Origin: Alloascoidea hylecoeti
Taxonomy: Eukaryota
Assembly: GCA_001600815.1 (NCBI GenBank)
Contig: BCKZ01000001.1
Location: 664,613 to 728,612 of the forward strand
Direction of reading: 5' to 3'
Length of the DNA stretch: 64,000 bases
Shown here: piece after piece, positions 1-64,000 of the stretch
Layout: each line of letters begins with the position of its first letter
How positions within the stretch are numbered: position 1 is the stretch's first letter
The notes under the pieces: model-generated
What the model saw: only the letters and a program-made list of their open reading frames with translations
What the model was told of the DNA's origin: nothing
Databases searched by the model: none
Position numbers and translations under genes: made by a program

Positions 1-399
1 ACTCATTTTGACCTTAACATCGACAGGAACAATTGTTTCAGAGATAGGGTTAACCTTAACAAGTCCAGGATTAACAGCTTTATAAAACTGACCAAATCTG
101 CTAATGAGACCTACCGTACCTTGTTTAATTTCTTTATATGGATTTGGAAAACAGCAAAAAATGGGGACAGAGCCAAGTGCACCACAACAATTACCCATAC
201 CATTCATAAAACCACCATAAATTCCATCCCGAGGAATGTCTATTTCATAAGCATAAGAAGGTTGTAAATCAGATCTCATGATTTTTTCAACAACAACTAA
301 TGCTTTAGTGGTTGGTTTTAAACTCGAGCTTTGAGATGTTGAAGCCTCGGCACCTTTATTTGTGCCAAACTCTTCGTCAAACTGAATATCATTAGTCAT
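1..399 (-). CDS. Stomatin/SPFH (band 7) family membrane protein, 5' part; runs off the window start
   Basis: Manual translation from ATG 399: MTNDIQFDEEF...YGGFMNGMGNCCGALGSVPIFCCFPNPYKEIKQGTVGLISRFGQFYKAVNPGLVKVNPISETIVPVDVKV. The Cys-rich hairpin followed by QGxVGLxxRFG-x-F-xxx-V-x-PGL is the typical start of fungal stomatins. Absent from the ORF track because it is truncated. Confidence 0.85.
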   Translation of the reverse strand, partial: MTNDIQFDEEFGTNKGAEASTSQSSSLKPTTKALVVVEKIMRSDLQPSYAYEIDIPRDGIYGGFMNGMGNCCGALGSVPIFCCFPNPYKEIKQGTVGLISRFGQFYKAVNPGLVKVNPISETIVPVDVKVKMS

Positions 400-1014
400 A
401 GTTGTAGTTGGTAAATTTAGAATATAGAAAGAAAGCTTGATAAGTATAATCAATTAATAACAAATGATTTTAAAATAGATAAAAAAAAATATGGGAATAA
501 TATCTCTCTCTTTATATAGAAAGAAATAAAACTTAAAGCAAGAAGTACACTCTTATCAAATCATGGGAACAATCTGAAGCGTTGCTATGTCTATCGGCAA
601 GTTTTTGTATAGGAAAGAACATCTCTTGACGATAAACTTTAATTAATTGACGATGTGGTTTTTCTATTAATATTAAAATTGTCGACGTCATAGTCATACA
701 ATTGATATGTTGGGATTTTCTGTTGTATAATACATTTTTGTCTTTTTATATTAAGTATTAAGATTAGTATTAAGATCATTATCAAGATAAAAAAATATGT
801 TGTAGCAAAAATTTCGACCATATAGGCCTATATAATTATAAAAACATGTTTCATGTCAGATAATCACAAGAGCCAATAATTAGATTTCCTTATAGTTTAT
901 TGATAACTGTGTCTATATGCATATGCATAAAACCTAAAACCATTAACTACAACTTAAAAAGGTAAGCGCGCAATTAAAAAGAAGATTAAGAGAAACAATT
1001 TTATTATAAGAATC

Positions 1015-4000
1015 TTATGAGTTCAAATGAAATTGCCTATAGAAACTATCCCATTCACTTGTATCATCATCAAACATAAAATTCTCAAATGTTATGAAAG
1101 GAAATGGCTCAGCTTCACAGTTATAATCAAATTGATTCATATTTGATTCGTTTAAATCTGAAAGAGCATCACTATAATTATTGTGTAATTGTGTGTCAAA
1201 TTCCCTATTATTTGGCATGGGTTGGATGATTGAATTAGCTGCAGTTAAAGTTGTAGTCTGTTCCTGTGATTGCTGTTGTGATTGTTGCTGTATCGTAGGT
1301 GAATGTATTTGATTATCAAAATATTCAAATGGATGAAGCTGTTGTTTTGTAGTATTTATATCTTCTAATAGATAAGGTGATGGGGGTTGAAATTTTAGAA
1401 TCTGTGGAGTTTGAAATGATAATGATTCATGATGATCCGATATATTATAAGCTTGAGATAGTTCTGGAGCTTGAAGAGATATTTGTAAAATTTTCCTTGT
1501 AGTTGATTGATCAGTTGTAAGTTTTATTCTTTTTGTTGATCTTTCTTGACTTTGTTCAACAATTGGTTGTGAAGTCTTATTATAACTATCAACTTCAATA
1601 TTTGTTTGTTTGACATTTCCTAATTCAACATTAGTATCAGATATAGTTTCTTGTGATTGTTTTTTATTAGTATGAACACTGATATGAGCACTTTTCACTT
1701 CTGTATGTTTTTGAGTAGAATTTGAAACGTTATTAGCATTAGTGTTATTAATATTTGTATTTCTAAAAAGATGACTATATTGATTTTTAAAATCGGTATA
1801 ATTTGCGTCATAATAAGAAATATTATTTTGTAGAATATAAAAAGGATTTGACATATTATTATCATTTAAATTTTGATTACCATTTGTTTTATGATTATGA
1901 TTATTATTTAGAATTATATTTTTCTTCAAATGTTTTGTTGTTTCACGAATTGTTTCTAATTCATTAATTAATAATCTTTCAACTATTGTTATTATTGGAC
2001 ATGATAATTTCATATTTTCAATTGATTTTGTAATTGTTTTTAAATGTTTAAAACAAATTAAAGTTGTATATTTTATTGTATTTGAATATAATTTTAATTT
2101 ATTAAAATTTTGATTTAAATTTTTATCAATTGTATTGGTTTCTTTACTTTTTGCAATTGAATAATGATATGATCTATTTAAATCCATTGTTAGATGAGTT
2201 AATAAAAGATTTATAGCTGTTGATATTACATTAACCATATGAAATGGAAATATATTAAAACTAAAACGAGGAGAGTTGTTGGTATTAGCATCAGTAGTTG
2301 CAATAGGTGAAAATTTGGTATTGTTTTTATTAAATATTCTTAATAGATCAATAATTATTTTCATTGATTTCCAACAAGTATCAAAAGCATAATCGAATGA
2401 ATTTTTTTCAATGCTTGTTCCATTATTCTTTTTATTTTGTGGTATATTATCGCTATTATTATCATCATCATCATCATCATCATCACCATCATTACATAAT
2501 AGTTGACTTGCGATTGGAGATAATGAAATAGAAGAAGAATTTTTGTTTGATGTAAATTTGAAGTTGTTAACGATATTTTTAAGTCCGGTTAATAAAATCG
2601 GTCTATATAATGTAATAAGTATCGAATGATAAGTCATATGTAAGATTAATACAATCGGTTCAATATTATTGTAATCAGTACCATTATTATCATTAGCATT
2701 TAAATCGGATGATGTTGGTGGAGTTGAAGATGATTCATTGATATTAATCCATTGATTCCAATGAAGATTATAGGGTAGATTAAATAACCATTTTTCTAAT
2801 TCAATATGTATTTCACCAATAGAATTACAAATTAAATGAAAATTTAAATCTGATTTTTGACTATTTTCATTTCCATTTTCATTTTCATTATCATTATAAT
2901 TGTTATAATTAATATTATTTGTATCATTACCAAATACTTTTCTTAACATTTTATCTAAAATTTTAGATAATTCAGCCATATAAACCCAAGAATTAACCAA
3001 ACACATTCTATTTTCGCCTCTTGATAATAATTTAAACATATTTGCTTCATTTGTAGTTAAAGAATCATAAACCGAACTTCTTAATTCCCCTGGGTATGGT
3101 AGTCTAACAGTTATTCTAACATCTGAATCAAAAATATTTAAAAATGATGGTCTACCATAACAAAAGCTCATAAATTTATCAATTATAAAATTTCCCCAAT
3201 AAACTCTTCTTCTTAATTCTCTTTCAATTCTTGATTTTTTAGAATTATCCCAATTATCAGGATCTAAATGTAAACCCATTTCAAAAACTAATCTAAAAGA
3301 TAAACCAGTAAAAGACCATGCTTTTGATACTTCACCAACCATATATTCTCTTAATGATAAAAATAAAATTGATTGAATTAAAGTCAATGAAGGATCATTT
3401 AATAATCTTAATGATTCAAATATCCAATTTTCAGATAATGAATAAAATTTTGGACCTAAATTTCTAATTTTTAAATCATTTGGGAAAAATAAACAACAAT
3501 ATGAACATAAAGCACATAATAAACCAGGAGTATAATAAGGACCATTACCCAATTCAAAATCTCTTAAGAAATATTCTCTATAAATAAATAAAGTATTTGG
3601 GTATTGACAAGTAAATAAGAAAGATATTAAATTTTTAATAATTTCTAAATTTTCATTTATAAAATTATTTATATTAATTGAATTATTATTATTATTATCT
3701 GTCGAATTTGAAATTAAATCTTTTGGAATATTTGCAATTTCATCTAATGATTTATTTGATATGATTGCTTTTGCTTTTGAATTATATAATGTTGGAGAAA
3801 TTTGTAAAAAACTTGTTGGACCAAAGAATTGGATTGATTTTGAATTTGTATTAACTTTGTATAGTTGGAATGGATGAACATATTTTTCATTATTGATGTT
3901 GTCGTTGGTTATGTATGGAGATTGTTCATTATCAGAATCAATGTTAATATTGATATTGAGATTGGGCTTTGAATGTTGCAATTGGGTTTCTTCATTCAAT

Positions 4001-4514
4001 GCGGTTGCAGTTGCAATTGCTTTTTCATATTCATGATTAACGCTATTAACTTTATGATCAACCATATTAAAGCTTGATTGTGGGTTTAAATCAGATTGAA
4101 TTAATGAACCACATGGCACTGATCCGCTAGTCAACTTCTCAATATACGTTTCTAAGAGATATACCTGCCTTTCTAAAACATCAACATAAGATTTTGTTAC
4201 GGGCCTCTTTTTAAAACCATCATTATGGTAGACACAATTAATTTTCTTTTTGACACAATTTTGACAAGGAGATGCTTTGTTGCATTTAATCTATTAAAGT
4301 TATTATGTTAGTTGCTGTCGGTCAAAAAGACATTGTCGTTTTTAGTTGCTTACTTTTCGTCGTCGACAGTATTGACAGCTACATGAAAGATTTAGTGTTA
4401 GTGTTGGAAATGTCATATTGCAAGGATCCTGATGACATACGATATTCTGACAGGATCTCTGACTTTTCTTCCTTTGGCAGTGTCACCCTCAGACTCCCCC
4501 ACGAAGTGACTCAT
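1015..4514 (-). CDS. Zn2Cys6 binuclear-cluster transcription factor with fungal TF middle homology region (Tea1/Cha4/NirA-like), ~1124 aa, 3 exons (4514-4441, 4378-4354, 4290-1015)
   Basis: Splicing introns 4440-4379 (GTATGT..TAG) and 4353-4291 (GTAAGC..ACTAAC..TAG) gives ISCQYCRRRKIKCNKASPCQNCVKKKINCVY, a complete six-Cys cluster, followed by the coiled coil YVDVLERQVYLLETYIEKL. Also FGPTS, GLHLDP and RRRVYWGNFIIDKFMSFCYGRP motifs and an acidic/aromatic C-terminus (FMFDDDTSEWDSF). Confidence 0.93.
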
Positions 4515-4726
4515 TATAAATAAAAGTGGTGATAAAATAGAATAATAATATGAAAGTTTTTTTTTTTAATGTTAGGTGATTAGAAAGAAAAGTATCGGTA
4601 TTAATGGAGATAATATTAATATAATGCCAAATTAATAAAGAATAAATATATTGACGGAGAATATCTCACATACGATCATCTAAATTTGCATTATTTATTT
4701 TATTATAAAAGATAAGACAATTGTAA

Positions 4727-5616
4727 TCAAAGCTGCCCTGCCTGAATTTCTTCATCCGTCACATCCAAAATTAGCATATGTCCGGGCAGGTGCCCCATCA
4801 CACTCCCCTCGATGTCTCCCCCAAGTTGCATCACAGCCAGCTGAGGGGTGACCCCGCACGCCCAAAAAACAGGAATCTGACCCTCAGGAATCCCGGCGAA
4901 CTCGCCAAAGTCAGGCTCCTCCAAATCTCTAATCCCAAGCCTCTTGACAGCCTTAAAACCCCAGTCTATTGGCTCACCATGCACAGCCCTAAAGTCGCGT
5001 GTAACGTTTCTGACCCTTTCGAGATCCTCGGGCTCGAAACTTCTCATGCTGACTACACAAGTACATCCCGTGAAAACTCCTGCGGGATACAACGCTTGAG
5101 ATTCCAAATTAGTAAATATGAAAAGAAACAGCTCAAGATCGGAATATACAACATACTCTGATTCGTTATATACATAGCCACCGCGCAAGATTTCTTCTGA
5201 TGCTGAATCTCAAGGCCAGCCTTAACCAACCCAAATTCAAAGGAATAGGAGCAGCCAAGTAGGAAGCCCACGTGATCTTTTGTAAACTCCTCGGTTATAT
5301 TTTTGGTTCCATGCTTAACAATTTTACCCTTTTCATATGTATTATAGCGGGGGAAGTCCTTAGTGATATCAAACTCACCATCTTTAATTACCGTTGTGTC
5401 CAGCCGATAAGGATTCCCCACCGGTGTTTTCCCCAACAGCGGGCAAGGGACAGGATTACGTAGACAGAGGTCCTCGAAGTCGCGTGCCACCTTGGAGGGC
5501 AGGACTATCAGGTTTGCCTGCGCGTACCCGGGACAGCATCCCGAGGTGTCCGTTGTGTGTTTTTCACTTTTGCAAAGAGCTCTGAACTGGGATGGTGTGG
5601 TACAGGCCATATTCAT
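4727..5616 (-). CDS. DUF1445 / UPF0317 family protein (YcsI-like; D-glutamate cyclase N-terminal-like domain), 275 aa, 2 exons (5616-5157, 5094-4727)
   Basis: Two ORF-track pieces join across intron 5156-5095 (GTATGT..TACTAAT..AAG) to give AMYITNQT/LYPAGVF. Family motifs: TSGCCPGYAQANLIVLP, RNPVPCPLL, GFLLGCSYSFE, VVSMR, HGEPI, PVFWACGVTPQ, HLPGHMLILD. Confidence 0.9.
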
Positions 5617-5906
5617 CTACTGGACTTACTTTATCCATTTATCACTCCATATTTATACACTGGATTGACGTACTTCACAAATCGCGGTGGGTCCAGTCCG
5701 CAATGTATGCGAAAGATAATGCAGTTTACTACCGGCGCCGTTTAGATCACTCACGTGAAATATCAGACTCCAGTTACTTTCTTAGGTATAAATATTCCTG
5801 TCATTGCAAGTGATTTCCCAAGTATTATTAAATATTCAATTGATTAAATCTATTCAATTTATTCAATCGATTTGAAATCGGAACATCCAAATATTACACA
5901 ATTGCA
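5617..5906. promoter_or_regulatory. Bidirectional promoter between the DUF1445 gene and 5-oxoprolinase
   Basis: 290 bp between two divergent ATGs. Contains CGG-N10-CCG (5685-5700), CGGCGCCG (5733-5740), E-box TCACGTGA (5751-5758) and GATAA (5715-5719). Confidence 0.7.
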
Positions 5907-8900
5907 ATGGGAATAAGAATCGCTATCGACGTATGTGATAAATTCGTGATGAGTAATTATGTCCGTACCCCACTATTATTAATGGTATACTAACTAACCA
6001 TTTATAGAGAGGTGGAACCTTCACTGACTGTGTTGGGAATCCAGGAACCGGGAAAATGGAAGATGATGTTATTATTAAGTTGTTATCCGTTGATCCCGCC
6101 AACTATCCCGATGCTCCATTAGAAGGTATTCGAAGGTTGATGCAAATTTTCTTAAAGAAGAAGATTCCAAGAAATGAACCTTTAGATACAACCGATATTG
6201 AATATATTAGAATGGGCACAACCGTCGCCACCAATGCTCTTTTGGAGAGAAAAGGTGAAAGATGTGCGCTTATAACTACAAAGGGATTTAAAGATTGTTT
6301 AATTATAGGTACGTCACGTCATCACATCACATCATCATATTATGAAATCTATATATTAACATCTTTTTATAGGAAATCAAGCAAGACCTAAAATTTTCGA
6401 TTTGGCAATCAGAAAGCCAGATGTATTATATGAAAGTGTTGTGGAAATCTCCCAAAGAGTTACTTTAGAAGATTATACCGAAGATCCAAATCAATGCAAA
6501 TCAAAAGAAAATAATAAAGATACTATAATTGGTTTATCTGGCGAAATAGTTAGAATTTTAGAGACCCCAGATGTTCAAGAAATAGAATCAAAATTACAAA
6601 GCATTTATGATTCTGGTATAAAATCAATTGGTGTTTGTTTGATGCATTCATATACTTTCCCAGATCATGAATTACTTATAGGTAAAATTGCTGAAAAAAT
6701 CGGTTTTACTCATATTTCATTATCATCACAATTATCTCCAATGATTAAATTTGTTCCAAGAGCAAATTCTGCTATTTGTGATTCATATTTAACTCCTGCT
6801 GTTAAAGATTATCTTGATGGATTTGAATCTGGTTTAAATCCAAATTTTCAAAAAACAACAAAAGTTGAATTTATGCAATCTGATGGTGGTTTAGTTGATG
6901 CTTCAAATTTTACTGGTTTAAAAGCTATATTATCTGGTCCTGCTGGTGGTGTAGTTGGTTATGCTCAAACATGTTATAATCCTGAAAATAAAATTCCTTT
7001 AATTGGTTTCGATATGGGTGGTACTTCAACTGATGTATCAAGATATGGACTTGGGAAATATGATCATGTTTTTGAAACAACAACTGCTGGTGTTACGATT
7101 CAATCTCCTCAATTGGATATTAATACCGTTGCTGCTGGTGGTGGTTCATGTCTTTTTTATAAAAATGGTTTATTTGTTGTAGGTCCAGAATCTGCTTCAT
7201 CACATCCTGGTCCAGCATGTTATAGAAAAGGTGGTCCATTAACAATTACTGATGCAAATTTATTCCTTGGTAGATTATTACCTGAATATTTCCCTAAAAT
7301 ATTTGGTGAAAATGAAGATGAAGGATTAGATGAAGATATTACTGCTAAAAAATTCATTCAATTAACAAAAGAAATAAATGAAGAAACTGGTCAATCTATG
7401 ACACCTGATGAAGTAGCATATGGTTTTATTAATGTTGCAAATGAGTCAATGACAAGACCAATTAGAGCTCTTACTGAAGCAAAAGGTTATATTACTTCAA
7501 AACATCGATTAGTTACTTTTGGTGGTGCTGGTGGTCAACATGCTGTTGCTATTGCTGAATCTTTAGATATTAGTACTGTTTTAATACATCGATATTCTTC
7601 TGTTTTATCTGCATATGGTATGGCATTAGCTGATGTTGTTGAAGAAGTTCAAGAACCATCATCATTAATTTTAAATGATTTAAATAAAATTGAAATATTA
7701 AATAAACTTTCAAAATTAAAATCAAAAGCAACTATTAAATTAATTGATCATGGGTTTACAAAAGAATTTATTGAATTTGAAGAATATTTAAATTTAAGAT
7801 ATAAAGGTACAGAATCATCATTAATGGTTTTAAAAGATGATGATAAAAATGATTATAATTTTAAAGAATCTTTTTATGATTTACATCAAAGGGAATTTGG
7901 TTTTACTTTAAAAGATAGAGATATTATTGTTGATGATATTAGAATTAGAGCAATTGGTAAATCTCCACATATTTCTGAAAAAACAGTTGATGAACAATTA
8001 AAAATTGTTAAAAATTCAACAATTAATAATGATTCAATAAATTCAAAAGTTAAATTTATTAAAAATTCTTATTTTAATGGCAAAAGATTAAAAACTCCCG
8101 TTTTTAGATTAGAAGATTTTGACATTGGTAATCAAATTCATGGTCCTGCAATTTTAGCAGATGGTACACAAACAATTGTTGTATCACCTAATTCAATTGC
8201 AACTATTTTAAAAACTCATGTTGTTATTAATGTTGAATCAAAATCAATTAAAACAAATGAATTAGATAATACAATTGATCCAATTTTATTATCTATTTTT
8301 GGTCATAGATTTATGGATATTGCAGAACAAATGGGAATGTCATTACAAAGAACTTCAGTTTCAACAAATGTTAAAGAAAGATTAGATTTTTCGTGTGCTT
8401 TATTTGATACAAAAGGAAATTTGGTTGCAAATGCACCACATTTACCTGTTCATTTAGGTTCAATGTCAACATGTATTAGAACAAATGCTGATATTTGGAA
8501 AAATAAATTAAAACCTGGTGATTCAATAGTTTCAAATCATCCAAGTGCTGGTGGTACTCATTTACCCGATATAACTGTTATTACACCTGCTTTTGATAAT
8601 GATAAAATAATATTTTATGTTGCTTCAAGAGCTCATCACGCTGATATTGGTGGTATATTACCTGGTTCAATGCCTCCAACTTCAAAAGAATTATATGAAG
8701 AAGGTGCACAAATTTATTCTGAATTATTGGTTTCTCAAGGTAAATTTAATGAAGAAAGAATTACTGATTTATTATTGGTACAACCTGCTAAATATCCTAA
8801 ATGTTCTGGTACAAGATGTCTTGCTGATAATCTTAATGATTTAAGAGCACAAATTGCTGCAAATCAAAAAGGTATAAGTTTAATTTCAAGTTTAGTTGAA

Positions 8901-10010
8901 GATTTTGGTTTAAATACAATCATAAAATATATGACTGCTATTCAAGAAAATGCTGCTAATACTGTTCGTCGTTTATTAGCAACAGTAGTATCTCAACATC
9001 AAATGCCATTAGAAGCTAGTGATTATATGGATGATGGTTCTAAAATTCAATTAAAAATTTATATTGATCCCAAAACTAATGAAGCTGTTTTTGATTTTAC
9101 TGGTACTTCACCTCAATGTTATGGTAATATTAATGCACCAGAAGCAGTTACATATTCTGCAATTATTTATTGTTTAAGATGTCTCGTCGATGAAGATATT
9201 CCATTAAATCAAGGATGTTTGAAACCAATTAAAGTGAAAATACCTCCAAATTCTTTACTCTCCCCCGCCGAACAAAGAGCTGTGGTTGGTGGCAATGTAA
9301 TGACTTCTCAACGTGTTACAGATGTTATTCTTAAAGCATTTAAAGCTATGGCTGATTCTCAAGGTTGTTGTAATAACTTAACATTTGGCTACGGTGGTAA
9401 TGATGAAAATGGTAATTACACCCAAGGTTTTGGATATTATGAAACTATTGCAGGTGGTCATGGAGCTGGACCTAATTGGGATGGTGTTCCTGGTGTCCAT
9501 ACCAATATGACAAATACAAGAATAACAGACGCTGAGATTTTTGAAAGACGATATCCTATCATTTTACGACAATTTTCTTTAAGGCCTAATTCTGGTGGAA
9601 AAGGTTTACATAATGGTGGTGATGGTGTCATTAGAGATATTGAATTTAGATTACCTGTTACTTGTTCTATCTTATCAGAAAGACGTGTTATTGCTCCTCA
9701 TGGATTATTTGGAGGTGAAGATGGTAGTTTAGGAGTTAACATTTGGAAGAAACAAATTCAAGATTCAAGTGGTAAAATCACTGGATTTGAAACAATTAGT
9801 ATTGGAGGTAAGAATAGTGTTAATGTTTTGCCAGGTGATCGTGTTATCATTAATACACCTGGTGGAGGTGCCTTTGGATCAATTCCTGATGATCAAAAAG
9901 AAGAAAAATTAGATGAGTTTACGAATTATATTAGCAATGATCAAAAATCACAACATTTCATTGGGGCTGGAAGTGTTTCACAACGGAAAATCATTCAGGA
10001 AACAAACTAA
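5907..10010 (+). CDS. OXP1: ATP-dependent 5-oxoprolinase (hydantoinase A+B fusion), ~1320 aa, 3 exons (5907-5930, 6008-6308, 6373-10010)
   Basis: Introns 5931-6007 (GTATGT..ACTAAC..TAG) and 6309-6372 (GTACGT..TATTAAC..TAG) restore [16 protein letters not shown] and [13 protein letters not shown]. Motifs [76 protein letters not shown]. Confidence 0.97.
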
Positions 10011-10056
10011 ATATATATATATATATATATATATAGTCATATGTCATATGTCATAT
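10011..10056. repeat. (AT)12 microsatellite followed by (GTCATAT)3, immediately after the OXP1 stop
   Basis: Read directly from the sequence; TA-rich tracts like this often serve as yeast 3'-end efficiency elements. Confidence 0.85.
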
Positions 10057-10379
10057 AATTGAATAAAATTTATAATATTTATGATATATTGTTGCATGAG
10101 AAGGAATTGGAACTCCGCTAGTGTTAGTCATTTTCAAAAGAATGAAATATTCAAAATTTCATTAAAATAAGTTCTTTAAGATCAAGATGCAACATATAAT
10201 GATAACATTATCGTGATCATGGTTTTATTCTGCACCTTTTACTGTAATTAAAATCATATTACTGTATTGGGATTGATATGCAGAAATTAGTTATGGGTAC
10301 TACTAGGTGCAAAATAAAGAATGTTTGGGTGTCATCAATATGAGTATAATCATCAACCTCAAGATATAAAAAAATAGGT

Positions 10380-13300
10380 ATGGTGTCTTCCATACACTCC
10401 ACTAAAGATCCGGATCGACCCAAAGAAAAAGTTCTCGGACATTATGTCTTTGGAGAGCTTATCGGGAAAGGCGCTTTTGCTTCCGTCTATAGGGTAAAGC
10501 ATTCAAAAACAAAAAAATCTCTTGCCGTAAAGCAAATATCCATTTTAAACACCAAAGGAAATACAAAGGATGATGTTAACGCAATAATGATGGAGATTGA
10601 TCTCCTTAAGATCTTAAATCATCCAAATATAGTGAAATATCATGGATTCGTTAAAACTCATGAGGTATTATACATTTTCTTGGAGTATTGCGAAGGGGGA
10701 TCATTACGGGCAATTTATAAACAAAAAGGTCCACTTTCTGAACAAGAAATTATCCCTTATCTTACTCAAGTACTCCAAGGCTTGAAGTACTTACATGATC
10801 AGGGTGTTATTCATCGAGATATTAAAGCTGCAAATATTTTAATTACAAAAGATGGTTTGGCTAAACTTGCCGATTTTGGTGTTGCTACAAAAGTAAACAA
10901 CTTCAGTTCGAAATTAGGTCAATCCACAGTGGTTGGAACTCCATATTGGATGGCCCCGGAAATCGTCTCGTTGGAAGGTGCCGTAACAGCAAGGTAAGTG
11001 TATTTACTGATTTGTTTGTTTTGCTTTATTCTAACCATCTTTTTTGAAAAAGTGATATCTGGAGTCTAGGTTGTACAGTGATAGAGGTACTCACTAGTAA
11101 TCCTCCATATTTTAATCTAAACCCCATGAGTGCTCTCCATAGAATCGTCACCGATGATCATCCACCATTGCCGGATACACTTAGCAGTGTTGCTAAAGAT
11201 TTCTTATTACAGTGTTTTCAAAAACGAGCGAATATCCGAATTAGTGCTACAAGGCTCTTGACCCATCCTTGGATAAGGGGTATGAAGTCAAAACAGCAAA
11301 GAGCTCAATTGAAACCCGTACGGAATAGTTCAATCACTCTTAAAAAACAACGAAAACCTAGTCAAAATGATACCAACAGCAACTCTACTAGTAAAAAGAA
11401 TGTTGTTCTAAACGGAAGTCACATTATGAATTTAAAAAGCAATTTTATAGATGATGATAGCAATAATTGGGACAAAGATTTTGACCTTGATTCAAATAAG
11501 AAAATTCCAATAACCCTTGTGTCTCCAGAATTACGGTTACGGCACAGTTCAGGATCTAAGACGGTTAAATCAACTTCAAGCTCAGGCTCAGGTTCAAGTT
11601 CAAAACGGCATGGCTCAGGTAGTTTAACCACAAGATCTAGATCACCTTCAAAACAAAAACTCCAAACTAAATCAAGATCAAAATCGATCCTTGGACCTGT
11701 AGATTCTAGCTTACAACCTCCCTTTGATACTTCGTTAAGGTCATTTTCATCACTTTCGATTGATTCGATTGATTCTTTAAAATCAAACTCAATTAAGCTT
11801 AAAATTGATACTAAAATACCAAGGAAAACATCAAAAAGTGGTGCTTCTCTTGTATCTGAAGGGTCACCATATAGAGACAATGACACGGAGGATTATTCAG
11901 ACTTATTGGGTGATATAGATGAACTAAGATTGAGCAGACTATCTCCCCATAAAAGATCAAAATCCCCTACTAATACTGCTCACCCATCTTTACCAAAGAA
12001 AAACCCAATACCATTACAACAGCCAGTAGAAAATTATCTTAAGTCACAATTGAGGTCTTTTGTTGAAGAAGACACAAATTCTGATTACTCGAGCGCTTTC
12101 CAAGAAACGAGTAGTATAACAGAAGGGAAATTAGTACAAAGTGGTACCCAAGAGGAAGAGGAAGAAGACCCATTTCTCTCAAGTACTTTTGATGATGAGC
12201 CATTTGCTGAAGAAGATTTTGCAGTTCCTGACGATTCAGAAAGAAATGGTTTACGAAAAGCAATTGCAGAAATGGAAATTTTAGTTTTAGAGTTGAGTTC
12301 TTCGACTACAAACTCCAGATATGATTTAAATGAAGATAAAATTCAATCAATTACAGCTTCAATGCAATATTATTTAGAAAAATTTGGAGAAGTACGGAAA
12401 ACTATTGTTAAAAACCATGGAATTTTACCGATATTAGAAATTTTAGAAATGACCAGTTCTAATCCAGAAATATCCTATAGATTGCTTTGCATTATTAACA
12501 ACATTTTGGAAAACGATATATCATTACAAGAAAACTTTTGTTGTATTGGTGGGTTACCAATAGTGACTAGTTTTACAAATAATAACTTTAGTAATAATGT
12601 TCGTTTACAAGCAGCCAAATTTGTTGATCAAATATGTCAATCAGAATCAAAATTAGCATTACAAATGTTTATTAGTTGTGGTGGACTTTATTTATTAAGT
12701 GATTTCTTAGAAGAAGATTATTCAATTCTGCCAAGTTTCCCGTTAACTGGTATATCTGGTATTTATAAAGCATTCCATTTTAATTCAATATCAAGTTTAA
12801 GCTTAAAAAATGATTTTTGTCGAATTCTATCGCGAAAACATATATTGGAATGGTTAGCGATTACATTATATGAATTAATGAAAGAGGAAAGAGTACTATT
12901 AAAAAGCCAAAACCAAAACTTAAATTTAAAGGATAATTCATCACCTAGTACTACAATTAGTAAAATATTTTCAATTTTTAATTTCTTTTCACAATCAGAG
13001 GCTTTTGTAAAAGAAACAGTTGCAACATATAACTTATTCCGGTCAATATTTCAAATATTTAGTTTTTTCACTCAACAAAATAAAATTATCATGCTTCGTT
13101 TTATTAAATCGTTATCTTGTGTTCCAACCACACTTGATGTTTTACAAGAATCTAATACAATTGAATTTATGTGTGATTTGTTACAAGATATTACAAAAGA
13201 TAAAACAGATGATAATCTTGTTCAATATAAAGAATCAGCAAATAATATTTATCATATTCTATACAACCTATGCAGATTAAATGTTAAAAGACAAGAGGAA

Positions 13301-14368
13301 GCTGTTGAATTTGGAATTGTCAAATATTTACAAATGCTAGAAGGAACAAACTATCCATTTAAAGAATTTGGTTTACCAATATTATGTGATTTAGCACATT
13401 CGGGTAAGAAATGTCGAAATGCTTTATGGGCTAATAATTGTATTGATACATATCTTGCATTATTAAGTGACCCTTATTGGCAAGTGAATAGTCTTGATGC
13501 GATTGTTGTTTGGTTACAAGAAGAACCAGGAAAACTTGAAGAAAAATTGTTAGCATCTAAATCGATCAAAGCATTTATTGATGGTTTTACATTACCAAAT
13601 GCTTCATCATTTGAAAATTTCTTGGATCCTTTTCAAAAGATTTTAAGAATATCATTTAAAATATGTGTCTCTTTAATATGCCCACCGTTAATTAAACAAA
13701 TCGGATTTAAATTGGGTAGTACCTCAAACTCATTTGTTCAATTAAATTTATTACGTATTTTGAAGTTATTAATTGAGGCTCGCAGTATGAGCTCTGATAT
13801 TACAACAAATGCTACGGCTGAACCGTTAATTCGGAAATATGATATTTACGATAATATCCATGGATTGATTACTTCATCTGGTCTATTGGTTAAGGAACTG
13901 GCAAAAGAAATTATTTATATTTCAAGGGATTCAACAACTAAAAATGATTATAGTCGACATAGTAATTCGAGTTCCAGGCCAGGATCTCCAAAAAGAAATA
14001 AGGAGGAAGAAAAGTTGCAATTGCGCGGGCGCAGACACCACAGAAAGGATAGTAATTACAGCGCTAGTAAAGGTCGTGAGAGTCCCGATCATTATCATTC
14101 TAGAGAAGGTAGCGAATCACCAACAAAAGCCCCTAGGATGGGATTTGATTATAACATGTGGGATGTGTCACAAAACCATAGGTCAACAACTTCAATGGCA
14201 CCTCTACCGCGGATTGGCTTAAGAATAAGCCCGTCAAATTCACCAGACAGACGATCACAAGATGGTACTAATATTTTAGAGAGTAGTGGAGGTTATAAAT
14301 TAGAGGCAAAATTAAAGGAGTTGAATTCAAATTTATTTAGAGACAAATCTAAATATGTCAACAATTGA
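10380..14368 (+). CDS. CDC15: Cdc15/Cdc7/SepH-type STE kinase of the mitotic exit network, ~1309 aa, 2 exons (10380-10993, 11053-14368)
   Basis: N-terminal kinase (GKGAFASVY, EIDLLKILNHPNIVKYHGF, HRDIKAANIL, DFGVAT, VVGTPYWMAPE). Intron 10994-11052 (GTAAGT..TTCTAAC..AAG) restores TAS/DIWSLGCTVIE. C-terminal ARM-like region (ENFCCIGGLP, LQMFISCGGL, KEFGLPILCDLAHSG, DPYWQVNSLDAI). Confidence 0.92.
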
Positions 14369-14411
14369 TTTTCTAAGTAATGTAAATATGAAACATTTAT
14401 TTCCAATTTAT

Positions 14412-14734
14412 GATAATTATAATAGCCATTCCAAATGCTATAGATTGTAATTTTGTATAGGAGCACATTGTTAACTCTAAATCTAGAATATGTCTCTGCA
14501 TATTGTGGGGTTTGAGCCATTTCTACCACCAAAAATATCTAGACCTCATGTTTAACCTCGATGGAGAATCCGAAAAGGGGGATTCTAATGCAGATGAATT
14601 GAAAGAATATTATTGAGAGCTAGATATTTTTGGTGGCTCAAACCCCACAATATGCAGAGACATATTCTAGATTTAGAGTTAACAATGTGCTCCTATACAA
14701 AATTACAATCTATAGCTTTTGGATTATAATTATC
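14412..14734. repeat. Long inverted repeat (fold-back) between convergent CDC15 and the AGC kinase gene
   Basis: 14437-14519 is the exact reverse complement of 14634-14716 (83 bp). A further 14-bp stem (14529-14542 with 14620-14633) follows a 9-nt bulge. An outer stem GATAATTATAAT (14412-14423 with 14723-14734) lies beyond a 7-nt bulge. The spacer is 77 nt. Confidence 0.97.
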
Positions 14735-14914
14735 TAAGAAGGATGCAGCATATAATTTAATCTGCAGGCTTAAAGTTTAAAATTTAAAGGAACATAATTA
14801 ATAGTACACATAATGTTTGGAAATGGGCATAATTATTCTCTTCTATTCTGTAGAACTAGAGATTTAAGATTGTAATTATTATGATGATTGCATATATTTA
14901 ATCACTGATTAGTC

Positions 14915-16915
14915 TCAATACCCGTTAAGATCATTTGAAAATGAAAATCCAGCAAAATGTTCACGTCTGCCTTTTTCGCCCAAGTGGTGATCGCATCCTT
15001 CATCCACAAATTTACCGTCTTTCATTTTTCCAACAGTTTTTTTATGTTCTTCAATTTCAAAAGATACAGTCTCCTTACTTTCAGCCTGATCATTGGTCAT
15101 TAAGTCTAAACTAATATTTTTTGGTGGTAATAATCGCAGATTTGCAACATCATCCCAATTTACCTTTTTAAAATAGCTGTGATGCTTTAGCTCCGAAGCG
15201 CCATGTTTATAACCGATTCTCTTCACATGATCTTTTAGTAGTAAGGCATTAATAAAAGACTTGCCACTATTTGAGATATATAATTGGCGAGGTATACTGA
15301 ACTTACCTTTCAAGATCTTTTCAAATAATTCTGTTCTAGTATCAGCTGTGAAAGGAACATAGCCACAGATCATTTCAAAATATATAATTCCTAAGGACCA
15401 AATATCGACCGAGTAACGATAACCATCGTTTTGTCCATAATATGCATTAATCATTTCTGGTGCTAGATATTCAAAAGTACCGCTCATTGAAGTTGTTCTC
15501 TTTGTTTCATCTAGCATCCCACTTTTAGAAAGGCCAAAATCACATAACTTCACATGTCCTGTATCTGACAATAGTACATTCTCTGGTTTCAAATCTCTGA
15601 ATATTATACCAGCATTGTGTAACAACTCTAAGGCAGATAATAATTCCATAAGATAGAATTTGGCATCGGCTTCTTTGAATCTTCCATATTTATCCAAATA
15701 ATGAAATAATTCCCCTCCCTTAATATAATCTAAACCAATGTAGCAGTTATTCCTGGTTTGTAACGCAAATTGAATATTAACCAAAAAAGGTGATGGTTTA
15801 CCATGCTTGATTGATAAGCATCTAACAAGATTATTGCGTTCTTTCAATGATAGAGGCAGGTCATTGTCATTGGCCTCTTGGTTAAAGTGATAACATTTTG
15901 ACTGTCTCTTGACTGCATATAACCGCCCCGTTGGTTTATATTCCCTTAATTCAACGATTCCCGAACCTCCAGTTCCAAGCAGTTTCTTAAAAATTAGATC
16001 TTCAAACTTTACGTTTTTATTCATCGACTTTAGATTCAATTGTAGTAAAACCTTTTTATCTACTACATCCTCATCTTCCTTCCTCAGATTACACCATTTG
16101 CGGCATATAATATCATCCTCTACATCTTCTGAAGTATATTCTATTGATCCCAAATACTCCTGATGAGTACTTAGAATATAAAACTTGATAGTTAATTGAT
16201 ACTCACCAAACACTTTAAAAACTTTTGTTGCTGCTCCACCTTTGTAATTATATGTTAAAGTGCTTTGATATTTCTGTGAAGATATTGGCTTGTTTCCAGA
16301 GAATTGACACATATATGACTTAGGATATCCATTACTATCCGAAGTAACCACAACAATTTCAACTAAAACTCTTGCATTCATTTCAGATTCCAGTAAAAGT
16401 CCAATTGTCTTTATGATTGATATTGTCAAAATTTTAGTTGGCTGGTGATTCGATTCAAATAAAGCCCCAGATGATGAGGAAATTACAGAATCCCTAAAGT
16501 TTTGATCAAGATTATAATTGCTATTAATTTGATCAGCACTAACCTTTGACTTCATAGCTATTGAATTTTCGTCAATTTTACTGTCTGACCTCCATGTCTT
16601 AAAGGAATGTATATTCAGTCTTCCTTTTCTTCGCGATCGATTGAATATAAAGCTTTTGCTTCTTTTAAATGTCCCGATATCTGACTTACTTTGAGTTCTC
16701 GGCATAAGGTTTAAGCTAGAAGTTTTTGGCTTATCATTGTGTTTTTGATGTGTAAAAGAATCGCTACTTCCTGATCCGGTATAATCATCTGTGCTGGTAC
16801 TAGTTCCATGGGTAGGATTCGATATCGATGGTCTCCTTTTATATAATCTGGTCCTTACTGATAATCTTTTTATCTTCCCTCTTAGTTTTAGTGAGAAGAA
16901 ATTGTTTAGTGCCAT
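14915..16915 (-). CDS. AGC-family Ser/Thr kinase, divergent Sch9-like (C2-like region + kinase + hydrophobic motif), 666 aa
   Basis: RLYAVK, ERNNLVRC, SPFLVNIQFALQT, GGELFHYL, FRDLKPENVLL, LCDFGLSK, GTFEYLAPE and C-terminal HFAGFSF. LCDFGLSK and FAGFxF resemble Sch9. Confidence 0.85.
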   Translation of the reverse strand: MALNNFFSLKLRGKIKRLSVRTRLYKRRPSISNPTHGTSTSTDDYTGSGSSDSFTHQKHNDKPKTSSLNLMPRTQSKSDIGTFKRSKSFIFNRSRRKGRLNIHSFKTWRSDSKIDENSIAMKSKVSADQINSNYNLDQNFRDSVISSSSGALFESNHQPTKILTISIIKTIGLLLESEMNARVLVEIVVVTSDSNGYPKSYMCQFSGNKPISSQKYQSTLTYNYKGGAATKVFKVFGEYQLTIKFYILSTHQEYLGSIEYTSEDVEDDIICRKWCNLRKEDEDVVDKKVLLQLNLKSMNKNVKFEDLIFKKLLGTGGSGIVELREYKPTGRLYAVKRQSKCYHFNQEANDNDLPLSLKERNNLVRCLSIKHGKPSPFLVNIQFALQTRNNCYIGLDYIKGGELFHYLDKYGRFKEADAKFYLMELLSALELLHNAGIIFRDLKPENVLLSDTGHVKLCDFGLSKSGMLDETKRTTSMSGTFEYLAPEMINAYYGQNDGYRYSVDIWSLGIIYFEMICGYVPFTADTRTELFEKILKGKFSIPRQLYISNSGKSFINALLLKDHVKRIGYKHGASELKHHSYFKKVNWDDVANLRLLPPKNISLDLMTNDQAESKETVSFEIEEHKKTVGKMKDGKFVDEGCDHHLGEKGRREHFAGFSFSNDLNGY

Positions 16916-18397
16916 AATTGAGCCTAATTATATAAATATTTAAAAGGGCCGAAGCCGAGAGAAGAGAAAATTTTCAATTTTGGTAATTATAAGGTGAGGG
17001 AAAAACAGCTACATTTATCAACCCAGTAATTAAGTAATTGGAATGATTGTTGTCATTATGACAATAATTAATTATCGCCTTTATTTACAATTAATTGGGA
17101 GTGTTTAGTGATATGTGGACCTGCAGAATGTTTCTAGCTAGATTGTACAGATTTTGCAATTGACTACCCATCAATATCATTAATACGCGTACGGCCAGCC
17201 ATCAATTGCGATTGCAACGGAACAGGAGAATTGTAATTGAAATTGACATTTCGATGAAATACCACACATTTTTGTATTCATTAATAATATTTTTTGAGCT
17301 AAATATAGCCCAATTGCATCGCATTATTCAACCTATAGCTATAACTTGTCCTTACAACCTAGGTCGGTAATTAGTGATCCCTGAATGCCAAATTATATAA
17401 TTACTGGTACCAACTAATATAATCATAATATTAATATTATACTACAAGATAAGTCTTATATCTATAATTTAGTTATAAACAACTGAAACGTATAACTCTA
17501 GATATTTGTATATAAACTCATTTACGAGTTGTATCAAGTTTCTCGCCTGTTTTTTTGGTTACCTCCAACTAATTCAGAACTATCGATAAGTCTTATTTAA
17601 AGGTAATTTGAGCTTGTAGATCACACCGACCAATTATCTTATCAGAAAGTGAAGTTAATATTCAGTATCTATTTAAATCTCTAAAGTGTTCCTAGATTAA
17701 GCTTAATTATAAGCGATCCAAAACCACCTTTTTCAATATTGATAGATGCATGGTTCAGATAAATAATTCAACCTACTAATTATATATATACAACAGTGAC
17801 TTTAGTTTTTTGAGTAAAAAGTAAGTCCGAATAGATACTCTGTATGATTGTTCTTCGATCTCTTAAGCTTTATTACCAATCAGTTAAAAGTGTGGCAGAC
17901 TTGTTTATATTCATGTCTGAATATCCCGAAAAAGCTCTTATAATTACATTTATATTTACATGATGGTGAAGATCTCTAAGAAACGGTGTTAGGTCAACAG
18001 ATGCTTTTTGTTATTGCAATTGTAAATCTCTTTTCAGCAAGAGTACTTATTATTTCCAAACTTGTTCAAGAAAAGTTAAAACTCAACATTAGACAGGGTT
18101 AAAGTTGAAGACAGTGGATTGTCATCTTACACCTCTTTCCAATGAAAAAGATGGGGCTAGTCTTATAAGTTGTAAGATTCATATCCTACTTATTTTTTTT
18201 TTGGCCTAATAATATTTTATTATAAACTATTGCAATTGTTAAAGTTAATTAGTTATTCAATAATATTCATATATTATCTCAGATAATCTTTTTGAAGAGA
18301 ATATAATGCGATTTGAGATTGATACAAGAGATTCAACCATTGTGCCATGGAGTGCCCATACCAAAAAAAATCACGAAATTCTTTTCCCGGAAAAAAG

Positions 18398-18469
18398 TAG
18401 CGGCGCTCGGTTTCGATCCGAGGACATCAGGGTTATGAGCCCTGCGCGCTTCCGCTGCGCCACGCCGCT
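18398..18469 (-). tRNA. Initiator tRNA-Met (CAT)
   Basis: Reverse complement AGCGGCGTGGCGCAGCGGAAGCGCGCAGGGCTCATAACCCTGATGTCCTCGGATCGAAACCGAGCGCCGCTA. Shows the A1-U72 pair, GGG/CCC anticodon stem and GATCGAAA T-loop of eukaryotic initiators, followed by a T6 Pol III terminator. Confidence 0.98.
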
Positions 18470-18634
18470 GAATTCTTATAGTTGCCAGAAATAAGTTATA
18501 TTCACGATATCATTAGTAAACCGAAGACTGGCTACGTAAATAAACGAGTGGTAATTACTACAGATTTATGTGTCATGTGACATAGATAAATCTCTCACAT
18601 TATATCATGATCACTAGAGGATTATTTATTGTCA

Positions 18635-19484
18635 ATGTTAATTGAGGACAGTTTTGAAATAGATGATGAGATAAAAACTTCATTCATTACCCAAAAACAG
18701 TTTAATTTGTGCTGTCATTATTTTGTGGAGAGGTTTGATCGCATCGATCACAATGATAATTGGCAGATGGAATTAAAGAGTTTGGTATGCTTAAATTGTT
18801 TACTTATTTTGTTAAATGAACTAAATATTAACTTGCTTATCATATTTGTAAAAATTGGATTAAAGCGAAAGTTGTCTTATATTGAAATTATAAAGCAAAT
18901 TAATATTTCAAATAATGATAAGGTTGACTTAAATTTAAGTGAATCAGCATCATATCAACTTGCAATAAGGATAATATATCATCCAAATTATCAATTGCCA
19001 GTCCTTTACTTTAACATGAAGATATTGGAATATAATACATACTATGATGAGGATGATTGTGAACTCGAAATGGAAATTGAAACAATATCACTCGATTTAT
19101 TAAAAATTATTAAGATTTTAAATTTTGAGAAAGAAAAAAATAGCAATGGAGATAGTATTTATGAAGAATCTGGTTTAGAATTATTGAAAGGGAATATTAC
19201 ACCAAATGTAAGTTTATTCAATTTCAATTGAACTTTCTTTCTTTCTTTTTGCAATTTTTGTTTTTCCCATATATTGACGTACCCATTAGGATGATACATT
19301 GTTTAATATGCCTAATCTTTTCATACACCCATGTCAAACAGGTGAAGTTTTGCAAGAAGTAATCGATGAAAAACGAAATACTAATGATCACTTTAAAACA
19401 AGTGATTATTTGCCATTATGGTTATCGATTTATGGTAAAGTTTTAAACCTTGATGAACTTTTAGCATTACGATTATACATGTAA
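18635..19484 (+). CDS. ATG10: Atg10-like E2 enzyme of Atg12-Atg5 conjugation (well-supported intron 19208-19289; probable in-frame intron 18785-18865)
   Basis: IIYHPNYQLPVLYF motif. Splicing 19208-19289 (GTAAGT..TATTGAC..TAG) gives ITPN/DDTLFNMPNLFIHPCQT with the catalytic HPC. C-terminal YLPLWLSIYG. The short length favours Atg10 over Atg3. Confidence 0.8.
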
Positions 19485-20391
19485 TAATAATTCAAGTTAT
19501 CATTTTTTTTTTCAATATCGACATTTTAAGCCTGTCATATTGCGTTATGGTGATGGTCCTAATACAAGGCTTTAGATTATTTCACAAAGTCCGAAATATC
19601 ATTGCCTTTAATCATAACTTATCAAAGTTTCCTCAGTTTAAACATTACAATTAACTAAACACTATTATGAAAACCATGATCAAGATCAGTCCCCTTCCTA
19701 ATCTTATAAGCAAAGTTTAGAATGCTATGTATATTAATATAACATATTTAATAATTGATGGGAGAACACAAGGGATCCTAATCTAATATAGTTGAATGAT
19801 GGTCATAATTTTATATCTTTATTCCACCTACCTTCCTTAACTACAGTATTTATTAAAGGTATTGTGGAAATTTATTGATGAACTACAAGATTTAATCATA
19901 TGCAATTGTTCCCGAAATTGATGCCTTTAAAATTTAAAGCATTGAGCCGATGACTAAAATGCATACTAGCTAAAGTTTTGTTAATTTAAAAAATAATACC
20001 CAGGAATAGACAGCATTAATTAACGTTTATCTGACCCAGTGAAAGATTCTTCTCAGAAGAAGTCATAAGCGAACTGAATTGTCGAAGTCCGGGACACGAG
20101 CTTCCGATTTCTTGATCATGAAGTCTCCTGCAGTGACGAATTGCTCCTCAGTCTCCTCCAAAGTGGCGTTTGAAGTAAATTTTCAAGTCTTCCTTTGGTT
20201 TCTAGTCTTGGGGGAATTTTCAGATACAGCTTAAATTAATAAATTTATAATAATAATAAGTAGTCAAAATATGCTGTCAAAAGACATCGACTGAGAGTTA
20301 TTTAGATTGTAAGTTACCCTACACTAGTTGTAATTACTACGTAACCCGACCCTTTCATTTAAGTATCAAGACATATTTAGAACGATTCAAA

Positions 20392-21268
20392 ATGGCAACA
20401 CCAGCTCAGATCAGACTACAAGTACGGAACTTAGAATCACAAACTGAACTCTTGTTAGGCTTCTATTCAAAATTTCTTCAATCCACAACAACTTCAGCAA
20501 ACCAAGCAGAATTAAATGCTGAAAAGGAATTACAAGATATCTTGAAAAACGTAAGAATATCCAAAATATAATAGTATATATGATACAACTAATACTGATT
20601 ACTAAACTACTATCTTTTTCTCTCTCATTTTTTTTTCTTTGCTTCTTTTTTTATTGTTTTATTTGTAGAGGCAAGATTCACTTGAGCAATTAAGAAGAGT
20701 AACAGAACAGGATAATAAAGTCCCAGCAACGAAACTACAACAATTACAACGACATACAGAAATATTAAACGATCATAAAAGAGAATACTTACGTATTAAA
20801 GAAAATATTCAACAAGAACGAAATCGATTAAACTTATTGTTTTCAGTTAGAAATGATATTGAAACTCATCGTGCAAGATCAACCCCGTCAAATAATGGTA
20901 GAACAACGGCAGAAATGGAAGAAGATTATATGCTCCAAGAAAGATCTATGGTTGATAATTCAAACAATTTAGCTGATAGATTATTGGCACAGGCTTATGA
21001 GACACGAGAAGAGTTTTCGAGGCAAAGTGCTACGTTAGCTAATGCTCAAAGAAAAATGTTTACAGCGCTTTGTAAGTAATAGTTTATGCAAAGAGTGATT
21101 CGTTTACTAAAAATGACGAAGGATTACTAACAATCTACTTTTCTTATAGCACATATACCCGGTATCAACACAATTATTTCTAAAGTTAACATGAGGAAGA
21201 AGAGGGATAGTTTAATTATTGCATCTTTAGTCACTGTCTGTATACTATTAGTACTTTTCTTCCGTTGA
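20392..21268 (+). CDS. GOS1: Golgi Qb-SNARE Gos1, 3 exons (20392-20550, 20669-21071, 21150-21268)
   Basis: Introns 20551-20668 (GTAAGA..TAG) and 21072-21149 (GTAAGT..TACTAAC..TAG). Spliced protein has LQRHTEILNDHKREYLRIKENIQQERNRLNLLFSV, QAYETREEFSRQ, IPGINTIISKVNMRKKRDSLIIASLVTVCILLVLFLR (C-terminal TM). Confidence 0.93.
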
Positions 21269-23044
21269 TTCTGGTAAATAATAATTAGTTTGGTTTAATC
21301 GATTAGGATTATTGCTTTTTATTCATCTCTCAATTGTCAAAATCTCCATTAATATCTTTGGTTGCCTCGAATACATGTACTTGTTTACAACTTGAAAAAT
21401 CTAGTATATATTAAATCTTTGATCCTTTTATATTTAGCGCGTGCGATTTTATTTGGTTTATAACAGTATAAGATAATCATGACTATATAGTATAGAGAGG
21501 ACAATTCCAATATTCATTGGTATTGATTAATCAACACATGTTTAAATTTATTACATTATATAAGTTTACAGTCATTAAAACTAATAATCTAACAGAAAGT
21601 ATTTAATGAGGAAGCCACATCATAGAGACAAATAAAAAATATAATTTATAGCAACAAAATACGAACAGCCATTAAAATATTGTCTGATGTGACTTTACAT
21701 GCTATCGTGTGTGAATATTTTGTCTCTATTATGAATCAAAATATGATTGAATTATAAAGGATATTATTTAAGCCTATATAATATTATGTAGATCGCGAAG
21801 AGGAGATACAGTATACGTATGTTTATAAACCTTACATATATAAATTTATATGTAAGTTACAGCTATAGTTCCTTTTTTAACCTTACTTCCTATTAACGGA
21901 TGAAGTCTCACTGTAAGGCCTTTGTGACCCGACCTCTAGATAAATCCAAGACCGCGGGCACTATATCCAGATATTCTCATAACCATGTCTAGTGATAACT
22001 TCTCAGTCAAGATGACAGTCTAAATGCCATTATTTGGGTGTGGTGAATCACAAATATTTTGTCGCACGTCAAAACCGATGTAATAGAATCTCGTCCTTGG
22101 ATTTTAATTACAACAGGATTGTAAAGAAACCAACCCAACTTCAAAGGTTGGCTCTTATGATCTACTGCTTTTAGTCAACAAAATATATATTAAAGACTAA
22201 CTTCGTGATAACTTCTTGATAACTTCTCACTGTTGGAAATTTCTCTAAGCTTCCATCGCGAGATCTAGGTTAAGGAAGAAACTGAGATACATGCAAGTCA
22301 TTCTGTTACTTGGTATGTATTTTTTTTTTAATTTTACATATAATTTCCAATTAAAATATCTAATTAATTGAAATATTCTAACTAAAAATTATTAAATCAC
22401 TCCAAAATTATAAAACCTCTTCTTCTTCTTCTTTATCTCTCTTTCATTTCTCTTCTTATTTGTTTTTATCATATCTCTTTCTTAGTACACAGAAAAACTA
22501 AGATCTCGAGTATTAATCATGATCAAATTGTTTTTCAGTAGATGTAATTAGGAATATAACAATAGTCACTGGGCAGTGATGTCAAAATCATTCATATAGT
22601 GCCAAACCTCTACCTCTTAATTAAATATCTATCTACATGTGTTTCTTTTTCTCTTTTATACTTTTCTCTTTTACCTATCTTATAAGGTTATACAATTTCC
22701 GTCATATTTCTGGTGGTGTTCCGACGTATCTGATACCCCTGCTTAGTTCTAATGCCTTTTCTATAAACTGTTCCCGGGCCCTTGGTTTCTATATATATTT
22801 GATATTATCAGTTCTTTGATTCCTATGGCTACTATGTCGGAGCATGATTTTCTAAAATATATTTTTATGTTATCGCAGTCTTCAAACATATGCTTTATAT
22901 CATCTTGTCCTTGTTGACATAAACTTATAACTTATGTTGGCACAAATCAGAAGCTATACTGATGAATGGCATTGAAATAGAGACAGTTTATTCACATGCC
23001 TCTATATAACTAGATAATCTTAAAATTTCCGATTTCCAAGAAGT

Positions 23045-23129
23045 GCCTTGCTAGCTCAATCGGTAGAGCGTGTGACTCTTAATAACCATTGTAATCACAA
23101 GGTTGGGGGTTCGAGCCCCCCGTAGGGCT
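23045..23129 (+). tRNA. tRNA-Lys (CTT) with a 12-nt intron (23082-23093)
   Basis: GCCTTGC/GTAGGGC acceptor stem, A box TAGCTCAATCGG, anticodon stem TGTGA/TCACA around CTCTTA^A, B box GGTTCGAGCCC, T5 terminator after the gene. Confidence 0.96.
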
Positions 23130-23735
23130 TCATTTTTGTTCGTCATTCAGGGTATGGATTGGCACCTCTCCGTAGCGCAGCCGTTTGTTATTTTTAAAAA
23201 AATCAGGTTTGATTCATTTCCTCTTTAGATCCTTAATTGAATCGAATTTGAAGAAAAAAATTCTAATTTTGACTGAACTTTTAGGTCTGGTGTTGCGGCT
23301 GGCCTTAATTGAAAGCATTGAAGTAACATGATAGCAATTGACAATAACTTAATTAGTTATTAGAAGGAAAATTGAAAGTCACTTATAACTTATATAAATT
23401 TATAGTTGTATTAGATAAAACATGGTCACTCGCTATAGATATAATAATAATTTCAAATATAATAATGTTTAAATTTGAAGGTGGTGTGTAATACACGTAC
23501 CCTGGTGATCATGGTATTATCATAGTATAGTAAAAAATTCGCGAACATATTATAATCACGTTTATGCTTATAAATTGAAAATGATTTTTGAGATCAGCCT
23601 TCTGTTTCTTTTATTTGTCTTTATAACTAAGATTTCAAAAACAAAGTTCCAAGCTTTTAAATCTGATCTTACGTCACTATCACGATATAAAACTTATATT
23701 AGCAGCTGTGTACCTATAACTTACATAAGCATATA

Positions 23736-24602
23736 ATGGTTGAGGTCACATCTACTAAACTTTTATCATCTGGGTATAAGATTCCATCGATTGCTTTAGG
23801 AACCTACAATATTCCACGACATATAACAGCAGAGGTTGTGTACAATGCTTTGAAAATTGGATACCGCCAATTTGATTGTGCATATCTTTATGGGAATGAA
23901 AGAGAAGTAGGACAAGGAATATATAAATGGCTCCAGGAAAGTGAAGACCATAAACGTGAAGATGTATTTTATACCACAAAAATTTGGAATAGTCAATTTG
24001 GCTATAATAGAGCCAAAAGTGCTATTGATGGCTGCCTTAAAGAAGTTGAAAAACTTGGATATATTGATTTGGTGTTGGTTCACTCTCCTTTATGTTCTCC
24101 AGCAGATAGACTAGGAAATTGGAAAGCTTTACAAGAAGCTGTCGAGGAGGGTAAAGTTCGATCCATTGGTGTGTCAAGTTATGGAATCCATCACTTAGAA
24201 CAACTTTTGAATTGGGATAATTTGAAAATTAAACCCGTTGTTAATCAAATAGAACTTTCACCCTGGCTTATGAGAACTGAAATAACCAAGTTTTGTTTTG
24301 AACATAATATTGCACTTCAAGCATATGCTCCTTTAACACAGGGTGAAAGATTGTCGGGAGAATTGTCTACAGATTCCACTTTAAACGAACTCTGTAAAAA
24401 ATATAACAAAACAGCAGCCCAAATCTTAATTCGTTGGAGTTTGCAACAAGGATTCATTCCATTACCTAAAGCTGCCAATCCAGTTCATCTGCAAAGTAAC
24501 TTTGATGTGTTTAGTTTTTCGATTTCAGATGAGGATGTTAATAAATTAAGTGATCCAGATTCCTATTCTCCAACTGATTGGGAATGCACAAATGCACCTT
24601 AG
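23736..24602 (+). CDS. Aldo-keto reductase (YJR096W-like), 288 aa
   Basis: GYRQFDCAYLYGNE (catalytic D/Y), REDVFYTTKIW (K), YIDLVLVHSP (H), VRSIGVSSY, PVVNQIELSPW, LIRWSLQQGFIPLPK; ends PTDWECTNAP like the yeast YJR096W family. Confidence 0.95.
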   Translation: MVEVTSTKLLSSGYKIPSIALGTYNIPRHITAEVVYNALKIGYRQFDCAYLYGNEREVGQGIYKWLQESEDHKREDVFYTTKIWNSQFGYNRAKSAIDGCLKEVEKLGYIDLVLVHSPLCSPADRLGNWKALQEAVEEGKVRSIGVSSYGIHHLEQLLNWDNLKIKPVVNQIELSPWLMRTEITKFCFEHNIALQAYAPLTQGERLSGELSTDSTLNELCKKYNKTAAQILIRWSLQQGFIPLPKAANPVHLQSNFDVFSFSISDEDVNKLSDPDSYSPTDWECTNAP

Positions 24603-24837
24603 TTGATACATTCTCTGAAATAAAAACAAAAGTGTGAAAACCACTTCCATATTTGATTTATAATAATTAATTACAAATTATATAATTATATTAGTTTTCT
24701 TGATAATTATCAATATTAACAATTGCAATAGGCCTAAGTCATTTGATCCTTTAATGCGGACAGATATGGCGTATGGATGTATCTATGTCATAAACTTATT
24801 GGAATTCTACATAACCAAAAATTCATGAAAAAGTAAA

Positions 24838-25380
24838 ATGTCCGCATCAACACAAAATGTAAAAGGAGGTTTGAAATATGCTTCAAAATGTTTTCTAATA
24901 ATGTTAACATGGGTTCCAGTTGTGATCACCATTCAAGATCGAGTTTGCTTTTATTCTCACGTTTCTGGAATATCAATGAAACCAACACTTAATCCAGATT
25001 CAAATCATGGATCTGACGATATTGTTTTAGTTTGGAAATTTGGCATTAAATCAAATATGGCTCTAAAAATTGGTGATGTTGTTTTATTACATTCTCCAAC
25101 AAATCCTAATCAACCTATAGTTAAAAGAATAAAGGGAATACAAGGCGATGAAATTATAACGAAAAATCCTTATCCAAGGAAAATATGCACAATACCACAG
25201 AATCATTTATGGCTAGAAGGAGATGGGAATCATTCGACTGATAGTAATGTATTTGGGCCTGTATCAAAAGGTTTAGTCATAGGGAAAGTAACGAGGATTT
25301 TATATCCTTTTTATAGATTTGGCGCTTTACCAGATGGAGGACGTGAAGCTAGAGTTTCAAAATTGAGAAATTTGGAATAA
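24838..25380 (+). CDS. IMP2: Mitochondrial inner membrane peptidase subunit 2, 180 aa
   Basis: N-terminal TM ending WVPV, catalytic Ser in GISMKPTLNP, Lys in VKRIKG, and HLWLEGDGNHSTDSNVFGPVSKGL. Confidence 0.92.
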   Translation: MSASTQNVKGGLKYASKCFLIMLTWVPVVITIQDRVCFYSHVSGISMKPTLNPDSNHGSDDIVLVWKFGIKSNMALKIGDVVLLHSPTNPNQPIVKRIKGIQGDEIITKNPYPRKICTIPQNHLWLEGDGNHSTDSNVFGPVSKGLVIGKVTRILYPFYRFGALPDGGREARVSKLRNLE

Positions 25381-25590
25381 TTTAAATGAAATCTTGATTC
25401 TAAATGTGAATTGGAAAACTTCATATCACGACTTAATAACTTCGATTTATATTGCATTTTTTCATAGAAGATATATAGACAACCATAATGATTTAAATTC
25501 GTATAGATTATCGCATATTTACTTTTCACGATTCAATTATTTAATTTATGACTATGTGTCAATTGTTCATAATTCTATCATTTATATTTA

Positions 25591-25620
25591 TTTATGTTTA
25601 TGTTTATGTTTATGTTTATG
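25591..25620. repeat. (TTTATG)5 hexanucleotide microsatellite
   Basis: Five perfect units read directly. Confidence 0.9.
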
Positions 25621-25912
25621 TTTATAATTACTTGTTCATTAATATTTTTTCCAAATGTCATACATTTTTTAAAGTAAAACCCAGTCATCCATTTTCGATC
25701 GTTTTAATATTTCACACCTCTTTAAATTGCATTCATTGCAAATGATTTATTGATTTACCATTTTTGATGATATAGTAAACAATTACAAACAACTAGAAGC
25801 TTTTTTCTTCTCAACTAAACAACATTATATTTATGACTTCACAATATCTTCAAACTTTTATTTATATTCAACAAATATCGAGTATAAAAACAACATTAAC
25901 TTACACAAAATA

Positions 25913-27478
25913 ATGACACCATCACAGGACCATAATAATAATCCACAAACTCAAATACAAGTCGCAGCATCAGAAACTAATACTAACAATGAAAACAACA
26001 ATACTTCAAGCAAACATGACAATAATATATTCTTAAATAATAATAAAATTCCCGAATTTAAAATAAATAATGATAATGAATCAACATCTTCATTAAAACA
26101 AAATGATTCTATTACAGAAGAAATTTTTAAAAATGACAATAATAATGATTTCTTCAAACGACATAGTGAATCTATCCCAAATCAAATTGAATTTGATGAA
26201 GAATCTCAGGTTTCTGATCTAGATACAACTGATGATGAATATAATAAAAGTGATACTAGTAACAATACAAAGAAAAAGAATGGCAAGTTATCAGTTGAAA
26301 ATTTTAAAAAAAATAAACCATATTTATTCTTAGAATCAAATAAACTATCACCAAGATCATTAACATCTTTAGGATTTAAATATTCACAATCAGCAAGGGA
26401 TTCAAAATTTAAAGAAAGTGATTTAAATATCTATAATGAAAAGGAAAAACATATTGATTTGAATGAAAATTCTAAATCTTCAGGTAATGATTATTTATCA
26501 AGAATGGTTGCTCCATCATTACCATCATCCCCAACATTTTCATCATCGATAGAATTATCAACAAATCCAAAAGATTCAAACTCAAAATTTTTAGTGCCTA
26601 ATAATGAGAAACAAATTAAAAAGAGTCAATCAATGTATCCATCAGCAAGTTCAAGATACTTATCAATTTTCACTCCATTAAAACAAAACTTTAGTTCAAC
26701 TCGATTAAATTTCTTCCATAATAATAACAATAATAATCAATATAACGATGATTCATCGGATTCTGAAATTCCATTATCAACTCTTTTCGTTGATAGATTA
26801 GCAAGATTATCAGATGTTACAGTAGGAAGTAATTCTGTCCCACCAGAAACTGAATATTTTGGATTTGGTTTATATTTATTTTCAGGAATTTCATTAATAA
26901 TTTATTTAATTTGGAGTTTTATACCACAAGAAATTTTAAATTATGTAGGAATTTATTATTATCCTTCAAAATGGTGGGCTGTTTCAATACCAAGTTTTAT
27001 ATTAATGCTTACATTATATATTTATATTGCTTTAAGTTTATATAATATTGAAATATTAACTAAACCTTTGGATAGTCTTGATATTATTACTGATGAAGTT
27101 TCAAAAATTGCAGTTTTTGATAATAATCTAAATAATACTACACAGAAAAGGAAAACCAAAAATCATAGAAAAAAAGTCAAATCACGTAAAAAAAGGTCAA
27201 ATATTAAATCACAATATTCAATGTTTGAAGCTGATATTGATACTGATATTGATACTGATACTGATATTAATAATGAAATTTCAAATACACAACAATCAAA
27301 TCCACAATTAAATATAAATTCAAATTTAAATAAATATTATTATTTTTGGAATCCAAGTAATGGTGTCTGGGATTTACCATTAATCGATATTTGTAAAGTT
27401 TTATATTCAACAACTGATGATGAAGAAGAAGAATTATCATCAGAAAATGATAATTATGAAATTACTATAGAGTATTAA
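25913..27478 (+). CDS. GPI19: GPI-GlcNAc transferase subunit Gpi19 (PIG-P) with long low-complexity N-terminal extension, 521 aa
   Basis: PIG-P core EYFGFGLYLFS..YLIWSFIP..GIYYYPSKWWAVSIPSF..YNIEILTKPLDSLDIITDE, and terminal GVWDLPLIDICKVLY. Confidence 0.9.
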   Translation: MTPSQDHNNNPQTQIQVAASETNTNNENNNTSSKHDNNIFLNNNKIPEFKINNDNESTSSLKQNDSITEEIFKNDNNNDFFKRHSESIPNQIEFDEESQVSDLDTTDDEYNKSDTSNNTKKKNGKLSVENFKKNKPYLFLESNKLSPRSLTSLGFKYSQSARDSKFKESDLNIYNEKEKHIDLNENSKSSGNDYLSRMVAPSLPSSPTFSSSIELSTNPKDSNSKFLVPNNEKQIKKSQSMYPSASSRYLSIFTPLKQNFSSTRLNFFHNNNNNNQYNDDSSDSEIPLSTLFVDRLARLSDVTVGSNSVPPETEYFGFGLYLFSGISLIIYLIWSFIPQEILNYVGIYYYPSKWWAVSIPSFILMLTLYIYIALSLYNIEILTKPLDSLDIITDEVSKIAVFDNNLNNTTQKRKTKNHRKKVKSRKKRSNIKSQYSMFEADIDTDIDTDTDINNEISNTQQSNPQLNINSNLNKYYYFWNPSNGVWDLPLIDICKVLYSTTDDEEEELSSENDNYEITIEY

Positions 27479-27529
27479 TACTAATATTAAGTTATTTATT
27501 TTATATTTGAAAAAAGAAGTTTAAAATTT

Positions 27530-27589
27530 AATGTCAATGTCAATGTCAATGTCAATGTTAATGGTTCTTTTTTTTTTTTTTTTTTTTTT
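27530..27589. repeat. (AATGTC)4 and a long poly-T tract in the convergent GPI19/PPZ 3' intergenic region
   Basis: Read directly from the sequence. Confidence 0.85.
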
Positions 27590-28235
27590 GTTAATAGTTG
27601 GTATAATTAGTTAATTTTCACATAGAATATAAATCTACACTGCTCATAACTAATAATAGCTAAGCGATAGATAGGCAGTATGTAACGTAACAATATAAAG
27701 AAATTTTTTTGTCTAACTGCTTCTTGTTTCTAAATCTTACTTTGATTTATATTTGTATTTATTTATCATTTAGATCCAAAAAAAAAAAAAAAATTAAACA
27801 GAATTAATATTTCAATTCATTTAAAAACAAGTAAAAATAAATAAATAAATAGCTAAAAGACAATATAAATAAGTTTATAATATAATTATAAAACTTGATT
27901 TTTGTTTCTTCTTTCTTTCTTTCTTTTCCATTAAAATAAAATAATATAAAGTAGGAAAAGAAATGAAAGGTTTAAATTCGCAATTGATAAATCATTTAAG
28001 GAATGAATAAATTTTTTTTTTTTTTGAAAGGTGAATATAAGTAAAAAATCAAGTTAAGTTCCAAGTACGTACAACAAAAAAAAAAAAGAGTTAAGAAAGC
28101 AAATTAAAAGAAATAAAAAATCCAGTAAAAAAGCTAAAGTAAATTATAAGTTATCCATTTTCATTTTCAATTTCATTTTTAATTTCAATTTTTCTTTAAT
28201 ATTAATTAATATAATATAATATATCTTAATAGTAA

Positions 28236-29957
28236 TTATTGAACTGCATTATTATTACTTCCAGCAACCATTGAAGCATATCGTCTTTCATGTTTCCCTT
28301 TCTTCATAACTAGTTTTAAAGCACTTGAATCCAGAGGATCCAATAATTCAAAACTACATAATAATTCTTCAGAAACACTCATAACAGCCCCCCAATTATC
28401 GAATTCTCCACAATAATTTGGAGCAGAAAAAACCGTTACTAAACTTCTATCATTGAAAAATTCATAACCATCTTCAACAACCATATGAGCACGACAAACT
28501 AAATCAAATTGAAATTTTGCCAAAAATTTATTTATTGCAATTTTATTAAAACAATAAGAAACACCTCTTTCATTGTCTTCCCATTCTGTTGGGCCATCTG
28601 TTGGGTCTGACCATACTAAATCATTTAAAAGACCAAAATCCGGTATATCAGTTGGTCTTTGAATATTTCTAATTTCATCAATTGAATGTAATGAAGGACT
28701 TAAACCACCATGAACACAAAAGATTTTGGATGCAACTAAAGCAGTTATCGGTAAAGTATTAAAAGTATCAATAAATACTTTCCAAGTTTTAATATTACAT
28801 CTTCTTTTACATTCATCATAAAAACCATAAACTCTTGTAACGTTAGCACATTCATGATTTCCTCTTAGTAAAAAGAAATTTTCAGGATATTTTATCTTAT
28901 AACATAATAATAATAAAATTGTTTCTAAAGATTGTTTACCACGATCAACGTAATCACCTAAAAATAGGTAATTTGAAGCAGGTGGGAAACCACATTTTGT
29001 AAAAATTCGAATTAAATCACTATATTGTCCATGAACATCACCAACTATTTTAACAGGTGGAGTTAATTCTAATAAGGTCGGTTGACTTAAGAATATTTCT
29101 CTTGCCTTTTGACAAATTGTTGCAATTTCCGAATTTTTAAGACATATTGATTTTGCCTTTTTACCACTATATCCTGCATCAAGAAGCCGCTGGATTAATT
29201 CTTCAACATCTAAAGGTTGTTGTGGCTGTATTGAATTATTTGCTATAGATGGAGATTGATTTGAAAAAGAACTAATTATTGGAGTTGATAAAGATGATCC
29301 ACTTCGATGTGGAGATAACGCTCCATTTAAAGAAGTTGATTGGATTGGAGTGTGCGGCCTTGAACCGCCACCTAGACTTGAACTTGGTTGATAAGATGAA
29401 TTATTATCATCATTAGTTGTTTCAGAAGAAGGGTTCGTTGAATGTGAATTTGAATTTGAATTTGATTGTGATTGCGATAGAATTATCGGAGAAGATGGAT
29501 TTGAAGTACCTAAAGAGATTTGAGGAATAGAAACAGAACCAGATCTTGAATTATTTGTAAGAATTGGAGAAGAATTATCATGATTTCTTAAGTTATTTAT
29601 TAAAATAGGTTCTTTTGGTTCTAATTGAACCATTGAAGGAGGTAAATTTCTCAGTGTAGTCGGAGAAGAAGAAGAAGCAATTTGAATATCATTAGTTAGT
29701 TGAGGATCAATTGAGAGATCCGGCCGAGGTCTTCCAGACTGTGCATGAGATTGCTGAGTTACATCATTTGATTGAGAAGTTGGCTGAAGGATCGGGGAAT
29801 TACTCACAGAAGCCACCGAACCGGAAAGACTTCTTCGGGATCGTATTGAACGAGATGAACGAATGGATCGTGAAGATCGGATGGAGTTTTGCGTGTCCTG
29901 TCGTAAAAAAGGAGGATGCTGTGGGGAATCTAACGATTTTGAGCTTGAATTTCCCAT
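28236..29957 (-). CDS. PPZ1: Protein phosphatase Z (PPP family), 573 aa
   Basis: Myristoylation start MGNSSSK, Ser-rich N-terminal half, catalytic [32 protein letters not shown]. Corresponds to the PPZ1/PPZ2 pair. Confidence 0.96.
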
Positions 29958-30110
29958 ATTTTTATATATTTATTTTATTTTACTTATTTTGATGTATTTG
30001 TATTTTGGTGAAGACGGAAGGTAAAAAAGTGAAAGCAAAAAAGTGGGTGTAAAAATATGATGATAAAAGGTGCATGGATTTTATTCTATTTTAGTTCAAT
30101 TATATACAAA

Positions 30111-31583
30111 TTATTTAAATCCAGCACTTTCTCTTTCTCTTTCTCTTTTTATCTCTGTCTCTTTTCGCGGGATTATTCCTACAAATTTATACGATTTGCC
30201 CATTTCCTTCGGACCATCTCCCGTTATTCTATAGAAACCGTCGATTATTCGGGCAGCTGCGATTTCGTTCGATTCTTTTGAGTTTAGCGTCTCCACCAGC
30301 TGAGTAGCTCTTTGTACGATTCCCATTTGAAACAACCAGGATCTCTGCTCAACAGGACCCAGCACAGAAACATTGGCACTTTCCTTCGCGGCTTCCGCTA
30401 TCGCCTGGAAGTCAACGTCCGCCGATAAATCCGCTTTCCCCGGTGCTTCGAACGGATCCACGAATTTGTGTTTGGAAATGGCGCGAACAGACTCCTCGGG
30501 AATTGAATCTGCTGGGCCGTAATCAATAATTAGAGCTCCTCCCTTGTCTTTCCGTTCAATGCTTTGACTGATCATTCGAATGAAATCCCACGCTTCTGGA
30601 CAGATCTCAATCTTACTCCCGGTTTCCAAATCTCGGTATCGATCCGCTGACATTGGAATTACTTCAGAAGCTGGTGTTGCTTGTGGCTGAACCGTTAAAT
30701 GAAATGTTTTGTACTTGGAATCTTTTTGTCCCGGAGAATAATCAACAACCATTTCTCTCCATCCTTCCTCGGTTTTGCTAAACTTTCGTATTGGTAACGC
30801 ATCGAAAAACTCATGTGCGATGAAAAACGTAGCAGTATCAACATCTTTATCATATGCACTAAAATCTTTATCTGTTTCTAACCATCGTACTTCATTACCC
30901 CATTTACTAATAGAAACAAAACTTCCATCTTCATTACTTTCAAAAACATGTTCTCCACAGAGTTTTTTCCGTTGTGATTCTCTTAATGTTGGACTTGCCT
31001 CAATCATAACAATTTCATCAATTTTACCACCTATGGATTTAAATTGATTAATTGTCCTTATAACGTCATCCATTAATGTCCCTCTACCAGGACCAAATTC
31101 AACAATCTTAAAGTTGGAAATCTTTTGTAAGCTAATTTCATTAATTATCCATATACCTACCATTTCTCCAAATAATTGTGAAATTTCTGGTGATGTTGTA
31201 AAATCACCTTGTGATCCCAAAGGATCTTTATTTATATAATAACCATATTGTGGGTTTGTTAGACATTGTCTCATGTATGATGAAAAAGGTATTGGGCCAG
31301 TAGTCTTCATAAACAGTTAGTTACTCTCGTTTGTTATATTATACTATCCTATACGTACTTCAATTGCTTTTGCTAATATTGCCGATAATCCTTCTAATCT
31401 TTCAATTGGTGGAGTTGTGATTGAAACAGGAGGAGTATATGGAGTTTGTCCTTTAACCAATTGATTCTTTTCTCCAGCTATAGTTGAATTAAACCGTGAT
31501 TGGAACAAACTTGATTTTTTAACAGACAATAGTCTAGTAGTAGATTTGAAGGTATTTCTATTAATATTGAAGATTCTGTTCAT
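30111..31583 (-). CDS. NDUFAF7: Mitochondrial arginine methyltransferase / complex I assembly factor NDUFAF7 (MidA), 2 exons (31583-31359, 31304-30111)
   Basis: Arg/Ser-rich presequence from ATG 31583. Intron 31358-31305 (GTACGT..ACTAAC..AAG) gives AKAIE/TTGPIPFSSYMRQCLT. Motifs GDFTTSPEISQLFGE, EFGPGRGTLMDD, AHEFFDALP, IDYG, PGKADLSADVDF. Confidence 0.92.
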
Positions 31584-31827
31584 TTTTTTAACATTGAATA
31601 TTTTGAATATCCAAATGGAAAGTTTTAAATTTAAATTTTTAAAATGGTACAGAAAAACATCCATCCAACTTTCATAGTTATTACAGCATATAATAGTCAT
31701 TTGATATGAGGAATAATCCGTGAATTTCATCAAAACTTATTCGTTGTAAAATGATAAATAATTCACCTTACATACAATTAATTATCTGTGGACCAAAACA
31801 TTATTCTTAATTCTTATTCTATTATAT

Positions 31828-32603
31828 TTATTGTATAGTTAAGTTTCTTTTAATTACAACCCACCAGTTATCCTTTTCATACCCATTGCTTACTACAATT
31901 CCTCCAGCACTAACAACATCTTTTTCCAATTCTCCTTCTTCATATAAATGATAATAACGATACTTGACTTCCTCTTTCTCTTTTTCTTCTTTTTTATCTT
32001 CTCCTATTTCTTCTTCTTTATCACTCTTCCTTTTTTTCTGTTTGGTTTGTAAAACCCAAGGTACAAAAACATCAGGATCCATTCCTTTTTTATAACCTCT
32101 TCTAGAATTCTCCTGTTCCAAAGCCCACACATAAATCAGCGCTTCCCCATTCTCATTCAACATCGATAAAATCCTCCTAACCGCCTCAATTCTTCTCTCG
32201 GGTGTTGAAAAATGATGTATTACAGCAATACTTATAGCGAAATCAAATCTATGTTCTTGATGTGGTAAGTATAAAGCATCACCAATTAAAACTTCAAACC
32301 CTTTAGAAGCTGCAATTTCTACAAGTCCTGTTGAATAATCAGATCCCAACATGAAGATTTTGGGATTTATGGAAAGATATTTACCATTTCCACATCCTAT
32401 ATCCAATCCTATTGATCCATCTTTTCGATTTTTTAAAAACTTTTCAACAATTGGCCAAGGCTATATTATTATCCATTAATATAATTATGTTCATACTTTT
32501 TTCTGTGAATTCTTACCTTATATCTTGTTTGTGAGAAATGAGAAGCTATCTCATTATATACTTTATGAACATATTGTTGTTCTTTTTCTATTGCATCTTC
32601 CAT
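31828..32603 (-). CDS. TRM9: tRNA mcm5U methyltransferase Trm9, 2 exons (32603-32517, 32460-31828)
   Basis: Exon 1 MEDAIEKEQQYVHKVYNEIASHFSQTRYK, intron 32516-32461 (GTAAGA..TAG), then PWPIVEKFL..DIGCGNGKY..FDFAISIAVIHHFST..IYVWALEQ..RYYHLY..YEKDNWW. Confidence 0.96.
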
Positions 32604-32816
32604 ATTTTTTATATCTTTTATGATTCTAGATACTATTTTAAAGAATTATAAAGTGTAGGGTAACGGTTATACTGGTACGGTATTTGTCAGCACCCCTAAC
32701 ACTTGTCAATTTCACACACTTTCGACTACACTTAAATTTCATTTAACTTAGCTTTTCAATTTTCAATTTTTTATATCATCACTGCTTTTGTCTCTCTTTC
32801 TACCTTTGCTAACTGA

Positions 32817-35330
32817 ATGGATGAATGTGCTAACAAAAATATGTCTTCAAACACCTCTCCATCTGTAACCTCTCCTACAGAAAAACAACTAAAACCTGAA
32901 TCGTCTTCACAAATAATTTGGAGAAGAATAATTGTACTTTCATATGCTTTTTTCGTTGCTCTAATCGGAATTCCAATATGGTGGAATACAACTTCAATTC
33001 ATAGATCATCATTACCAATTGAAGAAATTAATGATTTAAATAATGAAATATTATCAAATTTTAAAATTAGAATACCTGTTTATTTACAAATTAAAAATGA
33101 TTTTAAATATCCTGATATTGTTGATGCAATAAATATTGAATTAAACCAAGAAATTAATAGAATTAATGAAACTGATCCATTAATTATTGATTGGAATATT
33201 GATTTACGAAACATTAATGAAACTAGTCAACCTAACGATAATGATTATATTATGGAATTAGAACTTTCGGAAAATGAAGGGATATATATATCACCATATG
33301 ATAGAGTTTCATGTTTTTATTATACATTAGATTCAGTTGCTAGTAATCAATTACCTTATTATGTTATGCAAGCTTTATTAGATCATGTTTTTAGATCAGA
33401 AGTTGATTTATTTAGATCAAGTAATCAAGATTCTAATACAATTTCAACAACAAAAACAAAAACAGAAACAGAAACAGAAACAAGTTCAACTATTGAACTA
33501 TCAAAAGATGTTATATCATTAAATTATAATCCTCAATATCATTTAACCTTTTCATTAATGTATGGAGAAGGATATCCAATCGAATGGGATATTGAAAATG
33601 CGTTAAAAGATGGTTTTGGTCCATTAAGACAAGAATTGGCAAGATTGGTGAATTTTACAGTTGATACACAGGTTCAATTTTTTGCGATTCCTAGTATTGA
33701 TAATTTGAAAGATAAAGTTGATGAAATTGAGAATAATGAAGGAAATGAAGATGAAAATGAAGAAAAAATAATTGGTGAAGTTAATGAATCAACTGAAAAC
33801 ACTAATGAAGAATCCGAAATAGAAAATAATGTACACAATGAAGTACAAATTGAAGAGAAAACTTTAGAAAATGAAGAAGAACAAATAATTGATGAAGTTA
33901 ATAAATCACCTGAAACCCCCAATCAAGAATCCGAAATTAAAGATAGTCAACATGATGAAGCTCATATTGAAGATAAAACTTCGGAAAGTGAAGATGTGTC
34001 AACAACTGATTTTCAAAATGAAAACAAAGTTGAAATTGAAGACAAAGAAGAAGGAATTCCAGGTGAAATCGGAAGTGAACTTGAAGAATCAACTGAGTCA
34101 ATTAAAGATATAAATGAAAATGAAGAAGAAAATTTAATTATTGATGAAGTTGATAAGTCAACCGAAAATACCAAAGAGAATAGTATAAAAAATGAAGATG
34201 CATCAACAGATAAAATTGAAAACGAAAGCTACGAAGAAGAAGGACATGAAAGAAGAGCCCAAAAGATGAGAAAATTAGAAGAAGGAATTGCAAGTGAAAT
34301 TGGAAGAGAATTTGATGTAATGATTGAAGATTTTGAAGGTAAAGAAGCTAGAGTTAATAAGGTCACAGAAGATGTTGAAACATCTATAGAGGAGTCAAAG
34401 ATAGAATCAAAAGAAACCCTCACTAAAGAAGTCGAAGAAGTATCTGAAGAAACCCCGGTAGAATTTGAGAATTCTAAAGAGGCTGAAATGGCTGAAAAAG
34501 AGTTAGAAATTTCTACAGGAGAAGTTGAAGAAGAATCAATGGAATCTGAAGATTCGAAATCCCCTTCTAGTCAAATTGACTCAACTTCAGAAGAACAAAC
34601 CCCAAAAATCATCGAAATTTCCAAATCTGATTTATCTACTTTTATTAATTCCGTTGATTGGAGTTTATCTTCAATGTACTCATATCCAACATTAAATTTC
34701 ATTCTTTATATCCCACCCTCAGATTTATCACCAATGGCAATTATTAACAGTACAACAAATAGTTTTTTAATTCCTCAATGGGGTGGAGTTAAAATTTTAA
34801 ATATCCCACAAATTCAAAATCAAACTATTTTGACAAAAAATGATTTAGAACCAGTTTTAGAAATTTTTGCATCACAATTATTAAAACTTTTGGGTATACC
34901 ACAAAATCCAAAACCACCAACAGTTAGAATTGATTTCATGACAAGATATTACGCATGTAAAACATTACAAAGAGCGGCATCATCATTAAATTCATTAGTA
35001 CGTTTAACAATATCATTACCTGGAATTGCAATTCCAAAATCTGTTCAAAACTCTGTAGCAAATTCAATATCTCATATTGATTCAACTTTTAAATACTTTG
35101 CGAAAAATGATTATAATTCAGCAATTAAAGAATCTGGTTTTGCTTTAGACGAAGCGGAAAAGGCCTTTTTTGAAAAAATGATGGTTCAACAAAATTTCTT
35201 CCCACAAGAACATAAAATGGCAGTTTATGTACCATTACTTGGGCCAGTTGGGATCGTTTTATTTTCTGGTTTAGCACGAATCAAAATGGAGTTGAAGGGC
35301 AAAAAGGGCGAGAAAGACAAGAAGGAGTAA
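32817..35330 (+). CDS. GPI17: GPI transamidase subunit Gpi17 (PIG-S) with a ~300-aa acidic insertion, 837 aa
   Basis: N-terminal TM GIPIWWNTTSIHRSSLP; YHLTFSL; WDIE; NFTVDTQVQ; LSTFINSVDWSLSS; PTLNFILYIP; NSFLIPQWGGV; AEKAFFEKMMVQQNFFPQEHKMAVYVPLLGP. Confidence 0.93.
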   Translation: MDECANKNMSSNTSPSVTSPTEKQLKPESSSQIIWRRIIVLSYAFFVALIGIPIWWNTTSIHRSSLPIEEINDLNNEILSNFKIRIPVYLQIKNDFKYPDIVDAINIELNQEINRINETDPLIIDWNIDLRNINETSQPNDNDYIMELELSENEGIYISPYDRVSCFYYTLDSVASNQLPYYVMQALLDHVFRSEVDLFRSSNQDSNTISTTKTKTETETETSSTIELSKDVISLNYNPQYHLTFSLMYGEGYPIEWDIENALKDGFGPLRQELARLVNFTVDTQVQFFAIPSIDNLKDKVDEIENNEGNEDENEEKIIGEVNESTENTNEESEIENNVHNEVQIEEKTLENEEEQIIDEVNKSPETPNQESEIKDSQHDEAHIEDKTSESEDVSTTDFQNENKVEIEDKEEGIPGEIGSELEESTESIKDINENEEENLIIDEVDKSTENTKENSIKNEDASTDKIENESYEEEGHERRAQKMRKLEEGIASEIGREFDVMIEDFEGKEARVNKVTEDVETSIEESKIESKETLTKEVEEVSEETPVEFENSKEAEMAEKELEISTGEVEEESMESEDSKSPSSQIDSTSEEQTPKIIEISKSDLSTFINSVDWSLSSMYSYPTLNFILYIPPSDLSPMAIINSTTNSFLIPQWGGVKILNIPQIQNQTILTKNDLEPVLEIFASQLLKLLGIPQNPKPPTVRIDFMTRYYACKTLQRAASSLNSLVRLTISLPGIAIPKSVQNSVANSISHIDSTFKYFAKNDYNSAIKESGFALDEAEKAFFEKMMVQQNFFPQEHKMAVYVPLLGPVGIVLFSGLARIKMELKGKKGEKDKKE

Positions 35331-35452
35331 ATTAAAAAGTAAATAAAAAATACATGTTTATTCCGTATATATTTTCTTTTGTGTTTCAATCCGGGTAAAT
35401 TTTAATCTGAATATAATATTGATCGTGTCGCATTTCCATCAAATCGATAAAA

Positions 35453-36127
35453 ATGGCAAGTTTACCTAATAATTATAATCCAAACACCCCGAACACATCA
35501 AATGCCCCATTTTCACCGAATAAAGAGTCTGAAGACGTAGATATACCTCATATACCAGATGTTCCCGAAATTCCTGATATTCATGATGCTTCAAACGACG
35601 AAGACATGTTAAATATCCCCTATATTCCCGATATTCCTGACATTTCGGGAGAATTAGATGAAGAAGAAGAAAAGGAAAAAGAAGGACCCTCAAAACCAAA
35701 ACCTAATCCTGAAGTTATCAAACACAAACTGGAAACAATGTCAAGTCGTGAAAAGTTAGGTTTATTAATGGCTAATTTTGATGAAACACAGATGGCACAA
35801 TATGAACGTTATTCGAGAGCGAATATAAATAAAGCGGGAGTTAAAAAATTAGCAAATTCGGTACTAAATCAATCAATAACAGCAAATGTTGTTCTTTCTT
35901 TATCTGGTTTATCGAAAGTTTTCATATGTGAAGTTGTTGAAAAAGCTATGGAAGTTAAACAACGAATGAATGAAGCTGCTGGTTTAGATGAAAGTAAAGG
36001 TCAATTACCTTTACAACCTGAACATATAAGAGAAGCATGGAGGTTATTTAAGTTTGAAAGTGGGACTGTTCCAAGTGCCAAGTGGAGAAGACAAGGTGGA
36101 GAGGGTGATGGTTTTATGTTCCGATAA
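35453..36127 (+). CDS. TAF11: TFIID subunit Taf11 (histone fold), 224 aa
   Basis: LLMANFDETQMAQYERYSRANINKAGVKKLANSVLNQSI..SGLSKVFICEVVEKA..PLQPEHIREAWRL, and C-terminal WRRQGGEGDGFMFR. Confidence 0.95.
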   Translation: MASLPNNYNPNTPNTSNAPFSPNKESEDVDIPHIPDVPEIPDIHDASNDEDMLNIPYIPDIPDISGELDEEEEKEKEGPSKPKPNPEVIKHKLETMSSREKLGLLMANFDETQMAQYERYSRANINKAGVKKLANSVLNQSITANVVLSLSGLSKVFICEVVEKAMEVKQRMNEAAGLDESKGQLPLQPEHIREAWRLFKFESGTVPSAKWRRQGGEGDGFMFR

Positions 36128-36256
36128 ATTGTTAAATTGCTTCAATTTTTTTTTTTTTTTTTTTTTTTAATTTAAATTGTATTATATAGGTACTATGATA
36201 CTGATTCTATTTACATATATATTCTAATAATGGCCGTTAATGATATAACGTATTGT

Positions 36257-39200
36257 TTAAATGCTAGGTAGCCAAATTTTACAACTAACCAACTCTTGTA
36301 CAATTTTATGTGTGGTACCGGATTGTGTAACTAATTCATTTGATTTTTGAAATGTTTTAACATTCACAATGGATCGTTTGAATAACTCTTTTTCCTTCTT
36401 TGGGGGTGCTTTGATTGGTATATTTAAGGTGGGTTTGTTGGCTGCTATGGCCTGTTTACGCGCTTTGTTTGCTTGTTTAGTCTGATTAAATACTTCTTTT
36501 AACATTAAAGTAATAAATTTAAGGCTTTCACCTTGAGCAGTGAAATATTTAACTAATTTGAAAAATACTTTTTGTGGAGCTTGTGCTGGATTAGGAATAG
36601 AATCAAATATTTCTTGTAATTTTTCACTTGATATAAGTAAACCTTTCATTCTTAAAAACATTTCTATTTGCATTTTCATCTTTTCTGATGCAATTTTAGA
36701 TTTATTTGATGAATCTGTTGGTTGAGTTACTCCTATTACAAGTTTTGATTTTGTTTCTGGTGAAATAAAACATTTATTAAAGAATTCTAAGAATGATTCT
36801 TTTGTGATTGATCTTGCCATATGTGTATCAATTTCATCTTCATCAAATGAACTTTTAAATCTTAACGATCTACTACTAATTTGATCCCATAATCTTTGAT
36901 GTTCTTGTTGTGTATTATTTGATTTTGTTTGCTCATCAATTAATGATTTTGCTAACAATTCTTGAAATTCTTCAGATGTTAATTCTTTAATTTTATCATT
37001 GAGAAACTCAAAAAAACCATCAATCTCTTTATCAAGAAATGATGGATCTTTATCACTTAATAAAGTAACATGAATGCCAACGATTTCTCTTAAGAATCGA
37101 CTTCCTCCAAAAACCAAATATCCCAATTGTTTCTCAGTTCTTAATTTCTCTGAAACATAAATATTCAAAATATATGAGGTAATTTTTGTTAATATTCTGG
37201 TTTTATTATCTGCTCTTATACCGGTTTGGAAAAATGAAACTATACATTTATTGATTTCATTCTTATCAATTGGATGAATTATGTATTCATAATAACTTGA
37301 AGGTTGTAATTTTATAGTACTTGGACATCTCCATTTTTGATCTCCTCCTGACATATTATCAGAGAGTAATTTTCTTGTCAATATTTCTTCATAAATAAAG
37401 CAATCCTATATAAACAATAATCATTAGTATTAATATTTGAGAGAAAACTCAACTGTGATATAGACTTACATTTTGTGTTATATCACCATTAATAAACATA
37501 TTAACATAATTAAATTCAAAATTTGAAGACCCAAAACCAATGATATCTTTCAAAGAAACACCTGATAGAAATTAAATGTTAGTTAATTATATAACTTACT
37601 GTGTTGATGGAGATGAAATCAAATATATACTTACTACGTAAAGCTTCTAATCTATCATCGACATCCCACATATTTTCCTCTAATAGATAAAACAAAGCTC
37701 CGCTAGCTAAAGCAACAGGATTTTGAGTTTTAAAACTGTTATAATAAGCAATCTTTTCAGTTAAAACATGAGCAAATACTTTATTTAATAATTGTAATTG
37801 TGATTCATTTTCATTTTCATTGTCAATTAATGAAGATTTTTTAAATTGCATCATTTCATCAAATATAATTTCAAATAATAAGGTAATTTTTTCATTAAAA
37901 CCACCTAATGAGAATTCAATTGTTCCATCACCTTTTATAGAAGGTTTAATTAAATATGAATATCCTAATAAACTTGAATCATATATTTTTGAATTTAATA
38001 AATAATTTATCATTTCACAAAACAATTCACATACTATGAAATGTGTAACTGTAATTTTTTCTTTACCTTGTTTTTCTAAATCGTTTGTAAAACTAGCAGA
38101 ACTTAAGATTTCTAATGTTATATAAGAACGTAATAGTGTATCAAAACTATTTTCTTCTTTATACCATAATTGTAATCTTGAAGAATTAATTAATAGAGCA
38201 GGATCAATCATCAATGGCTTTTTAATATCTGGTGTAACATCTTGTATTTGCGATTTTTCATTAGTATCATTTATAAATGTATGACTTGATGTTGAAATGT
38301 TTAACTGCTCACTTTCTTCATCATTATACACTGAACCTTTATGAGGATTATCGCTATGATTCGAATTAGATAATCTCTTTAAATTTAAAGTTATTTGTGG
38401 CGTTATTAAGCGTTTTCTAATTATTAGAGGGGCTGTTGATATATCATTATTCATATTAATTTCAGGCTTTGCCTTTGTTTTAGTTTTGGTTTTATTTTTA
38501 TTTTCATTTTTATTGTTATTCTGTTTCAATATTTCCCTTGGAATAAATTGATTTGATTTTGGAAAATATAAATTCGGATTTTTTTGGACAATTCTTAAAT
38601 GATGTAAAAAAGTTGAATCTAAATCACCGATTTTATACGTAAAATTATAAAATTTATCAATATTTGAATTGATATAACTGATACTCGGACAAATTGTTCT
38701 AAATAAATTATTCCATTCTTCAGATACCAATATAACAATATTCATATTATTTGGCGATATTTTGTTCATATATTTCCTAAAAAGATTACTTTCAAATAAA
38801 TGAGTTTCTGATTCTAACTCTGAGGTTGAATTAAATGTATAATCATCAGGTTCAAAATCTAATTTGTTACTATAGTTATAACCATCATTAATACTTACAA
38901 AATCTGGAATATGGTGTTTGTCTTTATTTAATTCCTTATAATTGGTTTGTTGAAAGTTCAAATTTGACCAATTATAAACACCTGCACCTTTTAAAATCCA
39001 TTGCTTATCATTGCTAGAATCATTGTTATCCATTAAATTAGAACTTAATTCAGAAGCTTCATTCATCGGTAAATCATCTTTATCCATATAACAAAATCTA
39101 ATCCAATCAATTTCCTCCAATTCTTTTAAAATAGGTAGAATCTCAGTTTCCCAATCCGCATTTACTATCATTTTGTTGTATTCAGAAACAGCGGTTAAAA

Positions 39201-40308
39201 CAGCAGATATATTACGACATCCTTCTCTAGTTACTTTCATTTCAAGGATAACCGCTTTACTAGAATGTGATAAACTCGAAACATAAGTAGATATATGAGT
39301 GATATAGCCTAATTTATTCCGTAGCAAATGATATAAAGAGCCTTCACCTTCATGTCCAATTAAATGGCAATATATTCCATTAAATTCACTTATTAAAAGT
39401 CTATAAATATTTTTAGTACTTAAAAGATTTATTGGGAAAATTAATCTTATTGTAGCAGTTGAATTCTTTAAAATTCTAACTTGAGCACGTTTTGAATTTG
39501 TTTCATCTTTATTCGGTATATTTGTAATCATTATTTTTCTTTTATGTTCAGGTTTAAAGATTGGTTCATTAATTTTTAAAACTTTTGGTATTAAATTTTT
39601 ATTTTCAATATCACCAAATGATTCAACAACAAATCGAGTTAAATTATTTAAAGAATAATTTGACATTACAACCAATTTCATTACGTTTGATGAAAAGTTA
39701 TCATTATAGTATGCTGATAGTAATTTACCTACACTTATTCCCTCTTTATTTGGAATTTCATGTAATGTTTTGGTATTACCAGTTGCGAATTGGTGGAAAG
39801 GATGATTTTCATTTGATAATAATCTTAAACATTGATGTAAAATTTTGGATTCTTTTTTCATATTACCCTCATGTTCGGAATTAACAGCATATACTTCTTT
39901 CTGTTTACAAATTTTTGAAAATAAAGGAGTTTTAAAAAACTCACAAAACATTTTTAAAACATTTAAAAATTGATTATTGGTAACTTGAAAATAAAAATTT
40001 GTATGTTCACCACTTGTATAAGCATTAAGAAAACCAGAATTGGCTGATATGTACTTTGAATAACAATTTGGCTCTGGATATTTCTTAGTTCCAAGAAATA
40101 ACATATGTTCACAAAAATGAGCAAGACCAGGAACTGATTTAGGATCATTGAAAGACCCCGTATTAACACATAATGAAGCAGCTGAAGTTGTTGTATTTGG
40201 ATCTGATATAAGTAAAACTTCTAATTCATTTTTCAAAGTAATGATTCTATATTCCCTTTTATCGTTCAAAGTAGAAACAACTTTTGTTGTTTCTGAAAAT
40301 TGCTGCAT
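36257..40308 (-). CDS. AXL1: M16A insulinase-family metalloprotease, Axl1-like, ~1305 aa, 3 exons (40308-37635, 37561-37470, 37405-36257)
   Basis: DKREYRIITLKNELEVLLISDP, PGLAHFCEHMLFLGTKKYP (HxxEH), EVYAVNSEH, LRTEKQLGYLV. Introns 37634-37562 (GTAAGT..CAG) and 37469-37406 (GTAAGT..TACTAAT..TAG) join the two ORFs in frame. Divergence, insertions and the C-terminal extension favour Axl1 over Ste23 (inference). Confidence 0.75.
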
Positions 40309-40552
40309 GTTTCTTTGTAAAGTAATATTAGAAAAGGAAGATATATCCTATAAATATGAATATAACGGTCCTAATTAAGAAGTAAATGCAGTTTCATTAA
40401 TACTTGCATGCATATGTATATAATCTTTATTTACCAAAGACAGGGTAACATCTAATTACCTCATCATTTAGTCACTGTTTATTTTTCAGGTCTCGACATC
40501 AAACCTCTTTCTTTGCTTGTTGTTGTGTATATTTCAATATTCCTATATTATT

Positions 40553-42268
40553 ATGTTTTTTGCTAAGTTACGAAATCCTCAGGGGCAAGACAAAGACACT
40601 AATAAATCACCTGCCGTTAATAAAAACTATGTTTCCATATTTGCTGATAAAAAAAAGAAACAACAAAACTCGCAATTGCCAAAGCCGCAAAAACAACTAC
40701 TACAACAACAACGACACGATGATGTTAAAATAAAGACGATTAGAAAAAAACAGGTCCCTTCACAAAGACCCACTCCACCATCTTCATCACGCGGTAGCTC
40801 TTCAAGGTCTTCATCACCATTGAAACGAAATACCCCAGAAAATGAAAAAAGACGCGTTAGTATGAAACGGAGAAGAGTTGATAATATTAAACGAAGATCA
40901 GTATCAAAATCTAGTTCGATTTCACCACCAACTTCTCCGAGGAAATCTAAATCTTTTGATTATGATGATACATCTGAATCAATGAATAGATCTAAAGTTT
41001 TGGAAGATTTAGAACCGAAAGAAAAACGAGATTATTTAATTGAGGCACTAAAAGATGATAATAAAACATCATTTGAGATTTCTATAATACATGCAAATGA
41101 TCTTTTCGAAGGTGATATACCACAAGGATACGAAAACTGTTAGTATAATTCAATTGTTTTTTTCCTTGTTCCATATATAAACTAACATTATGATCTAGAC
41201 TTCACTGATATGGATTCGATAATTACCGTTGAACTTCAATCTATTGCATCAGATACAAAAGAAAAATATCCATTAATTAGCCCAACATCAAAATCACAAG
41301 AACAGTTTGATCCAGTAGCAGAAATAAGTCGAATAATGATAATGGTTGCAAATTATTTTATATCGGATGATGATTTAAAAACAAAAATCTATGATTCTGA
41401 AATGGGTGATTGTATCGTTAGAAGGTTAAAAAGAGCTGTTAAAAATGATGATTCAAATGCTTTTATAAATGCAGTCGATCAATATAATGAATTGATAAAG
41501 GAGTTAAAGGAAAATGGATCATTTATTGAACATATAAAAAATTTAAAGGAATTATCAGATGAATTTATTAAAGAAATCTTAACACAGGTTTATTCACGTG
41601 CTGTATCTCCTCGAATTCGTGAATTACGAGATTATAAAGCATTTTCAAATAATGTTTATGGTGAATTGTTACCAAATTTTGTACATGATCTATTTCAAGA
41701 AACTTCAATAACACAATCAAGTGTTTTCATTGATCTTGGATCAGGTGTTGGGAATTGTGTTATTCAATCAGCACTTGAAGTAGGGTGTGAAAGTTGGGGT
41801 ATTGAAATGATGCCAGTTGCATCTGAATTATCAAGTTTACAGAAAAAAGAAATGGAAAACAGAATCAAAATGTACGGTATTAAAATTGGTGAAATTAATA
41901 CAATTTCTGGTAGTTTTGTCTCAAATCCTCAAATTCAAAATGTTTTAAAAAGAGCAGATTTTGTCCTTTGTAATAATTATGCATTTGATGCTGAATTAAA
42001 TGGTCATCTAGTTGATATGTTTTTAGATTTAAGAGATGGTACTAAAATTATATCATTAAAATCTTTTGTTCCTGTTGGTCATTCATTAAATGAACATAAT
42101 ATTGAATCACCATTAAATTTATTGAATGTTGTGGAAAAAGAATTTTATGAAGGATGTGTTAGTTGGACTAATGCACCTGGGAAATATTATGTCTCTACAA
42201 TTGATAGAAGTAAAATTCAAAAATTTTTAGCGAAAAGAAATAGAAGTTCTAGAAGAAGAAAGGAATAA
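40553..42268 (+). CDS. DOT1: Histone H3K79 methyltransferase Dot1, 2 exons (40553-41138, 41199-42268)
   Basis: Basic N-terminus. Intron 41139-41198 (GTTAGT..ACTAAC..TAG) gives YEN/YFTDMDS. Motifs YKAFSNNVYGELLP, FIDLGSGVGN, CNNYAF, KIISLKSF, VSWT. Confidence 0.96.
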
Positions 42269-42742
42269 AAGAAAACGATTTGTATATAAAATGGAAAGAA
42301 AGGTATCATTCAATCCTTAATTAACAGATTCAAAAGGTATATATCGATCGTTTTATTATTACAAAAAGGATAAGGTTAGATTTATAAGAACAAGATCATT
42401 ATTATAATAATAAAATCTGATCCTACTATCCTTACAACATGTAATATATTAGGAATATTAATAATTCGTTTGCTTAACAGTTCCCTAACACTTATTCCTA
42501 ACCCACACTAATTTATCCATCTTAAGTCACTACTACCTACTAGTCTCACCAGTATGACTTTACCTATTATTATTAATTAAACATCTTTCTTATTTATCAA
42601 AAGAACTATTATTGACTCTCATTTTACAAATCTATACCTATAGCTCTTAATATAATATTTTCAAATACCTCTAAACCTGTACAATTAATATGATTAATAT
42701 CACATTTCATTGATCTTATTCATATGTTATTGTTATCCATTT

Positions 42743-44697
42743 TTAAGAATTATTTTCATCTTCGCTCTCCATCTGCACATTCCATTGACATGATATATCC
42801 CATCTACTTCCGGGGGCACTTTTACTAACATATTTAACAAACTTTAGCACGCCAGTATCCCTTAAAATCAATGTCATACTATTCCATGAGGCCTGAGATG
42901 TTAATAACACAGGGTCGTCATCTTCTTCTTCTTCACCAGCAGATCTTTTACTTAAACTTGATCTGTACACAGCAGGATCATCATTTTCATCTTCAGTTGT
43001 AGCCATACATAACTCATACCCACCTAACTCACCTGATTCCCAGCCTTCTGTTGGTGTTATTGAAAGTGTTGCTTCTAATAAAGCATCAAGAATGTCACCT
43101 TCGTTCCCTTTACTATCATCATCTGAAGTTAAAGTGGCTAAGCTAAAATCATGGCCTGGTCTAAAGCGTCTAATCAGGATTTTATCAGAAACAGGAATCA
43201 GACCACTTACTAACATTAGCCATTTCTTAAATTCAGTTGATTTTAAATAGTTTGCCAGTTCGGAAAGTTTCTGTACTGTAATATCTTTATCATGAATTGA
43301 TAAAGAAGATAAATCAGGTAATTCTTCATTTGGACCATTATCTTTTTTTAATTTTTCTAATGCTTCAACAGATCTATCCTCTTCTTTTAATCCATCAATA
43401 TACATATATCTAAATTTATGAGGTGGTACTGCAAGTTTCCAAGGATATTTTATTTCGTTTGACGTTTGTGGAGTTCTATTTGATTCAGCTTTTAAGATTG
43501 ATTTTTTAATTGATTTCGCATAATCCTTATTTAATAAATCATCAATTTCTAATATCGAAGTATTTGAAAAGACACCATTTAAATGTTCAATATGCTCAAT
43601 TGATAACAATACAGGATTAAGAAATTTACTTAGAATTTCTAAATCATCCGATGTTAATTTAATAGAATTTGAATCATTATTTGAAAGGAAAGTTTGTGTT
43701 AATAGATTTATTTCATCATTTGAAAATTTATTCAAAATTGGTTTTGGAAAATCAAAATGTTGTAATTCTTTCGATTGTAATTGCTGTAAAGAGCTTCTTG
43801 CTTCAGTTTCTTCTTGTTCACCTTCAATAAAACCATCCTCACCAGGTTGTGGTATATGAAACCATCCTTGGATCGACATTCTATTTGTTTCAATATGAAC
43901 TTCTTCAACATCATGGAAACTAACACCTGGTTGAACAGTAAAGAAAGCTAATTGATTAAAAGCAGGAGGACAACTTAAACTAAAATCAGGACTTGGAACA
44001 TTTGGTATAAGGTTTGGGAAAAGTCTTAAAGCTCCACCCCATTTTACTTTCCATGGTTTATCAGGTGATGGTAAATACAAAATATAAGAAATTCTTCTTG
44101 AACCAATAACATCATCATGAGTCAATAAATGACAACCTTTTGAATAAGTGTTAATGCTCATATCTTGTTTAATACCACTCAATTTTCCAGCTCCTGTTAC
44201 ATAAGTCATAAAATCTCTAAATTCTTGTGAATATAATGCTTGTCTAAGTTTATAACAATTTGGTAATAATTTTAATTCAGATTCATCAAGACCTGATAAA
44301 TTTGCTAAATCACCGGTTTGGAAAACTTTATAAATATCCGTTTCTTTCTTTGTGAAATGAATATTTTCAATTATTTCTTCACGTACTTTTCTTAAAAGAT
44401 CATCATTCATTAATTTTGGTATAACTCCATGTGGGTATCTATATCATAAAAGAGTTTAGTATATGTGTGAGCCTAATAAATTAATAAATAAAAATTTATC
44501 TGAAAGATTAAAATTTTTACTCACGGTTTTGACACATTAATCTCAGTTTTCAATTGATCTTTGTAACCATCAAATAAGCCAGGATAAAAGTAATTTTTAA
44601 TATTATCAGGAATTCCAAAAGATGATTTTTTATGAATGGTAGCATCTGCTGGATCTTCAGCAGGTCTTTTATTTACTTCAGCAGCAACACTAGTCAT
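42743..44697 (-). CDS. TPA1: Prolyl 3,4-dihydroxylase Tpa1/Ofd1 (2OG-Fe(II) oxygenase), 2 exons (44697-44525, 44438-42743)
   Basis: Intron 44524-44439 (GTGAGT..TAG) gives SKP/YPHGVIPKLMNDDLLR. Motifs KETDIYKVFQTGDLANLSGL, CHLLTHDDVIGSRRISYILYL, SFHDVEEV, RMSIQGWFH, FVKYVSKSAPGSRWD. Confidence 0.97.
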
Positions 44698-45249
44698 CTT
44701 TTTATTGATCGTTATAAGGTCCTAATTATTAATCAATGTTTTGTTGAGAAAATCGGGAGGAGGAAACACAATTTAATGAAAAATCAACGATGATTTTTTG
44801 AAATTTTTATAGATTTTGCAATAATCGGGTGATGATCAGGTGACCAATATTATGTCAGCATTCGGCAACTGTCTTAACACCGATGACTCCGAAATATAAG
44901 ATATTAAATATGTTTTTAGTAAGCACAATTGATATTAGAAGTTTTCAAACCTTTCTTTTTTCATTTTTATATACATCAATAGAAAGGCGGTTTGAAATAA
45001 GATTGGATATTTAAAGATAGATCCCGAAATCCCAAAGTATATAATATTGTATATGCAAAAAAATAGTAATAATAAAAATGATTAGGAAAAAGATAATTCT
45101 GTTGTTGTATTTTTGTTTGATTGTGATCACTTTTTTCATTGTTACAAATATTATATAAAATTCAATCATCAATCAATCCATATGAACATAATGAGAACCG
45201 TTTTCCTTTCCACACAAATCTTGTGAGATAACATTTAAGATTGTTATTA

Positions 45250-45543
45250 TTAGTTTGACTCATTCTTCCTGTGATCATGATGACCGGGATATTCAACAAC
45301 CAATTTCTCGAACGTGTACATCTGACTAATAACCGATTGTCTTTTTAAAACCGCAAGATCCTTTTCAGCCCGTATAAGTTGATCATGAATAAGAGTAGGA
45401 TCTGTTAATTTCTGGTTCTCTTTAAATGCGTCTCTAGTTCTTCGTATAAAGTATTCGCGGAAGTTGTAGTTTGTGAATTTCCGGGACTCCCGAAGGCAAG
45501 AACGATATAGTGATAAGGACTTTGGTGAAGCTAATGCTGACAT
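45250..45543 (-). CDS. ISD11: LYR-motif Fe-S cluster biogenesis protein Isd11, 97 aa
   Basis: LSLYRSCLRESRKFTNYNFREYFIRRTRDAFKEN..LAVLKRQSVISQMYTFEKLVVE. Confidence 0.96.
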   Translation of the reverse strand: MSALASPKSLSLYRSCLRESRKFTNYNFREYFIRRTRDAFKENQKLTDPTLIHDQLIRAEKDLAVLKRQSVISQMYTFEKLVVEYPGHHDHRKNESN

Positions 45544-45697
45544 TTTGTGTGATTATCAAGTGAGTCGGAAAAAGAGAAGTATTTCGATTTTGAAGGGCAA
45601 ACTACTGTTACCCTACCTGCAGAGTGTCCCAATACATAGTTTTATATGTCAAGGGACCAACCTCCAATCTTGGATTCATCATCAATCATCTATTTAA

Positions 45698-46159
45698 ATG
45701 AATATTTCTTCAGGAGTCCCAATTGTTGATAGTATCATTTCTTACGTGGCTACGGGGTCATCTCTGGCCCTCAAATATGGTGTTCCCTTTGCCATAAAAC
45801 TATATAACGAACAAACTGATCTGGTGACAATTCTAATGCTTGTTATTGTCTTATATCTTTCAGTATTGATTCTATCACATACAACTCGTTTACTATTTAA
45901 TATGGTTCTTAATATTGTTAAATTATTTATTCTCCTGGGTGCTATTGTGATAGGGCTATGGGCTTATGTTAGAGGGCCACAAGAAGCTTGGTTGGATCTC
46001 CTTGCATTATACGACTATTTTAAAGCAGATTTATCGGAGGTATCTATTAATATTGACAAAACAAACCCTTCTGATATTGCGAGTGGCTATAAATATGCTG
46101 CACGTCAATTTGAAAATCAGGCAAGGCAGTATATACTAAATAATGTTGGAGACCATTAA
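45698..46159 (+). CDS. APQ12: Apq12-like nuclear envelope/ER membrane protein, 153 aa
   Basis: Two hydrophobic helices joined by an amphipathic segment (DLVTILMLVIVLYLSVLILSHTTRLLFNMVLNIVKLFILLGAIVIGLWAYVRG); the neighbourhood with ISD11/TPA1 is consistent. Confidence 0.7.
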   Translation: MNISSGVPIVDSIISYVATGSSLALKYGVPFAIKLYNEQTDLVTILMLVIVLYLSVLILSHTTRLLFNMVLNIVKLFILLGAIVIGLWAYVRGPQEAWLDLLALYDYFKADLSEVSINIDKTNPSDIASGYKYAARQFENQARQYILNNVGDH

Positions 46160-46520
46160 ATTTCTAAATACTAAATTAATGTATTATGATCTAACGAAAG
46201 TTCTGTTTATATCATTATTAATGTTGATGATGAGCTGGCAATCACGTATATTCGCAAATTACAAACTTATGACGAACTTATTATACAAAATATTACTTAT
46301 ATCGGGAGGGGCATATCTTGACTTAATGAGAATCTCAATTGTTTTTTATCTTGTTACCTAGCATATTTATAATCTCAATTAGAAAAGCAATTGCAATGTC
46401 AATATTCACAAAAACAAAGCAATATGATTAAGCCTTTCAAACACCAAAATGAATTATAATTATATATTTAGATACATTAAAATTCAATTGATATGGTACA
46501 TACTACATACAGTGGTATCT

Positions 46521-48762
46521 CTAAGCTCCAGAACTTCCATACTGCGAAGCCCAATCTTCATATTTCTCTAAACCTTCTTGAGAAACACTAGGACGTATAT
46601 ATTGTAAACTTTTCCTAAAATCATTAATGTTAATTGCTCGAATATCTTCTCTTTTTGTTAATAATAGATCATCACCAAGTGCTCTTAATGGTCCCATTGC
46701 AGCATCTTTTGCTAGAGCAGTAATATCACTACCAGAATATCCTTTTGTTAAATCAATTAGTTCATCAATATCATGCTGATTTAATGAATGATGTTGGTAT
46801 TCTAATAATTTTAAAAAATGTATTTTCCTTGTTTCATCTTCAGGTAATGGAATATACTGTCTTCTTACGAATCTTCTTCTCGCTGCTTCATCAATTGCCC
46901 ATGGTGTATTTGTTGCGGCTAAAACTAATACTCTTCCAGCGTCTCCTTCATTATCAGCATTATTACGACCAGCTGCAGAACGGGATAAATTAGACCATTG
47001 AATTAAAAGTTCAGTTTTGATTCTCCGACTTGATTCAGCTTCATTTGTATCATTTCTTGAGGATAAAAGGGAATCAATTTCATCAATAAATATAATTGAT
47101 GGAGATAGATATTTAGCAAGTTTGAAAAGTGCACGAACCAATTTTTCTGATTCACCAAGCTAAAAATAAAAACAATTGTTAGTAAAAATAAGAATAATAA
47201 TATAATAATGATAAATTGAGTTTTTAGCTTACAAATTTTGAAGTTAAAGAAGAAGCAGAAATTGAAAAAAAAGTAGATTTACTTTCAGTAGCAACAGCCT
47301 TAGCTAACATTGTTTTGCCAGTCCCAGGAGGACCAAACAATAACATACCTCTTGCAGGTTCTCTTAATCCATTAAATAAATCAGGTCTTAGAAATGGATA
47401 AACAACTGTTTCTTTTAAAAAAATTTTGGCCTGATCTAAACCAGCAATATCAGACCAATTCACTTTATCTCCATTTACAATGATTTCATTTAAGATTTTC
47501 TTAGCTGCTTCTTTATCTATTCCTTTGATTGAAGATATTATTTGTTCTTGTTTTTCTTCTCCTGTTTTATAACTTGCGGGGTTTCGATTATTAGTATCAG
47601 AATCAAAATTAGTACTAGAACTAGAATTGGAATTGGAATTGGGACTGGGACTTATAGTCTCCGTATCTTTAAGAGTTATTTCAGATATATTCGGGTCGTA
47701 TAGTTGGTAGATAATAGGATCAAGTTGGGTTTTATTTTTTGTTATTGTGTCTATGGTTGATGATGATTTTAATAAATGTTTCCTTGCAGACTGCTTCTTT
47801 AAATTTGATCCTGCTGATGTTGGATCAATTTTTGAAATATTGGAAATAGGTGTTGATTTTGGTTGCGATGATAATATTTCTGTTGTTGATGATGTTGATT
47901 TTGGTGTTTCTACCTTAAAAGATGGTGTTTCGTAAGTATATATAGTTGTTTTTAGTGGTTTACGTCTTTCTACTGATGTTGTTTGCTTTGGCTTTTGAAA
48001 TCCAATCGGAGGGTTCTTATAACTGATATCCGATATACGCCTGGTTTGTGAACGACTATTAAATGATTGACCAAAAGAATTGCGTACACTCGATATTTCG
48101 GTTTTGGGGGTAGCATCCCAAGCCAAAGTTGCTGCTTTAGAAGCATTCTTAGGATTTAAAGAGGAAGATTCGCTTTTGGAGTCATGTTTGGATGGATGGG
48201 ATCGCAAAGTTCTTAACAACCCTTTTTTAGGAGGTGGATGAAATGGAATTTGACCATTCCTTAATGTTGGAGTCTGGACTTGCCTATAATCCCCTTTTGA
48301 TGGCATTATATGATATTCTTGTGAAGAAGATGTCGTTAAGCGTGTGGAATGGGTCGTAATAGGCAGTGCTATGCTTGACTCATGGTTAAAAGTGGAAGCA
48401 GGCCCACTTTGACTATGGATATAACCAACAACATTGGTACTCGGAGCTACTCTAATTGTAGGCTTAAGATCTTTTTGTAATGTATTGATTTCTTGAATTA
48501 CCGTTTTATTTAATTCGTTCAGACTTTTTTCTAAAGAAAATTCTTCATCAGTTTTAGTGTATTGTGGACCATAAGACTCAAAAGTTCTGTTAACAAAGTC
48601 TAACTTAAAACAAATGGAAGTATGTAAAGATCTCCAAGACTCTAAAGCAAGTTGTTTATCTGCAGTCTCGAGAGATTTACATCTTGCAGATTGAGCAAAA
48701 GATTCAGAAACGATAAGCTGGAGGTTCTCTACTTGAGATTTTCGACGATGGAAGAAGTTCAT
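46521..48762 (-). CDS. SAP1: Meiotic-clade (spastin/fidgetin-like) AAA ATPase Sap1/Yta6, 2 exons (48762-47233, 47159-46521)
   Basis: Walker A GPPGTGKT; intron 47232-47160 (GTAAGC..TACTAAC..TAG) gives [19 protein letters not shown]; Walker [24 protein letters not shown]; ends YGSSGA. Adjacency to ISD11/TPA1 supports SAP1. Confidence 0.88.
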
Positions 48763-51700
48763 TGAACACAAAAAGAAAAATCGCGGACCATATCGCCCTG
48801 ATTCCTTAGGGCTGAGACAAGGCAGTGTTAATTATACTCAATAAGATCTGGATCTGTGCAGAAGATTTGTGACTCCTCATTACAATTGTTATATGATACA
48901 CAAGAAATAGGAGTTAAGCATGTATCATATATACAGTTTAAGCATGGTTTAAATTGTACTCATTCCACTCAATTTCGGCCATCTTTTGATCACTTTTAAG
49001 TTTTGTATAAGCTTATAGTATAGAAGTGTTCAGCGGGATAATCGATAATTATTCATCGAAAGGTAGCCTATTTATTACTCTATGTGGCCGAAATTAATGA
49101 TGTTGTGTTAGATTTCCTTCAGCTATAAACCTTACTTCTATATGGCGTTTATTATCCTAGAATAAAGTATAGCTAATACTAATAGTTATGGGCCTATGGC
49201 GAACACTACCGTGAGGGTTATTAACAATTGGTTAATATATCGTTATAGGGGGTGTTCATAATTTTAATAACTTTAAGCTTATATAAAACAGAAATTTCTC
49301 TCGAATTTTTTCATAAATTATCATAACCTTAAATGTATTATTATTATTCTCAGCTATCGGAGTTTGTTTCGCTTCCCGAAAGAAGATATTAATAGAATAA
49401 AATATACGCGTATGCTTACCGATAATTATGGAGAGAAACCTCCGGATCCACATTCAGAATTTTGATGGAAATAATTATTTAAAATTAAGCGGGCCTACTG
49501 GTAGGTAATTCAAGTAAAACAAGAATTGGCTAACCTATAAAGTTTTATATAGAAAAAGAGCAACAGTAACAAGAAAATGTGTATTATATAGTACGTACAC
49601 AAAGATATAGCCATTGTAAACACAGTAAAAAAATACCAATATTAGTTGCTCCGAATTTCATGTAGGTCTCTTATATGTTATGGATACATGTTGTAGAAGC
49701 AATTTTTATTTGTAAACACTTCAGCATAAATAAATAACTTATAAAGTTTTTAAGCCTTTATATACGGTATTAATAACTCATGATATTCATTTTCATAGTA
49801 TGGTAAAAAAGAGCCAGAAAAAATATCGGTCTCACCCGATCTCATCTGCGCTTACATATATCGATGCGGATCAGAGTAAAATGAGACACACGATTGTAAT
49901 ATTAATACGAACACGATGGATCATGGAGATTTCGCTCAACTTTTTGATTAAAATTGCAAACGTTAACGCTATTCACTATTATTTGTAAATTTAAATGTGT
50001 TATATGATAATCAGAAGTGTATCGATATCTGATCTTGTGATCTCATTTATACATTCAATAATTGTTTTTATAAATATCCAGATTGATCTTGAAAATACAT
50101 GAATCAAAGATTCATAGTTAATATAGTAATATAACGTTGGTGAAATGATGGGCTTTACAGAATTTACAGTTTTGTAAAAAATATTATGTGCATGTATAAT
50201 TTGCAGATCTGTATGAGCTTGCGATTGATTTAGCGTTAAATTCAATAAAAATATGGAGTGTTTTGTGCCTTAATATAAGCAGTAAAAGAAAACGTGCCAT
50301 AATTATCATATATGGTGGTTTTTTCGCTTCTTTAAAACTGTCATTATAAAACATGAAGTGTTTCTTCTTATTTAGTAATATAGAAAAAATTACTTTGTGC
50401 CCGAAAACCCTGAAACTTTTATTTTGCAACCGACTTTCTTGTATTTTTTCCTACCCTTCGTATCTTTATCTACATTATTATAATATTGATATCACGTTTG
50501 GTCGTGGTATAAATCTCATTATGTTAACTATGCACAAACATATGTATAAATTTGCATTTGCTATCGCACATTCACTGGTTATATATAATTATATATAAAT
50601 GCGGATGCTAATTAAATATGAAAAGTATTTTTGAAGAATATATAGGCCTATATATAGACATTTATAACTTATAATTACATAATGTTTAACTATCTTTATA
50701 ATATATATCTTAAACTAAATATTCCATTATTTTTATTAGCCAGAGGTATAATTAAGGAACTTATACCATTTGATATATAAGTTATATATAAATTAATATT
50801 ATTATATGCATAGCTAATTGATTTTAATCTACGTCCAGATCTAGAAAAGTACACTAGAAGGCCTTATATTCATTATATAAGGAATACGTCACTAGCAAAT
50901 ATAAGCGCTAGTAGCTATAAAGTTATAATATAATAGCTTTAATTTAAAAGTAGATATCAGAGAAAATTTGCAATTCAAATGGTTGAAAATGAGTTATTTA
51001 CTGGCGGCATATGATTGTACATTATTACAAATGATTAATCCTCAAAATTATTTAATATCACAAATAATATTATTACTTATTACAGTTTTAAGCTTCTATA
51101 AGAAGTTTTTGAGTAACTCCTTGCAATTGCAATTGGCCCTGGTTATATGTTATTTGGTTTTAATAGTACGTAATATGTATTAGGAAGCTCCATAACTGGC
51201 ATACAATCAATTGAGAGTTGAATGACACTGGTACTATGGTATAGGTCTGTGTATAAATAACGGTTTTCCCATCGGCCATCGAATACCTTAATCAGTGCTG
51301 AGACTGTATCCGAAACTTGAGAAGGATGATTTCTATATTGACCATTTATATTTAATCAATTATGTTGCAAACCATATGCATATACTATACCTCAGTCGAG
51401 CGCTAAGATCGATATTTGGATTGATATAGTTAAGTAAATACAAATTTAAATGTAAAAGGCTTATACGTATAACACTGGCTCGACTATTTATTTGGATCAA
51501 ATCATCAATGCACGCACCATATGCATATCAGTGACAAGATCTAAAATGCTCTTTTATACAATGTTGGGTATCAGACCATCTTTAAAGCTGATTATTTCGT
51601 ATTATACTATAGTGGTTTTGAACTTAAAGGATCTACAAAGATTATATGAATTAATATATACTAACTTCTATATCAATACCTGTGGCTATAAGTTATATAT

Positions 51701-54700
51701 ATATTTAAAAAACATTATTTAAAACTAATATGTACGTATATTTATGAATTTTATTAATATCGATCTATATATATAGGCTTATCATGGGCTTACAATTGCA
51801 AGAGCTTTATAAACTTATTATTCATATGCATATGCATGATCAGTTTAAAATAGAATTATGGATCATAAAATGAAGTGCATATGAAGTAGCATTATCCCCA
51901 ACACCATATTTTTGATCCAGCACAACTAACTATCAACAACATTAAATGAAAGTTTTAAAGATGTATGCCGATATATAAATGACAAATATAATTCAAAATG
52001 TTTGTATTTTTATTTTGTTGGATTAATTTAAGGTGGTGTGTTGAACTCAAATATGGACCTTTCCTTACTCCGTACGACATATATGCAATAATATGCACTG
52101 CCAACATGCATAAATTACCCCACTAAGCGATTTATCGCCATGGCCCGATCGAAGGCTCAATCTTTGATTTCTTAACCATGATGAACTCTAGATCTTCTCA
52201 ATACTCCTTTTTGAAACTAACTCAACTAACAGCAACAATAATTGACAGTTGTGAAGATGAATTCAAATAAATAAATGGCAAATAGAGTCAATTTCGTTCT
52301 TTTTTCACTTATTCAATGCACTCTCACATACAGTAACTCTGAAAATATGCATATCCATATAGAGTAAGTATGTATTTCCACAGTGTCCTATTTAGAAGTT
52401 ACCTGCACCTGATGACGTTGCCGATGCGTGTTTTATGTATCTATATGCATATGCAGGTTCATTTTATAAGTTAGATAACCATATCCATATTATGTAGTAA
52501 GTTGCAATTAATTATGATATTTGTGATATATTCAATTGCCTTTGAAGAACTTATTATAAGTATTTGCAGCTTAAATATATAATTTTATCTTAAGTTTTAT
52601 CATTAAATCAAAAAAATACCATAAAATATAAAAATTATTCTATATCATCACATGCATGTTATGTCCAAAATAAAAATCCATTCACACATTAATTACTACT
52701 CAATTGTAAGCTCAAGCTCAATCATAAGGGCTTCATGACTGTTCAAGGTTCATATACTAGTGGCGCTTTTAAGTTTCTTTCCAATTGATTTTAATTATTG
52801 TAATACGTCAAAAAAGTAATAATATTTTTCCTTTTGTTAGATCTACACGTTTTTCCAGCATACTTTAGTGCCAATTAGCTATTAGGACTGGAATTTAATT
52901 GCAAACCCAAGAAAATGTTAATATTGGGAGACTTTTGAATTATTTAATATGTTGTAGCATCATGCTACAGTACTAAGGACAAGTGTAATTGATCTTCTTC
53001 GATATTCTTATGTTTTATAGAATATATCAAATGATTTACTAATTATCATGAAAAATCTTTTATTTTATTTGGGGTCTTGGTGCCATCATATGTGAATTAT
53101 TTTTTAAAAGGATAACCTTTACAGCAAGATGTTGATTATGTAATTGTATAACTTACATATGCATGATATGGGTTGGTGTTTCTAATTAAATTAAATAAAG
53201 GTGATAACCAAATATTTTCTATGTTATACCCTATATGGGATATCCTGATATTAAAGATATGTATAAGAATTTTAAAAGGTACAAAGCCGGCATTCCCGCC
53301 CTAATATGGTAATGAGGAAACCATCGTGTTCGTATTAATATTCATTATCAAGTTTCATAATCAGTGCTAGTAAAGTTAAGTTTTTAACCTTTAAAATATA
53401 TAATTATAGATACTCACGTGCTTTAAGGTTTCGAGAGATGGTGGAGAGGTGCCTTTTAGTGAAAAAGAAATAAGGAGTAGGGCCATGGTTATACGTTATG
53501 ATCATATGGAGTAGCGTGAAACATGCCTAACACTGCCTATATAGTCACAAGTTACAACCATGTGTGGAGTTTGAGATGAGTAGTCTCCAATATTCATCTG
53601 GGGAAGAACAACGGATCTAGATCTAGAGGGAATAAAACAACGTAGTAGTGTTATAATTATAAAGTAAATGATAATAAGAGCCACGAATCATAAATATTCT
53701 GTCCCGGATACCGGCGGTTAACACAAGAGAAATTTAAAGAGATCTATATATAATCGCTCAATTATTTCTGAGTGTTTTTTACAATGAAATAATATTAATT
53801 AATGCCTGTTTTATTAACGAGATTTGTGATGAAAAGGGAACAGTATTAATTAGACTAAATAATAGTCGCGATCGTAATGCGTTTCCTAAAGAAAAGTCTG
53901 TATTATATTGGAAAGGGGATTAGAAATTATTAGCAAAACCAAATTTAATAAAATATACCTATGCATATGACCTTATAATTGTATTTTTCAATATTGATTT
54001 GATTGAGATCAGATATGATTACAAATTTACAATATGGCTGATATCATGATATTCTCTTTTCCAGAGTGATCTTTGTATTTGTAATTTTGCATATAACAAT
54101 TAAAAATTGATAGATCATATTCGTATTTGTCTATGTTGTATCCCCGATAACAATATACATATACTCTAAAATGAACTATAAAAAGATTTTCTTTTTATAG
54201 TTGAATGGCGCTTTTAAAGATATACCGGTAAGAAATATATATATATTATGAGCTTAATTAAATTATGAGATTAAGTTTTATTTCTTTCCTTATAATTTAA
54301 TTATTCTGTAACTGCAATATTAATTTTCAATTGTTCTAAAACCTGTATCCTCTGTTCCACATTCAAATAAAAACCTCAAACTTTAAGGTAAAAAAATAAA
54401 AATAAAAAAACTATGTCAAGCTTCAACACAACCCTCCTATAAGAAAATTAAATCTTCCCAAGATTATAAGTGGAGGAGGAGTTCAGTCATTCTTCGACCA
54501 ATTGATTGTGATCTGCAGTTGGACCATTATGGGATTCTAAAATATATTATGTATTATGAATTTATCAAACTAATCTGCATACATAAATAATAGAGAAAAA
54601 CATTTCACAAATTTCAATTCCAACTGAAAATCATACTTCCAAAAAATATAAAGTAAGTTAATTATAATTTATATGATAAATGCTATAACATTTAATTTTA

Positions 54701-55809
54701 AATACCAGTATATATAATTTTTAGAGGTTGAGATAAGGTAAAGTTTTTACAATCCATCAATATCTAAATTCTAACCAACCCAGTAAGCATGCAGAGAGGG
54801 AACGGCTATCAATGAGAGTTGTTAATAAACAGATCTGGAGCAATTCACGTATAAACTAAAATTTAATTTCCGCCATTTATTAAGAACAGTTTTTCATTAT
54901 ATTTATTCACCCACCATCCTCAATTAAACCCTTTTTATTACCATTATTATTTAAGTGAAGATCCATTTTAACATTCCCTTGTTCTTTATATATTACAGTA
55001 TCAATATTATAGCTATGTGAACTATAGCAACCCAATTAAAAACCCCAAATCAATATATAATAGTATACATCATATTATAAGTTATATTTAAGATCTTAAG
55101 CTTATTTATAAGGTCTATAATATATGATATCGATGTTTCATTTCAATTCATTGTGTATGAACAAACAGTGTTTAGGTATGCATCGGTACACACATTTAGA
55201 CAATATTAATTGCAAATTAAACCATCATTTGATTTTCACAATTGCTAGTCATCGATTTGTGAAATTAAAGAGTAGTTCGCGCCGGAACAGCGAAATTAAA
55301 TGTAGAGATGACTGTAATATATTCTGTGTTGAAAATTCCTTTATGTTGGTCATTTCTATATCAATATTCTTTATTTTAATTAACAGATGATTCATAGGCG
55401 GCCATGGGTGTGTATATATGCATGCAAAAGTTACAAATATACGATTAAAATAACCTTGCAAGACCGTAATGATAACGAAAAGGAAAAAAATCCCAATTTC
55501 AGGTTTATATCGATATGAACCTGGTCAAAAATCAATAACCAGTATTAACAATTACAGTCCCCATCGATTAACTACATGCTAGATATATTAGGGAAGATTT
55601 TTCATTTCTATGATAGAAGCGCGTAAGGAATTATGTTAGGCCAATAATTTTAATTAGAGACTTTTAAATTTCAAATTATGGCCTTATTGAATGCATCTAT
55701 AGTAGATGAGGTGACAAATTCGTTAAATGTTGAAAATTGAAACCCAAAAAAATAGAGAAAGATTTACTTTAGAGTTAAAATAATAAACGCAGATGGGACG
55801 CTAGTTGTT

Positions 55810-56149
55810 GGGAAGGGGGTGGCTATTGGGAGGGGGGTTCACAATATTTATAATTACAGAAAAAACAGCATTTCCCTCTTCTTTTATTACATGAACCTCC
55901 GCGATTACTCCAAAAATAGAAGGTTTTGTACATGTTTTATGAGAATATTGAAGGTTATACAAGACCTAATTGAGGATTATTAGCGTGGCATGATAGACGT
56001 GTATATGCATATGCATGCAGCTTGCATATACATACTTCAAATTTAATTTTGGTTTTTGTCCGATCTTATAAAAGCATCGTTTATTCTCCTAAAGACAAAA
56101 TTTTCTCTTACAATAAGACTGAAATTATTCTTCATCAATATATTTAGAT
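55810..56149 (+). promoter_or_regulatory. Proximal promoter of the GIP2-like gene: two STRE (AGGGG) elements and a TATA box
   Basis: AGGGG at 55814 and 55831, TATATGCATATGCA at 56002-56015, TATAAAA at 56067-56073, upstream of ATG 56150. Confidence 0.5.
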
Positions 56150-57958
56150 ATGTCATTTTGCCAGGGCTCTACTGAACCGACTGAAAATGATATCTCTTTA
56201 CTGTACTCTAGGCTCTCTGCTTTGCGGATAGCGCCGCCAACTGCTAGTAAGCTTAAGGCACCTGATACTCCTTCATCGTCATCGTCGATATCTCCTTCTT
56301 CTTCAACATCTTTGAGCTCGGCTTCTTCCTCTGAAGATATGCCAAGCTTACATCTATATCCGCTGTTTGCTTCGGACGCACAGGACTCTTTAGGCAAGTC
56401 ACAATTGTCCCATTCATCCTCCTTGTCATCTTTGACCTCACTTGATACGGTCACAAACAATTCCAGAGATGCACTTCCCGATACAGTTCGCAGCGAGATC
56501 AATGAAAATACATTACTGAAAACAAAAACAACGTCTAGTGCTTCTCTAAGATGTTCGCCGGTGTCGTCTACAGCTAGTTCTCCTCCAGATTCTCCTGCAA
56601 TCTTCAAAAAATCGGGAGAAAGAGTCAAATCAAGCTTAAGGCTTTCTTCTTTAAGTAGGTGCAACTCTGTACCAGGAGATATTGGACGTAATAAGTCTGT
56701 TCGCTTTAATGAAAAACTGGAAGACGTCAGACATTTTAACTTTAAAGAAAAACCACAAGCAGTTTCTTCTCCCGAAAAATATAGACCTCGGTATGGTCGG
56801 AAAAGACGTCCACAATTTCAATGGGGCTCATCATCATCAGAGGAATCAGCCGATTCTGATGATGATTTCTCATTAGATGATATTGAAAAGAAAACTAATA
56901 GCTTTGATTATGGCTTTGGCTTAAAATTAAAGAATCAATCTACAGAATGGTCGATTAAACTTCCAACTTTTCACAAACAATCAACTACTATTAATCAACC
57001 AGTACTATTGGAAGAAATTAAATTGTCTGAAAATAAAAATGAATTATTAGTAACAGCTTCAGTTTCCAACATTTCTTTTTCAAAGGCCATTGTTGCTAGA
57101 TTTACTGTTGACCAATGGAGGACAACTTCTGAAGTCAGAGGTAGTTATTCATATAGCATTGATCCATCAACACCTTCTGATCTAGGGAGAGATTTATTCA
57201 TCATTAATATTAACTTAAAGGATATTCCAAGTAACTTGCTTAGATACAACCCAATGTTTATTTGCATCCGATATGATGTTGATGGAAGGGAATTTTGGGA
57301 TAGTAACAGTGGGTCTAATTATCGCGTTGATTTCCAAAAGGTTAAAAAACAAGTCACACCATCTCCCCAACAAACTCATAAAATTCCAAATAACATGAAT
57401 AGAAAATCTCGATATTTTAAGGATTCAAGTAAACAAGCATCTCTCAAAATTGAAAATACCCAAAAATTATCGAATGATTCAAATTTAAAAGCTGAAAAGA
57501 AGCCAATTACGAAATTATTTGATTTCTCACAATTCACTCATAATATGCCAGCTAATTCTACCAATAGTGCCACTAATCTTAGCACTAATAGCATCTATGG
57601 TAGTAACGATATTTTTGGTGATAATGTATCTAGTTTTGCAGCTGATTCTTTTAGCCCATACTCTTATACATATTCAGCAAGTGGATTTACAGATTCAAAA
57701 GCACCCGATCAAGCTTCTCAAAATATAACTAACAATAAAAAATCCTTAAGCGATTCTCCAAATTTTAGTCGAGCTTCAAGGTCACCTTCAGTACCAATTT
57801 TAAAGACAAAGCCTTTGACACAATCATCATCACCATCAGTGAAAGTCTCACCTGGTAAATTAGTTTCATCGAGACCTTCAATCACATCCTCATCATATCA
57901 AGATTTAATTAATTCCTATTGCTTTTACAGCCCTCAGGAAAAACCAACAAAAGCTTAA
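56150..57958 (+). CDS. GIP2: Glc7/PP1 glycogen-targeting regulatory subunit with CBM21 domain (Gip2/Pig2/Gac1 family), 602 aa
   Basis: KKSGERVKSSL, PP1-docking motif KSVRF, CBM21 (VSNISFSKAIVARFTVDQW..ICIRYDVDGREFWDSNSGSNY), terminal SYQDLINSYCFY. The symbol rests on synteny with SAP1/ISD11/TPA1/APQ12. Confidence 0.8.
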   Translation: MSFCQGSTEPTENDISLLYSRLSALRIAPPTASKLKAPDTPSSSSSISPSSSTSLSSASSSEDMPSLHLYPLFASDAQDSLGKSQLSHSSSLSSLTSLDTVTNNSRDALPDTVRSEINENTLLKTKTTSSASLRCSPVSSTASSPPDSPAIFKKSGERVKSSLRLSSLSRCNSVPGDIGRNKSVRFNEKLEDVRHFNFKEKPQAVSSPEKYRPRYGRKRRPQFQWGSSSSEESADSDDDFSLDDIEKKTNSFDYGFGLKLKNQSTEWSIKLPTFHKQSTTINQPVLLEEIKLSENKNELLVTASVSNISFSKAIVARFTVDQWRTTSEVRGSYSYSIDPSTPSDLGRDLFIININLKDIPSNLLRYNPMFICIRYDVDGREFWDSNSGSNYRVDFQKVKKQVTPSPQQTHKIPNNMNRKSRYFKDSSKQASLKIENTQKLSNDSNLKAEKKPITKLFDFSQFTHNMPANSTNSATNLSTNSIYGSNDIFGDNVSSFAADSFSPYSYTYSASGFTDSKAPDQASQNITNNKKSLSDSPNFSRASRSPSVPILKTKPLTQSSSPSVKVSPGKLVSSRPSITSSSYQDLINSYCFYSPQEKPTKA

Positions 57959-60900
57959 TGCTTTTTATTGAAAGGGCTTAAAAATATTAGTTTCTACGCC
58001 ATGTAAATAAAATACAATAGTCTTGTATCATATCAAACACACAATACAACAGTCCTATCTCCTTATAATTGTCATCATACATTTACACTTATTATTATAT
58101 TTATTATACCTATTGTGTATTCTTTGGATCGCATTTCATTATTGAAAACTCTTCACAATATTCAATACTATTTTTCTCTTTTATCTCTTTATATATAAAT
58201 CTTTCTTTTATTTTATTCATCCGATATTTATTCATTATTAAGATTTGGTTTTTTATTTATTTATTTAAATTGGGGAATATTACGCAGAGTTGATTTGATT
58301 TTTAATGTTTTATTTGTTTTTTCTTTGTTATTTGTTTTCGATTTAATTGCTTTTTTGTTTCATTCGTTCAATCTCCTTTTTTGTAAAAAACATAACTTTA
58401 CTTACTTTACTTTAATTATTTTATTAGTTTTTCTAATTTTTATATATATAGTACTAGTTTTGTTTTATCTTATGGTACAATCTTTCAATGAAGGTTCAAG
58501 AATACTGAAATTATTATTATTATAATTAGACTAAGTTGTAGATTGACATGTACAATTAACCATTTAATTAATTAATTGGATATATTTTAGTTTATTGATG
58601 TTTTTTCCAACGAATATTTGAAATTGTCCCTTAATATTGACCCTTGAACATTAATTTAAGTTGGGGATTAGCAAACCAAAATAATATCTTAATCCTTATT
58701 AAGTTTATGGATCTACAGATAAGGCAATTGCTCATACGTTATTTTCTTTGATGTTCAAATTTAATAATTATATACATATAGGATTAATTGTTGCGCAATT
58801 GCCTATATGTTAGGTGTGTCACTTGTACCCTTCTCCACATATCAGTAGATATGAAACTGAAATACAACAAAAACATATTTTTTGAGTTTTATAAATCTAA
58901 TTCAAATATTAATGTCATGTAATATGGTGCAATGTCTAGATACTCAACAATTATTACCTATTTTAGAAAACACAGTGTTGTTTTCCTAATATAACGTTAA
59001 GTTTGTAATTGAAATGGCGAAACCAGCAATCCGGAATACTTATAATTGTTAATCCTTGAAAATTTTTTTTCATTTAATTGCTTGAAGCATTAATTTCCAT
59101 CTCTCTCACTATATTAAATATAATTATAATTTCATAAAATGTATAAGATTAGTTACGTTATTACACTAACAAATCGGTGTTTTGGCTAGTTTGTTAATTA
59201 ACGTTATAACATTGACGTTTAACGGTTTATGGAGCTATACTAATTAGATAAAGCTACTGACAATTATCCATATATTATGATTATACTTCAAAAATTATAG
59301 GTATATTTCAATCATCAGCGCAACATATTTTAAGCTTATATCTAATTATAGAGTAATGTGATATTTCAATTGCAATTATCGATATCAGTACCATACAACA
59401 TTTGTTTATTTAGTTTGAAATTAACATTACTCCGTATTCCATGAATGCTTGATTTCCTTCGAAAAAGCAATATTAATATTCATTAGAAATAGTTAGCGTT
59501 ATAAGTATAACTTGTCTAAAAAGTATATTATTATTATAGGTTGGAAGTTAAAAATTAATTAAACATATTTGAAATTCCGAAATGTGTGAACTTACCTGAG
59601 AATTTGTAATAGGTATCGAATCTATCGATATCGTCATATAATTAGCAATATAAATCATATCAATTGCAGGAAAAATTTCAAACGCGCTGAATTACATTAT
59701 TTCTAATTATAATCAAGAAACTTTTAAATTATTAACCGCCTTCATATTTATAGATTCTGAAATTTCATTCCCAGTACTTTATTTTTATGTTTTCACCCTA
59801 CCAAATCTGCATAAGTCTTACAATTTAACATAGCATATTGTTCCTGGATTAGACCAAGACCGATTCACCGTACATTAAAAGAAGGATATCGATTGTACCA
59901 CCAATGTCAAAATGTAGGCAACCCAGCTAAGGTTTTACCATTAATTAATTAGAATAGATTAAAATAACGAGAATCTTCGAAATATGGTTATAACTCCCAT
60001 TCTGTTGGAAAACCATTTTATCATTACAGAACCATAGAAACCCAATTCTAATCTGAAAAATATACTTCAATTTAAAAATTTCCCTCTATACATGCATATA
60101 GATTCTATTTAGATTGATGTAGGTTGTATACGCCATCTTTGGTTAATTTAGAACTAAAGGGTCATAAGAATTCAACCATGAAAAAATATATGTTATAAGA
60201 TTATATGGTACTTTAGTTTTCTATACCTATAGGCTACAGTATAAGCTTACACATTGGATCCCAAACATGTGGTACACAACAAGAAACAATTTCAAATTCA
60301 AGTTAACCAATAAACTGTATAAGTGCTAGGCAATATTAATATTACTTATCAATTATAATATTGCAATCGATACAATTTTAAGCTGCATGTATAAATTATT
60401 CTGTGTGTGAATTTTTAAAGCTTTCTTTTTCTTCTCATAATATAATTGTATATGTTCATTATAGCTAATATTGTAGCTGGTTATAATATATCTAAGGCTT
60501 TACTTTCAATTCAGGTCAAATCGTGTCGTGTAGCGCCATATAAAAAGGAAGGAAGAAAGTGCCAAATTTTTTAAACCATTTGATTTGCATAGAAAATGTA
60601 AGATACACATTGATATTGCTGTTTTTGACGTGTGCAGTATTCGACATATTGTGGAGTGTTCAATTATATTATAAAGAATAAAGTATAGATATAAGCCTTA
60701 TCAATATATGATAAACAGATTCCGATTGAATATTCTCGGTTATTAAATAGATTTCTATATATCTACAACTTAGGCACCGATTTCTGACTCAATGACAAAT
60801 TTTCAATTAATGATATATGCAAACGCACTACTTTTTAAATCTATCACAGTTGTTATACTGATTGTAAGCATATGAATTTGTCTTTAGTCAAGAACATTAG

Positions 60901-62403
60901 GATTATCAAACAAAAAAACAACAACACGTATGATTTCAAATCGACTGGTATCTATCCATTTGATTCTATCATCAAAAGTTAAAAGATAAGGAAAACATTC
61001 CGTCTGAGAATAAAACTGGATAGTGACATAATACTTGATAAAGTCACTCAATAAAAACTTGTATATAATCAGAGTGTGTATTATCAGCGGGAAAAAATAT
61101 AAGGCAACTCGTCCCACGGAGCTGATGCAATTTGGCTTGCTTATCATATCACAACCTGGCCAAGGAACCCAATGTATATATTATCTACAAGGGGATCAAA
61201 GTTAAATAAATGAAGGAAGTTTAAAGTCAATCGTAATCGTAAAGGATTTCAGATATGCTTTAACATGTGTTTACATTTAAAGAGGCTGGAAAAAACATGT
61301 ACGCTTAGTAATATAGATCTCGACAGTTTGGAATGAATGCCATACTGTAACCGAAATGGTATGTTAGTTGATTGAATGGGTTTAGTTAAAATATTGAAAT
61401 AGAGAAATTCGTGATCGATTGGGATAATGAGCGGCAATCGGTCGCTAAAGGATATATATAATATTGATATTACATTATGACATTACTGTGAAAAGTCTAA
61501 TCTGAAAAGTTTATGTTCAACTAGCATGATAGATTGACTCTCTCCAGCTTTTCTCCAATTTTTAGAATATTCTGGTAATTCTTCCCCTGCCTTATATTTA
61601 TTGGTGGGCAAAACTCAAATATGCCTACATCTCTAGTATTCTCTACCTAAAGTTTGGGTATTAGACTTGGATTTTAGAGTTGGATGCCGGTTTTGAATTA
61701 GTCCGAGAACCCTTAAAACTTCCAACTACATGGAACAGATAACTTTATATATTAAACGATCAAATGAAAGCATGAAAAGGTTCGTCAGATTAAAGAACAG
61801 CTTCAATAATCTCCAGTGTTCGGGATGAAGTTCCTTAGCTTTTTCTTTTCCAGTATTAAATGAAATAAGCTTAAGGTTAATTAAATATAATTATTGTAAC
61901 CTTCTAGATAGATGATATCTTTTATTGACTTAGATAAGTGTAGGAGATCAATTTCTTTGAAACTGAATTTATTAAGACAAATTAAAGATTTATTTCGTTA
62001 TTTGAATATTAAACCCAAATATATGCGGGTAAACTATAAAAGGTAATCCAAGATTTGACTTTGAGGAATATAGAATACAACAGTTTTTCGAAAGCGAATT
62101 AGAAAATTAGAAACCTATTTGATAATATTTTTATAAATTATTTATAATTACATAAGTAACATAATAGTTTTAATTGGCCATTTATATCAACTTATTATTT
62201 TTTCCATGTGATAGAAATTACTAAGAAACTTTAATAAGCGTTTTTTAGTTCGTTCTACAGATTGAAGCCTAGATATTCCAGAGTATGAAAATAGTTCTTG
62301 ATTTCGAATAAACCTCGCTAAATCCCTAATCAATTTTCGATCTACACTCTAAATAATGTTTAACAAACATGTCTAAGGCGTATGTACCCGTGATAGCCGT
62401 ACA

Positions 62404-64000
62404 TTATTCCATATACATTGATTCTGAATTAAAAATAGTTTCATAAGGATCATGCCTATAAGATTTCCCAATAAACTTATTAATTATTTTAGAAGTATCA
62501 CCGTTTTTAATTTCAACCATTTCCAATTCATGTTCCTTTGTGATTTCCATGGTTTCATTATATTCTTTAAACAATTCTTTATTATCACAGATAGCTTTAA
62601 TTTTATAATTTCCCTTTTCATCAAAATATTCATTGTTTATAACATCATATTTTTTAATTAAATCATCAACTACACGAGAAAGTTGGGTTGGTAAACCACA
62701 ATATTTTGTTGATACCCAAAGTCTTAAATGATTAATGAAATTATAGTGTTTATAGTGTTTATTATCAGTCTCTGGATATTCTTTTTTTAAAATTTGTGAA
62801 TATGAATTTGGTATATATGATTCGGTTCCTTCAAAAAATGTTTTCCTTAACGGTGATAATTGTTGTAAAGTGTAAAAATGATGGTTTTTACAATTATAGT
62901 AATTATTTTCATTTTCATTTTCATTTTCATTCTCTTTTGTTACTTCACCCTTTCCGAAGATTCTTGTAATTAAATTTGAAGGTTTCTGTTCCTCATTAGT
63001 ATCATCATCATCGTTACTTTTCTTTGAATTCTTTTTTGGTTTAGTTTTGTTAATTATTTTCTTATGCTCATCAGGGACTGCGTTTGTTAATGCCAGGCCA
63101 GTGATATCAATATATGATCCAGATAAAGTATCAATAAATCTTGCATCTATTAAATTTCTCCCATTACCACGGGTTCTATGAACATAAGCCTCGCCAACTT
63201 CCAATAAATATCGACCACTTCCTTCTCTTGGATCTTCAATTATTAAGGAATTATTGAAATTTCTTGATAAATAGTCTAAGTGTGTAATTGGCATTTGAAC
63301 ATCAGCATCAGTATCCCAAGGCATTGTCATACCATTCCAATACCATCCTAATAATGAACCATGAGCGATCCAGGTTGAAAGACCCTCATTCATTGTAAAT
63401 TTCAACCATGTTCTTAACATGTGAGATATCATTGCTTTATGATCTCCACGATTGTTTATAATTGTTTTATAAAATCTCCAATCACAATGTGATCCATATT
63501 CATTAAAACCTCTAATATCAACCTCATGAAAATGTTTTGAGTCCCTTAATTGACTTACTCTCTTTATTCTATCGAGAAATTCACGATGGTGTTGTATTTC
63601 AGGGGTTAATTGATTTTCAGGGATTTCATTATATTTTTTGGATTGTTCTTCAATATCATAGATGAAATCTTCATGTTTTAAAATAGTTGTATTAAGATTA
63701 GGTTTATCAAATTCATTATGTGTATTAAATAATGAATCGTCATGATTATTTGTTTCGGAAATAAACTGATCCATTGCTTTTGAAGCTTCATCATAATTAT
63801 AATCATTTGGTTGTGATTGTAAATTTTCATCCATATCATTTGGATATTCACTATCCTTTGACTTGTTTGAAATTTTAACTTTATAATTTTTCTCATTTGT
63901 TACAAATATTAATCGTGATGGAATTTTAGTTTCTTTAAAAGCAAGATATAAATCACCTCTAAAACTTTTCATTTTAGCAATTTCTTTACGATCCCAATTT
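62404..64000 (-). CDS. MNN4: LicD-family mannosylphosphorylation protein (Mnn4/Mnn14-like), 3' part; the start lies beyond the window end
   Basis: KHFHE, HCDWRFY, TWIAHGSLLGWYWNGMTMPWDTDADVQMP, GNGRNLIDARFIDTLSGSYIDITGLA, CKNHHFY..LSPLRKTFFEG. The frame stays open from 63972 to the window end. Confidence 0.85.
   Translation of the reverse strand, partial: NWDRKEIAKMKSFRGDLYLAFKETKIPSRLIFVTNEKNYKVKISNKSKDSEYPNDMDENLQSQPNDYNYDEASKAMDQFISETNNHDDSLFNTHNEFDKPNLNTTILKHEDFIYDIEEQSKKYNEIPENQLTPEIQHHREFLDRIKRVSQLRDSKHFHEVDIRGFNEYGSHCDWRFYKTIINNRGDHKAMISHMLRTWLKFTMNEGLSTWIAHGSLLGWYWNGMTMPWDTDADVQMPITHLDYLSRNFNNSLIIEDPREGSGRYLLEVGEAYVHRTRGNGRNLIDARFIDTLSGSYIDITGLALTNAVPDEHKKIINKTKPKKNSKKSNDDDDTNEEQKPSNLITRIFGKGEVTKENENENENENNYYNCKNHHFYTLQQLSPLRKTFFEGTESYIPNSYSQILKKEYPETDNKHYKHYNFINHLRLWVSTKYCGLPTQLSRVVDDLIKKYDVINNEYFDEKGNYKIKAICDNKELFKEYNETMEITKEHELEMVEIKNGDTSKIINKFIGKSYRHDPYETIFNSESMYME

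What the first reader, a model, noticed from the sequence alone, without database searches (positions are those of the whole stretch)
1015..10010. Candidate eukaryotic D-glutamate / pyroglutamate utilisation cluster: Zn2Cys6 regulator + DUF1445 enzyme + 5-oxoprolinase
Seen: three adjacent genes, with the DUF1445 gene and OXP1 head-to-head on a 290-bp promoter and a Zn2Cys6 TF starting ~210 bp past the DUF1445 stop. Known: Oxp1-type enzymes hydrolyse 5-oxo-L-proline to L-glutamate with ATP. Mammalian D-glutamate cyclase (DGLUCY) contains a DUF1445 domain and converts D-glutamate to 5-oxo-D-proline. Bacillus ycsI (DUF1445) lies in the operon of the unrelated prokaryotic 5-oxoprolinase PxpABC. 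Inference: this yeast has independently coupled DUF1445 to a non-homologous oxoprolinase under a dedicated activator, giving an inducible route from D-Glu or D-pyroglutamate to L-Glu as a nitrogen source. I know of no characterised yeast cluster like this; S. cerevisiae OXP1 has no such partner.
Basis: partly seen in the sequence, partly recalled or inferred. Interest (0 to 1): 0.85.

Follow-up and report, generated by a model that had tools for sequence, protein, structure and literature searches.

The report
Yeast DUF1445–oxoprolinase–regulator gene cluster
A wood-dwelling yeast keeps its pyroglutamate-opening enzyme, a poorly understood enzyme related to animal D-glutamate cyclase and a DNA-binding regulator side by side, and the same pairing recurs in other fungi and in bacteria, which gives a way to find out what the unknown enzyme does.

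Summary
Three intact, intron-bearing genes lie at 1015-10010. They are a Zn2Cys6/Fungal_trans regulator (1124 aa), a PF07286 (DUF1445, "D-Glu_cyclase") protein (275 aa after I corrected one splice site), and a canonical OXP1 5-oxoprolinase (1320 aa). DUF1445 and OXP1 share a 290-bp divergent promoter. The regulator's ATG lies 212 bp past the DUF1445 stop.

The pairing is not this yeast's own invention:
- By NCBI locus tags the two genes are adjacent in Metschnikowia pulcherrima (5 contig pairs).
- DUF1445 lies near an OXP1-type gene in 3 of 15 fungal-like metagenome loci. One of these also holds a likely orthologue of this regulator.
- 5 bacterial-like loci pair DUF1445 with a fused OXP1-type enzyme, and 37 pair it with PxpABC.
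- The genes are unlinked in Ogataea and in several filamentous-fungus loci.
- In S. pombe, published arrays list DUF1445, a 5-oxoprolinase and a transporter in one small co-repressed set.

The link to 5-oxoproline is therefore strong. The exact DUF1445 reaction (D-glutamate cyclase, epimerase or other) is unknown, and mouse cyclase activity was never assigned to this domain. I found no paper describing a fungal cluster of this kind.

Unexplained: DUF1445 has GC3 of 0.54, against 0.08-0.32 for every other ORF in the window.

The parts
1015..4290 (-). TF exon 3: end of the Zn2Cys6 domain, coiled-coil linker, Fungal_trans domain and a long Asn-rich tail; stop at 1015
   Evidence: PF04082 E 6.6e-34; model; colinear with the L020 TF, E 1e-60
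4354..4378 (-). TF exon 2, a 25-nt mini-exon carrying the first two cysteines of the Zn2Cys6 motif
   Evidence: alignment runs through the junctions to homologues
4441..4514 (-). TF exon 1 with the ATG at 4514. Exons 1+2 together are GC-rich (GC 0.475, GC3 0.39)
4515..4726 (.). 212-bp AT-rich spacer (GC 0.20) between the DUF1445 stop and the TF start; presumed DUF1445 terminator and TF promoter
4727..5094 (-). DUF1445 (PF07286) exon 2, including the stop codon
   Evidence: PF07286 E 1.2e-30; corrected 3' splice site
5095..5156 (-). DUF1445 intron, 62 nt: GTATGT ... TACTAAT ... AAG, the AAG being the first AG after the branch point
   Evidence: restores the conserved LxPAG stretch, 59 of 61 conserved columns kept
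5157..5616 (-). DUF1445 exon 1 with the ATG at 5616, preceded by an in-frame TAG
5617..5906 (.). 290-bp divergent promoter shared by DUF1445 and OXP1. TATA-like boxes at 5650-5657 (towards DUF1445) and 5787-5794 (towards OXP1) flank a GC-rich core
5685..5700 (.). CGG-N10-CCG inverted triplets, a candidate Zn2Cys6 dimer site. A second motif, CCGGCGCCG, lies at 5732-5740
   Evidence: the only CGG-N10-CCG in the 64 kb, against 0.55 expected for the whole window. Found post hoc; binding not shown
5907..5930 (+). OXP1 exon 1
   Evidence: N-terminus colinear with six fungal OXP1 proteins
6008..6308 (+). OXP1 exon 2 (Hydant_A_N, first part)
   Evidence: PF05378 E 5.7e-22
6373..10010 (+). OXP1 exon 3 (rest of Hydant_A_N, Hydantoinase_A, Hydant_A_C, Hydantoinase_B), including the stop codon
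   Evidence: PF01968 2.1e-101, PF02538 3.1e-205; lies in the canonical budding-yeast OXP1 clade

Best explanation
This is a conserved fungal gene module for 5-oxoproline (pyroglutamate) metabolism.

**Components**
- The yeast's canonical ATP-dependent 5-oxoprolinase (OXP1) and a DUF1445/PF07286 enzyme are transcribed in opposite directions from one 290-bp promoter.
- A Zn2Cys6 regulator of the subfamily that includes S. pombe SPBC1683.13c (named 'Cha4, amino acid sensing') lies next to them. It probably controls the pair through the CGG-N10-CCG site in the promoter core.

**Proposed mechanism**
- OXP1 opens 5-oxo-L-proline to L-glutamate.
- DUF1445 most likely interconverts a glutamate or 5-oxoproline species that OXP1 cannot use directly into one that it can, or the reverse. 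The leading candidates are the D-isomers (D-Glu and 5-oxo-D-proline), handled by cyclisation or epimerisation.
- Pyroglutamate and D-glutamate from decaying biomass and bacterial walls could then be used or detoxified.

**Shown:** gene identities, intactness, architecture, recurrence of the pairing, and the family relationships.
**Inferred:** co-regulation by the TF, the substrate, the D-isomer step and the physiological role.
For: **Architecture and domains:**

**Linkage in fungi**
- DUF1445 and OXP1 carry consecutive NCBI locus tags on 5 M. pulcherrima contig pairs: OXX69_001469/70, OXX59_001288/87, OXX80_000853/52, OXX79_003043/42 and OXX79_006666/67. In strain HF325 they sit on one contig, 9 tags apart.
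- Three unnamed DUF1445/OXP1 hit pairs share the same longest-contig length: 95398, 31308 and 42589. This is indirect.
- Fungal-like metagenome loci: L006 and L020 have OXP1-type and DUF1445 genes head to head (spacers of about 0.9 and 0.5 kb). L001 has MFS-DUF1445-Zn2Cys6 TF-OXP1-type. All three hold MFS transporter genes.

**The regulator**
- The L020 TF is colinear with the window's TF (E 1e-60).
- A member of the 90% cluster of P0324 is recorded on a 981,897-bp contig, the length of L020's contig. P0324 is the sixth-best relative among 1.84 billion representatives after the window's own entry.

**Bacteria**
- 42 of 65 bacterial-like loci have a 5-oxoprolinase in the flanks held (within 10 kb at most) of DUF1445: 37 PxpABC and 5 fused OXP1-type. 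Among loci with at least 3 kb on both sides the figure is 19 of 23.
- DUF1445 is thus found beside two unrelated 5-oxoprolinase types, which points to 5-oxoproline as the common factor.
- Seven loci add DUF4392, a class IV (D-amino-acid type) aminotransferase and alanine racemase, a link to D-amino acids.

**S. pombe**
- SPAC5H10.01 (DUF1445), SPAC11D3.15 (5-oxoprolinase) and transporter SPAC11D3.18c are 3 of 9 genes specifically repressed by copper (PMC1929147 passage; gene product from the PMC5983419 table).

**Sequence and phylogeny**
- The window's protein keeps 59 of 61 columns that are at least 90% conserved.
- It sits in a budding-yeast clade (SH-aLRT 99) inside a fungal clade (100) that is separate from bacteria.
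- OXP1 is the canonical orthologue.

**Promoter:** the only CGG-N10-CCG in 64 kb lies in the shared promoter.
Against: - No expression or biochemical data exist for this organism. No RNA run holds the stretch, so co-induction is untested.
- Linkage is patchy. It is absent in Ogataea (KL911_002987 against KL911_005280, and KL921_003600 against KL921_000061, on different contigs). It is also absent from the held flanks of 12 of 15 fungal-like loci, including L011, L017 and L034, which have 6-10 kb on each side.
- In the filamentous-fungus loci the partner is a separate OXP1-like clade, not canonical OXP1 (FastTree only). The substrate there could differ.
- 5-oxoprolinases are reported to be specific for the L-isomer (recalled, not checked here). 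A plain D-glutamate cyclase would therefore make a product that OXP1 cannot open.
- The mouse cyclase activity was not assigned to the DUF1445 domain, and DUF4392 was not found here.
- The fold gives no mechanistic hint. The only matches are the unannotated structures 2PIF and 3DB9, followed by an NrpR-like protein at Z 9.6.
- The L001 TF is only distantly related to the window's TF (E 3e-7).
- TF linkage in Metschnikowia was not tested.
- The promoter motif was found post hoc.
Confidence: 0.55

Rival explanations
1. This yeast independently recruited DUF1445, acting as a D-glutamate cyclase, next to OXP1 under a dedicated activator, giving an inducible D-Glu or D-pyroglutamate to L-Glu route for use as a nitrogen source.
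For: - PF07286 is named after D-glutamate cyclase.
- Mouse DGLUCY contains this domain and makes 5-oxo-D-proline.
- Bacterial operons add a class IV aminotransferase and alanine racemase.
- The TF is adjacent, and the promoter holds a CGG palindrome.
Against: - The pairing is not independent or unique. It occurs in M. pulcherrima, in L001, L006 and L020, and in 5 bacterial-like loci with an OXP1-type enzyme.
- Cyclase activity was not mapped to DUF1445, and DUF4392 was not found here.
- 5-oxo-D-proline is not a known OXP1 substrate (recalled), and no inversion step is identified.
Confidence: 0.15
2. A housekeeping pairing. DUF1445 works with OXP1 on L-5-oxoproline from the gamma-glutamyl/glutathione cycle, either by producing it from a gamma-glutamyl compound or by repairing a side product. 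The neighbouring TF is a general amino-acid regulator or is unrelated.
For: - The partner here is the canonical, probably only, OXP1 orthologue.
- The S. pombe co-repressed set is described as amino-acid metabolism genes.
- A. fumigatus DUF1445 (AFUA_5G01690) falls together with nitrogen-regulated transporters in a gprK mutant.
Against: - Fungal clusters carry MFS transporters and their own TF, which is typical of uptake and catabolism.
- Bacterial loci carry importers (Nramp, TRAP) and D-amino-acid enzymes.
- Ogataea, which has both genes, does not link them.
Confidence: 0.2
3. The adjacency has no functional meaning. It is retained synteny or chance, and DUF1445 may be a recently inserted foreign gene, which would explain its odd base composition.
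For: - DUF1445 GC3 is 0.536, against 0.08-0.32 for 23 other ORFs (z about 5.2), and it is rich in G-ending codons.
- Linkage is absent in Ogataea and many filamentous-fungus loci.
Against: - The pairing recurs across three ascomycete groups and in bacteria, with three different ring-opening enzymes: PxpABC, bacterial fused OXP1-type and the fungal OXP1 clades.
- The protein is a budding-yeast-type DUF1445 with a yeast-type intron, not a bacterial import.
- GC enrichment also extends into the 5' ends of both neighbouring genes.
Confidence: 0.08

Closest known systems
Bacillus subtilis ycsF-ycsG-ycsI-kipI-kipA operon (pxpA, Mn importer, DUF1445, pxpB, pxpC)
   Same: A DUF1445 gene is co-organised with an ATP-dependent 5-oxoprolinase (PMC10448178 passages). 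The same layout is seen in 37 of 65 bacterial-like loci here.
   Different: The ring-opening enzyme is the unrelated PxpABC. It is an operon, not a divergent eukaryotic promoter with a Zn2Cys6 regulator. YcsI itself has no demonstrated function. I could not read Niehaus 2017.
Mammalian D-glutamate cyclase DGLUCY (9030617O03Rik / C14orf159)
   Same: It contains a PF07286 (DUF1445) domain and acts on the glutamate/5-oxoproline pair.
   Different: It is a two-domain mitochondrial protein (DUF1445 + DUF4392), and the activity was measured on the whole protein. The yeast protein is DUF1445 alone. The mammalian gene is not described as paired with 5-oxoprolinase.
Region B of wine Saccharomyces cerevisiae (horizontally acquired)
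   Same: It is a compact yeast cluster with Zn-cluster TFs, an OXP1-type 5-oxoprolinase and a TNA1-like MFS permease. Its genes are reported to be regulated by its own TFs (PMC13447093 passages).
   Different: No DUF1445 gene is listed among its five ORFs. It holds a flocculin gene. Its substrate is likewise unknown. I could not compare its TFs with the window's TF.
Schizosaccharomyces pombe SPAC11D3.14c/.15 (5-oxoprolinases), SPAC11D3.18c (transporter) and SPAC5H10.01 (DUF1445)
   Same: The same gene families occur. Three of these genes fall together in a 9-gene copper-repressed set. DUF1445 and the transporter also fall together in a klf1 mutant.
   Different: That they are physical neighbours at a chromosome end is my recollection from the systematic names, not checked here. 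No Zn2Cys6 TF is known to control them. The window TF's best relative, SPBC1683.13c, lies on another chromosome.
Classical yeast catabolic modules run by Zn2Cys6 activators (Cha4/CHA1, Put3/PUT1-PUT2, the DAL cluster)
   Same: A pathway-specific Zn2Cys6 regulator acts with CGG-triplet sites upstream of nitrogen-catabolic genes. The CGG-N10-CCG spacing is that recalled for Put3.
   Different: Target genes and inducer are unknown here. The binding-site assignment and the Put3 spacing are recalled or inferred, not tested.

Membership tests
PF07286 / UPF0317 (DUF1445, 'D-Glu_cyclase' family) | Match to the family profile over its whole length | tested here: met
   Exon 1 matches profile positions 1-44 (E 6.2e-10) and exon 2 matches positions 54-143 (E 1.2e-30). 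The alignment profile hits the PDB entries 3DB9 and 2PIF at E 1e-79 to 1e-82.
PF07286 / UPF0317 (DUF1445, 'D-Glu_cyclase' family) | Conserved core residues retained | tested here: met
   59 of 61 columns that are at least 90% conserved in 29 relatives are kept. The two differences are P to S and Y to F in the VVSMRPY motif.
D-glutamate cyclase, EC 4.2.1.48 (as in mouse DGLUCY) | Two-domain architecture, DUF1445 + DUF4392 (PF14336) | tested here: not met
   No PF14336 hit in the three genes, in the window ORFs scanned or in the ORFs scanned in 6 fungal-like loci. tblastn with bacterial DUF4392 queries found none in any of the 15 fungal-like loci. The whole genome was not available.
D-glutamate cyclase, EC 4.2.1.48 (as in mouse DGLUCY) | Converts D-glutamate to 5-oxo-D-proline | not testable with these tools
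   Needs an enzyme assay. In the mouse paper the activity was measured on the whole protein.
Eukaryotic OXP1-type 5-oxoprolinase | Fused Hydant_A_N + Hydantoinase_A + Hydantoinase_B architecture of about 1300 aa | tested here: met
   All domains are present. The 1320-aa model is colinear with six fungal OXP1 proteins and 62-67% identical to many.
Eukaryotic OXP1-type 5-oxoprolinase | Orthology with canonical fungal OXP1 rather than a paralogue | tested here: met
   It falls in the budding-yeast canonical clade (support 100, FastTree, 49 rows). The OXP1-like genes of L001, L006 and L020 form a separate clade. A second copy elsewhere in the genome cannot be excluded.
Eukaryotic OXP1-type 5-oxoprolinase | ATP-dependent hydrolysis of 5-oxo-L-proline | not testable with these tools
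   Inferred from orthology only.
Zn2Cys6 fungal transcription factor | Six-cysteine binuclear cluster plus Fungal_trans middle domain | tested here: met
   CX2CX6CX5CX2CX6C at residues 26-52 of the spliced model, aligned to the Zn clusters of homologues. PF04082 E 6.6e-34.
Zn2Cys6 fungal transcription factor | Dedicated regulator of the neighbouring pair | tested here: inconclusive
   For: a likely orthologue lies in the L020 cluster, and a unique CGG-N10-CCG sits in the promoter. Against or open: the L001 TF is a different family member, Metschnikowia was not tested, and there are no binding or expression data.
Conserved fungal metabolic gene cluster | Linkage of the same gene families recurs in distant genomes | tested here: met
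   M. pulcherrima, 5 contig pairs. L001, L006 and L020. Not universal: Ogataea is unlinked, and 12 of 15 fungal-like loci have no OXP1-type gene in the flanks held.
Conserved fungal metabolic gene cluster | Co-regulation of the members | not testable with these tools
   No RNA run holds this DNA. The only indirect support comes from S. pombe array data.

The most novel reading that the evidence does not exclude
DUF1445 is the missing stereochemical link of 5-oxoproline metabolism. It would be a cofactor-independent enzyme, possibly using its two invariant cysteines (the GCS and WxCG motifs), that makes 5-oxo-L-proline available from D-glutamate or 5-oxo-D-proline. Together with an ATP-driven 5-oxoprolinase it would form an irreversible D-to-L glutamate conversion route. 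That route would be conserved from bacteria to fungi and, in yeasts, placed under a pyroglutamate- or D-Glu-sensing Zn2Cys6 regulator.
Probability: 0.2. Interest if true: 0.8.

Novelty: new variant of a known kind. Interest (0 to 1): 0.6.

Why it matters
DUF1445/UPF0317 is a widespread family found in bacteria, fungi and vertebrates. Two crystal structures exist, but no reaction has been assigned to the domain itself.

DUF1445 sits beside a 5-oxoprolinase of one type or another in bacteria and in three ascomycete groups. That narrows its role to 5-oxoproline/glutamate chemistry.

A three-gene yeast module with a shared promoter and its own regulator is a simple genetic system for testing that role. 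The tests are deletions, growth on D/L-pyroglutamate and D-Glu, and reporter assays.

It would also define a fungal pyroglutamate (and possibly D-glutamate) utilisation cluster. It could explain the unexplained OXP1/TF/permease 'Region B' of wine yeasts. It bears on how fungi in decaying wood use nitrogen derived from bacterial cell walls.

Tried and rejected
- **Own genome:** not held, so paralogues, DUF4392 elsewhere in the genome and a linked permease to the left of the window could not be checked.
- **TF word search:** the word-indexed search was swamped by Asn-rich low-complexity words and gave only 4 hits. I replaced it with the exhaustive HMMER job on residues 1-530 of exon 3.
- **TF linkage in Metschnikowia:** not tested, because I had no way to pick out its orthologue among unnamed representatives.
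- **RNA evidence:** no RNA holder is listed for this DNA. Only contigs could be laid, so splicing and expression remain unverified by reads.
- **First DUF1445 splice model:** the model with the 3' site at 5080 was rejected, because it deleted a conserved LxPAG stretch.
- **Bacterial HGT as the cause of the GC-rich DUF1445:** rejected. The protein lies in a budding-yeast clade (99) within fungi (100), and the gene has a yeast-type intron.
- **Translational selection as the cause:** unlikely, because G-ending codons rise from 0.05 to 0.31.
- **Fold searches:** Foldseek against the PDB and VIA wide gave only UPF0317 structures, an NrpR-like protein (Z 9.6) and generic ferredoxin-like folds around Z 5. 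No listed match was a racemase, lactamase or cyclase, which shows neither presence nor absence of such a mechanism.
- **Papers:**
  - Niehaus 2017 is not held.
  - Searches for DUF1445 (5 papers), for UPF0317 / SPAC5H10.01 / PF07286 (7), for 'D-glutamate cyclase' (42 hits, 25 listed), for ycsI + 5-oxoprolinase (1), for OXP1 / pyroglutamate / nitrogen source / yeast (51 hits, 20 listed), for D-pyroglutamate terms (112 hits, 30 listed) and for the A. fumigatus neighbour tags (1) turned up no description of a fungal DUF1445-OXP1 cluster.
  - Two pxp papers do not mention DUF1445 or the D-isomer.
  - PMC8886410 was irrelevant.
- **Record search:** The genome search on the L020 record was not possible.
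- **Earlier scan notes:** the look-up by sequence found nothing.
- **CGG motifs in other promoters:** a scan of the L001, L006 and L020 promoters gave no convincing shared site in those GC-richer sequences.

Full report
**What is in the sequence**

The window is AT-rich (30% GC) yeast-type eukaryotic DNA with short introns. Pfam places the following domains:
- A Fungal_trans domain (PF04082, E 6.6e-34) on the long - strand ORF 1015-4134.
- The D-Glu_cyclase family PF07286, formerly DUF1445, on two - strand ORFs at 4727-5047 (E 1.2e-30) and 5053-5616 (E 6.2e-10).
- Hydant_A_N, Hydantoinase_A (2.1e-101), Hydant_A_C and Hydantoinase_B (3.1e-205) on + strand ORFs between 6056 and 10010.

I read the splice signals from the sequence and checked the joined frames.

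The regulator runs 4514-4441 / 4378-4354 / 4290-1015 and gives 1124 aa. Its six-cysteine CX2CX6CX5CX2CX6C motif is split over three exons. The spliced N-terminus aligns without a break through both junctions to the zinc clusters of its best relatives, at 32-49% identity over 63-107 residues for 8 of the 9 tested; the ninth matches only the linker behind the cluster.

OXP1 runs 5907-5930 / 6008-6308 / 6373-10010 and gives 1320 aa. It is colinear with six fungal OXP1 proteins at the junctions.

For DUF1445, my first model (3' site at 5080) lost a conserved LxPAG stretch. Taking the first AG after the TACTAAT branch point (intron 5156-5095) restores it. The result is 275 aa that keep 59 of the 61 columns at least 90% conserved in 29 relatives.

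The head-to-head spacer is 5617-5906, which is 290 bp. The regulator's ATG lies 212 bp beyond the DUF1445 stop.

Contigs of other public runs cover 2860-7114 and 2498-5158 without a difference. Those runs may include the window's own source.

**Is the linkage more than chance?**

No eukaryotic genome collection with gene order was available, and the window's own genome is not held. I used three indirect routes.

*Locus tags.* The best named DUF1445 relative is from Metschnikowia pulcherrima, at 57% identity over exon 1. Cluster members show DUF1445 and OXP1 with consecutive NCBI tags on five contig pairs: OXX69_001469/70, OXX59_001288/87, OXX80_000853/52, OXX79_003043/42 and OXX79_006666/67. 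In strain HF325 they lie nine tags apart on one contig. By the same test Ogataea is unlinked. KL911_002987 and KL911_005280, and KL921_003600 and KL921_000061, lie on contigs of different size.

This suggests the same contigs but does not prove adjacency.

*Metagenome scan.* A scan with a 29-protein alignment returned 80 loci. I classed 15 as fungal-like, based on best matches to fungal-clade proteins and longer or split matches, and 65 as bacterial-like.
- Three of the 15 fungal-like loci hold an OXP1-type gene near DUF1445.
- L006 and L020 have the same divergent arrangement, with spacers of about 0.9 and 0.5 kb.
- L001 reads MFS, DUF1445, Zn2Cys6 TF, OXP1-type.
- All three hold MFS transporter genes.
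- The other 12 show no OXP1-type gene in the flanks held. Most flanks are short, but L011, L017 and L034 have 6-10 kb on both sides.

**The regulator**

An exhaustive HMMER search of 1.84 billion representatives found 26 proteins at E of 1e-30 or lower. The best apart from the window's own entry is S. pombe SPBC1683.13c, named 'transcription factor, amino acid sensing, Cha4' (E 7.9e-74).

The sixth-best after the window's own entry, P0324, heads a 90% cluster with a member recorded on a 981,897-bp contig, the length of L020's contig. Directly compared, the L020 TF is colinear with the window's TF from the linker behind the zinc cluster through the Fungal_trans domain (E 1e-60, 31% over 434 residues).

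A likely orthologue of this regulator thus sits about 3.4 kb from DUF1445 in a distant ascomycete cluster. The TF in L001 is a different family member (E 3e-7).

The shared promoter has TATA-like boxes facing each gene (5650-5657 and 5787-5794). Between them is a GC-rich core that holds the only CGG-N10-CCG in the 64 kb, at 5685-5700 (0.55 expected for the whole window), and a CCGGCGCCG at 5732-5740. These are plausible zinc-cluster sites, but I found them post hoc and they are untested.

**Bacterial context**

Of the 65 bacterial-like loci, 37 have PxpA, PxpB or PxpC in the flanks held, and 5 (L013, L014, L030, L053, L063) have a fused, intron-free OXP1-type gene 0.1-1.3 kb away. Among loci with at least 3 kb on both sides, the total is 19 of 23.

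Seven loci continue with DUF4392 (PF14336), a class IV aminotransferase and alanine racemase. In L061, PxpC and DUF4392 are fused.

Earlier notes of this scan describe similar bacterial operons. They agree with what I saw, but none concerns fungi.

DUF1445 is thus tied to two unrelated 5-oxoprolinases across domains of life. This is the strongest argument that its substrate or product is 5-oxoproline or glutamate.

**Trees**

In a 123-row DUF1445 tree (IQ-TREE quick), fungal proteins form one clade (SH-aLRT 100) apart from bacterial ones. The window's protein lies in an 18-row budding-yeast clade (99) with Ogataea, Metschnikowia and Zygosaccharomyces, on a long branch.

In a 49-row OXP1 tree (FastTree only), the window's OXP1 is canonical and branches at the base of the budding-yeast group (100). 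The OXP1-like genes next to DUF1445 in L001, L006 and L020 form their own clade (100) outside canonical ascomycete OXP1. The bacterial ones lie outside all fungi.

Yeasts therefore pair DUF1445 with the housekeeping enzyme, and filamentous fungi pair it with a paralogous one.

**Literature**

- Ariyoshi 2017 (passages read): the mouse cyclase has DUF1445 and DUF4392, and the assay used the whole protein, so the reaction is not assigned to DUF1445.
- PMC10448178 (passages) gives the B. subtilis operon with ycsI among the pxp genes.
- Rustici 2007 (passage) lists SPAC5H10.01 (DUF1445), SPAC11D3.15 and SPAC11D3.18c among nine genes specifically repressed by high copper. SPAC11D3.15 and .14c are given as 5-oxoprolinases in tables of PMC5983419 and PMC12610034.
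- The klf1 paper reports SPAC5H10.01 and SPAC11D3.18c falling together.
- PMC13447093 (passages) describes Region B of wine yeasts as TF, OXP1-type enzyme, TNA1-like permease, flocculin and TF, with no DUF1445.
- None of my searches found a paper describing a fungal DUF1445-OXP1 cluster. Supplements were not consulted.

**Mechanism**

An AlphaFold model of the M. pulcherrima protein (pLDDT 93) matches only the unannotated structures 2PIF and 3DB9. After those come an NrpR-like protein (Z 9.6) and generic ferredoxin-like folds. The fold does not settle the chemistry.

I commit to the following. The module handles 5-oxoproline. OXP1 opens the L-lactam. DUF1445 supplies or removes a related species, most likely on the D-isomer side. 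The TF switches the pair on.

A plain cyclase would give 5-oxo-D-proline, which 5-oxoprolinase is not known to open (recalled). An epimerising or otherwise L-lactam-producing activity would fit the genomic pattern better. That is the bolder reading, which I put at about 0.2.

**Unexplained composition**

DUF1445 has GC3 of 0.536 (G3 0.31, C3 0.23). OXP1 has 0.10 and the TF 0.14. The 23 other ORFs of at least 150 aa range from 0.08 to 0.32, giving z of about 5.2.

The enrichment spills into TF exons 1-2 (GC3 0.39) and the first 300 nt of OXP1 (0.36). The 212-bp spacer is only 20% GC.

A bacterial origin is excluded by the tree and the intron. Transfer or introgression from a GC-richer yeast carrying the same cluster, or biased gene conversion at two flanking promoters, remain open.

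**Verdict**

This is the eukaryotic, regulator-equipped form of a cross-domain DUF1445/5-oxoprolinase association. It recurs in fungi but is not universal, and I found no published description of it. I class it as a new variant of a known kind, with interest 0.6.

Noticed in passing
window 4000-6500 (peak at 4727-5616): A GC-rich island in an AT-rich region. DUF1445 has GC3 of 0.536 with many G-ending codons, against 0.08-0.32 for the 23 other ORFs. The enrichment decays into the 5' ends of both neighbouring genes, while the 212-bp spacer stays at 20% GC. The origin is unresolved: transfer from another yeast, or biased gene conversion.
   Followed up: partly
window 10380-14368 (+): A protein kinase gene, apparently with one intron. 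The kinase domain is split between the ORFs 10380-10997 and 11126-14368, and a long Ser-rich tail follows. It sits directly downstream of OXP1 and appears unrelated to the cluster.
   Followed up: no
window 2856-2920 (inside the TF gene): A short AT-rich coding repeat in the Asn-rich tract. It attracts contigs from many other places in the assemblies (depth spike, many loose ends and false joints). The same low-complexity words swamped the word-indexed protein search.
   Followed up: no
L012:7761-9868 and L012:6510-7754: In one bacterial-like locus DUF1445 lies beside LarC-like (Ni_insertion) and LarB-like (AIRC) genes and a glutamate dehydrogenase. PxpABC lies 6.7 kb downstream. LarB and LarC make the cofactor of a racemase family, a possible lead on stereochemistry.
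   Followed up: no
L061:12275-14044; also L046, L047, L050, L062, L072, L079: A seven-gene bacterial operon type: DUF1445, PxpA, PxpB, PxpC, DUF4392, class IV aminotransferase, alanine racemase. In L061, PxpC and DUF4392 are fused into one ORF.
   Followed up: partly
L001, L006, L020: The OXP1-like genes next to DUF1445 in filamentous-fungus-like contigs form a clade separate from canonical fungal OXP1 (FastTree). They are accompanied by MFS transporters and may be a distinct lactamase subfamily.
   Followed up: partly
window 36257-40308 (-): An M16 (insulinase-type) peptidase appears as two adjacent ORFs, 37579-40308 and 36257-37354. The split is probably an intron or a frame break. Not examined.
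   Followed up: no
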